A stretch of 64,000 nucleotides of DNA, taken from assembly GCA_963763775.1 (NCBI GenBank), contig CAVXPZ010000001.1:768001-832000 (forward strand). Direction: 5' to 3'. Below, piece after piece: positions 1 to 64,000 of the stretch (position 1 is its first letter; the number at the start of each line of letters is the position of its first letter). The notes under the pieces were generated by a model. It was not told the origin of the DNA. It ran no database searches and saw nothing but the letters and a program-made list of their open reading frames with translations. Position numbers and translations under genes: made by a program. The stretch comes from an uncultured Chloroflexia bacterium. Lineage in GTDB: Bacteria; Chloroflexota; Limnocylindria; Limnocylindrales; CSP1-4.

Positions 1-631
1 CAAGTGGGTCGCCGGGCAGCAGAAGTGGACATCGCCCGAGATCAAGCAGGCCTTCGAGGCATTCGGCAACGTCATCGCCAACACCTTCGGCGGCGGCAAG
101 AACGCCAACGCCACCAACTTCGTCGCCTCCGGCGACAAGCTCTTCTCGAACCCGCCTGGCTGCGTCTTCGTCAACCACGGCGACGTTCATCACCGACGCG
201 TTCAAGAAGACCGGTGGGGCGACGGACGGCCAGTTCGACTTCATCCCCTTCCCGACGATCAACCCGGCCTACGCGGGGGCGGTCGAGGGCGCGGGCGACC
301 TGTTCGGCATGTTCAACGACACGCCGCAGGCCAAGTCGCTCATCGCCTACCTCACCACGCCGGAAGCCCAGTCGATCTGGGTCGGTCGAGGCGGCGCGCT
401 GTCGGCCAACAAGCAGGTCACCGAACTACCCGAACGACATCCTGAAGAAGGCCGCGGCGGCACTCGTCGAGCGCGACGACCTTCCGGTTCGACGGCGGCG
501 GACAACATGCCCCAGGCCATGAACGACGCGTTCTTCAAGGCCATCGTCAGCTACGCCCAGGATCCGTCCAAGCTGGACTCGATCCTGGCCAACCTCGATA
601 GCGTCCAGGCGAGCTCCTACACGCCCTGTAG
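1..631 (+). CDS. Sugar (alpha-glucoside-type) ABC transporter substrate-binding protein, 3' part, apparent frameshifts
   Basis: Fragments such as GAGDLFGMFNDTPQAKSLIAYLTTPEAQSIW and FDG..DNMPQAMNDAFFKAIVSY..LD match the C-terminus of AglE-like binding proteins; precedes two permeases; runs off the window start; end approximate. Confidence 0.75.
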
Positions 632-697
632 CCAGCGATCGCCGGCGGGGCGGCATCGGCGCCGTCCTGCCGGCGCCCACCTCGACGCGGAGGCGTG

Positions 698-1676
698 ATG
701 GATACCCGGCTCGTGGCGGCGATCCTCATCGTCGTCGGCCTTCCCGCCCTGTTGATCGGCTACATCCTGCTCATCGAGGCCGCTGCTCCGGCTGCTTCCC
801 GGCCGCTGGCAAGCGGCGGCTCCGGCCGTGGCTCTGGATCGCGCCGGCGCTGTCGTTCCTCGGCTTCTTCCTCGTCTACCCGACGTTCAACACGATCCTG
901 CTCAGCCTGCAGGACAAGTTCTCGAAGACGTTCGTCGGCCTGGCGAACTACCAGCTACTTCTTCAGCAGCCCCGACACGCTCGTCGTCGCTGCGCAACAA
1001 CGTCATCTGGCTGGTCCTGCTGACGGCGCTCGCGGTCGGGCTCGGCCTCCTGATCGCGGTGCTCGTCGACCGGGTCCGCTACGAACCGGCCGCCAAGTCG
1101 GTCATCTTCCTGCCGCTGGCGATCAGCTTCGTCGGCGCCGGGATCATCTGGCGGTTCGTCTACGACTACGCGCCCTCGGGATGAGCCGCAGACCGGTCTC
1201 GCTCAACGCCGCGGTCACGGCGGCCGGGCTCCCGCCGCAGACCTGGCTCCAGGACGCCCCGACCAACACGATCGCCCTGATCATCGTGGCCGTCTGGATC
1301 TGGACCGGCTTCTGCATGGTCATCCTCTCGGCCGCGCTCAAGAGCATCAGCGCGGAGCTGATGGAGGCCGCCCGCGTGGACGGCGCCAACGAGCTGCAGG
1401 TCTTCCGCCGGATCACGTTCCCGCTCCTCCTGCCGGCGATCGCCGTCGTCGCCACGACGATGGTCATCACGGCGCTCAAGGCGTTCGACATCGTCTACGT
1501 CATGACGAGCGGCAACTTCGACACGAACGTGGTCGCGAACCAGATGTACAAGGAGCTGTTCACGAACGGCCAGCCCGGACGCGGCCAGCGCGATCGCCGT
1601 GGTGCTCCTCGTCCTCATCGTCCCGGTGATGTTCATCAACATCCGGCGGTTCCGGCAGCAGGAGGCGATCCGATGA
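698..1676 (+). CDS. Carbohydrate ABC transporter permease (MalF/AglF-like), frameshifted
   Basis: EAA motif ELMEAARVDGANELQVFRRITFPLL, plus KSVIFLPLAISFVGAGIIWRF and KAFDIVYVMT; pieces lie in ORFs 695..1780 and 828..1184; ATGA overlap with next gene. Confidence 0.85.
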
Positions 1677-2593
1677 CCGTCGCAGCCACCACCGACCGCG
1701 ACGTGGCCGCGGCCAAGCCGCGCCGCCGGCCGGCGGAACTGGGGCCGCGCTCCTCCTCCACGCCTCGATCGTCGTGCTGATCATCATCTGGCTGCTGCCG
1801 ACGATCGGGCTGTTCATCAACTCGATTCCGGACGCCGATCGACGTCGCCCGGTACCGGCTGGTGGACGTCGTTCCTGCCGCCGTGGGACTTCACGCTCGA
1901 CAACTACGCTCAGGTCCTCGCCAAGAACGGGATCGGCGCAGGCGTTCGTCAACAGCCTGCTCATCACGATCCCGGCGACGATCATCCCGATCGCGGTCGG
2001 CTCGTTCGCGGCCTACGCCTTCTCGTGGATGACGTTCCCCGGGCGGGACTGGGCTCTTCGTGATCGTCGTGGCGCTGCTGGTCATCCCACTCCAGACGAC
2101 GTTCGTGCCGCTGCTCACGATGCTCGGGCCGAAGGGCATCCACCTCCTTGGCGCCGGCCGGGCGCCTTCGTCGCGGTCTGGCTCGCCCATACCGGGTACG
2201 GTCTGCCGTTCGCGATCTTCCTGATCACGCGGCTACATGCGCGGGCTGCCGCGGGAGGTCTTCGAGTCGGCGGCGATCGACGGGGCGGGCCACGCCTCGA
2301 TGTTCTTCCGGCTCGCGATGCCGATGAGCATCCCGGTGATCGCGGCGCTCGCGATCTTCCAGTTCCTGTTCGTGTGGAACGACCTGCTCGTCGCGCTGAT
2401 GTTCATCGGCGCGCAGAACGCGGCGAACCTCCCGTTGACGATGGCGATCGCGAATCTGTCGACCTCGCTCGGCGGCGACTGGCAACTCCTCATGGCGGCC
2501 GCGTTCATCTCCATGGCGCTGCCGCTGATCGTGTTCTTCGCGCTCCAGCGGTACTTCGTCCGCGGCATCACGGGCGGCGCGGTCAAGGGCTGA
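1673..2593 (+). CDS. Carbohydrate ABC transporter permease (MalG/AglG-like), frameshifted
   Basis: FVNSLLITIPATIIP, LAHTGYGLPFAIF, EAA motif EVFESAAIDGA, FQFLFVWNDLL, C-terminal LQRYFVRGITGGAVKG. Confidence 0.88.
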
Positions 2594-2634
2594 TCGTCAG
2601 AGACGGGTGGGCGACCCGGCAGGCCGCGGCCCGG

Positions 2635-5364
2635 TCAGCGCTCGAGGCGATCCCGCAGGCGCGCGACCTGGTCCGCCAGCTCGGCCTCGCGGGCCCGTGC
2701 GCCGTCCACGACGGCCGGCGGGGCCTTGGAGGTGAAGGCCTCGTTGGCGAGGCGCGCCCGGGCCGCGGTCAGCCAGCCCTCGGCCTCGGCGAGATCGCGC
2801 TCGAGACGCGTCCGCTCGAGGGCGACCGAGTCCTCGCCGGCCTGGGTCGGCCGGATGCGCGCCTCGATGTCCCCGCCCGGGACGATGACCGCGAGGTCGT
2901 CCGCCGCGGCGGCCGCGTGAAGGGCTTCCGACGTCAGCGTGCGCTCGAGCGGCCTGGCGCGCGCGAGCCGCTCGATCCCCGGTCGCAACGCCTCGAACGA
3001 CGGGCCGATGTCGGACGGGACGTAGACGCGGGTCTCCAGCCAGTCGCCCGCCGGCACCTTCGCGGTGGTCCGCGCATTCCGGATCTCGGTGATCAACGCG
3101 ATGACGTCGGCCAGGTCGCGTTCGGCCGCGTCGTCCCGCTCGCCCACCGCGGGCCAGCGCGCCACGATGAGGAGACCCGGGTCGGTCGCACGGTGCGGCA
3201 GCGCGTCCCAGAGGGCCTCGGTGATGAACGGCATCACCGGGTGGAGCAGCCGCAGGTACGTGTCGAGGACCTCGACCATGGTCCACCAGGTCGCCTCGCG
3301 ATCGGCTGCCGGCGTGGCCTCGTCGGAGAGCCGCACCTTGGCGAATTCCACGCCCCAATCGCAGTACTCGTTCCAGATCGCGTCGTACAGGAGTCGCGTG
3401 ACCTCCCCGTAGGCGTGGTCCGCCATGGCGGCGTCCACGGCCGCGGTCGTCGCCGCGGCCCGGGACAGCAGCCATCGGTCGGCCGGTCCGAGATGGGCGC
3501 GGTCCGGCAGCCGTCGCTCAGCGTCGTCGGCGATCGTGTCGGGCCGCGCCCCGACGACGAACCGCGTCGCATTCCAGAGCTTGTTCGCGAAGTTCCGGGC
3601 GTTGTCGAGCTTGGCCGCCCCGAACCGCTGGTCGTTGCCCGGCGTCGTCCCGTGGATGAGCGCGAAGCGCAGCGCGTCGGCGCCCGACTCGTCGATCACG
3701 CCGAGCGGGTCCACGGTGTTGCCCGTGGTCTTGGACATCTTCTTGCCGAACGGATCGCGGATGAGCCCGGACAGGTAGACGGTGTGGAACGGCTCGCGGT
3801 CGGTCAGGTGCAGGCCCAGCATCACCATCCGGGCGACCCAGAAGAAGATGATGTCGTAGCCGGTCTCCATGACCGAGGTCGGGTAGTACGTCGCGAGGTC
3901 CGGCGTCTCGTCCGGCCATCCGAGGGTCGAGAACGGCCAGAGCCCCGAGCTGAACCACGTGTCGAAGATGTCCGGGTCCTGCTGGAGCTCCGATGCCGGT
4001 CGGCCGCAGGCCTCGCACGCGGTCGGGCCGGTCGCCTCAGCCGAGACCGTGACATGCCCGTCGGGGCAATACCACGCGGGGATCCGGTGACCCCACCACA
4101 GCTGACGGCTCACGTTCCAGTCGCGGATGTTCGTCAGCCAGTGCTCCCACGTCTTCTCGAACCGCTCGGGGAGGATCCGGATCCGCCCGGACCGGGTGGC
4201 GTCCAGGGCCCGGGCCGCGAGCGGCGCCGTCCGGATGAACCATTGCGTCTTGAGCCGCGGCTCGACGACGTCGTCGCTGCGCTGGCAGCGCCCGATGACC
4301 ATCTCGTGCGGCGCGCTGCCCACCAGGTCGCCCATCGCCTCGAGGTCCGCGACCATCCGGCGACGGGCCTCGTAGCGATCGAGGCCGTCGTAGACCGTGC
4401 CGGTCCCGGCGATCGTGGCGTCGTCGGCCAGGATCGTGATCGAGGCCAGCCCGTGCCTCCCGCCGGTCGCGTGGTCGTCGTGGTCGTGGGCGGGGGTGAT
4501 CTTGAGCGCGCCGGTGCCGAATGCCCGGTCGACGACCGCGTCCGCGATGATCGGCACGTCGCGATCGACGAACGGGATCCGGACGCGCCGGCCCACGAAG
4601 GCGGCGTAGCGCGGATCCTCGGGGTGGACCGCCACCGCCGTGTCACCGAGGATCGTCTCCGGCCGGGTGGTGGCGACGGTGATCGTCGCGTCGGGATCGG
4701 GCCGGCCGGTCGTCTCGTCGATGAGGTGATAGCGGATCGACCAGATCGTGCCGGTCTCCGGCGTCGCGATGACCTCGAGGTCGCTGACGCTCGTCATGCA
4801 GCCGGGGCACCAGTTGACGAGCGCTTCGGTCCGGAACGCGAGGCCGTCGCGGTACAGCCGCTCGAAGGCGACGCGGACGGCCTTCGCCGACCCGTCGTCC
4901 ATCGTGTAGCGGAGACGGCCCCAGTCGGCGGATGCGCCGACGCGGCGTTGCTGGCCGAGCATCACCGGCTTCGTGGAATCGCTGAAGGCGCGCATCCGCT
5001 CGAGATAGCGCTCGCGTCCCAGCGACGCCCGGCTCTCGCCTTCCCTGGCGAGGATCCCGTCGAGGACGAACTGCGCGGCGATGCTCGCGTGGTCGAGCCC
5101 GGGCAGGAACAGCGTCCGGTGTCCGCGCATCCGGGCGTGCCGGATCATCAGGTCCTCCACCGCGGTCCGCTGCGCGTGGCCGAGGTGGAGCGAGCCGGTC
5201 ACGTTGGGCGGCGGCTGGATGACGGTGAAGCTCGGCAGGGCGGCGTCGGCGGTCGAGCCGGCGCCGTCGGGCGCGAAGACGTCCGCGGCCATCCAGCGCT
5301 CGTAGATCGCGCCTTCGACCTCGCTCGGCGTGTAGGTCTTCTCGAGTATCGCCTTGGGTGCCAT
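2635..5364 (-). CDS. valS: Valine--tRNA ligase
   Basis: PPPNVTGSLHLGHA (HIGH), DWNVSRQLWWGHRIP, DTWFSSGLWPF, KMSKT, C-terminal coiled coil; start taken at MAPKAILEK after GGAG. Confidence 0.98.
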   Translation of the reverse strand: MAPKAILEKTYTPSEVEGAIYERWMAADVFAPDGAGSTADAALPSFTVIQPPPNVTGSLHLGHAQRTAVEDLMIRHARMRGHRTLFLPGLDHASIAAQFVLDGILAREGESRASLGRERYLERMRAFSDSTKPVMLGQQRRVGASADWGRLRYTMDDGSAKAVRVAFERLYRDGLAFRTEALVNWCPGCMTSVSDLEVIATPETGTIWSIRYHLIDETTGRPDPDATITVATTRPETILGDTAVAVHPEDPRYAAFVGRRVRIPFVDRDVPIIADAVVDRAFGTGALKITPAHDHDDHATGGRHGLASITILADDATIAGTGTVYDGLDRYEARRRMVADLEAMGDLVGSAPHEMVIGRCQRSDDVVEPRLKTQWFIRTAPLAARALDATRSGRIRILPERFEKTWEHWLTNIRDWNVSRQLWWGHRIPAWYCPDGHVTVSAEATGPTACEACGRPASELQQDPDIFDTWFSSGLWPFSTLGWPDETPDLATYYPTSVMETGYDIIFFWVARMVMLGLHLTDREPFHTVYLSGLIRDPFGKKMSKTTGNTVDPLGVIDESGADALRFALIHGTTPGNDQRFGAAKLDNARNFANKLWNATRFVVGARPDTIADDAERRLPDRAHLGPADRWLLSRAAATTAAVDAAMADHAYGEVTRLLYDAIWNEYCDWGVEFAKVRLSDEATPAADREATWWTMVEVLDTYLRLLHPVMPFITEALWDALPHRATDPGLLIVARWPAVGERDDAAERDLADVIALITEIRNARTTAKVPAGDWLETRVYVPSDIGPSFEALRPGIERLARARPLERTLTSEALHAAAAADDLAVIVPGGDIEARIRPTQAGEDSVALERTRLERDLAEAEGWLTAARARLANEAFTSKAPPAVVDGARAREAELADQVARLRDRLER

Positions 5365-5385
5365 CGTCGCTCCGCCCCTGGGATG

Positions 5386-5620
5386 CAAAACGCCCGCTCG
5401 TCCAGCGGACGAACGGGTCGTGGTACCACCTGCTGGTTCGGTGCCCGGGTCGGACCGCTCATCGCGGCCGGCGGTTCCTGGCACCCTCTCGACGCGCTAT
5501 CGGGCGTCGACCGTCACGGCTCGCGAGCGACCTTCACGTCAGGGGTTTCCCGTGCGGCTCGCACCGTCCCGCACTCGCTCGGGGGCCCGTCCCGACGCTA
5601 CTCTTCTCGGTCGTCACCGT
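5386..5620 (-). promoter_or_regulatory. T-box riboswitch (Val) upstream of valS
   Basis: Minus strand shows GAGAAGAGTA, GGTGCGAG, candidate specifier GAAG-GTC (Val codon, 5529-5531), T-box AGGTGGTACCACG (5419-5431), then terminator CCCGTTCGTCC-GCT-GGACGAGCGGG-CGTTTT. Confidence 0.9.
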
Positions 5621-5784
5621 GAGGCCGGGAGTGTAGCACGCGGTCTCCAGCCCCCAAGACGGCGATCCAAGCCGGCCGGATGGGATCATCCGTCGAACGA
5701 CCGATGCCCGACGGCCCCCCAGCCGTTACCGTATCGAGCACCAGACTCACGTGAGACCGGTACACGAACAAGGAGGACGGCCAG

Positions 5785-6036
5785 ATGGCGAAGTTCATGG
5801 ACGTGCACGACGGGTTCTTCGGCGTGTCGGCGCAGCAGCTCGCCGAGGCGCATCAGCGCGACCTCGACCTCGAGGGTGACGAGGGCGTCCACTACGAGCA
5901 CGCTTGGCTCGATCCGGAATCGGGCAAGGTCTTCTGCCTGGCGACCGGGCCGTCGAAGGAGGCCGTGATGCGCGTGCACGAGAAGGCCGGGCACCCGACG
6001 CCCCAGGTCTACGAGGTCCCGATCGAGGTCTCCTGA
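5785..6036 (+). CDS. DUF4242 / SCO4226-family small putative nickel-binding protein
   Basis: MAKFMDVH...AEAHQRDL...GKVFCLATGPSKEAVMRVHEKAGHP; strong AGGAGG RBS. Confidence 0.88.
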   Translation: MAKFMDVHDGFFGVSAQQLAEAHQRDLDLEGDEGVHYEHAWLDPESGKVFCLATGPSKEAVMRVHEKAGHPTPQVYEVPIEVS

Positions 6037-6064
6037 CCGATCGGACGACCGGTTCGCCGAGCGG

Positions 6065-7375
<1,311 letters not shown>

Positions 7376-7390
7376 GTGCCCGTCTTGCTC

Positions 7391-8086
7391 CTAGTCCTTC
7401 GACTTCTTCGGCGCCGGCTCGGGCGTCTCCGCGACGGCCGAGCCTTCGCCGCCGGTCAGACCGGCGTCGTGTGCCTGCGCGATGAGCGAACTGCTCTCGA
7501 CCGCGTAGACCGCGTCGATGATGCCATAGTCCTTCGCATCCTCGGGAGACATGAAATGGTCCCGGTCCGTGTCCTTCTCGACCTTGTCGAGCGGCTGACC
7601 GGTGTGACGGGCCAGGATCCCGTTGTTGACCTTGACCAGATGCTCCCACTCGCGCATCTGGATCACGGCGTCGGGCGCATTGCCGCGGAAGCCGCCGGAG
7701 CCCTGGTGGATCATGATCCGGCTGTTCGGCAGCGCGTAGCGCTTGCCCTTCGCCCCGGCGGAGAGCAGCACGGCCGCCATCGATGCGGCGAGGCCGATGC
7801 AGATCGTGCTGACGGGGGCGCGCAGGTACTGCATGGTGTCGTAGATCGCGAGGCCCGACGTGACCTGGCCGCCTGGCGAGTTGATGTACAGGCTGATGTC
7901 CTTCTCCGGGTCCTCGGACTCGAGGAAGAGCAGCTGGGCGATCACGAGGTTCGCGAGGTGGTCCTCGATCGCGTCGCCGAGGAAGATGATCCGCTCGCGC
8001 AGGAGCCGCGAGTAGATGTCGTAGGCGCGTTCGCCACGACTGCTGGACTCGATGACCATCGGGACGAGCATCTTGGGTCTCTCCAT
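7391..8086 (-). CDS. clpP: ATP-dependent Clp protease proteolytic subunit
   Basis: [29 protein letters not shown] (catalytic Ser), RIMIHQ. Confidence 0.98.
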
Positions 8087-8111
8087 CGTGTTCGCTGGTC
8101 TGGGGAAGCGG

Positions 8112-9536
8112 TCAGCCCGCGACGGCCGGTTCGTCCTCGAGGATCGAGCCCGGGTCGGTCGCCCCGATCGCCGCGTTGGCCTCCGCGCCGTCCCCGTCGA
8201 TGACCGACGGCTGGGCGTCCTCGAGATGGGGGAGTGGTGGATGCTCGGGGTGGTCGGCCAGCCAGCCGTCGACCAGGGTCTCGACGACGCGGCTGCGACG
8301 GATCGTGCTTCGGATGAACGCTCGACCGCGGTCGGATTCGAAGTAGTCGATGAGCTTCGGGTCGCCCGCGTATCGTTCGCGGCCTCGAGCCACCTCGGCC
8401 TGGATCTCGGCCTCCGGGACCTCGATCCCTTCGGCGTCGGCCACCTTCGAGAGCACGAGCAGGGTCTTGACCCGCTTCTCGGCGCCGGGCCGGAAGTCGG
8501 TGTGGAGATCGGCCTCGGTCTTGTCGACGACCTTGAGGTACGCCTCCTCCGTGATGCCCTGTCGCGCCAGCGAGCCGCGGAACTCGTCGTGCATGACCTC
8601 GACCTCCTGGTCGACCAGGATCTCCGGCAGGTCGAGCGTGGCGTTGGACACGGCGTACTCGATGATCTTGTCGGCGAACTCGTGCCGGGCGCGGTCGATG
8701 GCGTTGCCCTCGAGACGCTGCCGGATGTCGGCCCGGAGTGCCGGGAGGTCGGCGAAATCGCCGAGCTGGTGGATGAACTCGTCGTCGAGGTCCGGCTGGA
8801 CCTTCTCGCGCAACTCCTTGAGGTCGACCGCGAACTGGACCTCCTTGCCGGCGAGTTCCGGCTCCCCGTAGTCGTCGGGGAAGGTGATGTCGAATGCGGT
8901 CGACTCGCCCGGCGTCAACCCCAGGAGGTGGGTCTCGAAGCCGGGGACGAGCCGCTCCTGGCCGAGGATCAGGGGCATGCGCTCGGTCGTGCCGCCCTCG
9001 AAGGGCTCGCCGTCCCGCGTGCCGACGAACGCGATCACGGCGTAATCGCCGTCCTTCGCGCCGCGGTCCTCGACCGCGGCGAGCGTCGCGTTCTGGTCGC
9101 GCAGTTCCTCGACGACCTGGTCGATACGGGCGTCGTCGATCGTCTCGATCTCGGGCGCGAAGTTGAAATGCTTGTAGTCGCCGAGCGTGACCTCGGGCCG
9201 GACCTGGACCGACGCCTTGAAGATCAGCGGCTTGCCTTCCTCGGCCTGGACGACCTCGACGTCAGCGTTCGTGAGCGGGACGATGTCCTTCTCGACGAGC
9301 GCCTCGCGGTACGCCGTTTCGACGAGATGCTCGACGGCATCGTCGAGCACCGCGCCGGGTCCGAGCGCCCGCTCGAGCACGGGGCGCGGCGCCTTCCCGG
9401 GGCGGAACCCGGGCACGCGCGTACGCTTGGACAGGTGCTGCACGGCGTCGCGGATCGCGCGGTCGAGGCGATCTGGCGGGACCTCGATCTCGAGGTCGAG
9501 GGTGGAGTTGGGGCCTGGCGTCGTGGTGATCTGCAT
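8112..9536 (-). CDS. tig: Trigger factor
   Basis: Ribosome-binding signature [14 protein letters not shown] domain (F.GG...LVPGFE, FPDDY); canonical tig-clpP-clpX order. Confidence 0.97.
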
Positions 9537-9636
9537 CGCCGGGGCAGTATAGGGCGGAGGCCGGTCCCCGGCCGGACGGGGGGCGTGGCGGCCCGGTCGC
9601 GCGATCAGTCGACCCGCCGGGCGGACCGGTGCGAGG

Positions 9637-9724
9637 TGGTAGGCGAGGTCGGGGTCGAACCGACACGCCGCTCACGCGGCACCGGCTCCTAAGGCCGGCG
9701 CGTCTGCCATTCCGCCACTCGCCC
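9637..9724 (-). tRNA. tRNA-Leu (anticodon TAG)
   Basis: GGGCGAG acceptor stem, TGGCGGAATGGCAGACGC D-arm, CCGGC-CTTAGGA-GCCGG anticodon arm, long variable arm, GGTTCGACCC T-loop, encoded ACCA end. Confidence 0.97.
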
Positions 9725-9764
9725 GCCGCGAGTGTAGCCGGTCCTCCGAGGCGCCCGGTCTGCG

Positions 9765-10346
9765 TCAGACGCCCGTCGGCGGCTCCTCGTCCGGACCGCC
9801 CTTGGCGCCGCGGGCCTTGTCGCGGTCGGCGAGTTGCCGTTCGGCCCGGCCGCGGACATGTTCGAGGCGGTCGGCGAACCCGACCTCGTCCACGCCGAGC
9901 AGCCACTCCCCCGCCCGTTTGCCGGCACGTTCGAGCAGCGGCCGGGCGAGTGACAGCAACAGGATGTTGCGCGTCCCGCTCCGGTCGCGTGCGGCCTGCT
10001 TCGCGTAGCGCGCGAAGTCGCGTTCGATCGTGCCGCGGACCTGGTCGCCGTCGCTGCCGAGCGCCCGCAGGGACTTCTCGATCTCCTCGGGCAGCATCGA
10101 CTTGGGCAGCGGCTTCGTGGGGCCGCGGACGACGCGCTTGCCGGCCCGGAAGAGGCGCTGGGGTCCCTTGAGCGCCACGAACCCGACCCCGCCCGCGACC
10201 GCCGCGGCCTTCGCGGGGCTGCGCTTGACCTTCGCGGGGATGTCGATGGCGGCGCGGGCCGACGCTTCGAGATGCTCGAGCTCGGTCCCGAAGTCGGCTC
10301 GAGCCGCGATCACCCGATCCCGGGCGGCATCCGTCTCTGTAGCCAC
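9765..10346 (-). CDS. Hypothetical protein, DUF3618-like N-terminus
   Basis: GTG start overlapping the upstream holin-like gene; ARDRVIAARADFGTELEHL..AIDIPAKVKRSP pattern typical of partners of Phage_holin_3_6 proteins. Confidence 0.6.
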   Translation of the reverse strand: MATETDAARDRVIAARADFGTELEHLEASARAAIDIPAKVKRSPAKAAAVAGGVGFVALKGPQRLFRAGKRVVRGPTKPLPKSMLPEEIEKSLRALGSDGDQVRGTIERDFARYAKQAARDRSGTRNILLLSLARPLLERAGKRAGEWLLGVDEVGFADRLEHVRGRAERQLADRDKARGAKGGPDEEPPTGV

Positions 10347-11431
10347 TCGAGTGTCTCCTTGCTGGTCTCGATCGTCTGGGTCGGCGTGAATCGGCGCTTG
10401 AGCGCCTCCGTATCGATGCCGGTCCGCGCCACGTCCATCGCCATGGCGACCATCCACACGGCGTACCCGACCGTGATGCCGATGCCGGCGGCGACCTGCG
10501 GGTTGAAGGTGATGGCCGTGAAGGCCCCGAGCGCGGCGCCGAGCAGCGTCAGGCCGAGGACGATGCCCACGCGCGTCCCGGCACTGGCCGGACGGCGTGC
10601 GGCGAGGATGATCCCGGCGATCAGGCCGATGAGGCCGATGAGGACCGCGCCCGCGATGAGCGGCGCCGACGCCGGATCGACGGCCACGCCGGTGGCCTCG
10701 CGGACGGCGGCGTACAGGCGGTTCGGCAGGTTGAACCCCAGGACGAGGCCGACGACCACCCCGGCGACGACGCCGATCGCGAACGCGCGGACGAGGCGGC
10801 GCGCCGAGATCCCCAGGGCGACGAAGACGCAGGTCATCGCGACGGCCAGGCTGGCCTCCATGCCGTTCACGATCCCCCAGCCCATCGACCCCAGGAGCCA
10901 TTCACCGAGGAACAATGAGGTACCGAGGACGAAGAGCGTGACAGCACCGATCGCCAGGACGATCGCGATCGCGACCAGGGCGGCGGCCTGCGCGACCTGA
11001 CCACCGATCTCCGAGGCCTCGGCCTTGGCGAGGTCGATGTGGGCGACCACCAGCCGCACGGCCGCGTCGCGAGTCTTGCCGAACTGCTCGCGGAGGCCGG
11101 GGCGCTTGGACTTGGGACCCTTCGGGCCGCCGCCCCCGGGCGGGGTGCCGGGACGAGCTCCGGGAGGCGGGCCCGGAGGCTCGCCGCTGCCGCTGCCCGC
11201 GCTGCCCGCGCTCCCCGCGCGACCTGGGGGCGTGCCCGAGTCACCGGTGGATGCGCCCGGCGGCGTGCCGGGACTGCCCGACGCGCTCGGCGGCGTGCTC
11301 GGCATGCCTGCGTCGACAGGGCCCTTCGTCGTCGGGTCGGGGTCGGGCGTGGGGTCCGGTCCGGGGACGCCGGCCGCGGGGTCCGGGTTCGGATCGCCGG
11401 GCGGGTTCGGGTCGGGGGTCGGGTCGTCCAG
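10310..11431 (-). CDS. Phage_holin_3_6 (YqjE-like) membrane protein with Pro/Gly-rich N-terminus and extra TM segments
   Basis: RLVVAHIDLAKAEASE...TM...PTQTIETSKETLEWL; frame open upstream of ATG 11305 to a CTG at 11431 preceded by GGAG; start uncertain. Confidence 0.65.
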   Translation of the reverse strand: MDDPTPDPNPPGDPNPDPAAGVPGPDPTPDPDPTTKGPVDAGMPSTPPSASGSPGTPPGASTGDSGTPPGRAGSAGSAGSGSGEPPGPPPGARPGTPPGGGGPKGPKSKRPGLREQFGKTRDAAVRLVVAHIDLAKAEASEIGGQVAQAAALVAIAIVLAIGAVTLFVLGTSLFLGEWLLGSMGWGIVNGMEASLAVAMTCVFVALGISARRLVRAFAIGVVAGVVVGLVLGFNLPNRLYAAVREATGVAVDPASAPLIAGAVLIGLIGLIAGIILAARRPASAGTRVGIVLGLTLLGAALGAFTAITFNPQVAAGIGITVGYAVWMVAMAMDVARTGIDTEALKRRFTPTQTIETSKETLEWLQRRMPPGIG

Positions 11432-11540
11432 GGCGGTGGCTCCGGTGGCGGGCGAGTCTCGCGGGGTTGACTCGATGATAGCAGCGCACCGGTCCCCTTC
11501 CGAGGTCGCACGAAGCGGATGCGTTCGCTACGCTCCCTCG

Positions 11541-12836
11541 ATGGCCGATGTCCCCGACGATGGCGCGACGCGACCCCGCCGCATCCTGAGCGCGACGCTC
11601 GTGAGTGTCGGGAGTGAGCTCACGGTCGGCGACACGCGCGATACCAACTCCGGCGAGCTCGCGAGGGCCTTGACGGCGCGCGGCGTGGCGATCCGCCGGA
11701 TCACGGCCTTGCCCGACCACCTTGGCGACGTCCGCGACGCGTTCGTCGACGGGCTGGCCCGCGCGGACCTCGTGATCTCGACCGGCGGGCTCGGCCCGAC
11801 GCCCGACGACCTGACGCGTGAGGCCATCGCCGCGGCGTGCGGCGAGACGCCGACCGTCGACCCTTCCCTGGAAGCCTGGCTCCGGGACATCTGGCGGCGG
11901 CGCGACCTGCCGTTCCCGGAGATCAACCTCAAGCAGGCATGGCGCATCCCCGCCGCGGAGGCGCTCCCGAACCCGAACGGGACCGCTCCCGGGTGGTTCG
12001 TCCGGCGCCCGGACGGCCGGGTGATCGTCGCACTGCCCGGTCCGCCGCGGGAGATGCGGCCGATGTGGTCCGAGCACGTGCTGCCGCGCCTCGAGGCGAT
12101 GGGGCTGGGGGCCGAGACCGCCACACGCACGTACCGGCTGTCGGGGATCGGCGAGTCCCAGGTCGCGGATCTCCTCGGCGACGCCTTCCTCCGCCGCACG
12201 AACCCCGTCGTCGCGACGTATGCCCGGGCGGAGGCCGTCGACGTGCGGATCTCGGCAGTGCGCGACGAGTCGGCCGCGGCCGAAGACCTGGTCGAGGCGG
12301 CTGCGACGACCGTGCTCGACGCCCTCGGCTCGTTCGTCTGGGCGACCGGCGAGACGACATGGTCGCAGGCGATCGGCGCGCGGCTGGAGTCGCTCGGCTG
12401 GACGCTCTCGATCGTGGAGATCGGCACGGCCGGGCAGGTGGCCGCCCTGCTCGGGGACGTGCCGTGGCTCCGCTTCGACGAGACGCTCGCCGCGGGTTCG
12501 CCGGCCGCGACCGTGCACGGGGCCACGGGCGCGACGAGCCTCGACGATCCGGAGAGCGAAGCCGCCCTCGAGGCCTTCGCACGCCGCGGCCGTGACCTGG
12601 GAGGGAGCGAGGTCGGCGTCGCCGTCCGGGCGATGCCCCGGACCGGCGACACGGTGGTCTCGGTGGCCGTGGTGACCCCGACCTCGACCAGCCATCAGCG
12701 GAGGCTCGTCTTCCTGGACGGCGCCAACGGTCGGACGCGTTCCGCGCTGACGACCGCGATGATCCTGTTCGAGGTGCTCGGGACCGGCGGGATCCCGGCC
12801 GACGGCCCGTCCGAGGGCCCGACAGGGGCGACCTAG
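11541..12836 (+). CDS. cinA: CinA-family protein (molybdopterin-binding-like N-domain, degenerate PncC C-domain)
   Basis: VSVGSELTVGDTRDTNS, STGGLGPTPDDLTRE, PNPNGTAPG, LPGPPREM, GIGESQV. Confidence 0.88.
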   Translation: MADVPDDGATRPRRILSATLVSVGSELTVGDTRDTNSGELARALTARGVAIRRITALPDHLGDVRDAFVDGLARADLVISTGGLGPTPDDLTREAIAAACGETPTVDPSLEAWLRDIWRRRDLPFPEINLKQAWRIPAAEALPNPNGTAPGWFVRRPDGRVIVALPGPPREMRPMWSEHVLPRLEAMGLGAETATRTYRLSGIGESQVADLLGDAFLRRTNPVVATYARAEAVDVRISAVRDESAAAEDLVEAAATTVLDALGSFVWATGETTWSQAIGARLESLGWTLSIVEIGTAGQVAALLGDVPWLRFDETLAAGSPAATVHGATGATSLDDPESEAALEAFARRGRDLGGSEVGVAVRAMPRTGDTVVSVAVVTPTSTSHQRRLVFLDGANGRTRSALTTAMILFEVLGTGGIPADGPSEGPTGAT

Positions 12837-13528
12837 CGGCGGGAGGCCCGGGCGAGGCCGTCGATGTCGGTGACCACGATCGCGTCGCGCTCGAGGCGCA
12901 GGTAGCCGTCGCTGGTGAACTGGCCGAGCAGCTTGTTCACGCTCTGCCGCGTGCTGCCCACCATCGCGGCGAGGTCGCCTTGCGTGAGCGAGGTGCGAAG
13001 GCGGATGGCGCCGTCGTCGAGGGCCGTCCCGCCGTCGGCCATGCGGACGAGGCAGGCCGCGAGGCGCCCGGTGATGTCGAGGAAGTGCAGCTCCTCGACC
13101 TGCGTCGTCAGCCGCCGGAGCTCGCCGGCCAATGAGGCGAGCAGCGCGTCGCGGACGACCGGCTCCTCGGCGATGAGCTCACGGAACCTCGCCCGGGGGA
13201 GGACGACCGCCTCCACGACCCCGAGGGCGGTCGCCGTGGCGGAGCGGGGCGCGCCGTCGAGGAGCGCGAGCTCGCCGAAGACGTCCCCTTGCTGGAGACG
13301 CACGAGGATGGCCTCGTCGCCGCTCTCGGACGGGAGGGAGATCTTCACCTCGCCGGCCACGATGATGAAGAGCGCGTCCCCCGGGTCGCCAAGGTGGAAG
13401 ATCACCTCGCCACGCCGGAAGCGGCGGCTCCGCATGCCGGCCGCGACGCGTTCGAGGGCGTCCGCGCCGAGTCCCGAGAAGAACGGGATCGACGCGAGGG
13501 ATTCGGCGAGACGATGGTCGACGGACAT
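12833..13528 (-). CDS. Crp/Fnr-family transcriptional regulator (cNMP-binding)
   Basis: GEVIFHLGDPGD, phosphate-binding cassette FGELALLDGAPRSATA, HTH LTQGDLAAMVGSTRQSVNKLL. Confidence 0.93.
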   Translation of the reverse strand: MSVDHRLAESLASIPFFSGLGADALERVAAGMRSRRFRRGEVIFHLGDPGDALFIIVAGEVKISLPSESGDEAILVRLQQGDVFGELALLDGAPRSATATALGVVEAVVLPRARFRELIAEEPVVRDALLASLAGELRRLTTQVEELHFLDITGRLAACLVRMADGGTALDDGAIRLRTSLTQGDLAAMVGSTRQSVNKLLGQFTSDGYLRLERDAIVVTDIDGLARASRR

Positions 13529-13642
13529 CGCCGCCCATCCTAGCCGCTCGACCCGGCTCGAACGATGCTGTCCGCGGGCCGACAGGCTCCACGTCGGTCC
13601 GGCGTCGCCAGGCACCCATCGTCCCGAGTAGGATGGGCGGCC

Positions 13643-14497
13643 ATGACCCCTCCGACGTCCGCCGGACGCCTGCGACTGACCGTGCTCGGCTGCAGCACGG
13701 CGGCCCCGCACGAGGACTGGCCGGCCGCCGGGTTCCTCGTGGACTGGGGCGGGACGACCATCATGCTCGACGCGGGACAAGGGACCATCCGACGCCTCCA
13801 GCGGCTGATGGACCCCACGCACCTCGACGCCCTGGTGGTCGGACACATGCACGCCGACCACTACCTCGATGTCGTCGGCCTGCGCTATCTCTTCCCCTGG
13901 GGCGAGGCCGCGCCTCGAGCCTTGCCCGTCCACCTGCCACCGGGTGGACGAACCCGACTCGATGCGCTCGCCACGGCCATCTCGGAGCGTGAGCGGTTCT
14001 TCGATGCCGCCTTCGACGCCGTCGAGTACGACCCGGAGCGCCCGCTCGCCATCGGGCCGCTCACGATCCGGTTCGTCCGCGGTCGCCACTACGTGCCCGC
14101 CTGGGGGGTCGTCATCGAGGCACCCGACGGCAGCCGGCTCGCGTACACCGGCGATACCGGCCCGAGCGACTCGGTGGTCGAGGCGATGCGTGATGCGGAT
14201 CTGCTGCTCATCGAGGCCGCCCTCCGCCTGCCGAGCCACGACGATCCCGAGCGCGGCCACCTCACCGCCGAGGAGGCGATCGACATGGCGACGCGCTCCG
14301 GCGCCCGGTCCGCCCTGCTCGTGCACTACGCCCCGGCTCGACGGCACGAGTTCGAGACCCTGTGCCAGGCGGCGGGCCCGTGGATCAAGCCGGCCGTCGC
14401 CGGCCTCACGGTCACGGTCAGCCGGCCGGCGATCGACGACCGGGCGGCCTACGAGGCGCGGACCCCCTCGAGCGCGGCCGCAGCCCGCGAGCGGTAG
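13643..14497 (+). CDS. MBL-fold metallohydrolase, RNase Z-like / Rv1339-CpdA-like putative cyclic-nucleotide phosphodiesterase
   Basis: LTVLGCS, LDAGQG, HMHADH, YTGDTG, GHLTAEEA, LLVH. Confidence 0.82.
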   Translation: MTPPTSAGRLRLTVLGCSTAAPHEDWPAAGFLVDWGGTTIMLDAGQGTIRRLQRLMDPTHLDALVVGHMHADHYLDVVGLRYLFPWGEAAPRALPVHLPPGGRTRLDALATAISERERFFDAAFDAVEYDPERPLAIGPLTIRFVRGRHYVPAWGVVIEAPDGSRLAYTGDTGPSDSVVEAMRDADLLLIEAALRLPSHDDPERGHLTAEEAIDMATRSGARSALLVHYAPARRHEFETLCQAAGPWIKPAVAGLTVTVSRPAIDDRAAYEARTPSSAAAARER

Positions 14498-16545
14498 TCC
14501 GCCGCCGTCACCGGGTCCCCGGACAGCTCCGCGGCCGTGCGCCAGAACGCGGCCGCCTCCGACGCGGCCCCCATGGCCAGCGCGGCCGCGCCTGCCTCGT
14601 CCAGCAGGGGGATCGCCCGCGCCGAGTCCCCGGATGCCGCGCGGTGGACCGCGATGAGGGTGATCTTGGTCGGGTCCCCGGATGCCTCGAGCTGGTCCGC
14701 GAGCGCGGCATGGAGCTGCCGTCGGCGCGACGTGAGCAGGCCCGCGTAGGCCGCATCGTGGATGAGCGGGTGCCCGAACCGCCAGCCGTCGTCGTCCCCG
14801 GGCAGGATCAACCCGGCGTCCACGAGGCGGTCGATCGTCCCGGCGTCGATCGCGGCGCCCATGAGCCCTTCGACCGACGTCTCGCTGAAGGCCATGCCGA
14901 CGACCGACGCGACGCCGATGGTCGTACGGGCGTCGGGCGGCAGCGCGTCGATCCGGGCGCCGAGCACGGCCCGGAGCGTCAACGGCACCGTGGTGATGGG
15001 GACGTCCGCGAGCGTCACGCGGCCGTCGTGCCAGGCGAGCGTGCCGTCGTCCAGATACGCGAGGACGGTTTCCGTGACGAACAACGGATTGCCCGCCGTG
15101 CGCTCGTGGATCCGGCGGGCGTCGTCGGCATCGACCGCGGCGCGCGCGACCTCCGTCGCGAGTTGCGCGGTCTCGGGCATCGCCAGCCCGCCGAGGCTGA
15201 TCCGTTCGACCCACGGCAGGTCGGCCCAGTACGGGGCGGGGCCGGGGCGCATCCCCGCGAGCACGACCAGTGGTCGCCGCGCGGTCCGGTCGACGAGGAT
15301 CTCGACGAGCCCGACACTCGAGGGATCCATCCAGTGCAGGTCGTCGATGACCACGACCCGTGGTCCGGCCGTCTCCGCGATCCGGTCGATGTAGCGGCCG
15401 GCGACCTCGATGAGGGCCACGATCACCGCGCTCGGGTCCGCCGGGGTGTGGAACGCCTCCGCCTCCCAGCCGCTGAAGGCGGCATCGCGGGCGATCGCCG
15501 CCACCGCACCGCCGAATCGACGTGCATCCTCTTCGCTGGTGTCGGGCGTGAACAGCATCTGTCGGGCGAAGCTGCCCGAGTCCATCTCGTGCTCGTCGGC
15601 CACGATCTGGGCGAACAAGCGGGCGAACCGGTACGGCTCCGACTGGCCGTACGACGTGTTCTCGGTCCACGTCCAGCCGAACCCGCGCTGGCGCACGTCG
15701 GCCTCGACCTCGGCGAGCAGTCGGGTCTTCCCGATCCCGGCTTCGCCCACCACCAGGATGACCCCGCCCGTCCCGCTGTCGGCGAGGCGGTCGAGCATCG
15801 CCCCGATCCGGTCGAGTTCCGCGGCCCGGCCGATGAGGCGTCCCGGCGACCGCGGTCGAGGCAGGCCGTACCCGCCGAGGCCCAGCTCGCCCCCGAGGGC
15901 GTGGATCGCGACCGCCTCGGACTGGCCGCGCAGGACGACGGAGCCGCGGTCGGCGACCACGAGTCGTCCACGGGCCGCCGACAGCGTCGCCGCGTCGAGG
16001 AGGATCTCGCCGGGCCGCGCCAGCGACTGGATGCGCGCGGCCGTCGTGATCGCCCCGCCGGTCAACGCGAGGTCGTCAGGCGTCGATGTCGACCGCCGGG
16101 TGGTGACGACCTCGCCGGTCGCGATGCCGATCCGGACCTCGAGGGGCTCGCCGTCGTCGTGGATGTCCGCCAGGGCCGAGCGGATCCCGAGCCCGGCGAG
16201 GGCGGCGCGGATGGCATCGTCGTCGTGGGCCTGCGGCCACCCGAACACGGCGAAGACCGCGTCGCCGATGAACTTCTCGCGGGTGCCCCCGAACCGCTCG
16301 ATGACGTCGGCCATCGCGCTGAGGGCGACTCGGACGCGCTGCCGGACATCCTCCGGGTCGTGCTCGGCCACCATCCGCACATACCCGACGAGGTCGGCGA
16401 ACAGCGCGGTGACGACCCGCCGGTCGCCGGCCTCGCCCGGGTCAGCCGCGGCACGCCCCGTCCCCGCGGCCGGGACCGGGGATCCGCAGCGGTCGCAGAA
16501 TCGCGCACCGTTCGCGGCATCGGCGCCGCAGGCGTCGCATCGCAT
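14449..16545 (-). CDS. Class III adenylate/guanylate cyclase with N-terminal double zinc ribbon and AAA-ATPase domain
   Basis: CDACG..FCDRCG, VTALFADLVGY, EKFIGDAVFAVFG, RIGIATGEV, TAARIQ, Walker A GEAGIGKT, VIDDLHWMD, GNPLF, FGHPLIHDAAY. Confidence 0.92.
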   Translation of the reverse strand: MRCDACGADAANGARFCDRCGSPVPAAGTGRAAADPGEAGDRRVVTALFADLVGYVRMVAEHDPEDVRQRVRVALSAMADVIERFGGTREKFIGDAVFAVFGWPQAHDDDAIRAALAGLGIRSALADIHDDGEPLEVRIGIATGEVVTTRRSTSTPDDLALTGGAITTAARIQSLARPGEILLDAATLSAARGRLVVADRGSVVLRGQSEAVAIHALGGELGLGGYGLPRPRSPGRLIGRAAELDRIGAMLDRLADSGTGGVILVVGEAGIGKTRLLAEVEADVRQRGFGWTWTENTSYGQSEPYRFARLFAQIVADEHEMDSGSFARQMLFTPDTSEEDARRFGGAVAAIARDAAFSGWEAEAFHTPADPSAVIVALIEVAGRYIDRIAETAGPRVVVIDDLHWMDPSSVGLVEILVDRTARRPLVVLAGMRPGPAPYWADLPWVERISLGGLAMPETAQLATEVARAAVDADDARRIHERTAGNPLFVTETVLAYLDDGTLAWHDGRVTLADVPITTVPLTLRAVLGARIDALPPDARTTIGVASVVGMAFSETSVEGLMGAAIDAGTIDRLVDAGLILPGDDDGWRFGHPLIHDAAYAGLLTSRRRQLHAALADQLEASGDPTKITLIAVHRAASGDSARAIPLLDEAGAAALAMGAASEAAAFWRTAAELSGDPVTAADYRSRAAAALEGVRAS

Positions 16546-16590
16546 CGCGGGGCTGGGCAACCTCCGTCTGTCGCACGCTCGGTGCGCGAC

Positions 16591-16617
16591 AGTCTAGGTC
16601 CCGCCGGCGAGTGTCAA
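16591..16617 (-). promoter_or_regulatory. Putative sigma70 promoter of the cyclase gene
   Basis: TTGACA-N15-TAGACT on the minus strand; spacer is shorter than ideal. Confidence 0.45.
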
Positions 16618-16646
16618 GCGGCCGTCCCGGGGACGGCCGGGCGTGG

Positions 16647-17726
16647 TCAGGAAACGGTGAGGATCGGGCGGTCGGCCGCCTGGGCGGCGCGGACGCTCAT
16701 GCGGGCCGCGACCGCACCGGCGACCGCGGTCAGGGCGCGCGCGGCCGGACCGGGCTCGCGCTGCGCGACCGCCGGGACGCCGACGTCGCCACCCTGGCGG
16801 ACCGTGATGTCGAGCGGGACCCCGCCCAGGAACTCGATCCCGTGCTCCGCGGCGAACCGCTCGCCGCCACCGCGGCCGAAGATCTCGGTCAGCTCGCCGC
16901 AGTGCGGGCACGCGAACGCCGTCATGTTCTCCACGAGCCCGAGGACCGGGACGCTCATCCGCTTGAACATCGCGAGCGCCTTGGCGACGTCCGAGAGGGC
17001 GACCTCCTGGGGCGTCGTCACCAGCACCGCTCCCGAGATCGGCACAGCCTGCGCGAGCGTGAGCTGCGCGTCGGAGGTGCCGGGCGGGAGGTCGATGACC
17101 AGGTAGTCGAGCTCGCCCCAGTCGACATCGCGGAGGAACTGCTGGATGGCCCCGCCGATGAGCGGACCGCGCCACACGATCGGCTGGCCCTCCGGGACGA
17201 AGAACTGGATCGAGATCGTCTTGACGCCGTGCCGCTCGAGCGGGGCGATCTTGTTCGCCTCGGTCGCCTTCGGCTGCCCGTCGATGCCCATCATCATCGG
17301 GATGTTCGGACCCGTGATGTCCGCATCGAGGAGGCCGACCGAGGCGCCCGCCTGCGCGAGGGCGACCGCGAGGTTGACGCTGACGGTGCTCTTCCCGACG
17401 CCACCCTTGCCCGAGGCCACGGCCAGGACGTTCTTGACCCCCGGCAGCAGCTGCTCCGCCTGGCGCGGCTGCGCCCGCCGGACCATCGCGCCCCACGTGA
17501 TGTCGATCCGTTCCGCGCCGATCCCGCCGAGGACGGCCCGCGCGTTGCCCTCGATCTCATCCTTGAGCGGGCAGGCGGGCGTCGTCAGCTCGATGGTGAA
17601 GGCGATGGCGGTGCCGTCGATGGCCACGTCCTTGACCATGTCGAGGGTGACGATGTCGCGTCCGAGCTCGGGCTCCTGGACGGCGCGGAGCGCCTCGATG
17701 ACGTCGTGCTCGGTGAGGGTGGGCAT
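16647..17726 (-). CDS. mrp: Mrp/NBP35 (ApbC) Fe-S cluster carrier ATPase
   Basis: N-terminal DUF59 (LTTPACP), SGKGGVGKST, DADITGP, WRGP, DLPPGTSD, VENM..CPHC. Confidence 0.95.
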   Translation of the reverse strand: MPTLTEHDVIEALRAVQEPELGRDIVTLDMVKDVAIDGTAIAFTIELTTPACPLKDEIEGNARAVLGGIGAERIDITWGAMVRRAQPRQAEQLLPGVKNVLAVASGKGGVGKSTVSVNLAVALAQAGASVGLLDADITGPNIPMMMGIDGQPKATEANKIAPLERHGVKTISIQFFVPEGQPIVWRGPLIGGAIQQFLRDVDWGELDYLVIDLPPGTSDAQLTLAQAVPISGAVLVTTPQEVALSDVAKALAMFKRMSVPVLGLVENMTAFACPHCGELTEIFGRGGGERFAAEHGIEFLGGVPLDITVRQGGDVGVPAVAQREPGPAARALTAVAGAVAARMSVRAAQAADRPILTVS

Positions 17727-17891
17727 CGGTGGTGGGTCCCTTCGCGGCGTGGTCGTGGGCCGTTCTGACGGTCGAAGCGTCGATATCCTACCGCGCCGCC
17801 CGGAACCGGCCCGCGAAGGCCCGCTGTCGGCCGCCCGACGGCGGCCGACCAGGCCGACGCCGACCCACGAACTTCGTCGCACCCGACCGCT

Positions 17892-17966
17892 GATTCGTAC
17901 GAATCTCGCAGAACGTGCGCGGCGACGCGCGTTCGATTGACACGCTGCCACGCGCAACCCTATCCT
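17892..17966 (+). promoter_or_regulatory. Sigma70 promoter of the polyamine ABC operon with upstream palindrome
   Basis: TTGACA (17937-17942)-N18-TATCCT (17961-17966); perfect palindrome GATTCGTACGAATC at 17892-17905. Confidence 0.65.
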
Positions 17967-18002
17967 CGCGCCCATCCGACCCCCCTAGGAGTGCCTGCGA
18001 CC

Positions 18003-20423
18003 GTGCCCACCGTGGACGTCCGGCTCGTCGACGTGGTCAAGAAGTACGGCGAGAACTATGCCGTCGACCACATCAACCTCGAAGTCCAGACGGGGGAGTT
18101 CTTCAGCCTCCTCGGACCGTCCGGCTGCGGCAAGACCACCACCCTGCGGATGATCGGCGGGTTCGAGGCGCCCACCTCCGGCCTGATCGAGCTCAAGGGC
18201 GAGGACGTCACGTGGCTGCCGCCGTACAAGCGCCACGTCAACACCGTCTTCCAGAACTACGCGCTGTTCCCGCACCTGACCGTGTACGAGAACGTGGCCT
18301 TCGGCCTTCGGCGCTCCAAGGTGCCCGATGCCGACGTCAAGTCGCGCGTCACCGAGATGCTCAAGCTCGTCGAGCTCCCCGGGTTCGAGGGTCGCAAGCC
18401 GACGCAGATCTCCGGTGGGCAGGCGCAGCGCGTCGCCCTGGCGCGGGCGCTCATCAACCGGCCGTCGGTCCTGCTCCTTGACGAACCGCTCGGTGCCCTC
18501 GACCTCAAGCTGCGCAAGCAGATGCAGGTCGAGCTCAAGCGCATCCAGCAGGAAGTGGGGATCACGTTCATCTTCGTGACCCACGACCAGGAAGAAGCGA
18601 TGACGATGTCGGATCGCATCGCGGTGATGAACCACGGCAAGTACGAGCAGCTGGCCGATCCCGCCAGCCTGTACGAGCGGCCGCGGACGCGGTTCGTCGC
18701 CGGGTTCCTGGGCGTGAGCAACCTCCTGCCGACGACGTCCCAGGGCACCGACGGTGCGTATTCGGTGGCGAGCCTGGCGGACGGGTCGACGATCCGCGTC
18801 CCGACCACGCTCACCGAGGGCTTCGACCAGTACGAGATCGGCGTCCGCCCCGAGAAGATCCGCCTGCGCGAGCTGACCGACGCCGTGCCAGACGGCCAGA
18901 ACCAGATGACCGGCACCGTCGTCGACGCCTCGTACCTCGGCGTCTCGACGAGCTACATCGTCGAGACCAAGGCCGGTGGCCGCGTCACGGTCTACGAGCA
19001 GAACGTCGAGCGCGCCACGCGCGCCGAGCTGTGGACCCCGGGCGAGGATGTCCGTCTCACCTGGTCGCCCGACCACACCTTCGCCGTCCAGGCGGGCGGC
19101 ACGCCGCCGCCACAGGACCCGGGGATCCCCCTCGTCGCGGGTGACGACGGCGGCGTCCCGGTGCCGCCACCCGCCCCCGGCGTCTCGCGGCGCAAGTTCC
19201 TCATCGGCGGCGCCATCGCGGTCGCGGCCGTCGGGCTCGGCGCCTTCCTCGCCTCCACGTCGGGCGGCGGCGCGCCCGCGGCATCCGAGAGTGCGGCCGC
19301 CGGCGCCTCCTCGGCGCCGCCGGAACCGTCGGTCCCGGCCTCGGCCGGCGCCTCGGCCATCGCGTCCGAGGTCCCGCCCCCGAACCCGACCGGCCCGCTC
19401 CAGTGGGCGAACTGGATCGGCTATATCGACATCGACGAGGCCACCGGCACACACCCGACGATCGAGAAGTTCACCAAGGAGACGGGGATCCAGGTCAACT
19501 ACGTCGAGTCGATCGACGGCAACGAGGAGTTCTTCACCAGCAACCTCAAGGACCCGCTCCAGGCGGGGCTGCCGACGGCCTGGGACCTCATCGTCATGAC
19601 CGACTGGATGATCGACCGGTTGGTGCGGCTCGGCTGGCTCGAGGCGCTCGACCGCGACGCCATGCCGAACTTCGTCGCGAACCTCCTGCCGCTCTACGTC
19701 GGCCGCTCGTTCGACCCGGACACGCATTTCGCGGCGCCGTGGCAGTCCGGGATGACCGGGCTGGGGTTCAACCTCAAGAAGACCGGGCCGCAGGACTCGC
19801 TCGAAGTGCTCTTCTCCGACCAGTTCGCAAAGAAGCTCACGTATCTCACGGAGATGCGCGACACGGTCGGCCTGTCGGCCCTCCGCCTCGGCGTCGACCC
19901 CGCGACGATCACCGCCGACCAGTTCGCGGCGGCTCTCGCCGAGGTCGACAAGGCCGTCAAGGCCGGGTACGTCCGACAGGTCGAGGGCAACTCCTACGTC
20001 AACACCATGGCGTCGGGTGATGCGGTCATGGCCATGGCCTGGTCTGGCGACGTCCTGACCCTGCTCGTCCCGGACCAGACGAAGGACCAGGACTTCCAAT
20101 GGGTGCTCGCCAAGGAAGGCGGGATGCTCTGGACCGACAACATGGCCGTGCCGAAGGGCTCGCCGAACAAGGTCCTCGCCCAGAAGTGGATCGACTTCTA
20201 CTACGACCCGATCAATGCGGCGACGATCGAGGCGTACGTCAACTACGTGTGCCCGGTCAAGGGCGCCCGCGACGTGATGCTGACGATCGACCCTGACCTG
20301 GCGAACAACCCGCTCATCTTCCCGCCGCCCGACTACGTCGCCCGGCTCCACCAGTTCCGCTCGACCACGGCCGAGGAAGAGCAGGCGTGGAGCGAGGCGT
20401 TCACGAAGGTCATGGGGCTCTAG
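18003..20423 (+). CDS. potA: Fused spermidine/putrescine ABC transporter ATPase (PotA-like) and substrate-binding protein (PotD-like), with internal Tat-like motif
   Basis: GPSGCGKTT, VFQNYALFPH, ISGGQAQRVALARAL, LLLDEP, TOBE domain; then SRRKFL + hydrophobic helix; then WANWIGYID, PWQSGMTG, AWSGD, EGGMLWTDNMAVP; one uninterrupted ORF. Confidence 0.92.
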   Translation: MPTVDVRLVDVVKKYGENYAVDHINLEVQTGEFFSLLGPSGCGKTTTLRMIGGFEAPTSGLIELKGEDVTWLPPYKRHVNTVFQNYALFPHLTVYENVAFGLRRSKVPDADVKSRVTEMLKLVELPGFEGRKPTQISGGQAQRVALARALINRPSVLLLDEPLGALDLKLRKQMQVELKRIQQEVGITFIFVTHDQEEAMTMSDRIAVMNHGKYEQLADPASLYERPRTRFVAGFLGVSNLLPTTSQGTDGAYSVASLADGSTIRVPTTLTEGFDQYEIGVRPEKIRLRELTDAVPDGQNQMTGTVVDASYLGVSTSYIVETKAGGRVTVYEQNVERATRAELWTPGEDVRLTWSPDHTFAVQAGGTPPPQDPGIPLVAGDDGGVPVPPPAPGVSRRKFLIGGAIAVAAVGLGAFLASTSGGGAPAASESAAAGASSAPPEPSVPASAGASAIASEVPPPNPTGPLQWANWIGYIDIDEATGTHPTIEKFTKETGIQVNYVESIDGNEEFFTSNLKDPLQAGLPTAWDLIVMTDWMIDRLVRLGWLEALDRDAMPNFVANLLPLYVGRSFDPDTHFAAPWQSGMTGLGFNLKKTGPQDSLEVLFSDQFAKKLTYLTEMRDTVGLSALRLGVDPATITADQFAAALAEVDKAVKAGYVRQVEGNSYVNTMASGDAVMAMAWSGDVLTLLVPDQTKDQDFQWVLAKEGGMLWTDNMAVPKGSPNKVLAQKWIDFYYDPINAATIEAYVNYVCPVKGARDVMLTIDPDLANNPLIFPPPDYVARLHQFRSTTAEEEQAWSEAFTKVMGL

Positions 20424-20428
20424 CCACC

Positions 20429-21424
20429 ATGCGACGCGCGGTGAGCTTCCGCACCATCGCCCCATATGCCCTGCTGCTGCCGGGCCTCCTCTGGCTCGCG
20501 ATCTTCTTCGTCTACCCGGCCATCCAGATGTTCCTCGTGTCGCTGTGGACCGGGTCCATCTCGACCGGGTTCACGCAGACGTGGAACTGGGGCATCTACC
20601 CGGAGGCGTTCTCCGAGTACTGGCCCTGGATCGGCCGCTCCATCGTGTATGGCGGCCTCGCCACGATCCTGGCGTTCTCGCTGGGCTTCCCGCTCGCGTA
20701 CGCGATCGCGTTCCGCGGCGGCGCCTACAAGAACCTGCTGCTGTTCATGGTCATCGCGCCGTTCTTCACGAGCTTCCTGCTGCGGACGATCTCCTGGAAG
20801 ATCATCCTCTCGGACGACGGGATCTTCCTCGGACCGCTCAAGACGATCGGGATCATCCCGGCCGACTTCCAGCTGCTCGCGACGCCAGCGGCCGTGATCG
20901 CCGGGATCACGTACAACTTCCTGCCGTTCATGACGCTGCCGCTGTACGTCGCCCTCGAGAAGATCGACCGGCGGCTGCTGGAGGCGGCGTCCGACCTGTA
21001 CGCCGGGCCGTGGCGCCCGCGCGGCACCATCGTCGGGGCCATCGTCGGCGGCGTCCTCGGCGCCATCGTCGGCATCGTCATGGACTACGGCCCGCTCTCG
21101 CTCGGCATCCCCGGGCTGATCCTCGGCATGCTCGTCGGGACGTTCCTGATCAGCGAGGCCTTCATCCGGGTCACGCTCCCGCTCGCCTTGCCTGGCATCT
21201 TCGCCGGCTCGCTGCTGGTGTTCATCCCGGCGGTCGGCGACTACATCAACGCGGAGCTGCTCGGCAACCCGCAGTCCCTGATGATCGGCAACGTCATCCA
21301 GGCGCGGTACCTCAAGGTGACGGACTATCCGACCGCGTCGGCGCTGTCGTTCATCCTCATGGCCGCGATCCTCGTCGGCGTCCTCATCTACACCCGACTC
21401 CTCGGGACCGAGGAGCTGGTCTGA
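20429..21424 (+). CDS. potB: Spermidine/putrescine ABC permease PotB-like, with hydrophobic insertion
   Basis: LGFPLAYAIA, IAPFFTSFLLRTISW, YNFLPFMTLPLY, LLEAASDL, FIPAVGDY, MIGNVI. Confidence 0.9.
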   Translation: MRRAVSFRTIAPYALLLPGLLWLAIFFVYPAIQMFLVSLWTGSISTGFTQTWNWGIYPEAFSEYWPWIGRSIVYGGLATILAFSLGFPLAYAIAFRGGAYKNLLLFMVIAPFFTSFLLRTISWKIILSDDGIFLGPLKTIGIIPADFQLLATPAAVIAGITYNFLPFMTLPLYVALEKIDRRLLEAASDLYAGPWRPRGTIVGAIVGGVLGAIVGIVMDYGPLSLGIPGLILGMLVGTFLISEAFIRVTLPLALPGIFAGSLLVFIPAVGDYINAELLGNPQSLMIGNVIQARYLKVTDYPTASALSFILMAAILVGVLIYTRLLGTEELV

Positions 21425-22314
21425 TGGCTGTCGCGACCGTGGCCTCCACCCGTCCCGCGTCCCTTGGCGACCGGCTCCACCGGGCTGCCGATCGGTGGCT
21501 CCTGCCGATCTACGTCGTGGGCGTGACCCTGTACCTGATCCTGCCGGTCCTCGTGATGATCGCGTTCAGCTTCAACGACCCGGCCGGCCGGTCCAACCTC
21601 CAGTGGCGTGGCTTCTCGCTCGACGCCTGGATGAACCCGCTCGGGCGCCCGGGCCTCCCCGAGGCGGTCCGGAACAGCCTCCTCATCGCCTTCCTGTCGA
21701 CGATCGTCGCGACGATGCTCGGGACGCTGATCGCGCTGGCGCTCGTCCGGTACTCCTTCCGGGGCCGATCCGGGACGAACCTGCTGATCTTCCTCCCGAT
21801 GTCGACGCCGGAGATCGTGCTCGGAGCCTCGCTCCTGACGACGTTCGTGGCGTCGGTCAAGCTGCCGTTCATCCCCCAGGGGATCGTCTATCCGCTCAGC
21901 ATCACCACGATCGTCATCGCCCACATCATGTTCTGCATCAGCTTCGTGGTCGTCACCGTGAAGGCCCGGTTGCAGGGGTTCCCGAGGCACCTCGAGGAGG
22001 CGGCCATGGACCTCGGCGCCAACGAATGGACGACCTTCTGGAAGGTGACGTTCCCGCTCATCCTCCCGGGCATCGCGGCCGCGGGGCTGCTCGCGTTCAG
22101 CCTGTCGATCGACGACTACGTGGTGACGAGCTTCACGGCCGGCCAGACCCAGACCTTCCCGCTCTTCATCTACGGTTCCCAGCTGCGCGGCATCCCCGTC
22201 CAGGTGAATGTCATCGGCACCATCATCTTCGTGGTGGCGGTCATGTTCGTCCTCATGACGACGCTCTGGCAGCGTCGGGTGGCCGCGAGGGAGTACAACA
22301 GCGGCATCGTCTGA
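21424..22314 (+). CDS. potC: Spermidine/putrescine ABC permease PotC-like
   Basis: YLILPVLVMIAFSFN, PEIVLG, LEEAAMDLGA, AFSLSIDDYVVTSF, PVQVNVIGT. Confidence 0.92.
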   Translation: MAVATVASTRPASLGDRLHRAADRWLLPIYVVGVTLYLILPVLVMIAFSFNDPAGRSNLQWRGFSLDAWMNPLGRPGLPEAVRNSLLIAFLSTIVATMLGTLIALALVRYSFRGRSGTNLLIFLPMSTPEIVLGASLLTTFVASVKLPFIPQGIVYPLSITTIVIAHIMFCISFVVVTVKARLQGFPRHLEEAAMDLGANEWTTFWKVTFPLILPGIAAAGLLAFSLSIDDYVVTSFTAGQTQTFPLFIYGSQLRGIPVQVNVIGTIIFVVAVMFVLMTTLWQRRVAAREYNSGIV

Positions 22315-22342
22315 CGACGACCGCCATCCGGAGGCTTCTCGC

Positions 22343-23671
22343 ATGGTCGACACCGCCGACGCACCCGCTCGCGCCGCCGGGGCTCCCCTCCCCGACCACG
22401 CCGTGGTCCCGCCCGTCTGGGGCCGCATCACCAACCTCGACGTCGATCGCGGCGAGGGATCCTGGCTGATCACCCGCGACGGGGATCGCTACCTCGACTA
22501 TTCGTCGGGGATCGGGGTCACGAACACGGGCCACGCCCACCCACGGGTGGCGGCCGCCGTCGCGGCACAGGCGACGAAGCTGCTCCACGGGCAGCAGAAC
22601 ATCCTCTACCACGAGCCCGGGTTGCGGCTCTACGACCGGTTGCGGCACGTGCTGCCCGGCGGGCCGTGGCAGGCGTTCCTGTCGAACTCGGGCGCGGAGG
22701 CGGTCGAGGCGTCGGTGAAGCTGGCCCGCGCCGCCACGGGCCGCCCGGCGATCATGGCGTTCCGTTACGGCTATCACGGCCGGACCGCCCAGACGATGGC
22801 CCTGACGACCGCGAAGGACGTCTACCGGGCGGCTTTCGAGCCGCTGCCGGGGTCCGTGTACCACACGCCCTACCCGTACTGCTACCGGGCCGCGGGCGGT
22901 CCCCATCCGATCGACGCGTGTACCTGCGATTGGGAGGAGCAGCTCGACCTGACGTTCCACCAGTTCATCTACCCGGACCGCGTGGCGGCGATCATCATCG
23001 AGCCCGTCCTGGGCGAAGGCGGGTATCTCGTCCCGCCGACCGGGTTCCTGCCGCGGCTCCGCGAGATCACCCGCGAGCACGGGATCCTGCTGATCGCCGA
23101 CGAGGTCCAGACGGGCTTCGGCCGGACCGGCGAGATGTTCGCCGTCCAGCATTGGGGCGTCGAGCCCGACATCCTCGTGATGGCCAAGGGCATCGCGTCG
23201 GGCCTCCCGCTGTCGGGCATCCTCGCGCGCCAGGACCTCATGGCCGCCTGGAAACCCGGGACGCACGGCGGCACGTACGGCGGCAATGTGGTGTCATGCG
23301 CGGCCGCGAACGCGACCCTCGACGTCATCGAGGACGAGGGACTCGTGGCCAATGCGCGGGAGCGTGGCCGCCAGTTCCTCGACGGTCTCAGGACCCTGGC
23401 CGGCAAGTACGGGTCGATCGGCGACGTGCGCGGCCTCGGGCTGATGGTCGCGATCGAGCTGGTCAAGCCGGGGATCGGCGACGGCCGCACGCCGGACCCG
23501 GACCTCACGAAACGGATCCAGGCCGAGGCCCTCGCCCGCAAGCTGATCGTGCTGACCGCCGGCACCTACGTGAACGTGGTCCGGATCATCCCGCCCCTGG
23601 TCACGACGGCCGCCGAGGTCGACCAGGCGCTCGGCATCCTCGACGAGGCGCTGGCCGCCGCCGGGGCGTGA
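22343..23671 (+). CDS. Class III PLP-dependent aminotransferase (4-aminobutyrate/diamine aminotransferase-like)
   Basis: NSGAEAVE, GYHGRT, IIEPVLGEGGY, LIADEVQTGFGRTG, AKGIASGLPL, GGTYGGN. Confidence 0.92.
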   Translation: MVDTADAPARAAGAPLPDHAVVPPVWGRITNLDVDRGEGSWLITRDGDRYLDYSSGIGVTNTGHAHPRVAAAVAAQATKLLHGQQNILYHEPGLRLYDRLRHVLPGGPWQAFLSNSGAEAVEASVKLARAATGRPAIMAFRYGYHGRTAQTMALTTAKDVYRAAFEPLPGSVYHTPYPYCYRAAGGPHPIDACTCDWEEQLDLTFHQFIYPDRVAAIIIEPVLGEGGYLVPPTGFLPRLREITREHGILLIADEVQTGFGRTGEMFAVQHWGVEPDILVMAKGIASGLPLSGILARQDLMAAWKPGTHGGTYGGNVVSCAAANATLDVIEDEGLVANARERGRQFLDGLRTLAGKYGSIGDVRGLGLMVAIELVKPGIGDGRTPDPDLTKRIQAEALARKLIVLTAGTYVNVVRIIPPLVTTAAEVDQALGILDEALAAAGA

Positions 23672-24267
23672 CCGTCGTCGTCCTTCCTGCGACGCCCGAG
23701 CGGTGGGACGACGTCGCGGCCGTGTTCGCCGGCGACGGGCCCAAGGGCTGCTGGTGCCACGTCTGGCGCACGCTCAGCCCCATCCCGCCAGCGCAGGGTG
23801 ACGGCTCCGGCGAGCGGAACCTGCGGACCCAGGTCGAGACGGACCCGACGCCGCCCGGTCTGCTCGCCTACGACGATGGCGTCCCGTCAGGCTGGATCCG
23901 GCTCGGACCGCGTGACGGCATCGGGCGGCTCGTCCGGTCGAGGACGATCCCGCGGATCGACGACGTGCCCGTCTGGTCGATCGTGTGCTTCAAGGTCCTG
24001 CCCGGCCATCGCCGCAAGGGCGTCGCGCGGGCGCTGCTGGCTGGGGCCGTGGACTTCGCGAGCGGTTCGGGGGCCCCGGCGCTCGAGGCCTACCCCATCG
24101 ACGCGGGGGGCCGGCGCCTCGACGTGTCGTTCTCGTTCGTCGGCTTCACCTCGATGTTCGAGGCGGCCGGGTTCCGAAGGGTGGCCGAGACGAACGCCCA
24201 TAGCGCCGGGCGGCCGCGGATCCTCATGCGCCTCGACCTGACCGAGGCGGCCGTCACGGCCGGCTAG
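23668..24267 (+). CDS. GNAT-family N-acetyltransferase (CWC type)
   Basis: GCWCHVWR, VWSIVCFKV..HRRKGVARALL, LEAYP, SMFEAAGF; GTGA overlap with the aminotransferase. Confidence 0.85.
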   Translation: MTVVVLPATPERWDDVAAVFAGDGPKGCWCHVWRTLSPIPPAQGDGSGERNLRTQVETDPTPPGLLAYDDGVPSGWIRLGPRDGIGRLVRSRTIPRIDDVPVWSIVCFKVLPGHRRKGVARALLAGAVDFASGSGAPALEAYPIDAGGRRLDVSFSFVGFTSMFEAAGFRRVAETNAHSAGRPRILMRLDLTEAAVTAG

Positions 24268-25535
24268 ACCAGCCCGACCTCGCGAGCCTCGCGGGTCAAG
24301 GCGTCGCGGTGGTCCGGGTGCGCGATCCCGATGAGGGAGGCGGCCCGCTCGCGCAGGGACCGGCCGAAGAGCTCGGCGACGCCATACTCGGTGACGATCG
24401 TCCGGGCATGGGCACGGGTGGTCACGACGCCGGCGCCCTCCTTGAGCGTGGCCACGATCCGGGACATCGATCCGCCGGCGGCGGTCGACGGCAGGGCGAT
24501 GATCGCGCGGCCCTCCGAAGCCAGCGCGGCGCCACGGATGAAGTCCATCTGGCCGCCGACACCGCTGTACACATGCGATCCGATGGAGTCGGCGACGACC
24601 TGGCCGGTCAGGTCGACCTCGATGGCGGAGTTGATCGCCGTCATCCGGCTGAACGAGCGGATGACGTGCGTGTCGTTCGTGAAATCGACCGAGCGCATCT
24701 CGATCATCGGGTTGTCGTGGACGAACCGGTACAGCCGGTCGCTGCCCATCATGAACGCCGTCACGATCTTCCCGCGGTTGCGCTCCTTGCGCGCTCCCGT
24801 GATGACGCCCGCCTCCACGAGGTCGACCACGCTGTCGGTGAACATCTCGGTGTGGACACCGAGGTCGCGGTGGTCGCGAAGCGCCAGGGCCGTCGCGGCC
24901 GGGATGGCCCCGATCCCCAGCTGGATCGTGGCGCCGTCCGGCACGAGCTCGGCGACGTACTGGCCGATCCGGCGCTCGATGTCGCCGATCGGGCCGACCG
25001 GCCGGGCGTACGGGGGGATGTCGACTTCGATCGCGAGGTCGATGTCGTCGACGTGGATGAAGCTCTCGCCGAGCGTGCGCGGGAGCGCGGGGTTGAGCTG
25101 GGCGATGACGGTCGTCGCCGCGCGGATCGCCGCATGCATCGCCTCCACCGAGACGTTCAGCGAGCAGAAGCCGTGGGCGTCCGGCGGGGTCACGTTCACG
25201 AGGACGGCATCGAGCGGGACCGCCCCGGATTCGAACAGCCGCGGCACGTCCGAGAGGAAGACCGGGACATAGTCCGCACGGCCCTCGCGGATCGCCGCCC
25301 GGGCGTTCGGCCCCACGAACAGGGCCCGGTGCCGGAAGTGCCCGGCCATCTCCGGCGCGAGGTGCGGGCCCGGACCTTCCGTGTGCAGGTGGACCATCCC
25401 CACGTCGCGCAACTCTGGCGCGCGCGCCACGAGCGCGTCGAGCAGGACGCTCGGCGCCGCGGCCGCGCATTGGACATAGACCTGGTCGCCGGAACGGATC
25501 CCGGCGACGGCCTCGTCAGGGGCGACGATTCGCAT
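24264..25535 (-). CDS. Acetyl-CoA hydrolase/4-hydroxybutyrate CoA-transferase family protein
   Basis: DGATIQLGIGAIP, LGVHTEM, INSAIEVDLTGQV, SGVGGQMDF, VTEYGVA. Confidence 0.93.
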   Translation of the reverse strand: MRIVAPDEAVAGIRSGDQVYVQCAAAAPSVLLDALVARAPELRDVGMVHLHTEGPGPHLAPEMAGHFRHRALFVGPNARAAIREGRADYVPVFLSDVPRLFESGAVPLDAVLVNVTPPDAHGFCSLNVSVEAMHAAIRAATTVIAQLNPALPRTLGESFIHVDDIDLAIEVDIPPYARPVGPIGDIERRIGQYVAELVPDGATIQLGIGAIPAATALALRDHRDLGVHTEMFTDSVVDLVEAGVITGARKERNRGKIVTAFMMGSDRLYRFVHDNPMIEMRSVDFTNDTHVIRSFSRMTAINSAIEVDLTGQVVADSIGSHVYSGVGGQMDFIRGAALASEGRAIIALPSTAAGGSMSRIVATLKEGAGVVTTRAHARTIVTEYGVAELFGRSLRERAASLIGIAHPDHRDALTREAREVGLV

Positions 25536-25672
25536 CCGGCACCGGTCGAGATCGTGACAGGAGGTTCATGAGGGACGTCATCGCGAACCCAGCATGCCGG
25601 TGCGGCGCGGGGCGTCCACACGGCCGGATGGCCCGGTCCGAGGGTCCGAGCGGCAGGTTCACGGTCCCGAAC

Positions 25673-26513
25673 CTACCCAGCCAGCAGCCGGTCTCGGACC
25701 GTGTCGTGGAGCAGGCCGTTCGAGGTCAGGAAGGAGCCGCTGTCGATCGCGCGACGGCCGTCGAGGTCCGTGACACGCCCGCCGGCCTCCTCGACGAGGA
25801 CCAGCGGCGCGGCGGCGTCCCACGACTTCAGCCCGACCTCGACCATGGCCTCGGCCGCGCCCTCCGCGACGAGCGCGTAGCCCCAGAAGTCGCCGAATCC
25901 GCGCTCGCGCCAGACGTCGTCGAGCAGGCCGCGTGAACCCGGGGGCGCGACCGGACGCGGCGATGTCGCGGGCCGAGCCGTAGAGCACCTGGGCGTCCTC
26001 GAGTGCCGCGACCCGGGACACCCGGATGCGCCGCGGTGGCTCGCCGCGGTGGCTCGCCCACGCCCCGCCGGCGCGCCAGGCCCACCAGCGCTCGTCGAGC
26101 GCCGGCGCCGACAGCACGGCGGCCTGCAACTCCCCGTCACGCTCGACGGCGAGCAGCGTCCCGAACAACGGCACGCCGCGGATGTAGTTGTGCGTCCCGT
26201 CGATCGGGTCGATGTACCAGCGGACCGAGGCATCGCCGGCCTCGGTGCCGTATTCCTCGCCGACCAGACCGTGGTCCGGGAACGCGTCCAGCAGCCGGCC
26301 GCGGATCATGCGTTCGATCGCGGTGTCCGCCTGGGTGACGAACGTCCGGTCCGGCTTGGTCTCGATGGTCAGGTCGCGTCGGAAGTGCTCGCGCGCGATG
26401 CCGTCGGCCTCGTCGCACGCCGCCATGGCCACGTCGAGCCAGCCGCGCAGCTCGGCGTCCGTGCCACGTCGACGCTCGGCGGACCACTCGGTCCCGTACG
26501 GCCGCTCGCTCAT
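25673..26513 (-). CDS. hisN: Inositol monophosphatase family protein (histidinol-phosphatase HisN-like), frameshift near 25940
   Basis: KPDRTFVTQAD, GEEYG, WYIDPIDGTHNYIRGVP, RGFGDFWGY.LVAEG, WDAAA..LVEEAGG. Confidence 0.8.
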
Positions 26514-28943
26514 GCGCGGATCCGCTCGCTGGCGGGGTCCCACAGCGGCTCGCGCATGACTTCGAACCCGACCCAGTCGCCGAAGACCTCCACTTCGCCG
26601 CGCGTGCCGATCGGCGCCGTCGGCGGGAGGTACGCATACGCGATCGAGCGCTCGACGGCGAAGCCGTAGCCGCCGGAGGTCACCCGGCCGACGATCTCGC
26701 CATCGACCCGGACGGGCTCGTTCCCGAGGCACACCGACCGCGGGTCGTCGAGGACGAGGCAGCGCAGGCGCTTGCGCGGGCCGGCGGCCTTGGCGGCGAC
26801 GAGGGCGTCGCGGCCCAGGAAGTCGGCGGCCTTGTCGAGGGCCACGGCGAACCCGAGCCCTGCCTCGAACGGCGTCTCGTCCGGGGTGATGTCGCTGGAC
26901 CACACGCGGTAGCCCTTCTCGAGCCGGAGGGCGTCGATGGCCCGGTAGCCGCCCGCGGCGAGCCCGTGCGCGGCGCCAGCCTCCCAGAGCGTGTCCCAGA
27001 GCGCCCGGCCGTACTCCGTGGGGGCGTAGAGCTCCCAGCCGAGCTCGCCGACGTAGGTCACCCGCAATGCCAGCACCGGGACGTTGCCCACCGTGATCTC
27101 GCGCGCGGTCAGGTACGGGAAGCCCTCGTCGGAGACGTCGTCGCGCGTGAGCGGGGCGAGGATGTCGCGCGCCCGCGGACCCCAGAGCCCGAAGCAGACC
27201 CGGGACGCGGTGATGTCACGCAGGGCGACGCTCCCGTCGTCGGGCAGGTGCTCCCGAAGCCACGCCGCGTCGTGGTTCCCGACGGCCGTGCCGGTCACGA
27301 GCAGGAACGTCTCGGGCTCGGTCCGCGTGACCGTGAGGTCCGCCTGGATGCCGCCTCGCCGATCGAGCAGCTGCGTGTAGACGATCGAGCCGACGGGACG
27401 GTCGATGACGTTGGCGCACATGCGCTCGAGGAACGCCACCGCCCCTGAGCCCGCTGACCTCGAGCTTGGCGAAGGACGTCTCGTCGAAGAGGCCCGCCGC
27501 GTGGCGCGTCGCCAGCGCCTCCGCGCCGATCGCGGGCGACCAGTGCTCGCCCGCCCAGCCGCGTGGCCGGAGCCCAGCGTCGCCGGCCGCCGCATTGGAC
27601 TCGAACCAGTTGGGCCGCTCCCAGCCTGACTTCTCGCCGAAGACGGCCCCGAGGCCCTGCAATGTCTCGTATGTCGGCGAGGTGCGGAGCGGGCGGCCGG
27701 ACTGGCGCTCCTCGTTCGGGTAGTGGATGTCGTAGTAGGTGGCGTAGTTCTCGATCGATCTCGCCAGCGTGTAGCGCTGCGACCGATAGGCGGGCCCGAA
27801 CCGGCGGATGTCCATCTTCCACAGGTCGAGCTCCGGCTGGCCGTCCACGATCCAGGTCGCCATCTGCCGGCCGATCCCGCCGGCACCGGCGATGCCATGT
27901 GCGGAGAACCCGGCCGCGACGAAGAACCCGCCGACCGCCGATTCGCCGAGGATGAACTCGTTGTCCGGCGTGAACGCCTCCGGGCCGTTGATCACGCGGC
28001 TGACCCGTGCCTCCTCCATGGCCGGCACGCGCCGGATGGCGCCTTCCATGATCGATTCGAACCGGGGCATGTCCGGGGCGAGCAGTTTGCCGTTGAAGTC
28101 CGCGGGGATGCCGTCGAGGCCCCACGGCGCCGGGTCGTGCTCGTAGCCGCCCATGCACAGCCCGCCCACCTCCTCGCGGAAGTAGACGAGGTTGTCCGGG
28201 TCGCGGAGCTGCGGCAGGCCGGCGTGGACGCCGTCGATGGCCTCCGTGAAGAGGTACTGGTGGGCCATCGGGATGATCGGGACGTTGACGCCGACCAGCC
28301 CGCCGATCTCGTTCGCGAACATGCCTCCGGCGTTCACCACGACGTCCGTGGCGATCTCCTGCCGCTCGCCGCGATGCTCGACCGTCACGCCGGTGACTCG
28401 GCCGCGCTCCGTGCCGATCGCGACGACCTTCGTGTGCTGCCGGATCGTCGCGCCGCGCTGGCGGGCGCCGGCCGCGAGCGCCTGCGCGAGCCCGGACGGG
28501 TCGAGCCAGCCGTCGGTCGGGAGCCAGACGGCCCCGAGCACGCCCTCCGTCGACATCAGCGGGAAACGGTCCTGCGCCTCCTTCGCCGAGATCAGGTCCA
28601 GCGGGAGTCCGAACGTCTTCGCCCAGCCGGCCTGCCGACGCAGTTCCTCGAAGCGTTCGGGCGTCGAGGCAAGTCGGAGGGATCCGACCTCATGCCACGA
28701 CGGGTCCGTCCCGGTCTCGGCCGCCAGGCGCCGGTAGAGGGCGGCGCCGTACATCATCATCTTCGTCAGGGTCACGGTGCTGCGCAGTTGCCCGACGAGC
28801 CCGGCCGAATGGAACGTGGACCCGGACGTCAGCTCCGCGCGGTCGACGAGCACGACGTCGGTCCACCCGAGCTCGGTCAGGTGGTAGGCGATCGACGTCC
28901 CGCCGACCCCGCCGCCGATGATGACCGCCCGTGCGTGCTCCAC
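26510..28943 (-). CDS. GcvT-family FAD-dependent oxidoreductase (dimethylglycine/sarcosine dehydrogenase-like), frameshift near 27450
   Basis: IIGGGVGG, SGSTFHSAG, LRDPD, NGPEAFTPD, GWERPNWF, RVTYVGELGWE, LRLEKGYR. Confidence 0.92.
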
Positions 28944-29035
28944 CGCTCGCTGCTCCCTCGTCCGATGTCCCCGACTGCCCCGAAAGCCTAGCCGGTACGC
29001 CGTGACGGCGACGGGGTGGATACGCTTGTGGTGAC

Positions 29036-29953
29036 ATGGCCAGACGAGCACGCCCGACCATCGACGATGTCATCGCGGCGATCCCCGAATGGTCGGGACG
29101 CGCGGTGACGGCCGAGCCGATCCCGGCGGGCCTGACCAACACCAACTACCGCGTGACCGTCGACGGGACGCCGATGTTCGTGCGGATCCCCGGCGCGGCC
29201 ACCGAGCTGCTCGCCGTGGACCGTGGCAACGAGTTGCACAACACGCGCGCCGCCGCCAAGGCCGGCGTGTCACCGCGGGTCGTCCACGCGCTGCCCGAGT
29301 GGGACGCCTTCGTGCTCGAATGGGTCAACGGGCGGACGATGTCGAACGCGGCCTTCGCGGCGTCAGGCATGCCGACGCGCATCGCGGGCGCGCTGCGGCG
29401 GCTCCATGCCGGCCCTCGGTTCCGCGACGACTTCGACATGTTCCGCCTGTCGGAGCGCTACCTCGCGCTGGTCGACGAGCGCGGGTTCGCCGTCCCGACC
29501 GGCTATCGGGAGCGCCTGGACCGGATCCCGAGGATCGAGGCGGCCCTCGCCGTCCATCCGCTGGCGACGGTCCCATGCCACAACGACCTGCTCGCCGAGA
29601 ACTACCTCGATGACGGCGAGCAGCTGTGGATCGTGGACTTCGAGTACAGCGGCAACGATGACCCGACGTTCGAGCTCGGGAACACCGCGCAGGAGCTCGG
29701 CTTCGACGAGGCGCAGGTCCGCGAGCTGTGCGCGGCGTACTTCGGCGAGGCCTCCCCCGCCCTGCTGGCCAGGATGCGGCTCCAGATGATCATGTCGGAC
29801 GTCGGCTGGACGCTCTGGGCGGCGATCCAGGCGCGGATCTCCACGATCGACTACGACTTCACGGCCTGGGCCGAGGAGCGCTGGGCGCGGGCGAGCGCGA
29901 TGCTCGACGGCCCCGAGTTCGAGGGCTGGCTGATGGCCGTCGCGGCCGGCTGA
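29036..29953 (+). CDS. Choline/ethanolamine kinase (APH-fold phosphotransferase)
   Basis: AGLTNTNY, RIPG, DRGNE, Brenner motif CHNDLLAEN, IVDFEYSGNDDPTFELGN. Confidence 0.9.
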   Translation: MARRARPTIDDVIAAIPEWSGRAVTAEPIPAGLTNTNYRVTVDGTPMFVRIPGAATELLAVDRGNELHNTRAAAKAGVSPRVVHALPEWDAFVLEWVNGRTMSNAAFAASGMPTRIAGALRRLHAGPRFRDDFDMFRLSERYLALVDERGFAVPTGYRERLDRIPRIEAALAVHPLATVPCHNDLLAENYLDDGEQLWIVDFEYSGNDDPTFELGNTAQELGFDEAQVRELCAAYFGEASPALLARMRLQMIMSDVGWTLWAAIQARISTIDYDFTAWAEERWARASAMLDGPEFEGWLMAVAAG

Positions 29954-29957
29954 CCCG

Positions 29958-32393
29958 TCAGGCGCGCATCCGGGCGCCGGTCGGGTCCACGAGGACGTCC
30001 GCCGCGACGGCCCCGGCCAGCCGTTCACCGAAGACGTCGACGGTGACGGGCGCCCCTTCTGCGGTGTCCGCCGGCAGGTAGACGTACCCGACCACGCGCT
30101 CCACGGTCGCGCCGTACGCCACGCTGCGCAGCCGGCCGACCACCTCGCCGTCGATGCGCACGGCCTCGCCACCGAAGACGGGCTGGTAGCCCGGCGCGTC
30201 GCCGATCACGACGGTCCGCAACCGCCGTCCTGGTCCGGCTGGGCTCGCTGCACGGCGGTCGACGAGCGCGGCCCGACCGATGAACTCGCCCTTGCCGGGC
30301 CGGACGAACGCCCCGAGGCCCGCCTCATCGGGCGTGTCGAGCATCGTCATGTCCGTTCCGAAGTAGCGGTACCCCTTCTCCACCCGCAGGGAGTCGAGCG
30401 CGCGATATCCGAATGGCTCGAGCCCGCGATCGGCGCCCGATCGGCGCAGGGCGTCCCACACGAGGACGGCGCCATCCACCGAGACGCTCAGCTCCCAGCC
30501 GAGCTCGCCGGCATAGCTGATCCTCGAGGCGAGGACGTCGGTCTCGGCCACGGCGATCGTGATCGCGCGGCGCGGGGGCAGCGCCGCATCGTCGACCGCC
30601 TCGAGCGTCGCGCCCGCCAGGACGTCCCGTGCTCGCGGCCCCCACAGCCCGATCGTGGCGATCTCCGCACTGGCGTCGCGGAGGGAGACCGCGTCGTCAT
30701 CCGCGACGTTGGCGCGCAGCCAGGCAAGGTCGGACGCGACGAAGCCGGACCCCGTCACGACGCGGAACCGATCCGCAGCCAACCGCGTGATCGTCACGTC
30801 GGCGACGCACCCACCGCGTTCGTCGAGGAACGGGCTGTAGACGATGCTCCCGACCGGGCGGTCGACGTCGTTGGCCGCGACGCGCTGGAGGAGGCCGAGG
30901 GCCCCGGGCCCACTGACCTCGATCTTGCCGAACGAGCTGAGGTCGATGATCCCGGCGCGGTCTCGGACCGCGCGCGCCTCCGCGACGACGCGGTCGAACC
31001 AGGGCGGCGGCCCCCAACCCCACGCACGCTGGTCACGACCGGCCCGCCGCCACGGCCGGCCGGGCTCGTGATGATCGGCGCGCTCCCATCCCGCCCGCGT
31101 CCCGAAGACCGCCCCGGCCTCCTGGAGCCGCCCGTGCAGCGCGGAGAGCCGCTTCGGACGGCCCGCGACGTCCGCGTCATACGGATAGCGGAGTCGGTAG
31201 TAGTCGGCGTACGTCTCGCGCGCGAGGCCCGCGGCGAAACCCGGATCGCGGTAGGTGTCGGAGAACCGCCACGCGCGGTACGGGCCGATGTCGACACCCG
31301 GGTCGCCGGCCGTGATCCAGCCGGCGATCGCCCGACCGATCCCGCCACCACCGCCGAACCCATTGAGCGACAGCCCGGCCGCCACCCAGAACCCGCGCAC
31401 GCCGGGGACCGGCCCCAGGAGCGGGTTCGCGTCGGGGGTCATCGCATCGGGGTGGCAGACGAGCCGGATCGCCTCGGCGTCGGCGAGGAACGGGAATCGT
31501 CGGATCGCTCCGGCCATCAGCGGGGCGAAGCGCTCGTAGTCGGGCGCCAAGGCTCGGGCGGCGTGATCCCACGGCACGCCATCCTCCCAGCGCGACACCG
31601 GGTCGGTCTCGTACCCGCCGAAGACCATCCCACCGTGCTCGCTCTTCCCGTAGACGAGGTTGTCCGGGTCGCGGAAGCACGGCATGTCCCGCGGCAGCTC
31701 CGATCCAGGCACGGCCTTCAGGGCGATGTGCTGATGGTCGACGGGTGTCGACGGGATGAACGCCCCGACCATCGCGGCGACCTGCGGCGCCCATATCCCG
31801 GCCGCGTTGACGACGATATCCGTGTCGATCGGGACGTCGTCGGTCAGCACGCGACGGATCTCGCGACGGGCCGTCAGCTCGAACCCCGTGACACGGACGC
31901 CCGTCCGGATCCGGACCCCGAGGGCGCGCGCCGCGTCGGCGACGGCGTGGGTCGCGGTGTGCGGGTCGAGGTGGCCATCGCTCGCGATGTGGACCGCGCC
32001 GAAGAGAGACGCCGGCGAGATGGCCGGCATCAGGCCACGCGCCTCGTCCGCACCGATGACCTCGGCCTCCAGCCCGATCCCGCGTGCCCGGCTCGCGGTC
32101 CGCTCGAGCTCCCGGAGCTGGTCCGGGCTCGAGGCGAGCCGCAGGCTCCCGACGCGATCGAACACCCCGAGGCGCTCGTACAGCTCGATGCTGTAGCGAC
32201 GGAAGCCCATCATCGTGGCCGACGGGTTGAACGCCGTGACCAGTCCCGCCGCATGGCAGGTCGAGCCGGCGGTCAGCGTCGCCTTCTCGACGAGCAGGAC
32301 ATCCGTCCAGCCCGCCTCCGCGAGGTGCAGCGCGACGCTGCAACCGGTGATCCCGCCGCCGATGACGACGACTCGGGCGGTGTCGGCTCCCAT
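29958..32393 (-). CDS. GcvT-family FAD-dependent oxidoreductase, second paralog
   Basis: VIGGGITG, AGSTCHAAG, FRDPD, DAMTPD, GWERAD, RISYAGELGWE, LRVEKGYR. Confidence 0.92.
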   Translation of the reverse strand: MGADTARVVVIGGGITGCSVALHLAEAGWTDVLLVEKATLTAGSTCHAAGLVTAFNPSATMMGFRRYSIELYERLGVFDRVGSLRLASSPDQLRELERTASRARGIGLEAEVIGADEARGLMPAISPASLFGAVHIASDGHLDPHTATHAVADAARALGVRIRTGVRVTGFELTARREIRRVLTDDVPIDTDIVVNAAGIWAPQVAAMVGAFIPSTPVDHQHIALKAVPGSELPRDMPCFRDPDNLVYGKSEHGGMVFGGYETDPVSRWEDGVPWDHAARALAPDYERFAPLMAGAIRRFPFLADAEAIRLVCHPDAMTPDANPLLGPVPGVRGFWVAAGLSLNGFGGGGGIGRAIAGWITAGDPGVDIGPYRAWRFSDTYRDPGFAAGLARETYADYYRLRYPYDADVAGRPKRLSALHGRLQEAGAVFGTRAGWERADHHEPGRPWRRAGRDQRAWGWGPPPWFDRVVAEARAVRDRAGIIDLSSFGKIEVSGPGALGLLQRVAANDVDRPVGSIVYSPFLDERGGCVADVTITRLAADRFRVVTGSGFVASDLAWLRANVADDDAVSLRDASAEIATIGLWGPRARDVLAGATLEAVDDAALPPRRAITIAVAETDVLASRISYAGELGWELSVSVDGAVLVWDALRRSGADRGLEPFGYRALDSLRVEKGYRYFGTDMTMLDTPDEAGLGAFVRPGKGEFIGRAALVDRRAASPAGPGRRLRTVVIGDAPGYQPVFGGEAVRIDGEVVGRLRSVAYGATVERVVGYVYLPADTAEGAPVTVDVFGERLAGAVAADVLVDPTGARMRA

Positions 32394-32472
32394 CGGCGCC
32401 AACGGTACGACGACGCATCCCCTCCGTGGGGCCTCGGGCGCAGGTTCCGATCCCCTCCGCTACGATCGCGCC

Positions 32473-33588
32473 GTGACCGACCCAGGCGACGAGCGTCCCG
32501 CCGAGTCCCGCTCGCCGGCGAAGACCCGCCACGTCGCTCTCGTCGCCGTGGTCTTCGCCGCCGTCCTCATCCTGCTGTTCGGCCTTCTGTCGTACGTCTC
32601 GACGCTGCCCGTGGAGGTCACCGTCAACGGGGAGCCGATCGGGGCGGCCGCAGGCTCGCCGGGGTCGCCGGGCAGCGCCTCCCCGGCGCGGTCGCCGGTG
32701 GGCACCGGGTCGGCCGGCCCGTCGGGATCGGGTGGACTCCGCGCCGTCGGGCTCGAACGCCGCTCCCGGCGCGAGTCCGTCACCGGGCGGCGACCCGGTC
32801 CTCGTCGGCGCCGGGGACATCGCGAACTGCGACCTCGCGGGTGACGCGGCGACGGCGACGCTGATCGAGGGTATCCCCGGCACGGTCTTCGCGGCCGGGG
32901 ACAACGCGTACCAGGACGGCAGTCCCGCGAACTTCCGCGATTGCTACGACCCGACGTGGGGCCGCTTCCTCGACCGAACGGTCGCCGTCCCCGGCAACCA
33001 CGACTGGCAGACGAAGGACCTCGCCGGCTACCTCGCCTACTTCGGGACCCACGGGGCGAGGGACGGCAAGACCTGGTACGCCTTCGACCTCGGGGCCTGG
33101 CACATCGTCATGCTCGATTCCGAGTGCTCGAAGATCGGCGGCTGTGACGCCGCGTCGCCGGAGGGCCGCTGGCTGGCCGCCGACCTGGCCGCATCGACGC
33201 GCTCGACTGCACGCTGGCGATCTGGCATCGACCACGATGGAGCTCCGGGATTCCACCGGCGACGACCGGAACGGTCGAGCCGTTCTGGCGGGCGCTCTAC
33301 GCCGCCGGCGCGGACCTCGTCATCAACGGGCACGAGCACGACTACGAGCGGTTCGCCCCCCAGGATGCGAACGGGAACGAGGACCGAGTCCGGGGGATCC
33401 GCGAGTTCGTGGTCGGGACCGGTGGCGCCGAGCTCCGGTCGTTTCGCGACCCCGCGCCGAACAGCGAACTCCGGATCGCCGGCGTCAATGGGGTCCTGAA
33501 GCTGACGCTCAAGGCCGACGGCTACGACTGGCAGTTCATCCCGACCGCGACTGACGTCGGCGACGCTGGCTCGGGGCCGTGCCACTGA
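32473..33588 (+). CDS. Membrane-anchored calcineurin-like metallophosphoesterase, frameshifted
   Basis: N-terminal TM and Ser/Pro linker, GAGDIA, GDNAY, PGNHDW, NGHEHDYERF, FVVGTGG. Confidence 0.82.
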
Positions 33589-33597
33589 CGCGACCGG

Positions 33598-34537
33598 TCA
33601 GTCCCCGGCCGCCTCGTGAAGGGCGTGCTCGAAGGCCGGCTCGCTCGCGTTCGCGAGCAGCCGGTCGAAGTGCTCGGCGGCGTACGCCACGAAGTCGACG
33701 TCGAGCGTGCTGATCCCCTGCTGGAGCACGCCCCACATCGCTTCGCGGAAGTCCGAGACGATCCGCATGAGCGTGAGCCGCGCCGCCCGTGCGGGCCGGA
33801 CCTCGCCGTCGTAGGCGCCAAGCAGGATCGCGTCCTCCGCCGGCGTGAGCTCGTGGTTGATGCTGAAGTTGCCGAGGTCGAAGAAGGGGTCGCCCATCCC
33901 CGCGTACTCCCAGTCGACGATCCGGATCCGCGTGCCGTCATCGATGAAGTTCGCGTTGAGCAGGTCGTTGTGGCAGGGCCGCAGCTCGACCGGCGAGGCG
34001 AGGCACGCCAGCTCGATCCGTCGGCCGATCGCGGCCGCGAGGTCGTACTCGGCCGGGATCGGCACCCCGCGCGCGAGGGCGAGCGCGCGATAGGCCTCGC
34101 AGATCCGGAGCGGCACGAACAGCCCGGGGATGGCGGGCCCGTCATGGATGCGACGCAACGAGTCGGCGACGCGGCGCAAGGTCTCGGGCTGGTGGACGGC
34201 CGCATCGCTGACCGGCGAGCCCTCGATGAAGCGCGTGACGAGGTAGCCCTCCGGCCGGATGAACGCGGCGACCTCCGGGCCGACGCCGACCCCCGCGGCC
34301 GCCACGGTCGCCGCGTGCTCGACCTCCCGGCTGATCCCGAGCAGGTGGGTGTCGTTGCCGGCCAGCCGGATGACCCAGCGGTCGTCCGTCCCGCTCGCGC
34401 TGACGAGGAAGTTTCGGTTCGTGATCCCGCCCGAGAGCGGCGACCAGGGTCAGGTCGCGCCCGGCCAGCTCCGGCAGCCGGCCGAGCGCGTCGACGAGCG
34501 TGTCACGCAGCTCACCCCGGAGGGGTGCCTCCGACAC
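33598..34537 (-). CDS. Choline/ethanolamine kinase (APH-fold), second paralog, frameshift near 34440
   Basis: SGGITNRNF, LGISREVE, CHNDLLNANF, IVDWEYAGMGDPFFDLGN. Confidence 0.88.
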
Positions 34538-36203
34538 CTAGCCGATGGTCGTGTGACCGGTCGCCGCATCCGCGGCGGATTCGACGTCGTGGGCCGAGCC
34601 GCGGACACCGAGGAGGTAGTAGACGATCCCGACGATGACGACGATCGCCGATCATCGTCTCGAACGTCGGCCACGCGGGCAGCCCTGAGATCTCCTGTCC
34701 GAACGGCTTCAAGAACGAGTTGATGAACGGATTGGTGGTGAGGCGGCCCGTCGCCACCGAAGTTGCCGAATAGCCCGGGATCGATTCCAGAGGCCGATGT
34801 TGATGAGCATCAGGCCGCCCCAGACGAGGGCGGCCACGATGTTGACCGGCATGCCCCATCGACCGAGGTTGAACCAGGCCGCGCTGCGCGCGGCCAGCCC
34901 TTGCGACGCGCGTTCATGACGCCGAGGTTGCACAGGAAGTAGCTGAGGTAGATCAGACCCGGTCGCGGCGATCGACAGGAAGAACCCGCCAAGCGGCCCG
35001 ATGACCAGGATCGGGATCGCGGCGAGGACCCCGACGGCGATGGCCGCATTCGCCGGGGTCTGGAACCGCGGGCTCACATGGCCCCAGAGCACGACCGAGC
35101 GGCAGGTGGTTGTCGCGTCCCATCGAGAACATCAGCCGCGTCGCCGCGCCCTGGATGGCCAGCGTGCACACGAAGACCGAGGCGAGGATGACGAACAGGT
35201 AGATCTCGCCGACCGTCAGACCGTACCGACGATCGCCGTGTTCAGCGCATCGGTGATGGTGGTCGCGATCGGGAAGCCGCCCGCCTGGCCCTCGGCCATC
35301 GCGTCCGGGATGCTCGGGATCGCGAGGATCACGGCGACGAGGAACACCGCCCCGACCAGCCCCGAGACCAGGAGCGACGACAGGACGCCCTTGGGCGCCT
35401 GTCGGGTCGCGTCGAGCGTCTCCTCGCCGAAGGTCCCGGCCGTGTCGAACCCGTACACGATGAACAGCGACATGAACATGCCCAGGGCGAATGCCGGCAG
35501 GTAGTCGCCGCCCGTGGCATCCTGCGCTCCCCCGGTGTCGACCAGGACGGATGGCGGCTGCACGTGCGCGAAGATCAGCAGGATCAGCGCGAAGACGAAC
35601 ATGCCGAGGATCTCGGTCGCGACGCCGATGTTGTTGAGGATCGACAGCAGGCGCACGCCGTACGCGTTGATGAGCGTCGTGACGATGAGGACCGTAATAG
35701 CGAGATGAACGTGAACATCGTGGTGATGCCGAGCGGGATCCGGCGAGTCGAGGAACGCGACCTCGCCGCGCGCCGTAGGCCGCGCTGTGGATCCCGTCGA
35801 TCACGAACGCGACGATGACGGCGACCGCGCTGACGGTCACGACCTGCGCCCAGAAGTAGAACCAGCCCGTGAACCAGCCAAGCCCGCGGTTGGACAGGCG
35901 CTTCGACCACTGGTAGATCGAGCCCGCGACCGGGAAGTGGCTGGCCAGTTCGGCGAACACCAGCGCGACGAGCAGCTGACCGACGATGACGATCGGCCAG
36001 CTCCAGAAGAACGCCGGACCGCCCAGCCCGATCCCGACGCCGAAGTTCCCGTACGAACCGGTCGAGACACTGATGAACGCGAAGGCGATCGCGAAGTTGG
36101 ACAGGAACCCGAGGGTCCGCTTCAGCTCCGGCTTGATGCCCAGGGCGCGGAGTTGCGCGTCGTCGCGCGCGGCGACGTCCTGGGGGCTACTCGACTCCGC
36201 CAC
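34538..36203 (-). CDS. APC-family amino acid/amine permease, multiple frameshifts
   Basis: LRALGIKPELKRTLGFLSNFAIAFAFIS, AELASHFPVAGSIYQW, YGFDTAGTFGEET, RLMFSMGRD, WFNLGRWG. Confidence 0.85.
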
Positions 36204-36319
36204 GATCTCCTCCTCCTACCGCCGCCCGACCCGGGCGAGACTGACCTCTGGGGAGAGACGCGAGGACTGAAGGGCACCGGACCCCACCGGACTCCCTCAA
36301 GCCGGTCGAGTTGCGGGCG

Positions 36320-36347
36320 AGGATAGCACCGCCGCTGCGCCCGTCAA
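36320..36347 (-). promoter_or_regulatory. Putative sigma70 promoter of the APC permease-kinase operon
   Basis: TTGACG-N16-TATCCT with extended -10 TG; AGGAGGAGG RBS downstream. Confidence 0.55.
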
Positions 36348-36403
36348 CGACGTATTTCGCGCCGTGTAGGGCGGGTCGATGCGGGATTCGTGCGGATCGC
36401 GGG

Positions 36404-37498
36404 CTAGGGGTCCAGGCGGTAGAACCGGAAGTTCGGGTGCTCGGTCGGCAGCACCGTGAAGCCCGTGAACCCGGCCTCACGCGCGATCGCCTCGACCGCG
36501 GACGGCCGCAGGACCGTGCCGGTCGCGACGGACGGCTGGTCGAACCGGCCGTTGGGCAGGCAGCCGACCACGCTGAACCCGTAGAAGAGCCGCTCGACCT
36601 CGTCGCCCGGCGCCGTGAACCGCTCGGCGACGCGCTCGTCGGCCACGAGGATGGCACCGCCCGGGGCGAGGAGCCGGGCCGCCGCCTCGAGGACCTCCAC
36701 CGGGCGGGACATGTCGTGCAGGGCCTCGAAGATCGTCACCAGGGCGTATCGACCCGCACCGTCGGCGGCGGCCGCATCGGCCGTCAGGAAGCTCACGCGG
36801 TCGGCGACGCCCTCGGCGGCGGCGTGCACCCGCGCCCGCTCGATCGACCCGGGGTCGATGTCGATGCCGTCGACGGACACGCCCGGGAAGTGCTGGGCGA
36901 TGGCGATCGACGACCAGCCGGTCCCGCACGCGACGTCGGCCACGCGGCCCGTGCCGGCACGGAGTCGGGCCGCGACGTCCGGCAGGTCATCGATCCACGA
37001 CCCGACGTACTGGCGGAAGTGCGGGCGGTTCATCGCCTCCTGCGCCTCGATCACGTCCGAGCCGTAGTCGGCCCAGTCGATGCCGGCGCCGGTCCGGAAC
37101 GCGTCCATGACCTCGGGCAGTCGCTGCGTCGTGCCGACCATGAACCGGGTCAGCGGCGCGAGGAGGGCCGTGCTCTCCGGGTCGAGGAGGACCTCGGCAT
37201 GCCCTTCGGGGAGCGTGTAGCGCCGGGCATCCGGATCGGCATCGACATCGTCGACATCGAGGACGCCGCCGACCGCCTGGTGTTCGAGCCACTCGCGCGC
37301 GTAGCGGGCGTCGATCGCGGCTCGGCCCGCGAGCTCCGCGGCGGTCGCGGGACCGCCGTCAGCGAGCGCCCGGTACAGACCGAGCCGTTCGCCCAGGTAC
37401 ATGACCTGGACATCGAGCGACCCGAGGATCCCTTCGAAGATGCGCGCGCTGAGCGCGTCGCGCCTCGCCTCGGCCGCCTCCACGGCGTTCGTCGACAT
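36404..37498 (-). CDS. Class I SAM-dependent methyltransferase with N-terminal winged HTH (Rv2258c-like)
   Basis: LGERLGLYRAL, RYAREWL, VADVACGTGW, FEALHDMSRP. Confidence 0.88.
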   Translation of the reverse strand: MSTNAVEAAEARRDALSARIFEGILGSLDVQVMYLGERLGLYRALADGGPATAAELAGRAAIDARYAREWLEHQAVGGVLDVDDVDADPDARRYTLPEGHAEVLLDPESTALLAPLTRFMVGTTQRLPEVMDAFRTGAGIDWADYGSDVIEAQEAMNRPHFRQYVGSWIDDLPDVAARLRAGTGRVADVACGTGWSSIAIAQHFPGVSVDGIDIDPGSIERARVHAAAEGVADRVSFLTADAAAADGAGRYALVTIFEALHDMSRPVEVLEAAARLLAPGGAILVADERVAERFTAPGDEVERLFYGFSVVGCLPNGRFDQPSVATGTVLRPSAVEAIAREAGFTGFTVLPTEHPNFRFYRLDP

Positions 37499-37516
37499 CG
37501 CGTCCCTCCCTTCCGA

Positions 37517-38924
37517 TCAGCCGGCGGCGACGACCTCGCGCAGGACGTCCGGCATCGGGCGATGGAGCTCCACCGGCCGGATGTACGCGGCGATCATGTC
37601 GCGGGACCCATTCACGCCGAGTTCCGTGAAGAGGAACGAGATCTTGCGCCGCTGCGCAGCCAGGATCTCGTCTTTCTCGGGCAGGTCCCAGAGCTGGCGC
37701 TTGAACGGCCCGATGGCCTTCTTGCGGGTCGTGTAGACGAACTGCTGGTCCGTCTGGCCCGGCTTGCGCTCGTCGAGGGCGTTCGCGTAGCACCACGCCT
37801 CGATCTCCCGGTGCATCGACTCCGGGAACGCCGGGTGCTCGTACAGGGCGTTCTGGAACCCGGTCGCGAGGTGGATCTCGGCGGTGTCCACGGCCGGGAA
37901 GTGGTGGAACAGCTCGTCGGGCAGCGTGGACGCGCCGTGCTGGACGGCCCCTGCAAGCCCGTACTCACGGGCCACGACCCCGAGCTCCCGGAGGACCTCG
38001 AAGTCGAGCTTGACCTCCGCCACCCCGCCGCCGGGGAGCGGCACGCCGCCGTGGCTGGTGCCCGTCTGGACGCTGACCTTGGAGATCCCGGCAGCGCCCG
38101 GGTGCGCGGGCGTCGAGCTCGCGGCGGTAGCCGTCGAGATAGGCGCGCAGCTCCTCGACCGTGGAGTTCTTCGTCCCGACCTCGCCGATCTCGCCGCCGA
38201 CGCTCACGGTGACCCCGTCGGCCTCGAGCGTCCGGATCAGGGCGGTCAGCTCGGCGGCACGCCGGTAGTTCTCGTGCTGCTGGGCCTCCACCGTCGGCTT
38301 CGAGAGGTCGACGAGCGTCGACGAGTCGATGTCGATGTTCCGGTAGCCGGCGTCGATGGCCAGCCGGCAGGCGCGCCGGATCTCCTCGGTCATCGCCTCG
38401 GGGTCGGCGGCGTACTTCTTCGCGTTGAACTGGTAGTGGTCGCCCTGGATGAACACCGGGGCACGCCATCCCGCGGCGATCGCCCCGGCGAGCACGGCCG
38501 TCGCGTAGTCGATCGGCCGCTGGAACGTGTACGTCTGCTCGCTCCGGGCGAGCTCGAGGATGACCGCGCCCACATCGGCCGCGGCGGCCGTCTCGTAGAC
38601 GGTCCGGGCCATGTCGAACACCTGGGCCCGCAGGTTGATCGCGGGGACCGTGAACCCGGTGACCTCGCCGCGCGCGCGGGCGCTGTAGAGCTCCTGGATG
38701 CTCGCCGACGGCGCGCCGAGCACCTGGCTGGCCTCCCAGACGATCCATTGCGCCGCCAGCGTGGTCGCCTCGTCCTCCGTGAACGCGGCCGTCCAGGCGA
38801 GGTCGCGGATGGCCTCGTTCCGGAAGGCCGCCTCGTCGTCGATGACGAGGAGGTCGCCATCGAGGTGGGCGGCCGGTCGGATGGCGGTCAGAAGGTCGGC
38901 GGGCGAGCTCGCGACGTGCGGCAT
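37517..38924 (-). CDS. fba: Class II fructose-bisphosphate aldolase family protein, frameshift near 38095
   Basis: FTVPAINLR, FIQGDH, IDIDSS, GGEIGEVG, QTGTSHGG, VQHGAS. Confidence 0.85.
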
Positions 38925-39047
38925 GGTGGGGTGATCTCCTGGGGTTCGGGGTTCACCGCCATGGTACGTCCGACGCATCGCGCCGCGCGACGTCGAGTCC
39001 GGTGACGCTCCCAGCGGGACCAGTGTCCCGACGGATGACGATGCGGC

Positions 39048-39536
39048 TCAGAGCGTCGGCTTGACCACCATCAGGAACACGATGATGACGATCATCAGAC
39101 CAAGGAACATCCCGCCGCGCTGGATCTTCTTGACCGTGGCGACCACCTCGGGCGGCGGCGGACCGGGCGGCGTACCCGGGGGTGGCGGCGTGGCGCCGAG
39201 CTCGATCAGGTGGTGCAGCGTGTTCCGCTGGATCGTGAGGGCGTAGGTCAGGGTGATGAGGTACAGGATGATCCCGAGCCCCAGCCAGAGGTTCCCCATC
39301 ACGTTGAACCCGGCGGCCCAGATCAGCAGCACCCCGGTGATCCCCTGGAAGATGGCGAGCGGATAGACCAGCTTGTTGCCGATGGAGGCGACTTGTCGCG
39401 AGCTGAAGTTGGCATGTTGCGGCTCGCGGGCGGCCGCCGCGCCCATGATCGAATACGCGAAGGTCGGCCCGAACGCGATGATCGCGCCCATGACGTGCAG
39501 GAAGAGCAGGTACGGGACCAACTGCGCGGCTTGCAT
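39048..39536 (-). CDS. DUF2269-like integral membrane protein
   Basis: LLFLHVMGAIIAFGP...VFLMVVKP; four hydrophobic segments; GAGGA RBS. Confidence 0.8.
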   Translation of the reverse strand: MQAAQLVPYLLFLHVMGAIIAFGPTFAYSIMGAAAAREPQHANFSSRQVASIGNKLVYPLAIFQGITGVLLIWAAGFNVMGNLWLGLGIILYLITLTYALTIQRNTLHHLIELGATPPPPGTPPGPPPPEVVATVKKIQRGGMFLGLMIVIIVFLMVVKPTL

Positions 39537-39593
39537 CGGCGTCCTCTTCATCTCGAACGTGACCTTGTCCCCCACGACTCGCGGAGGATAGGC

Positions 39594-41702
39594 CTACGCG
39601 GAGCGCTTCGTGCGGCGTCCGACGAAGTCGACGAGGACGTACTCGCCGAGATGCTCGGGTTCCGCGTAGAAGGCGCGCCCGCGGTTGAGCTTCGTCATGT
39701 GCGCCACGAACTCCGCGAGGGCGCGCGAGCGCTCGAGCATGAACGTGTTGATCGTGATCCCGGCCTTCGTACAGCGCTGGACCTCGAGGAGGGTCTCGGT
39801 GATCGTCCGGCGCGTCGGCGGATAGTTGAACTCGACCTGGCCGTCCTCGAAGTGGGCGGTCGGCTCGCCGTCGGTGATGACGACGATCTCGCGATTGGCC
39901 GCCGCCTGGCGCTCGAGGATCCGGCGGGCCAGGAGCAGCCCGTGCTGGAGGTTCGTCCCGTACTCGTACCCGTGCCAGCTGAGCTCGGCGAGTGATCCGG
40001 GACGGATCTCGCGGGCGTAGTACGCGAACCCGATCACCGACAGGTGGTCGTGCGGATACTGCGTGCGGATGAGCGTGTCGAGCGCCACCGCGACCTGCTT
40101 GGCCGCGAGGAAGCAGCCGCGGAGCAGCATCGAGCGGCTCATGTCCACGAGCAGGACCGTCGCGGTCCGGGTCAGCTGCTCGGTGCGGAACACCTCGAAG
40201 TCCGTCGGGGCGAGCCTCACCGCGCGCTCGCCGCGGGCCTGCCGGGCGAGCGGGGCGTTCTCCTCGCGCCCGAGCGCGTTGGTCAGCGTCGCCCGCAGGT
40301 CGAGGTGGAACGGGTCGCCGAACTCGTACGGCTTGCTCGTCTCCTCGCGCTCCCCTCCCCGGCCGGCCCGCTCGATCCGGTGCCCGCCGAACGCGTCCCG
40401 CTGGAGCCGTCCGAACAGGTCGTCGAGGACCTTCTGGCCGATCCGGCGGCTGCCTCGGGGTGTCAGTTCGAGGCGCTCGCCGTCGCGGGTCAGGTAGCCG
40501 GCCGCCTCCAGGCGTCTGGCGAGGTCGTCGAGGGCATCGAGGTCGCGCAGCCCGTCATCGCCGAGCAGGTCGTGGACCATGTCCCGGTCGAGCGATCCGA
40601 GGTCTCCCGGCCCTTCCACGTCCGAGAGCGCGTCCTCGAGCCGGTCCATCGCCGCGAGCCGCTCGATCTGGGCGAGCGCGCCTTCGAGGCCGAGCGGCTC
40701 GTCACCCCCGAACGGGACGCGGTCGCCGAGCCCGCCCGGCAGCAGGAGGTCGAGGTTGCTCGCGAGCTGGGCGAGGTCGACGCGCAGCCGGTCGTCCTGG
40801 AGGAGCGCGTCCATCATCGACTCGAGCTCGGCCCGCTGCTCCGGCGACATCGAGCGCAGGAGCGACTGCATCGCGGCCATCCGCGCGGCCAGCTGGTCGA
40901 TGACGTCGTCGAAGGTCTGCGCACCCGGGAAGAACCGGCCGTGCTTGGCGAGGAACTCGCTGGCGTCCGGGTCCCCGCCGCCGATCCGCTCGCGGATGAG
41001 CTCGTTGAGGTCACGGACCATCTCGCGGTTGGCCGCGAGGTCCTCGGGCCGCATCGAGCGGATCGCGTCCGACATCCCGGACACGTACTGGTCGAGCATC
41101 TGGCCGCGAAGCCGCGTCAGGAGCTCGTCGAAGCGGCCGCGGGCGTCCGGCTCCATGAAGTCGTAGTCCTGGAGGCCGCGCAGCCGCTCGCCGACATCGG
41201 CCGGCAGCCCGTCGAGCTGGTCGAGCCGGCGAGCCGCCACGTCCCGCAGCATCTCGCGGAGGGCGGGGTCGGCGGCCTCCGGATCGGCGCGGGACGCCTC
41301 GTCCAATCGGCGCTCCACGCCCACCCGCTCGTCGGCCACGATGTCATCGAGTTCCCGGCGGATGTCCCCGAGGACGTCGCCGAGCCCGTAGCGCTCGAGC
41401 GCCTCCTCGCGGCGCCGCTCAAGGCGGTCCATCAGGTCGCGGAGACCGGCCAGGTCCGTGCGGGTCGGATCGTCGGATCGCCAGCCACGTTCCATCAGCC
41501 GCCGGAGTGCCTCGGCCAGGTCGCCCTCGGCCATCACGTCGTCGGCGAGCGCGTCCATGATCTCGTCGGCGCCGAGGTCCGGGACCTCCTGCGTCCCGTC
41601 CCAGCGGGAGTAGCGCGCCCGGCCGGTCGGCCCGGATCCGCCTCCTCGGTCGTCGCGGATCCCGGCGGTCAGGTGACCCGGATCCGGCGAGTACGCGGTC
41701 AC
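39594..41702 (-). CDS. VWA-domain protein (Rv0959-like)
   Basis: RYSRWDGTQ, MIDAS DMSRSM, GTNLQHGL, VITDGEPTAH. Confidence 0.88.
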   Translation of the reverse strand: MTAYSPDPGHLTAGIRDDRGGGSGPTGRARYSRWDGTQEVPDLGADEIMDALADDVMAEGDLAEALRRLMERGWRSDDPTRTDLAGLRDLMDRLERRREEALERYGLGDVLGDIRRELDDIVADERVGVERRLDEASRADPEAADPALREMLRDVAARRLDQLDGLPADVGERLRGLQDYDFMEPDARGRFDELLTRLRGQMLDQYVSGMSDAIRSMRPEDLAANREMVRDLNELIRERIGGGDPDASEFLAKHGRFFPGAQTFDDVIDQLAARMAAMQSLLRSMSPEQRAELESMMDALLQDDRLRVDLAQLASNLDLLLPGGLGDRVPFGGDEPLGLEGALAQIERLAAMDRLEDALSDVEGPGDLGSLDRDMVHDLLGDDGLRDLDALDDLARRLEAAGYLTRDGERLELTPRGSRRIGQKVLDDLFGRLQRDAFGGHRIERAGRGGEREETSKPYEFGDPFHLDLRATLTNALGREENAPLARQARGERAVRLAPTDFEVFRTEQLTRTATVLLVDMSRSMLLRGCFLAAKQVAVALDTLIRTQYPHDHLSVIGFAYYAREIRPGSLAELSWHGYEYGTNLQHGLLLARRILERQAAANREIVVITDGEPTAHFEDGQVEFNYPPTRRTITETLLEVQRCTKAGITINTFMLERSRALAEFVAHMTKLNRGRAFYAEPEHLGEYVLVDFVGRRTKRSA

Positions 41703-41712
41703 CCGGGTCTCG

Positions 41713-43140
41713 TCATCGGTGGTACACCGTGCCGCCCGCCACGCGCTCCTTGTTGATCCGCCGGGCGAGGTGCAGGCCCTCCAGCAGGAACTCGACCGCC
41801 GAGGCGACGACGGCCGGCTCTTCCGCGCCGTCGGTCACGTCGTACGTCCCGAGTCGGTCCACGGCGACGGCCAGACCCGGGACCTCCCGCATCCACGCGA
41901 CGTAGTCTCGTGACGGCGTCCGGTCGCCGGTCTCGACGATGAACCCGTCGTCGAACGCCTCGACGACCGGCTCGAGCGCGTCGAGGTCCACGTGTCGCGT
42001 GAACGTGGCGTACAGGGCCTTGGTGATGAGCCGCTCGACGATCCGCTCCTCGGGCGCCTCGTCACCGACCGACTCGAGCTCGACCTTGCCGACGGTCGAC
42101 GCCACGACCGCGCCGAGGTCGGAGACCCGCGGCGACCCGAGGGGCTCGCCGAGCCGGACGGCCCGCTTGAGCGCGGCCGCCTCGAGCACTTCGGTGTTCG
42201 CCACGGACACGCGCACGCTGACGCCCGACCGTTGGCTGATCTCCGGGGAGCGCCGGGCGAGGTGCGTGAGCTCCGCCACCAGCTCCTCCATGAACGGCGG
42301 CACGACGACCGCGGGCACGCCGTCGACGGGGTCGAAGCGTCGCTTCTCCTGGCGGACGATGGCCATCTCGCCCTCCAGCGTCCGCGGGTAGTGGGTCCGG
42401 ATCTGCGACCCGAGCCGGTCCTTGAGCGGCGTGATGATGCGACCTCGGGAGGTGTAGTCCTCCGGGTTGGCCGAGGCGACGACGAACAGGTCGAGCGGCA
42501 GCCGCACGATGAACCCGCGGATCTGGACGTCGCGTTCCTCGAGGATGTTGAGCAGGCCGACCTGGATCCGCTCGGCGAGGTCGGGGAGCTCGTTGATGGC
42601 GACGATGCCGCGGTTCGCGCGCGGGATCAGCCCGTAATGAAGCGTGAGCTCGTCCGACAGATAGCGGCCCTCGGCCACCTTGATCGGGTCCACTTCGCCG
42701 ATGAGGTCGGCGATCGTGATGTCGGGCGTCGCGAGCTTCTCGGCGTATCGCCGGTCGCGCGCCAGCCAGTCGATCGGGGCTTCGTCGCCTTCGAGCGCCA
42801 CGATGGCCTTCGCCGCGGGGCTGATCGGGGCGTACGGGTCGTCGTTGAGCTCGCCGCCGCGCACCACGGGCGTCCACTCGTCCAACAGGCCCACGAGGGC
42901 TCGCGCCATCCGGGTCTTGGCCTGACCGCGCTCGCCGAGGAACACGAGGTCCTGGCCCGCGAGGATGGCGTTCTCGATCGCCGGGACGACCGAGTCCGCG
43001 TAGCCGACGATCCCGGGCAGGACCTCGGCGCCGGACGCCAGCCGGGCCAGCAGGTTCTCGCGGAGTTCGTCCTTGACCGACCGCGACCGCCACCCGGAGG
43101 CGCGGAGTTCGCCGATCGTGGCGGGGCGGGTGTCGCTCAT
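41713..43140 (-). CDS. AAA+ ATPase, Mg-chelatase/MoxR-related (Rv0958-like)
   Basis: GERGQAKT, EKLATPD, INELPDL, ASANPEDYTSRGRIITPLKDR. Confidence 0.9.
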   Translation of the reverse strand: MSDTRPATIGELRASGWRSRSVKDELRENLLARLASGAEVLPGIVGYADSVVPAIENAILAGQDLVFLGERGQAKTRMARALVGLLDEWTPVVRGGELNDDPYAPISPAAKAIVALEGDEAPIDWLARDRRYAEKLATPDITIADLIGEVDPIKVAEGRYLSDELTLHYGLIPRANRGIVAINELPDLAERIQVGLLNILEERDVQIRGFIVRLPLDLFVVASANPEDYTSRGRIITPLKDRLGSQIRTHYPRTLEGEMAIVRQEKRRFDPVDGVPAVVVPPFMEELVAELTHLARRSPEISQRSGVSVRVSVANTEVLEAAALKRAVRLGEPLGSPRVSDLGAVVASTVGKVELESVGDEAPEERIVERLITKALYATFTRHVDLDALEPVVEAFDDGFIVETGDRTPSRDYVAWMREVPGLAVAVDRLGTYDVTDGAEEPAVVASAVEFLLEGLHLARRINKERVAGGTVYHR

Positions 43141-44066
43141 GTCGATCCTCGGTTCGTCGCGGGGGTCACGGTGGATGCGGGGGCGGGCTCCTCGACGGGA
43201 TGTCGGAAGCCGTGGATCGCTCGTCGGACGTCGTCGGGTTCGACGATGCCTGCAGCGGCGAGACCGGCCAGGTAGGCCCTGCGGCGCTCGATGTCGAGCT
43301 CGAGGTCGCCGGCGCGGACGCCGATCCGGACCGCGAGCTCGGGGGCGATCGCCCAGCCGAACTGTTCGAAGGCGTCGGTGCCCGGGTCCCAGGTCGCGAG
43401 GACCGCCGGCCCGAGCCGTTGGAGATGCCCGTGGACGTCGCGGGCCATCGGCCGGACGTAGTGGGCCGCGACGACGCGTCGACGCCCATCGCCGACCTGC
43501 CGCAGCACGAGCACCACCCCGAGCCACGACAGCTCGTCGTCCGCGAGACCGACCGGAGCCCGGCGGAGCGCGGCGAACACGTCGTCGAGCGAGTCGCCCT
43601 CCGTCGTGGCCGCAAGCCCATACCCCACCGATGCCGCCCGGACGGCGAGCCGGGCCGAATCGCCCCACGTGGACGAGGGCAGGCCCTCCGCGAGGTCGGC
43701 GGCAAGGAGCACGGTCGAGTCCGGGCGGACCGGTGGCGTATCCGATCGCGCCAGGCGACGGCCTGTCGACCATCCCAGCTCCGACGCCTGGGGCAGCCAG
43801 TCGAAGGTCTCGCCCGAACCGGCCAGTTCGACGACCCGGAGCCCGGGAGGGACGAAGTCCAGCAGGCCGGTCAGCAACGTCGTGCGACCGACGCCCGGTC
43901 CCGCCCCGGTGACGATGATGGGGACGCGGCCTTCGAGCAGGACCCAGACCGTGGCCGCCAGCTCGGCGTCGATCGTCCCATCGCGGATCGACGCGACGAT
44001 GGATCGCGGCTCGGGCGGGATCGGGCGGAAGGCCCACCCGCCCCCAGGCGGGGACGCTTCGGCCAC
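43137..44066 (-). CDS. Degenerate VirB11/CpaF-like P-loop protein
   Basis: GTIDAELAATVWVLLE...IIVTGAGPGVGRTTLLTGLLDFVP; GTG start after GGAG. Confidence 0.6.
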   Translation of the reverse strand: MAEASPPGGGWAFRPIPPEPRSIVASIRDGTIDAELAATVWVLLEGRVPIIVTGAGPGVGRTTLLTGLLDFVPPGLRVVELAGSGETFDWLPQASELGWSTGRRLARSDTPPVRPDSTVLLAADLAEGLPSSTWGDSARLAVRAASVGYGLAATTEGDSLDDVFAALRRAPVGLADDELSWLGVVLVLRQVGDGRRRVVAAHYVRPMARDVHGHLQRLGPAVLATWDPGTDAFEQFGWAIAPELAVRIGVRAGDLELDIERRRAYLAGLAAAGIVEPDDVRRAIHGFRHPVEEPAPASTVTPATNRGST

Positions 44067-44266
44067 AGGAGGCTCCGAAAAGAGGGTTTCGCGGTTCGGG
44101 GCGGCCAGCGTACGGCGGGGCCTGAGGACCGTCAAACAGCCATCTGCGCCGGCCGACCCCGGACCTCCGGACGGCGGGGAACCGTACGAGTTTCCCGGTC
44201 CGCCCCGGACCAGCCGCCCCTACCGTGAGGTGGTCGGGTGCCCATGTCTTGGAGGTCGAGGTTTTC

Positions 44267-45352
44267 GTGGACCCATACGGCACCCTTGGCGCCCAGTTCT
44301 GCGAGCAGTGCGGCCTGCACCGCGACCAGCTCGGCGACGAGAGCGTGGCCCCCTTGCGCGAATGCGGGTCGTGCGGACGCGTCGTCTGCCCGAACTGCTG
44401 GAACCTCGTCGGCAAGACATGCCTGCGCTGCACGCCCTTCGTGCTGCCGATCAGCGAGCCCGTCGCCGCGATCGCACCGGTCGTCGCGGCCGAGGCGGCC
44501 GCGACCGAGCCGCCGGCCAAGGAGAAGCGGGTCCGCCGCGGCAAGGCCAAGGCTCCGGCGGTGGAAACCGTCGTGACGGCAAGTGCCGTGGCCGCGTCCG
44601 CGGGACCGCCCGACCCAGGACCGGTCGTCGGCACCGGTGCCGACACGCCGCCGGCGGTCGTTGTCGCGGCCGTCGCCAAACCCCGGCCGGCCAAGGCGCC
44701 GACGGTCAAGACACCGTCCCTCCCGGGCCGGCGCAAGGCCGCCGCGGCCGTCGCCCCGGTCGCCGCGGTCGAGTGGCCCGATCGATCCGTCGAGTGGCAG
44801 ACCCGACCGGGGATGCCCGAGGTCGCCCCCCGGCCGCTCCCGGCGACGCCGGCGCCCGCGCCCGCGCCCGTCGCTCCCGCCGCCGCCACGGCCGCCATCA
44901 AGCCTGCTGGGACGGGCCGGTCGACACGGCCCGGTCGGTTCGCGAGCCTCCTCGGGTTTCTCGTGGTCGTCGTGGCGCTCTTCGGGGTCGCCGGCATCTC
45001 CCTGGCCGCGCTCGGCCGGTTGCCGGTCGGACGTGTCGAGGTCCAGCCCGCGATCGAGGAGCCGACGCCGATGATCACGGCCGCACCGACGGCCCCGGTC
45101 GTGACCCCTGTCCCGGCCACCGCGAAGCCGCGGAACACGACGAAGGCCGACTCGAAGCCCTCGACGAAGGGCTCTTCGGGCGGCGGCTCGAGCCAGGGTG
45201 GCGCGAAGGCGACGCCGAAACCGCGCGAGACCACCGCGACCGGCGGCACAGGCTTCGCGACGCCCAAGCCCACGCCGAAGCCGACGCCAGTGCCGACGCC
45301 GGATCCGACCCCGGAGCCCACGCCCGAGCCGACGCCCGAGCCGACGCCCTGA
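44267..45352 (+). CDS. Hypothetical membrane protein with N-terminal Cys-rich zinc-binding domain and C-terminal Pro-Thr repeats
   Basis: CEQC, CGSC, CPNC, CLRC; Ala/Pro linker; single TM (LLGFLVVVVALFGVAGISLAAL); start uncertain. Confidence 0.65.
   Translation: MDPYGTLGAQFCEQCGLHRDQLGDESVAPLRECGSCGRVVCPNCWNLVGKTCLRCTPFVLPISEPVAAIAPVVAAEAAATEPPAKEKRVRRGKAKAPAVETVVTASAVAASAGPPDPGPVVGTGADTPPAVVVAAVAKPRPAKAPTVKTPSLPGRRKAAAAVAPVAAVEWPDRSVEWQTRPGMPEVAPRPLPATPAPAPAPVAPAAATAAIKPAGTGRSTRPGRFASLLGFLVVVVALFGVAGISLAALGRLPVGRVEVQPAIEEPTPMITAAPTAPVVTPVPATAKPRNTTKADSKPSTKGSSGGGSSQGGAKATPKPRETTATGGTGFATPKPTPKPTPVPTPDPTPEPTPEPTPEPTP
45257..45349 (+). repeat. Coding 12-bp tandem repeat (x-Thr-Pro-x)
   Basis: Repeated CCGACGCCCGAG-like units encoding ATPK-PTPK-PTPV-PTPD-PTPE-PTPE-PTPE-PTP. 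Confidence 0.75.
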
Positions 45353-45420
45353 CGACGGAGCGGCGCGCCGCCGCCCGATCCATGTCGCGACCCGGCAAGT
45401 CCGAGGGGTAGCATCCCGGC

Positions 45421-46027
45421 GTGGCCGCCACCCGTCCGACCCTGGAGAATCCTGCCCCTGACGCCCGACCGCGTCGCCGACCTTGCCGACCTGTTCGGCC
45501 AGGGCGGCGACCCCAAGTGGTGCTGGTGCGCGTACTTCCGGGTGCGCGGCCGGGACTGGACGAACTCGACGGCGGCGGACAACCGCGAGGTCCTCGAAGG
45601 CGCGGTCAGCACGGACGCGACGGCGGGCCGCGCACCCGGCCTCGTCGCCTATGTCGGGACCGAGGCCGTCGGCTGGACGAGCGTGGGGCCGCGCGAGGAC
45701 TACGAGCGGCTCGCCTTCTCCAAGGTCCTGGCACCCGTCGATGCCACGCCCGTCTGGTCGATCGTGTGCTTCGTGGTCGGCCGGCGCTCCCGCGGCCAGG
45801 GCGTCGCCGCGGCGCTCCTCGACGCAGCCGTCGACTATGCCCGGGACCAGGGCGCCACGACGCTGGAGGCCTACCCCGTGGACGTCGCCGAGGGCGCCCG
45901 GATCCCGTCCGCGAACGTCTACCACGGCACGCTGTCGATGTTCGAACGAGCCGGCTTCGAGGTCGTCGAGCGCCGGCAGGCCAACGCCGCCAGCCCGGTG
46001 CGACCGATCGTCCGCCTGGCGCTGTAG
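45421..46027 (+). CDS. GNAT-family N-acetyltransferase (CWC type), frameshift near 45448
   Basis: KWCWCAYFR, VWSIVCFVV..RGQGVAAALL, LEAYP, SMFERAGF; paralog of 23668..24267. Confidence 0.83.
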
Positions 46028-46077
46028 GGCGACGTCTACGTCATCCGACGCAGCCTGGTCCGAGTCGTCCGTCGGGG

Positions 46078-46107
46078 TTGACACCGGTCCCGCGACCGGC
46101 ATAGACT
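46078..46107 (+). promoter_or_regulatory. Sigma70 promoter of the ABC-rsgA-GNAT operon
   Basis: TTGACA-N18-TAGACT. Confidence 0.65.
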
Positions 46108-46164
46108 CCCGGCCGGCGTGCATGTCGCCCGCTCTCGTCTAGCTCATCAGGAGGCGGCTCCAGG

Positions 46165-46248
46165 ATGAAGATGAACCACCTTCTCCGACGCACGACCGCG
46201 CCGATCGGCGCCGTCGTTGACGGGAGATCTGCGCCCATCTCGAGCTAG
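46165..46248 (+). CDS. Putative 27-aa leader peptide MKMNHLLRRTTAPIGAVVDGRSAPISS
   Basis: AGGAGG at 46149-46154, ATG 46165, TAG 46246-46248; lies between the promoter and an intrinsic terminator. Confidence 0.5.
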   Translation: MKMNHLLRRTTAPIGAVVDGRSAPISS

Positions 46249-46283
46249 CCGCCGGCGGTACCACCGCCTTCCGGACAGACCAC

Positions 46284-46317
46284 GAGCCGTGGGCCAGATC
46301 GGGCCCCCGGCTTTTTT
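46284..46317 (+). terminator. Intrinsic terminator (attenuator) in the operon leader
   Basis: GAGCCG-T-GGGCC / GGCCC-C-CGGCTT stem followed by a run of six T. Confidence 0.75.
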
Positions 46318-46449
46318 GATGCCCTTCCCTGTCCGTCCGGACATGGACTCCAAGGACACCACGAGCCGCGAGGCCCACCCGACGAACCGTCGGATCGAGG
46401 CCCGCGGCTCGTCCCATGTCCAGCCCTCTCCACCCACTTGGAGTCCACC

Positions 46450-47334
46450 GTGACCACGCTCATCGATCAACTGCAGAACGAGGCACCGGCGGTGCAGCCG
46501 GCCGCGTGGCCGGTGGTCGCGGGCGTCCCGGCGCTCCTCATCGAGGGCGTCAGCAAGCGCTTCGTGGTCGGCCGGGCGAAGAAGCCCGTCGCCGCCATCA
46601 CGAACGTCTCGCTGCGCCTGGAGCGCGGGGACATCCACGGCATCCTCGGGGCCAACGGGTCGGGGAAGTCGACCCTCATCCGCCTCATCTCGGGTCTGCT
46701 GACCCTCGACGAGGGCCGGGTGGAGGTCTTCGGCCACGACATCGAGCGCGAGGAGATGGCGGTCAAGCGCCTGATCAACCGGGTCAGCGTCGACGCCGCC
46801 TTCTTCAAGAAGCTCAGCCCGATGGAGAACCTGATGTTCGCGGCCCGGATCTACGGGCTCGACGGTCATGCCGCCAAGCGCGACGCCCTGGCCATCCTCG
46901 AACGGCTGGGTATCGGGGCGAAGCGCGTCGACCGGCCGATCGAGCAGATGAGCCGGGGGATGCAGCAGAAGGTCGCCATCGCGCGAGCCCTGCTGACGAG
47001 CCCGACGCTGCTGCTCCTCGACGAGCCCACGACCGGCCTCGACCCGCGCTCGAAGTTGGACGTCCAGAGCTTCATCGAGGAGCTCCGGGTCACCCACGAC
47101 ACCACGATCGTCCTGACCACGCATGACCTCGCGGAGGCGGAGCGCCTCTGCCGCCACATCACCGTCCTCGACGGCGGCCGCGTCGTCGCCGAGGACACAC
47201 CGGATGGCCTCAAGGCCCTGGTCGCCCAGCGACTCGGCCGGCCGGCCACCCTCGAAGACGTGTTCATGACCTACACGGGCCGCTCCCTCGACGAGGACCT
47301 CGACGAGGACGAGTCGGATCCCGATGACGACTGA
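46450..47334 (+). CDS. ABC-2 (DrrA-like) exporter ATP-binding protein
   Basis: GANGSGKST, MSRGMQQKVAIARAL, LLLDEPTTGLDP, TTHDL, TLEDVF. Confidence 0.92.
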   Translation: MTTLIDQLQNEAPAVQPAAWPVVAGVPALLIEGVSKRFVVGRAKKPVAAITNVSLRLERGDIHGILGANGSGKSTLIRLISGLLTLDEGRVEVFGHDIEREEMAVKRLINRVSVDAAFFKKLSPMENLMFAARIYGLDGHAAKRDALAILERLGIGAKRVDRPIEQMSRGMQQKVAIARALLTSPTLLLLDEPTTGLDPRSKLDVQSFIEELRVTHDTTIVLTTHDLAEAERLCRHITVLDGGRVVAEDTPDGLKALVAQRLGRPATLEDVFMTYTGRSLDEDLDEDESDPDDD

Positions 47335-47350
47335 AAGGAGGTGAGAACAG

Positions 47351-47545
47351 ATGCAATCACAGCAGCCATGGCTGGCCCTCTTGCTCGTGCATGAGCGCCA
47401 CCAGCGGGAAGTCGATCACGTCGCCCGACAGCGACGGCACGGCCTCCCCGCCACGTCCCTTCGCCGGGCCGTGGGTCACCGGATCATCGCGATCGGTGCC
47501 CGCGTCGCGGCGGAGCCATCACTCGAGCTGGCTCGGTCCCGCTGA
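47351..47545 (+). CDS. Small hypothetical protein (64 aa)
   Basis: Very strong RBS AAAGGAGGTGA; fills the gap between ATPase and permease genes. Confidence 0.7.
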   Translation: MQSQQPWLALLLVHERHQREVDHVARQRRHGLPATSLRRAVGHRIIAIGARVAAEPSLELARSR

Positions 47546-47580
47546 GGGGCCGGGCCGGCTCTCCCGCCAGGAGACATCCG

Positions 47581-48378
47581 ATGATCGCCCATGAGCTGAA
47601 GGCCTCGTACGCCTTCATGGAGCGCAACTTCAATCTCACACGACGCTACTGGGGCTGGGAACTCGCGTTCCTGGTCTATTCGGTGGCGGGCGCGCTCTCG
47701 ATCTCGCTCATCGGCGTCCAGCAGGGCAGCACGGAGCTGCTGCTCTCGCTGATGATCGGGGCGATCTTCTGGAACTACCTCTCGGTGGTGTTCAGCTGGA
47801 TCGCCGAGACCGTGTCCGTCGAGCGCTGGGAAGGGACCCTCGAGTACACGTTCATGGCCCCCGTGCGCCGCTGGTCCCAGCTCTTCGGCCAGGTGTCCTA
47901 CGCGATGCTGTACGGCCTGGTCCACACGGCGGTGATCTTCGTCGTCCTGATGGTGTTCTTCCGCCAGCTGGACCTGTCGGGGGCGAACCCCGCCACGACG
48001 GTCACGTTCATGCTGCTCGGCTCGTTCAGCTTCGTCGGGATCGGGATGATCGCCGCCATCCTGCCGCTGCTCTACGTCGAGCGCGGCGCGCAGATGACGT
48101 TCGTCCTCCAGTCGTGCCTGCTGCTCGTCAGCGGCGTGTACTACTCGGTCGACATCCTGCCGCCGTGGATGCAGGTGCTGTCCCGCCTGTCGCCCGCGAC
48201 GTACGTGCTCGACGGGGTGCGGGCCGGCCTCATCGACGGCGTCCCCGTCAGCGACCTGATGCACGACGTCTGGCCGCTGATCGTGATGGGGATCGTGCTG
48301 ATCCCGTTCGGCCTGTGGGCCTTCGGGCGGGCCGAGCGCTATGCGAAGCGCACCGGCAAGCTCAAGCGAGTGGGCTGA
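47581..48378 (+). CDS. ABC-2 type transporter permease
   Basis: ERWEGTLEY, six TM segments, SGVYY...LPPWMQ..SRLSPATY. Confidence 0.9.
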   Translation: MIAHELKASYAFMERNFNLTRRYWGWELAFLVYSVAGALSISLIGVQQGSTELLLSLMIGAIFWNYLSVVFSWIAETVSVERWEGTLEYTFMAPVRRWSQLFGQVSYAMLYGLVHTAVIFVVLMVFFRQLDLSGANPATTVTFMLLGSFSFVGIGMIAAILPLLYVERGAQMTFVLQSCLLLVSGVYYSVDILPPWMQVLSRLSPATYVLDGVRAGLIDGVPVSDLMHDVWPLIVMGIVLIPFGLWAFGRAERYAKRTGKLKRVG

Positions 48379-48381
48379 GCG

Positions 48382-49530
48382 ATGACGACGCCGATCGACC
48401 ACACCGACCCGGGCCTCACCGATCTCGGCTGGGACGCCGGCTGGGCCGACGCCTTCGCGCCGTTCGCGGCCACGGGGCGTCGGCCCGCGCGCGTCCTCGC
48501 CGTCCACAAGGAGACCTCGATCGTGGCCGACGCCACCGGTCGCTCCCGGAGTGCGGGCGTCTCGGGACGCTTCCGGTTCGAGGCGCTCGCCTCGTCGGAC
48601 TACCCCTCGGTCGGTGACTGGGTCGCCCTCGAACCGGACGCGGTCGCGGACCATCCCACGGACGGTGACCAGGCCGTGATCGCGGCCGTGCTGCCGCGCC
48701 GTTCCGCGTTCCGGCGCAGCGCCGCCGACGCGAGTCGCCGCACGTCCGGACTCCTCGCCGACGAGCAGGTCATGGCCTCGAACGTGGACCTGGCCTTGCT
48801 CGTGGCCGGCCTCGACGGCGACTTCAACCTCCGTCGGCAGGAGCGCTACCTGGCCGTCGCCTGGTCGAGCGGTGTGACGCCGGTCGTCGTGCTCAACAAG
48901 GCCGACATCGGCCGCGATGTCGAAGGCCGGCGTCTCGCGATCGAGGCCATCGCGCCGGGCGTGCCGATCCTGACGCTCTCGGCCCTGACCGGCGACCACG
49001 TGGCCGACCTGTCGGATCACCTCTGGCCGGGCCGGACCGCCGTCGTGCTCGGGTCGTCCGGCGTCGGGAAGTCGACCCTCGTGAACACGCTGCTCGGCGA
49101 CGCTCGGCAGGCCGTCGCCGCGGTCCGCGACGACGACTCGCGCGGCCGCCACACGACGACGCATCGCGAGCTGTTCCGCCTCCCCGGCGGCGCGCTCCTC
49201 ATCGATACCCCGGGGATCCGCTCGCTGGAGGTCGCCGGTGCGGACGAGGGCGTCGATGCCGCGTTCGAGGACGTGGCGGCGATCGCCGCGGACTGTCGGT
49301 TCAGCGACTGCCGCCATGCCGGCGAGCCCGGGTGCGCGATCCGGGAGGCGCTCGCCGACGGTCGCCTCTCGGAGGAGCGACTGCGCAGCCACGACAAGCT
49401 CGAACGCGAGCTCGCGCACGCCGAGCGCAAGGAGGACCCGCGGGCGCGGGCGGCGCACAAGCGCGAGTGGCGCCTCATCCACAAGGCCGTCAACCAGCAC
49501 ATGGACCGCAAGTACGGAGCCGACCGATGA
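48382..49530 (+). CDS. rsgA: Ribosome small subunit-dependent GTPase RsgA family protein
   Basis: VGDWV, circularly permuted NKAD / GSSGVGKS / GRHTTT / DTPG, zinc finger CRFSDCRHAGEPGC. Confidence 0.94.
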   Translation: MTTPIDHTDPGLTDLGWDAGWADAFAPFAATGRRPARVLAVHKETSIVADATGRSRSAGVSGRFRFEALASSDYPSVGDWVALEPDAVADHPTDGDQAVIAAVLPRRSAFRRSAADASRRTSGLLADEQVMASNVDLALLVAGLDGDFNLRRQERYLAVAWSSGVTPVVVLNKADIGRDVEGRRLAIEAIAPGVPILTLSALTGDHVADLSDHLWPGRTAVVLGSSGVGKSTLVNTLLGDARQAVAAVRDDDSRGRHTTTHRELFRLPGGALLIDTPGIRSLEVAGADEGVDAAFEDVAAIAADCRFSDCRHAGEPGCAIREALADGRLSEERLRSHDKLERELAHAERKEDPRARAAHKREWRLIHKAVNQHMDRKYGADR

Positions 49531-50576
49531 CCACGCCATCGATGGACGAGACCGAGATCGAGGTCCCGGGACGCCCCGACATCCCGGGTCTGCGCTTCCG
49601 CCACTTCCGCGGCCCGTCTGACTACCGGGGCATGGCCGAGGCGAATCAGGCCGCCCGGGACGCTGCAGGCTCGCTGGACGTCGTCAACGAGGCCAGCATG
49701 GCGCTCCAGTACGCCACCCTCGTCAACAGCGACACGCACGACGACCTCCTGATCGTCGAGCTCGACACCACGATCATCGGGTACGCCCGCGTCGAGTGGC
49801 GCGAGGCGATCGAGGGGCCGCGCTACCTCAACGCCATCTGCCTCCTGCACCCCGCCCACCGCCGTCGGGGGATCGGCGGCGCGATGCTGGCCTGGGAGGA
49901 GCGTCGGATGCTCGCGATCGCGGCCTCGCTGCCGGGCGACACGCAAGCCGCGATGCGCGCTTGGACCTGGGACACCGATGCCGGGGCGAGCGCGCTCTTC
50001 GAGCGTCGGGGATGGACGCCGCAGGGGCGCGGCTACGAGATGGTCCGCCCGACCCTCGACGACATCCCCGACGTGCCGCTGCCGGACCACTTCGAGATCC
50101 GCCTCGTCGGGCCGGCCGACGACCGACGCGTGTGGGACGCGTCCGCCGAGGCGTTCCGCGACGAGCGCGGGGAGGGCGCCTGGGACGAGGGAGACTGGCA
50201 GCGCCATATCGGCGACCCGTACCGCGACCCGACGCTCTGGGCCGTCGCGTTCTTCGGCGACGAGGTCGCGGGCGGGGTCCATGGCCGCATCGACCCCGAC
50301 GAGAACGCCCACCTCGGCGTCCAGCAGGGCCTCATCGCGGGCGTCTGGACGCGTCGGCCGTACCGGCGGCGCGGCCTCGCCAGAGCGCTGCTCGCCCGCG
50401 TGCTGGTGCTGCTCCGCGAGCGCGGCATGACCAGCGCGCATCTCGGCGTGGACGGCCTCAACCCGAACCAGGCCCTCGATCTGTACGAGTCCCTGGGCTT
50501 CCGGATCCACACCAGCGAGACCGACTGGGCCAAGCCGGTGCCGCGCGACGCGACGCCCATCGAGGAGGCACCATGA
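49527..50576 (+). CDS. Tandem-domain GNAT acetyltransferase
   Basis: Two acetyl-CoA motifs HPAHRRRGIG and RRPYRRRGLA; LGVDGLNP..ALDLYESLGF; ATGA coupling to rsgA. Confidence 0.88.
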   Translation: MTTPSMDETEIEVPGRPDIPGLRFRHFRGPSDYRGMAEANQAARDAAGSLDVVNEASMALQYATLVNSDTHDDLLIVELDTTIIGYARVEWREAIEGPRYLNAICLLHPAHRRRGIGGAMLAWEERRMLAIAASLPGDTQAAMRAWTWDTDAGASALFERRGWTPQGRGYEMVRPTLDDIPDVPLPDHFEIRLVGPADDRRVWDASAEAFRDERGEGAWDEGDWQRHIGDPYRDPTLWAVAFFGDEVAGGVHGRIDPDENAHLGVQQGLIAGVWTRRPYRRRGLARALLARVLVLLRERGMTSAHLGVDGLNPNQALDLYESLGFRIHTSETDWAKPVPRDATPIEEAP

Positions 50577-51589
50577 CCACCGTGACCGAGACCCGCTGGC
50601 TCGAGCTGCCCGGCATGCCCGCCGTCGACGGGCTCCGCGCCCGGCGCTTCCGCGACGCCGACGACTTCGAGCGCATGGCCGAGGTCATGCGGGCGGCCAA
50701 CCAGCAGGACGACGTCCCATGGATGCCGACCGCGGGCAATCTCGCCGTCGAGATGGCGGGCAACGAGCGCATCGTCCCGGCGGACGACGTGGTCATCGTC
50801 GAGCTCGACGGCCGGGCGGTCGCGATGACCGAGGTCTGGCGGGTCGTGCGCCCCGACCAGGTCGTGTTCGAGGTCATCGGCTTCGTCGCGCCCGACGTCC
50901 GCGGTCGTGGCATCGGCGCGGCGCTGCTCACGGAGAACCTCCGGCGCGCCGAGGAACGGGCGGCGCTCGAACCGGTCGGCACCGCGACCGCGATCCGGGC
51001 CTTCGCCGACCAGGGCGAGGCCGCGAGCCGCCGCCTGCTGGATCGCCGCGGGTTCGTCGCGATCCGGCACTTCTTCCTGATGCGCCGGCCGGACCTCGCG
51101 ACCGTGCCCGAGATGGCCCTGCCCGACGGCCTGGAGCTGCGCCCGATGACGCCCGACCAGCACCGGGCGGTCTTCGACGCCGAGGCGGAGGCGTTCCAGG
51201 ATCACTGGGGGAACCGCGACTGGACCGACGACGACTTCCGCACGACCTACGCCCGCGAGGAGCTCGACACCGACCTGTGGGTCGTCGCCTGGGACGGCGA
51301 CCAGGTGGCCGGCGTCGTCCAGACCTGGATCTGGCCCGAGGAGAACGAGCGGCTCGGCGTCAAGCGAGGCTGGCTCGAGCACATCAGCGTCCGCCGGCCA
51401 TGGCGGCGCCGAGGGCTCGCTCGGGCGATCTCGGCGGCCGCCATGGTCCGCCTGCGGGCGGCCGGGATGGACGAAGCGATGCTCGGCGTCGACTCGGAGA
51501 ACCCGAACGGGGCGCTCGGGCTCTACGAGGGCCTCGGCTTCGAGATCTTCACCCGGGCCGCCGCGTACGAGCTGTCCGAGCGCGCCTAG
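50573..51589 (+). CDS. Tandem-domain GNAT acetyltransferase (paralog)
   Basis: VAPDVRGRGIG, RRPWRRRGLA, LGVDSENPNGALGLYEGLGF; ATGA coupling. Confidence 0.88.
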   Translation: MTTVTETRWLELPGMPAVDGLRARRFRDADDFERMAEVMRAANQQDDVPWMPTAGNLAVEMAGNERIVPADDVVIVELDGRAVAMTEVWRVVRPDQVVFEVIGFVAPDVRGRGIGAALLTENLRRAEERAALEPVGTATAIRAFADQGEAASRRLLDRRGFVAIRHFFLMRRPDLATVPEMALPDGLELRPMTPDQHRAVFDAEAEAFQDHWGNRDWTDDDFRTTYAREELDTDLWVVAWDGDQVAGVVQTWIWPEENERLGVKRGWLEHISVRRPWRRRGLARAISAAAMVRLRAAGMDEAMLGVDSENPNGALGLYEGLGFEIFTRAAAYELSERA

Positions 51590-53386
51590 CGGAGCACGGG
51601 CTCGGTGAACAGGATGCCGCCCGTGCCGAGCTTGCCGGCCAGCACCTGGACCTGGCCGCCGGCGCTGTCGAAGACCGTCACCGAGGCCCCGTTGCCGGGG
51701 AACTCGGAGCCGTCGGCGGCGACGCCGCCCATGGAGGCCGCGTAGACCGACGAGCCGTCCCCGTTGATCGCGATCGACGAGAAGTCCGCCGTCGGCGCCC
51801 AATGGCCGACGGGTGCCAGGGTGTCCGTGTCGAAGGCATAGACGCCGGTCGAGCCGCCCGTCCCGTCCTCGCCGCCGACACCGAGCCCGAAGATCCGGTG
51901 CGTGTCCTGATGCGCCACGACGCCAGGCTCGATGAGGACCTTGGCCAGGGCCGTCGGGGCGAGCAGGCGCCCGACCTGGCGACCGAGCCCGGCGAGCCGG
52001 TCGATCACCCCGTCCGGGGCCGCCGCCGCCTCGCCCTGGCCCGACGTGACCTCGCCCGGTCCCGAGGTCCACCCGGGTCATCGATCGCGACAACGGACTC
52101 CAGATGAAGAGCGCATCGTCCGTCCGGGTGGTCAGCGCGAGGCCGTCCGTGTTGACGGTCGGCGGCAGCTCGGTGGTGCCGAGCACATTGCCGGACGTGG
52201 TGATCCGGCTCAACTCCCACCGGTTCCCGATCGTCCGACAGTACGTGTAGTAGCTCGTCGCGTCGATCAGGCCCGCGTCGAACTCGGTACATGCGGTCGC
52301 GGTCTGGGCGGGGCGGGTCGACGCGGAAGGGATCGCGGCGAACGTGGCGATGGTCCCGTCCTGGAACGGCGCCACCCAGTGGTCCGTCCCGGTCGGCGGC
52401 GACGCGGTATTCGGATCGTCGAGGTACCAGAAGCTCGTGAGCATGAGGGCATCGCCACGCGGCGACAGCGAGGCGGTCGGCGCGACGCGCACGCGCGCGC
52501 GTCCGTCCTGCACCATCGGCTCCGACAGCGTGACCGACGCGGAGTCCACGACCGCGAGCGTCGCCAGGTCGAGCGTGTCGACGCCGATGACCCAACCCGC
52601 CGCACCGTGCCGCTCGCTCCAGCCGATGAGGGCATAGCGGCCGTCCGGGGACGCGACGATCGTCGCGTCGACCAGCTGCGGCTGATCGGCAGCAGGCGCC
52701 GTGGGGTCGTACGTGCCGGAGAGTTCCTTCAGGGTCTGTGTCGCGCCGGCCGTGCCGTCGGCCCCGACGGGCTGCAGGTCCAGCCGGAGGCCGTTCGGGC
52801 TGCCGGCCGCCATCTGCGTCCAGGTGCCGCAGATGCACACCCAGCCGCCACCCGGGCGAGCGTACACGGCACCGGGCCCGGTCCGCGGCTCGATGACGGG
52901 CGACCCCAGGACGCCGGTCGAGAGGTCGGCCAGCTGATAGCCATTCTCGGTCTGGAGCATCACGGTCGAGGGCGTCGGCAGTGCGCCGTTGCGGACGAGC
53001 TGCGGCAGCGGCGACCCAGTGGGCAGGCCGCTCGCCGACGGGACGGCGGTCGCCGATGCCGAGGCGCTCGGGGAGGCCCCGACAGCACCCTGGTCGCGGC
53101 GCGGCGCGGTGAGCCAGACGGCACCGAAGGAGAGGATGACCGTGGCCGCGACCGCCACGGCGGCCGCCCCGAAGAGGCGCCGCGTCCAGTGCACGCCGCG
53201 ACCACCGCCACCCGAGCCGCGGACCCGGCCGACGCGGTCGCGCCACGTCACCTCGTCCAGGCGTTGCGGTGGCAGCCGCCAGTCGTCCGCGACGTCGCGG
53301 ACGATCGCCGCGAGCGCGGCGTCGTCGATCGGCTCGGGCGGCGCGCTCGTGTCGCGGTCCGGATCCATCGGGACACCTCGGGTCAT
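51586..53386 (-). CDS. Putative anti-sigma/membrane sensor with extracellular beta-rich domain, frameshift near 52060
   Basis: Coupled to an ECF sigma gene; short cytoplasmic N-terminus, one TM, Ser/Pro linker, propeller-like SPDGRY and INGDGSSVY repeats. Confidence 0.6.
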
Positions 53387-53952
53387 CGGACGGCTCGCTT
53401 CGGGGTCGGGCGCTCGGCGGCGACGGACGGGTCCGTGGCGAGTCGATCGCGGAGGGCCGCGTGGGCGCGGCTCAGGATGGAGCCGACATTCCCCGGACTG
53501 GTCCCGAGGAACCCGGCGATCTCGCTGTAGTCGTAGCCGTAGTAGTGGCGGAGGACGAGGGCGGCCCGGACATCGGGCTTCAGGTCGGCCATCGCACGCT
53601 CGACAAGGTCGCGGTCCGCGACCCCACGCGACGGGTCGGCCCCGAACCTGCCTGCCCCACCGGCCGACACCGAGCCGACCTGGGCGACCTGCGGCACCGC
53701 GAGACGGCGGACTCGCCGTCGTCGGAGGTCGTCGAGCGCGGCGTGGCTGACGATCCCGTGGAGCCAGGCCCGGAGCGAGCGGTGGCTGTCGTACTGGTCC
53801 CAGCGCTCGAACGCGCGGGCGAAGGTGTCGTGCGTGGCGTCCACCGCGGCCTCCGTGTCCCGCAGGATCGCGTACGCCACCCGGTAGACGTCATCCGCAT
53901 GGTCGCGGTACGCCCGGTCGACGGCCTCTCGGCGCAGTTCCTGGTCGGTCAC
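53383..53952 (-). CDS. ECF-family RNA polymerase sigma factor
   Basis: VYRVAYAILRD..AAVDATHDTF, LRAWLHGIV, LRHYYGYDYSEIAGFLG..PGNVGSILSRA. Confidence 0.92.
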   Translation of the reverse strand: MTDQELRREAVDRAYRDHADDVYRVAYAILRDTEAAVDATHDTFARAFERWDQYDSHRSLRAWLHGIVSHAALDDLRRRRVRRLAVPQVAQVGSVSAGGAGRFGADPSRGVADRDLVERAMADLKPDVRAALVLRHYYGYDYSEIAGFLGTSPGNVGSILSRAHAALRDRLATDPSVAAERPTPKRAVR

Positions 53953-54010
53953 GGCATCTCTACGCGCCGGCGCGTCGGAACCTTGCATGGCGGCCGCGGC
54001 CCACCCGCGC

Positions 54011-54649
54011 TCACGCGAACAATCGGCCGCCGTCGCGTACCAGTTCGAGCCAGGCTCGTTCGCGGCCGATCGTCGTCGCGGAGCCATGGCCGGGAAAGAC
54101 CGCGACGTGGTCCTCCAGGCCGGTCAGCCGCGCCAGGGACGCGACCATCGCGTCAGGGTCGCCGCCGGGGAGGTCGACCCGGCCCCAGCCGCCGGCGAAC
54201 AGGGTGTCGCCGCTGTAGAGCAGCCCGTCCTCCTCCGCGAGGAGGCAGACCGAGCCCTCGGTATGGCCCGGCGTGTGCAGGACGCGGAGACGGATCGAGC
54301 CGAACCGCACGAGTCCTCCCTCGGCGAGCTCGACCGCCGGGACCGACGGCGGGATCTCGAACGGCGCCCACAGCGGCTGCGGGTCGGTCAGGCGCTCGCG
54401 ATCGAGCGGATGGACCGCGATCTCCGCGCCGGTGTGCGACGCCACCGCCGCGTTGTCCCCGATGTGGTCCCAATGGCCGTGGGTCGAGACGATGAGTTTC
54501 AGGGTCCAGGCGCGGGCCGCGAGCTCGTCGGCGATCCAGGCGAGGGATGGCGTCGCGGTATCGAGCGCGATCGCTTCCCCGGTCACCGGGTCGGCGAGGA
54601 TGTGGACGTTCGTCCCGATCGGGCCGACGACCCGGCTCAGCCGCTCCAT
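54011..54649 (-). CDS. MBL-fold metallohydrolase (glyoxalase II/YcbL-like)
   Basis: THGHWDHIG, HTPGHTEGS, SGDTLFAGGWGRVDLPGG, PGHG. Confidence 0.9.
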   Translation of the reverse strand: MERLSRVVGPIGTNVHILADPVTGEAIALDTATPSLAWIADELAARAWTLKLIVSTHGHWDHIGDNAAVASHTGAEIAVHPLDRERLTDPQPLWAPFEIPPSVPAVELAEGGLVRFGSIRLRVLHTPGHTEGSVCLLAEEDGLLYSGDTLFAGGWGRVDLPGGDPDAMVASLARLTGLEDHVAVFPGHGSATTIGRERAWLELVRDGGRLFA

Positions 54650-54697
54650 CCGCGGAGTCTGGCAGGTCAGCCGCCTTGAGGACCGCCGCGACGACCG

Positions 54698-55144
54698 TCA
54701 GTCGGCGCCCTCGAGCTTCTGCCGCATGCAGTCGAAGGTCTGGCCGATCATCTTGTTCGCGGTGCCCTCGATCAGGCGCGCGCCGACGCTCGCCAGCGTG
54801 CCCGAGAGGTTGACCTCGGCGTTCCAGTCCATGACGGTCGTCCCGTCCGGCCCGTCGGAGAGGGCCATCTGGGCGTCGGCGTCGACCGCGCTGCCGGGCG
54901 CCTGGCCGTGGGCCTTGATGACCGCCTTGTCCGGCGCCACGAGCTCCGCGAAGGTCATGTCGACGTTGAACCGCGCGCTGATGAACCCGATGCCGACCTT
55001 GGCCAGGACCTTGAAATGCGTGTCATCGACGACGTCGATCTTCTCCACGCCCGGGCCGCACTGGCCGACCTGGTTCGGGTCGATGACGAAGGCCCAGACC
55101 TTCTCGCGGCTGGCCTTGATCGGAACGGAGCCTTCGAAATGCAT
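54698..55144 (-). CDS. coxG: Carbon monoxide dehydrogenase subunit G (SRPBCC fold)
   Basis: VWAFVIDP..VGQCGPG, LSGTLASVGARLI; last gene of the cox operon. Confidence 0.88.
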   Translation of the reverse strand: MHFEGSVPIKASREKVWAFVIDPNQVGQCGPGVEKIDVVDDTHFKVLAKVGIGFISARFNVDMTFAELVAPDKAVIKAHGQAPGSAVDADAQMALSDGPDGTTVMDWNAEVNLSGTLASVGARLIEGTANKMIGQTFDCMRQKLEGAD

Positions 55145-55187
55145 GCAGCGCCTCCGGGCGAGGTTTCGGGGTGGGCGAGGGCGCCGG

Positions 55188-56225
55188 TCAGTCCGACGCG
55201 GGGATCGATGCCGGCACGTAGGCCGACGGCTCGCGGATGAAGCGAGTCCGACAGCCGATCGAGCAGAACGCGTACACGACCCCGTCGTGCTCGGCGAGGT
55301 GCCGGGCATGGGCGCGATCCACGGTCATGCCGCAGACCGGGTCCAGCAGCACGATGTCGTCGACCACCGGCTGGAGCTCGATCGGTTCGACCGGCGCGCC
55401 CGCCATGGTCGCCGGTCCGGGCGACGCGACGAAGTCGGCCCGGCCGCGTCGGACCTGGACCAGCTCCGCGAGGATCGAGAGGGCGACCTCCTCGGCCCCT
55501 TCCGCGCCGATGTCCATGCCCGCCGGTGCTCGAAGCGCGGCGAGGCGCTCCTCGGCGATGCCCGCGTCGTCGCGCAACCATGACCGGACGACGTTGGCCC
55601 GCGTCGGGGAGGCCACGAGCCCGACGTAGGAAGCGTCCCGCGCGAGGGCCGCGGCCGTGGCCTCCTCGTCCCATACCCCCTGGGTCGCGACGATCACGTA
55701 CGGCGCCAGCTCCGGATCGAGGCGTTTGAGGTCGGCCGTCGCGAGCACACGCTCGGCAGACGGGAACGCGTCGGCGTCGGCGATCGGGTCGATGACCGTC
55801 ACGCGCCAGCCGGCCGCGGCGCCGAGGGCGACGAGCGCCCCGGCGATCGGGGTCGTCCCGGCGACCCACAGGACGGGAGCGGGAAGTCGCGGTTCCACGT
55901 AGATCTCCAGGGTCCCACCGGAGTGGCAGGTCATGACGAGCTCGATGACGCCGTCACCTCGCCGGCCTTCGGCCGGGGCGTCCTTCGAGAGGCGAAGCAG
56001 TCGGGGCTGGCCGTCCACGAGCGCCCGCAGGGCTTCGCGGACGACCACGGGCTGGGCGCAGCTCCCGCCGACCCAGCCCTCGATCGTGCCGTCGGGATGG
56101 ACGATGCCGCTCGCCCCGGGGCGCGCCGAGGTCGGCCGCTGGACCGCCACGACCGTGGCGACCGCGAACGGCCGACCCGCCGCCTCGAGCTCGGCGGCGC
56201 GCGCGAAGATCGATCGACCGGTCAT
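55188..56225 (-). CDS. coxF: XdhC/CoxF-family maturation factor with C-terminal YHS domain
   Basis: GWVGGSCAQP, MTCHSGGTLEIYVEP, APAGMDIGA..EEVALSILAE; DPVCGMTV...YAFCSIGC. Confidence 0.88.
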   Translation of the reverse strand: MTGRSIFARAAELEAAGRPFAVATVVAVQRPTSARPGASGIVHPDGTIEGWVGGSCAQPVVVREALRALVDGQPRLLRLSKDAPAEGRRGDGVIELVMTCHSGGTLEIYVEPRLPAPVLWVAGTTPIAGALVALGAAAGWRVTVIDPIADADAFPSAERVLATADLKRLDPELAPYVIVATQGVWDEEATAAALARDASYVGLVASPTRANVVRSWLRDDAGIAEERLAALRAPAGMDIGAEGAEEVALSILAELVQVRRGRADFVASPGPATMAGAPVEPIELQPVVDDIVLLDPVCGMTVDRAHARHLAEHDGVVYAFCSIGCRTRFIREPSAYVPASIPASD

Positions 56226-56252
56226 CGCGCGCGGATCAGCGGCGACCGGTGC

Positions 56253-58637
56253 TCACGAGATCCCCTTCTCGTGCAGGATCGCCCACACCTTCTGCGGCGT
56301 GATCGGGATGTCGATGTTGCGGACGCCGAGGTGCCACATCGCGTCGACGACCGCGTTGGCGATGGCCGGCGGGGCGCCGACCGTGGCCGACTCCCCGACG
56401 CCCTTGGCGCCGATCGGGTGGTGCGGCGAGGGAGTGATGGTCTTGCCCGTCTCCCAGGCCGGCGTCTCGACGGCCGTCGGGAGGAGGTAGTCCATGAACG
56501 TCCCGGCCATGTTGTTGCCGAGCTCGTCGTAGGTGATCTGCTCGTACAGCGCCGGCGCGAGACCCATGGTCAGGCCGCCGTGGATCTGCCCGTCGACGAT
56601 CATCGGGTTGATGATGTTGCCGCAGTCGTCCACGGCGACGAACCGACGGACGTGCACCTGGCCGGTGCCCTTGTCGATGTCGACGACGCAGATGTAGCTG
56701 CCGAAGGGGAACGTCAGGTTCGGCGGGTCGTAGTAGTCGACCGCCTCCAGGCCCGCCTCCATCCCGGCGGGATGGTTCGTGTAGGCCGCAAAGGCGATCT
56801 CCTGGATGGTCTTGAAGCGGTCGGGCGAGCCCTTGACGCTGAACTTGCCGGGCTCCCACTCGAGGTCGTCCTCGTTGGCTTCCAGCAGGTGGGCGGCGAT
56901 CTTGCGGGCCTTGTCGCGGATCTTGCGGGCAGCGACCGCCGTGGCGGCGCCGGCGACCGGGGTGGAGCGCGACGCGTACGTGCCGAGCCCGTACGGCGCG
57001 GTGTCCGTGTCGCCTTCCTCGATCTTGATGTCCGCGACCGGGAAGCCGAGCTCCTCGGCGATGATCTGGGCGAACGTGGTCTCGTGACCCTGGCCCTGCG
57101 ACTGGACGCCGAGCCGGGCGAGCACCTTGCCGGTCGGATGGACGCGGATCTCGCAGCTGTCGAACATCTTGATGCCCAGGATGTCGAAGTCGTGCGACGG
57201 GCCGGCGCCCACGATCTCGGTGAAGCTGCTGATGCCGATGCCCATGAGCTCGCCACGGGCGCGCTTCTCCGCCTGCTCCTTGCGGAGCCCGGCGTAGTCG
57301 ATCATGTCCATGGCCTTCTGGAGGGCCGCCGGGTAGTTCCCGGAGTCGTACGACCACCCCGTGGGCGTCTGATACGGGAACTGGTCGGGCTGGATGAAGT
57401 TCTCCATCCGGAGCTGCGCCGGGTCCTTGCCGATCTCGTGGGCGAGGATGTCGACCATCCGCTCGATGGCGTGGACGGCCTCGGTCACGCGGAAGGAGCA
57501 GCGATAGGCCACGCCTCCGGGCGGCTTGTTCGTGTAGACGCCGTCGACCTCGACGAAGGCGTTCGCGAAGTCGTAGGAGCCGGTGATGACGTTGAACAGG
57601 CCGGCCGGGAACTTGGACGGGTCGGCGGCCGCGTCCGTGTAGCCGTGATCGGCGAGGGTCTTGACCTTGAGGCTCGTGATCCGGCCGTCCTTGGTCGCGC
57701 CCATCTCCGCGTGGATGTGATAGTCGCGAGCGAACGAGTCCGCCTGGAGGTTCTCCGAGCGGTCCTCGATCCACTTCACGGGCTTGCCGATGAGGAAGGA
57801 CGCCGCGACCGCCAGCACGTAGCCCGGGTAGACCGGGACCTTGCCGCCGAACCCGCCGCCGATGTCGTGGGTCTTGACGCGGATGTTCTGCTCGCTGATC
57901 GGCAGGCCGGCTCCGGCGGCCACGAGCGCGATCACCGTCCGGATCGCGTGCGGTGCCTGGGTCGTCATGTGCAGGGTGAGCTGCTGGCGGATCGGGTCCC
58001 AATCGGCCACGCAGCCACAGGTCTCGATCGAGGCGACGTGGATCCGCGGGATGTAGATGTCCTCGGACACCCGTACCTCGGCGCCGGCCATGGCCGTGTC
58101 GGTCGCGGCCTCGTCGCCGGACTCCCAGTGCCAGATGTGGTTGTTCGCCTTGTCCGGGCCGCGGTCCGGCCGGAGGACGAAGGCGTCGGGCTCCATCGCC
58201 TTGTGCGGGTCGATGACGACCGGCAGCGGCTCGTAGTCGACGAGGACCGCCGCGACGCCGTCGGCCGCCGCGTAGCGCGAGGTCGCGATGACCGCCGCGA
58301 CTTCCTGCGACTGGTACATGACCGTATCGGTCGGCAGCACCATCTGCATGTCGCCGGCCAGGGTCGGCATCCAGTGGAGCTTGTAGCCCTCGAGGGCCTT
58401 GCCATCGATGACGGCGAGGACGCCCGGGACCTTCATCGCCTCGGATGTGTCGATGCCCTTGATCGTGGCGTGGGCATACGGGCTGCGGACGATGTCGAGC
58501 CAGAGCTGACCCGGCAGATTGACGTCGTCGATGTACTCGCCGGCGCCGCGGATGAACCGCGGGTCCTCCTTGCGCTTGACCGAGTGGCCCATGCCCCCGA
58601 TCTCGGCACTGGTGCGGGGCTCCGCTTCGGTGGTCAT
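56253..58637 (-). CDS. coxL: Aerobic carbon monoxide dehydrogenase large subunit, form I
   Basis: Active-site loop VAYRCSFR (form I signature), [30 protein letters not shown]. Confidence 0.97.
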
Positions 58638-58652
58638 CTCGTCACTCCCCGC

Positions 58653-59168
58653 TCAACCGGCCGCGACCGGCGTGGCGCCGGCCTGGGTGTCCGCGGCGGC
58701 TGCCATCTCGGCGGCCGCCTGCTCGATGGCCTTGACGATGTTCACGTACCCCGTACAGCGGCACAGGTTGCCGCTGATGCCCCATCGGATCTCCTCCTCG
58801 GTGGGGTCCGGGTTCTCGCCGAGCAGCCACGCGGCCTGCATGATCATGCCCGGCGTGCAGAAGCCGCACTGGAGGCCGTGCTGGTCCCAGAAGGCCTGCT
58901 GGAGCGGATGGAGCGTCGCCCCGTCCGCCATCCCCTCGATGGTCTTGATGCTCCGGCCGTCGGCCTGGACCGCCAGCATCGTGCACGACTTGGCGCTCTC
59001 GCCGTCCACGTGGACGGTGCAGGCGCCGCAGTTGCTCGTGTCGCAGCCGACGTGCGTGCCGGTCAGCCCGAGCGAGTCGCGCAGGAAGTGGACGAGCAGG
59101 AGCCGCGGCTCGACATCGGCTTCGTGGGCCGCGCCGTTGACGGTGACCGAGATGTGCTGGGTGGTCAT
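58653..59168 (-). CDS. coxS: CO dehydrogenase small (2Fe-2S) subunit
   Basis: [28 protein letters not shown]. Confidence 0.96.
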
Positions 59169-59184
59169 CGTGGTCGCTGGCCTC

Positions 59185-60060
<876 letters not shown>

Positions 60061-60292
60061 CGCGCCGCTACCCTCCTCCCCGCTCGCGCGGGGGCGATAC
60101 GGTCGACCCGTCCGGCCCCGGACGGGCGCAGAGCTGTTGGCGACGTTCGCGGACCGGCGGGATCGGCTCGTCGCGTTCGAGTCGACGTGGTCACCGGGTT
60201 GCGGGGACGTTACCGCGGAGTATCGCGCCGGGGTCGTTCGCACGTCAACGTAGACCAGCGGTGCGGCCTTGCGCGGCGACCATCGGGGCGCG

Positions 60293-60790
60293 CTAGAGGT
60301 CGCGGACCAGGTAGAGGACGTCGCCTCGTTCGTCCATGCCGGTGCGGTCGTGGCGGAACCCGGTCTTCTGGAGCACCCGGAGCGACGCCGCGTTCCACGG
60401 CCGCACGGTCGACCAGAGCCGGTGCCGACCCGTCGCCGCGGCCGCATCGACCAGCGCGTGCGCCGCCTCCGTCGCATAGCCGTGACCGTGGAACCGCTGC
60501 AACAGCTCGTAGGCGAGCTCCGGTTCGTCCAGGCTGCAACGCCCCACGACCAGGGCGCCATAGCCGATCGCGTCGCCTTCCGCGCGGCGCCTGATCGCGA
60601 GCGCACCGATGCCGGTCTCGAGCGTCAGATCCCGGAACCGCGCGAGGCGCGCCCTCGAGTCCTCGAGCGTCGGGGAGTCCTCCCCGCGTTCCACGAGCAG
60701 CTCTCGGTACCAGGCGGCGTCGCCCTCGTCGCGGAGCCGCAGGGTCAGCCGCTCGGTCTCGATGGCGAGCGACATCGGTTGCCAGGCCAC
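60293..60790 (-). CDS. GNAT-family acetyltransferase (RimJ/RimL-like)
   Basis: [32 protein letters not shown]; start at GTG 60790 or ATG 60775. Confidence 0.85.
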
Positions 60791-60876
60791 GCATCGATGG
60801 TACGGGACCACCGGGAGTGCACGCGCCCAGAGATACCTGACGTCTCCCGACACGTGGCGGCGCGATGATGTCGTCC

Positions 60877-61308
60877 ATGCACGACCCGCTCCCGCCCGAG
60901 GCGCTGCTTGCGGGCTACCCGGACGAGATCCGGCAGACCGCCGAGGTGCTGCGCGCGCTGGTCCGGCGCACCGTGCCCGAGGCGATCGAGCGGGTCCGGC
61001 CAGGCTGGCGCCTGATCGGGTACGACCTGCCGGTCGGCCGCGGGACGAGGTTCTGCCTCTGGGTGTGGCCGCAGTTCGAGCACGTCCACCTGGGATTCGA
61101 GCGCGGGATGCTGATGGAGGACCCGGAGCGACGCCTGGAGGGCCGCGGCATCACGAAGCGCGCCCGCTGGCTGACGTATACGCCCGGCGAGCGAGTGGAC
61201 GCCGCTGCCGCCACGATCCTGATCCTCGAGTGCGTCCGGATCGCCCGCCTGTCCGCGGCCGAGCAGGGGTTCCTGCGGCTCGAACGCGAGGCGGCCCCAG
61301 CCGACTAG
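60877..61308 (+). CDS. DUF1801-domain protein
   Basis: LRALVRRTVPEAIERVRPGWRLIGY, HVHLGFERG..MEDPERRLEG.G. Confidence 0.78.
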   Translation: MHDPLPPEALLAGYPDEIRQTAEVLRALVRRTVPEAIERVRPGWRLIGYDLPVGRGTRFCLWVWPQFEHVHLGFERGMLMEDPERRLEGRGITKRARWLTYTPGERVDAAAATILILECVRIARLSAAEQGFLRLEREAAPAD

Positions 61309-62717
61309 GACGGCGGCGTCCACGAGACGATGCCGATCGGCAGCGGGTGCTGGCCGCGCAGGCCGACCCGCCCGGCGTCGTCGACCTCGACGAGATCATC
61401 GAGCGCCGCCGTGAACCGGTGGTCCTTCTCGCCGCCCGGTTCGATCCAGAGCTGGCGACGGAGGAACCCCTCGAGCTCGGCCCGGTCGCCGAACCGGCGC
61501 GGCTCGCGCTCGAGGCGTCGGACCTCGGGGTCGCGCCCCATCGCCTGGAGCAGCTCCACGAACTCCGGCAGCGCCGGAAGCGCGATCCGTGCCTCACCGT
61601 GGACAGGTGGCCAGAACACGTCGGCGATCGAGGACGGCTGACGCTCCATCAGCACGGCGAGACAGCGCCGTCGGGTGGCCGCCTCCATCGCGGCCACGAA
61701 GGGCCCGATCGCCTCGATGTCGTACCCAACGTGAGCGATGAGCGAGACGTCGACATCGAACGCCCCGACGTCCCGCGGCGGCCACCGGTCGACGACGACA
61801 CGGACGTTCTCGATCGCGTGGTCCTCCGCGATCTCCCCGAGCGCCTCGAGCATCCCGCGCGACGGGTCGAGGGCGACGACCGAGCCGCCGCTCGGCTCGA
61901 GGGCGGCCGCGATCGGCAGCGCGTACCGGCCCGCGCCAGCGCCGATGTCGAGCCACGTCTCGCCGTGGCGGACGTGGTCGCGCAGGACCTCGAGGGCCGG
62001 CTCGTCCGTACGGGTCGGGTCGGCGCGGAACAGGCTGGTCACGGGCGCGTAGAAGTCGGCGCCGTCCGGGACCTCCCTGACCCGGTCCACCTGCTCGCGG
62101 TTGTCGCGGACGCGCGCGGCCCAGGCGGCCTCCAGCAGCGCGACCAGGTCGGCGGGCGTGTCGATGTCGGGATTGGCTCCGTCGACCACGACCTCGCGGA
62201 CGAGGTCCGGATGCGACGCGATCACCGGCCCGAGCCCGCGGTCGCCGGTGGCCTCCGCGACCAGGCCGAAGGCCGCGCGTCCGAGCAGGACCGGGTTGCG
62301 ACCGCGATCCTCCGGGTACACGGGGACCACGATCGGCGGCCCGCCTCCGGCCGGCTTGGCGGCGAGGAGCGACCGGACCGCCTCCACCGGCAGCCTCGGC
62401 TGGTCCCCCAGCACGATCAGGGCAGCCGTCACGGCCTCGTCGAGCGCGGCGATCCCGACGGCGAGCGAGCTTGACAACCCGCGCGAGGGATCGGGGTTCC
62501 GCACCCGCGTGGCGCCACCCCACGCGATCGCCGACTCGAGCGCCTCGGCGTCATCGCCGACCACCACGAGGATCTCCCCCACCCCGCCTTCGACGAGCCG
62601 GTCGAGGACGTGCTGGAGCACGGGACGTCCGTCGATGGGGGCGAGCAGCTTCCCGCCGCCGAACCGCGATCCGGCGCCGGCCGCGAGAACGACCGCGGCG
62701 ACGCGCTCGCCGCCCAC
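61305..62717 (-). CDS. mocA: Molybdenum cofactor cytidylyltransferase (MocA-like) fused to a class I SAM methyltransferase
   Basis: VVLAAGAGSRFGGGKLL, LGDQP, GRNPVL, GDRG, DIDTPADL; then WLDIGAGAGRY, ALDPSRGML. Confidence 0.83.
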   Translation of the reverse strand: MGGERVAAVVLAAGAGSRFGGGKLLAPIDGRPVLQHVLDRLVEGGVGEILVVVGDDAEALESAIAWGGATRVRNPDPSRGLSSSLAVGIAALDEAVTAALIVLGDQPRLPVEAVRSLLAAKPAGGGPPIVVPVYPEDRGRNPVLLGRAAFGLVAEATGDRGLGPVIASHPDLVREVVVDGANPDIDTPADLVALLEAAWAARVRDNREQVDRVREVPDGADFYAPVTSLFRADPTRTDEPALEVLRDHVRHGETWLDIGAGAGRYALPIAAALEPSGGSVVALDPSRGMLEALGEIAEDHAIENVRVVVDRWPPRDVGAFDVDVSLIAHVGYDIEAIGPFVAAMEAATRRRCLAVLMERQPSSIADVFWPPVHGEARIALPALPEFVELLQAMGRDPEVRRLEREPRRFGDRAELEGFLRRQLWIEPGGEKDHRFTAALDDLVEVDDAGRVGLRGQHPLPIGIVSWTPPS

Positions 62718-62721
62718 GGCG

Positions 62722-63825
62722 TCAGGCCACCGCGCGCTGGCGCAACGGGACCCCGGACCCGCCGTACCGTTCCGCGACGACCTCCGCGAGGATCGCGAGG
62801 GCCGTCTCGGCCGGGGCTCGGCCGCCCAGGTCCAGCCCGACCGGCCCACGGAGCTGCGCGAGCTCATCGGCCGTCACGCCGGCTTCGAGTAGCCGGGCTC
62901 GTCGATCCCCCTGGGTCTTCTTGGAGCCGACAGCCCCCACGTACCGGCAGCCGCGTCGCAACGCCTCCACGATGGCCGGCTCGTCGAACTTGACGTCGTG
63001 GGTGAGCACCGCGACGGCGTCGTTCGGCCCGAGGCCGATCTCGTCGGCGACCTCATCGGGCCAGCCGACGATGAGCTCGTCGACATCGGGGAACCGCTCC
63101 GGGGTGGCGAAGCTGGCCCGGCCGTCGATCACGATCGTCTCGAAGCCGAGCTCACGCGCCAACCGCACGAGCGAGCGCGCGACCTCCACGGCGCCGACGA
63201 CCACGAGGCGCGGCCGGACCGGGAAGACCTCGATGAAGTACCCGCGCCCCTCGAGGTCCGCGGTCCGTGATAGGCCGCGCCGGAGCGCCTCAGCGGCGGC
63301 GGCGGACAACGCCGCGTCAACGTCTGGCGATCCCGTGGAGCCGTCCAGCTGGCCACCGTCGTGATAGACGAGCTCCGGCACGGGCGGCGCCCCGGTCCCT
63401 GGCTCGTGCGGCCCGAAGGCCCCGGGCGGAGAATCGGCGGGGAGTGGCGTGACGACCGCCGACCCGTGCCCGCCCGCGCCGAGCGACGCACGGGCCGCGG
63501 CGGCCACGGGCGCCGGCAGGGCCGGCTCGATGAGGACGTCGATCGTGCCCCCGCAGGCGAGGCCCACGTCCCACGCCTGCTCGTCGCTGATGCCGTAGCG
63601 GATGACGCGAGCGTTGCCGGAGGCGCGGGCGTGGTCGATCTCCTCGGCCGCGGCCCCCTCGACGCAACCGCCGCTGACCGAGCCCGCGATCCGGCCGTCG
63701 GCGGCGTAGAGCAGCACGGCCCCCTCGGGGCGTGGCGCGGACCCGAACGTCCGCACCACGACGGCACGACCCACGGCGACCCCGTCGCCGGACCAGGAAT
63801 CGAGCGTCTCGAGCAGTTCCTTCAT
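62722..63825 (-). CDS. xdhC: XdhC/CoxI-family molybdoenzyme maturation factor
   Basis: GSAPRPEGA, GSVSGGCVEG, VGLACGG, LTHDVKFD, GPVGLDLG..PAETALAILAE. Confidence 0.9.
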   Translation of the reverse strand: MKELLETLDSWSGDGVAVGRAVVVRTFGSAPRPEGAVLLYAADGRIAGSVSGGCVEGAAAEEIDHARASGNARVIRYGISDEQAWDVGLACGGTIDVLIEPALPAPVAAAARASLGAGGHGSAVVTPLPADSPPGAFGPHEPGTGAPPVPELVYHDGGQLDGSTGSPDVDAALSAAAAEALRRGLSRTADLEGRGYFIEVFPVRPRLVVVGAVEVARSLVRLARELGFETIVIDGRASFATPERFPDVDELIVGWPDEVADEIGLGPNDAVAVLTHDVKFDEPAIVEALRRGCRYVGAVGSKKTQGDRRARLLEAGVTADELAQLRGPVGLDLGGRAPAETALAILAEVVAERYGGSGVPLRQRAVA

Positions 63826-64000
63826 CGGATCGGCCTCGGTGCGGATGGATCGGTCGGCATCCCGCCGACGACGTTCGGGGGCGCGGTCACGGCCGGGACA
63901 GCGGCGGCGGTCGGCAGGGCGGCGTGCGCGGCGGCCTCGCTGCCGCGGCGCGTGTCGCCGGCACGGACGCCGCCGAGGATCTCGCCCAGGCGCTCGAGGT
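63822..64000 (-). CDS. 3' end of an upstream gene, possibly CoxE-like VWA protein
   Basis: Open frame LERLGEILGG...PRPIR* with ATGA overlap onto xdhC; identity inferred from position only. Confidence 0.4.
   Translation of the reverse strand, partial: LERLGEILGGVRAGDTRRGSEAAAHAALPTAAAVPAVTAPPNVVGGMPTDPSAPRPIR

Follow-up and report, generated by a model that had tools for sequence, protein, structure and literature searches.

A potA–potD fusion gene in Limnocylindrales encodes a predicted bitopic ATPase–receptor subunit of a PotABCD-type importer

A single open frame (18003–20423; 806 a.a., GTG start, TAG stop) in the window, the 64,000-nucleotide stretch of Chloroflexota DNA analyzed here, raises the question of whether the ATPase and the receptor of an ABC importer can be made as one chain and, if so, by which route the receptor half would reach the outer face of the membrane. 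A sequence-only reading had placed a PotA-type ATPase, a twin-arginine motif, a helix and a PotD-type binding domain on this chain, and the frame, domain searches, motif, and helix each bore out that fused single-chain architecture. Here, we document the anatomy of the chain, its conservation, and the series from split to fused loci, and weigh the alternative readings of its function and export. The named relatives closest to the source organism belong to the Chloroflexota rather than to the actinobacteria, most likely placing it in the Limnocylindria. All features described below lie on the forward strand.

Anatomy of the fusion gene and its operon

The potA–potD fusion gene contains no stop from 18003 to 20423, giving a single 806-a.a. 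translation, and is preceded by an AGGAG motif 11 nt upstream of its GTG start. In-frame GC3 stays at 0.90–1.00 along the entire gene (0.94 in both junction windows). The suggested check of the junction against assemblies was met in part: Logan contigs from four public runs were near-identical to 18895–19192 and 19238–19415, with no indels, while 19193–19237 was not bridged. Two apparent joints in run X3 were assigned to other organisms, given their source pieces are only 90–95% alike.

The N-terminal half begins with an ABC nucleotide-binding domain (residues 1–240; 18003–18722) carrying Walker A (GPSGCGKT), signature (SGGQ), and Walker B (LLLDEP) motifs, the residues of which are invariant among 89 fused homologues; Pfam ABC_tran matched residues 22–163 at 121 bits. 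A TOBE_2 regulatory domain follows (residues 279–361; 18837–19085; Pfam TOBE_2, 67 bits). The protein belongs to the NCBIfam potA subfamily (TIGR01187; 391 bits, cut-off 355.6) and scored 401.6 bits against the E. coli PotA equivalog (NF006987), under its 482-bit cut-off; it is thus PotA-like rather than an E. coli equivalog, and its substrate preference is not fixed by the score. In the full-chain AF2 model (89 homologues), the TOBE and PotD domains were confident, with parts of the ATPase domain oddly poor; mean pLDDT exceeded 90 in most 10-residue blocks of 241–330 and fell between 63 and 94 towards residue 361.

Between the two halves lie a Pro/Ala/Gly-rich linker predicted to be cytoplasmic (linker 1, residues 362–394; 19086–19184; pLDDT <50), a twin-arginine motif (S395-R-R-K-F-L400; 19185–19202), a single predicted transmembrane anchor (residues 399–417; 19197–19253), and a Gly/Ala/Ser/Pro/Thr-rich linker predicted to be extracellular (linker 2, residues 418–465; 19254–19397; pLDDT <50). 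The anchor is the only apolar 19-mer in the protein (FLIGGAIAVAAVGLGAFLA; mean Kyte-Doolittle hydropathy (KD) 2.29) and is Cys-free. The earlier observation that the helix lacks a lipobox Cys was upheld across the family, with no Cys in the 30 residues after the twin arginines in any of 91 fused homologues, so these proteins are not lipoproteins of the class II type. R396 and R397 are invariant (89/89 fused homologues), preceded by S or G in 81/89 and followed by F/L/V at +2 and then L/I/V; position 398 is variable (A37, K25, R15, N6, T5, V1), and the linker sequence around the motif is not conserved. The Rieske TAT-signal model gave a weak, sub-threshold match (E 0.004; 17 bits, cut-off 24). 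Spacing in the 89 fused homologues was at least 31 residues from W354 to R396 and 31–68 residues from L416 to W471, long enough for the first linker to span the gap between TOBE and the membrane and for the second to connect the membrane with the top of PotBC. AF2 pLDDT was <50 over 371–441 and 443–457, with only a short helix (396–408) predicted, and this low confidence makes the model uninformative on topology.

The C-terminal half is a PotD/PotF-type substrate-binding domain (residues 466–806; 19398–20420). Pfam SBP_bac_8 matched residues 487–772 (72 bits, cut-off 27), solved PotF/PotD structures were matched with E-values of 2.6e-31 to 4e-26 (7xjm, 2.6e-31; 1a99, 1.6e-26; 1pot, 3.9e-26), and the mean AF2 pLDDT was at least 90 in every 10-residue block of 461–806 but one. 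Its fold and its relation to the solved proteins place the domain in the PotD/PotF family; the PotD and PotF equivalog scores (102 and 96 bits) are far under the cut-offs of 636 and 582. Ligand contacts in PotF are made by W37, S38, S85, E185, W244, D247, and D278 (PMC3223731). In our alignment, W680-S-G-D683 falls opposite the PotF W-A-G-D and D712 opposite a PotF Asp, and W471 is followed by Ile, not Ser. We tentatively take W680, D683, and D712 to be the counterparts of PotF W244, D247, and D278. A search of the source genome (87% complete) turned up the fused copy as its only PotD homologue, so the transporter would have no other receptor.

Two permease genes follow immediately. The first, potB (20429–21424; 331 a.a.), starts 5 nt past the stop of the fusion gene; its best NCBIfam match is PotB (E 1.6e-50, under the equivalog cut-off), with Pfam BPD_transp_1 at 25.6 bits, just short of the 26.4 cut-off. 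The second, potC (21424–22314; 296 a.a.), overlaps potB by 1 nt and best matches PotC (E 1.3e-58, also under the equivalog cut-off), with BPD_transp_1 at 64 bits.

Split and fused relatives

Of the 120 best database homologues, 91 have the same in-frame chain, with twin arginines, apolar helix, and no Cys, and the fused frame is retained down to ~41% identity although the linkers differ in length and sequence. Within the genus, 9 of 25 sampled loci, read base by base, carry the fused junction, with potA and potD separate in the remainder. The search for this architecture in other genomes, which the sequence-only reading had called for, thus succeeded, and its refuting case of close relatives that are all split fell away.

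The split loci show what the fusion has removed. In all 11 split loci of the genus, potD begins with ATG or GTG 33–36 nt before S/T-RR and is preceded by a GGAGG-type Shine-Dalgarno (SD) sequence. In the 90 nt ahead of the twin arginines, by contrast, none of the nine fused loci offers an in-frame start with an SD, and two lack any in-frame start, which together with the uninterrupted frame and high GC3 confirmed the earlier description of the junction. The in-frame GTG at 19161, once considered a possible independent start for the receptor, lacks an SD motif and is not conserved, and it fails as a refutation.

Split PotD proteins carry a Tat-type lipoprotein signal (RR + LAAC), with both twin arginines and lipobox seen by eye in 55/56 (the exception being locus L044). 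In fused proteins, RR-x is followed by an apolar stretch that continues unbroken for a median of 23 residues (range 18–34, n = 91), versus 2 (1–16, n = 50) in split ones, and the KD hydropathy over a 19-residue window is 2.21 versus 1.41. Judged by sequence comparison, the anchor helix is derived from the h-region of a PotD signal peptide, and the fused receptor domain descends from exported lipoprotein PotDs. An adjacent potA–potD pair would have fused once potA no longer had its stop and potD no longer had its ribosome-binding site and start. The Tat-type lipoprotein signal would then have become an uncleaved signal anchor by losing its Cys, exchanging a polar Gln, and extending its apolar stretch. 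Seven of the 120 homologues are continuous ORFs that retain the twin-arginine signal and the lipobox (P0049, P0062, P0065, P0066, P0068, P0070, and P0112). We did note that some shorter homologues (e.g., P0052, P0054, and P0060) have frame-shift-like tails right after the helix, suggesting the low-complexity linker is error-prone in assemblies.

In a tree of 25 fused and 29 split PotA cores, the Limnocylindrales-type fused cores form one clade (SH-aLRT 99). The fused state needs two changes on the PotA trees; however, an AU test with all fused PotA forced into one clade did not reject that constraint (p 0.125, lnL difference 16.8), so the fusion may instead have had a single origin with transfer between phyla. 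Among GTDB species representatives, none of 45 classifiable loci was fused; a further 33 loci had no downstream potD, with potD lying upstream of potA in all eight examined, and two gave no PotD match. In a 50%-identity representative library, P0123 and P0124 were the only further full-length fused representatives among the best 150.

A putative bitopic importer subunit and its route to the membrane

Given these features, the fusion gene product is most probably a bitopic subunit of a PotABCD-type polyamine importer, and the bitopic design proposed earlier stands, with one helix between the ATPase and binding domain in a conserved fused chain (91/120 homologues). The PotA ATPase and TOBE domain would remain cytoplasmic, with the linker of at least 31 residues leading back to the membrane, where a single helix would cross in an N-in/C-out orientation, replacing the lipid anchor of the split relatives. 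The second flexible linker would hold the complete PotD/PotF-type domain on the outer face. Two such chains would dimerize on PotB and PotC, and the resulting transporter would therefore bear two covalently tethered receptors. The PotA2BC stoichiometry is established, and it is on this basis that we expect two receptors per ATPase dimer. We infer the topology, the stoichiometry, and polyamine as the substrate.

For export, we narrowly favor the twin-arginine (Tat) pathway, which would recognize the signal inside the chain in the manner of FecR; we would put this at slightly better than an even chance. The source genome encodes TatC (175 bits) and two TatA/B matches, all above cut-offs, and the twin arginines stand directly before the apolar stretch with folded domains on both sides, as in the class V consensus. 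A serious contender, though appreciably short of an even chance, is the SRP/Sec route, in which SRP/SecYEG/YidC would insert the helix of the same bitopic protein co-translationally, like any type II signal anchor, and the twin arginines would be no more than an inherited positive-inside flank. This would suit an apolar stretch that grew to a median of 23 residues (KD 2.21) after fusion and a PotD domain with no cofactor demanding cytoplasmic folding; large N-terminal cytoplasmic domains are also frequent among bitopic Sec substrates. On a crude Hessa-type sum (position-independent), the anchor scored −0.49, inside the range of the PotB/PotC helices (−2.88 to +1.2). Being as hydrophobic as these helices, the anchor makes SRP/Sec insertion a live rival, and hydrophobicity as a discriminator between Tat and Sec gave no decision. 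According to Tooke et al. 2017, Tat handling of internal helices is tied to low hydrophobicity and C-terminal positive charges (PMC5449189). Unlike the helices described there, fewer than half of those in the fused proteins are followed by such charges, with Lys or Arg within 10 residues past the helix in 42/91 and none in the fusion protein itself. Set against SRP/Sec is the invariance of the twin arginines (89/89) and their flanking consensus, while the next basic position varies and the linker is unconserved, an argument made somewhat weaker because high-GC genomes favor Arg over Lys. The split ancestors moreover carry canonical Tat lipoprotein signals, Tat genes are present in the source genome, and FecR offers a precedent for Tat export with such a topology (PMC13673990, PMC12036975).

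Alternatively, the chain might serve as a biosynthetic precursor only, which signal peptidase I or some other protease would split after export, either close to the helix or within a linker, into PotA-anchor and PotD products. Small residues after the helix (A417-S-T-S-G-G-G) and two linkers predicted to be disordered, and hence open to proteases, would allow this, and the seven continuous ORFs with twin arginines and lipobox would be signal peptidase II targets if used. However, signal peptidase I cleavage follows the −3/−1 rule, and the −3 position relative to A417 holds F, V, L, or I in 81/89, making for poor sites, while the Cys for the lipoprotein route is absent from all 91 fused homologues. 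A freed receptor would also be lost from what is probably a single-membrane cell (judging by its Chloroflexota affiliation), and the split relatives lipid-anchor theirs. We therefore consider cleavage unlikely and retain the intact bitopic chain as the preferred reading.

Far less probable still is that the PotD-like domain is a cytoplasmic, ligand-sensing regulator, for which NrtC/CmpC supply the precedent of an ATPase chain with a binding-protein-like domain and no export, as far as the accessible text on NrtC describes it (PMC10945777). Twin arginines and an apolar helix of 19–23 residues separate the domains in 91/91, no other PotD homologue was found to act as receptor in the 87%-complete genome, the domain descends from exported lipoprotein PotDs, and a TOBE regulatory domain is already present. 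The least credible reading is an artefact, whereby an assembly or frame error, or ORF calling, merged two genes with PotD made from an internal start: long frames do stay open by chance in high-GC DNA, and the frame-shift-like tails and in-frame GTG at 19161 could be cited for it, yet the frame is conserved in 91/120 homologues to ~41% identity despite variable linkers, nine genomes of the genus are fused, GC3 is continuous, contigs are indel-free where covered, and the fused loci lack the SD and conserved start that 11/11 split loci keep.

Implications and comparison with known systems

We combine these points in a joint reading, offered tentatively since we rate the whole at a little short of an even chance. 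The chain would be the first ABC importer with motor and receptor as one membrane-crossing polypeptide, and Tat would have in it a natural, FecR-type substrate with a ~390-residue dimerizing ATPase as the cis-side passenger. It would fold in the cytoplasm, Tat would thread the PotD half out, the twin-arginine signal would stay behind as the anchor, and the ATPase would dock onto PotBC. The ATPase–linker–anchor module would have been fixed once in a Limnocylindrales lineage and then joined to at least three PotD/PotB cassettes, and it may have arisen again in Acidimicrobiia.

The ways of tethering a receptor described to date are lipid anchors, N-terminal helices, and permease fusion. Tethering to the ATPase would force one receptor per motor subunit, or two per transporter, and would make a single chain responsible both for capturing substrate outside and for hydrolyzing ATP inside, offering a natural construct for studies of receptor docking, stoichiometry, and trans-membrane coupling. 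The family is large (91/120 best homologues) and would record how a cleaved Tat lipoprotein signal turned into a signal anchor within the chain, and one genus contains both split and fused forms; it makes testable both the choice between Tat and Sec for an internal signal and the size of cis-side domain that Tat tolerates. The database names of these proteins read only "polyamine ABC transporter ATP-binding protein", such that genomes with the fusion would seem to have no polyamine receptor.

We found no description of an ATPase–TM–receptor importer chain in the searched literature outside subscription journals; there are precedents for parts of it (FecR, TagH, NrtC, and OpuA) and we found none for the whole. 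The earlier remark that no characterized single chain of this kind was known therefore survives, whereas the precedents it listed left out FecR, TagGH, and NrtC.

The E. coli type I importers PotABCD and PotFGHI share the same four functions and families, including a PotA-type ATPase with TOBE, with scores here under the E. coli equivalog cut-offs for PotA (PRK09452), PotB, PotC, PotD, and PotF. In E. coli, PotD and PotF are separate, soluble, periplasmic proteins, whereas here the receptor makes up the second half of the chain that begins with the ATPase, on the far side of one membrane helix. Receptors fused to the permease are known from OpuA/GlnPQ and the B. subtilis ArtRQP, described as having tethered receptors with two or more binding domains per transporter (PMC11065425, PMC11466899). 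The mycoplasma PotC–PotD fusion (NCBIfam NF043073) is likewise a receptor–permease fusion. As in OpuA/GlnPQ, the receptor is covalently tethered through an anchoring helix and flexible linker; there it sits on the membrane subunit, but here its partner is the ATPase in the cytoplasm, which obliges the chain to make one membrane crossing of its own. With only one apolar segment in the fused chain, and PotB and PotC encoded by separate genes, it is no receptor–permease of that kind. Its linkers are also much longer (at least 31 residues, compared to the 11 given for OpuA).

For the junction, a counterpart exists among the "class V" Tat substrates in FecR, where an uncleaved twin-arginine anchor lies between a folded cytoplasmic N-domain and an exported folded C-domain (PMC13673990), its twin arginines at 79–80 and its dependence on tatABC being noted in PMC12036975. 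In FecR, a sigma regulator, the N-domain has ~80 residues, in contrast to the cis-side ATPase of ~390 residues seen here, which is predicted to dimerize and dock to a permease. The actinobacterial Rieske and other dual Sec/Tat proteins ("class IV") similarly have an internal twin arginine directly before the last helix and an exported C-domain (PMC5449189). In those proteins, Sec inserts the earlier helices, the C-domain binds a cofactor, and the last helix is only weakly hydrophobic and is followed by positive charges. The fusion protein lacks both earlier helices and a cofactor, and its helix is more hydrophobic, with no positive charge behind it.

Two further ABC systems resemble the fusion in domain order. 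In the B. subtilis TagGH, an ABC ATPase is joined through one membrane helix and a ~30-residue linker to a folded extracellular domain (PMC11466899); this is a teichoic-acid exporter, whose outer domain is SH3b-like rather than an importer receptor, and no twin-arginine motif is mentioned in the part of that source available. In the cyanobacterial nitrate and bicarbonate importers (NrtC/CmpC), the ATPase continues at its C-terminus into a homologue of the system's binding protein; in NrtC, this domain is ~30% identical to NrtA and cytoplasmic (PMC10945777). The accessible text presents the NrtC domain as regulatory, with a hinge helix and a separate NrtA, and mentions no inter-domain membrane helix. 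In the fusion protein, by contrast, helix 399–417 with its twin arginines intervenes between the domains, and no separate receptor was found in the 87%-complete genome. Finally, the Tat-dependent ("class II") lipoproteins, represented by the split PotD proteins, are the direct ancestors, sharing the RR-x-F-L signal start and the binding domain; in the fused forms, the Cys is lost (0/91), the Gln replaced, the apolar run longer, and the N-terminus of the signal no longer free.

The fusion gene and its recurrence

The fusion gene (18003-20423, + strand) is a single open frame of 806 codons ending in TAG, and its GTG start is preceded by AGGAG 11 nt upstream. Its product carries ABC_tran (residues 22-163), TOBE_2 (residues 279-361), and SBP_bac_8 (residues 487-772) domains, all well above the Pfam cut-offs; NCBIfam assigned the N-terminal half to the potA subfamily (391 bits vs. 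a cut-off of 355.6), and the C-terminal half matched solved PotF/PotD structures (E 2.6e-31 to 4e-26). Between the TOBE and binding domains lie a Pro/Ala/Gly-rich linker, the twin-arginine motif S395-R-R-K-F-L400 (19185-19202, + strand), the sole apolar 19-mer of the protein (residues 399-417, no Cys), and a second, Gly/Ala/Ser/Pro-rich linker. GC at the third codon position is 0.90-1.00 in one frame over the entire gene, including the junction. Every element named in the sequence-only reading, which had proposed an ATPase fused to a binding protein via an internal twin-arginine motif, is present.

The fusion is not an artefact. The same part order (RR, apolar helix, no Cys) recurs in 91 of the 120 best homologues from a 5.8-billion-protein collection (740-900 residues; identity bands of about 74-80%, 59-61%, and 41-44%), and the frame is kept although the linkers diverge in sequence and span anything from 31-65 and 31-68 residues, respectively. 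The fusion is uninterrupted in 9/25 sampled genomes of the genus, counting the window's own genome and a partial case (G024), so the close relatives are not all split. Among 201 genomes sampled evenly across the order, 11 had a full-length stop-free match (10 in the genus, 1 in another genus), G024 gave a partial match only, and a further 17 had one stop between same-frame potA and potD. The uninterrupted junction proposed earlier was upheld in part by Logan contigs from four runs, which were near-identical and free of indels over 18895-19192 and 19238-19415, leaving the 45 bases between unbridged. Such a chain is rare; none turned up in the 16 sister-family genomes examined or among 45 classifiable species representatives, and the best 150 matches at 50% clustering held just two extra full-length fused representatives.

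Two further sets of homologues were noted. Seven of the 120 best (P0049, P0062, P0065, P0066, P0068, P0070, P0112) have a continuous PotA-PotD frame in which an internal Met is followed by an RR signal that retains its lipobox (…LAACG). They could be intermediates, already fused in frame but with a lipoprotein signal that can still be cleaved, or else merges produced by gene calling or sequencing. Six shorter ones (P0052, P0054, P0060, P0061, P0063, P0090; 486-584 aa) run into Arg/Pro-rich, frame-shift-like sequence from the helix or just past it, with no binding-protein domain listed; the GC-rich, low-complexity DNA round the helix seems either prone to indel errors in metagenome assemblies or truly decaying. 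Elsewhere in the window, the cNMP-binding domain and Crp-type HTH of a 945-aa ORF (12833-15670, - strand) are confined to its last ~200 residues (749-941); either the protein has a long extension at its N-terminus or the frame, kept open by high GC, has been called too long.

From lipoprotein signal to signal anchor

The split relatives represent the ancestral state. Read base by base, their potA closes with a stop, and the potD start codon (ATG or GTG) lies 33-36 nt ahead of S/T-R-R with a GGAGG-type Shine-Dalgarno sequence upstream (11/11 scanned loci). The split signal peptide is a textbook Tat-type lipoprotein signal (e.g., T-R-R-R-F-L-Q-G-S-A-L-A-G-A-A-A-F-L-A-A-C), with a lipobox in 55/56 split PotDs (50 by regular expression, 5 more by inspection; locus L044 without). 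In the fused loci the potA stop is lost, and in the 90 nt upstream of the RR none of nine shows an in-frame start with a Shine-Dalgarno sequence before it, two lacking any in-frame start. The lipobox Cys is kept in 0/91 fused proteins, the Gln of the split signal has become Ile or Val, and apolar residues run on without interruption for a median of 23 positions (18-34), whereas in the split signal the first polar residue comes after 2 and the Cys after about 16; over a 19-residue window, Kyte-Doolittle hydropathy is 2.21, up from 1.41. Across 89 aligned fused proteins, R396 and R397 are invariant, S or G precedes them in 81, F/L/V then L/I/V follow, and G402-G403 is nearly fixed, while the next basic position varies (A37, K25, R15, N6, T5, V1) and the adjoining linker is not conserved. 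Given the Cys loss, Gln replacement, longer apolar run, and retained RR, a cleaved lipoprotein signal has evidently been turned into an uncleaved signal anchor.

We consider Tat export of the PotD half modestly probable, given its Tat-type split ancestry, the invariant RR consensus, the tatC and two tatA/B genes in the genome, and the precedent of FecR, described as a Tat substrate with an internal uncleaved ('class V') signal after a folded N-terminal domain (PMC13673990), with its RR at 79-80 and tatABC-dependent export (PMC12036975). Insertion of the helix by SRP/Sec instead is quite possible. The helix is now, by a crude sum, as apolar as those of PotB/PotC, PotD has no cofactor, and positive charge behind the helix is absent from the window's protein and present in just 42/91 homologues; Tooke et al. 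associated low hydrophobicity and charges of this kind with the internal helices that Tat handles (PMC5449189).

Evolutionary history of the locus

A quick IQ-TREE run on the PotA core, with 360 columns and Limnocylindria rows of which 25 were fused and 29 split, placed all fused cores in one clade (SH-aLRT 99, 1 change). The PotD-domain tree of the same rows required 7 changes, at least 5 forced by starred branches, and an AU test rejected the fused PotDs as one group (p 0.00017, lnL difference 796); they spread over three PotD groups, all of which the genus also has as separate lipoprotein genes. PotB tracks PotD type (81-92% identity where the type is that of the window's locus, 55-64% for others), the mrp-like upstream gene common to the loci shows 78-90% identity in fused and 49-72% in split loci (over available parts), and the junction peptides of all three types are closer to one another than to split signals. 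We infer that a single fusion in a sub-lineage of the genus was probably followed by exchange of the potD-potB(-potC) cassette downstream of the anchor; separate fusions within that sub-lineage may have occurred instead but would be less parsimonious.

Compared with 16647-22314 of the window, loci L002-L025 are a mosaic, with the upstream mrp/NUBPL-type ATPase gene and potA conserved and potD and potB of at least three divergent types cutting across the fused/split divide, a pattern pointing to exchange of cassettes inside the genus. Immediately behind its EAA coupling motif (EAAxDLYAGPWRP), PotB has an insertion of ~45-55 residues (21011-21163, residues ~195-245) whose two apolar segments may form an additional membrane hairpin. 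The insertion occurs in the window's PotD/PotB type and in one other, in both fused and split loci, and is missing from a third type (fused L006; split L031, L038, L042, L043) and three Actinomycetota loci. It does not track the fused/split state.

A second fused clade (48 rows, about 42% identity; source names Iamia, Desertimonas, Microthrixaceae, Acidimicrobiia) stands apart from the first on PotA trees (2 changes), and a single clade of all fused PotAs was not rejected (AU p 0.125), hence one or two fusion origins, with the trees favouring two. The order is potD-then-potA in L054, L056, L070, L074, L076, L096, L098, and L102 (Streptomyces, Kitasatospora, Kineosporia, Nanopelagicales, and some Acidimicrobiia representatives), so ATPase-to-receptor fusion by simple stop loss is impossible there. 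Locus L036, on a contig titled Candidatus Sulfotelmatobacter (Acidobacteriota), nests within the Limnocylindria PotA and PotD clades and may be mis-binned or transferred.

Transporter model and known systems

Given that no PotD homologue besides the fused copy was found in the genome (87% complete) and that potB and potC lie directly downstream (potB begins 5 nt past the fusion gene's stop and overlaps potC by 1 nt), the PotD half must, judged by gene content and order, be the receptor of the PotBC transporter. With that receptor role, regulation from the cytoplasm as in NrtC is ruled out; NrtC is, moreover, described without a membrane segment (PMC10945777). The ATPase dimer would sit beneath PotBC, a linker of at least 31 residues would lead from each TOBE domain back to the membrane, and the helix would span it N-in/C-out with the RR inside, standing in for the lipid anchor of split relatives; the second linker, also at least 31 residues, would let the receptor reach the top of PotBC.

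The substrate is probably of the polyamine type; W-x-G-D and a later Asp, which we take to be W244, D247, and D278, are kept in the alignment to PotF. The equivalog cut-offs were not reached. A class III aminotransferase gene (22343-23671, + strand; best match GABA/acetylornithine-type transaminases, below cut-offs) lies 28 nt past potC and is followed on the opposite strand by an acetyl-CoA hydrolase/transferase gene (24264-25535, - strand); the pair would be in keeping with imported polyamines being broken down through 4-aminobutyrate.

A full-text literature search found no description of an importer with ATPase and receptor as one membrane-crossing chain, and source annotation of the fused proteins reads merely polyamine ABC transporter ATP-binding protein. 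The split-to-fused series within one genus is unusually clear and of interest to ABC-transporter and Tat specialists. Each element has precedent: receptor-permease fusions in OpuA (PMC11065425), ArtRQP (PMC11466899), and, in NCBIfam, model NF043073 (mycoplasma PotC-PotD); an ATPase continued by a helix and an extracellular domain in the exporter TagGH (PMC11466899); an ATPase joined to a cytoplasmic SBP-like domain in NrtC (PMC10945777); and internal Tat signals in Rieske proteins (PMC5449189) and FecR (PMC13673990, PMC12036975). The complex would carry two tethered receptors, as does OpuA; however, in OpuA they are attached to the permease, whereas in the fusion chain they would be attached to the motor.
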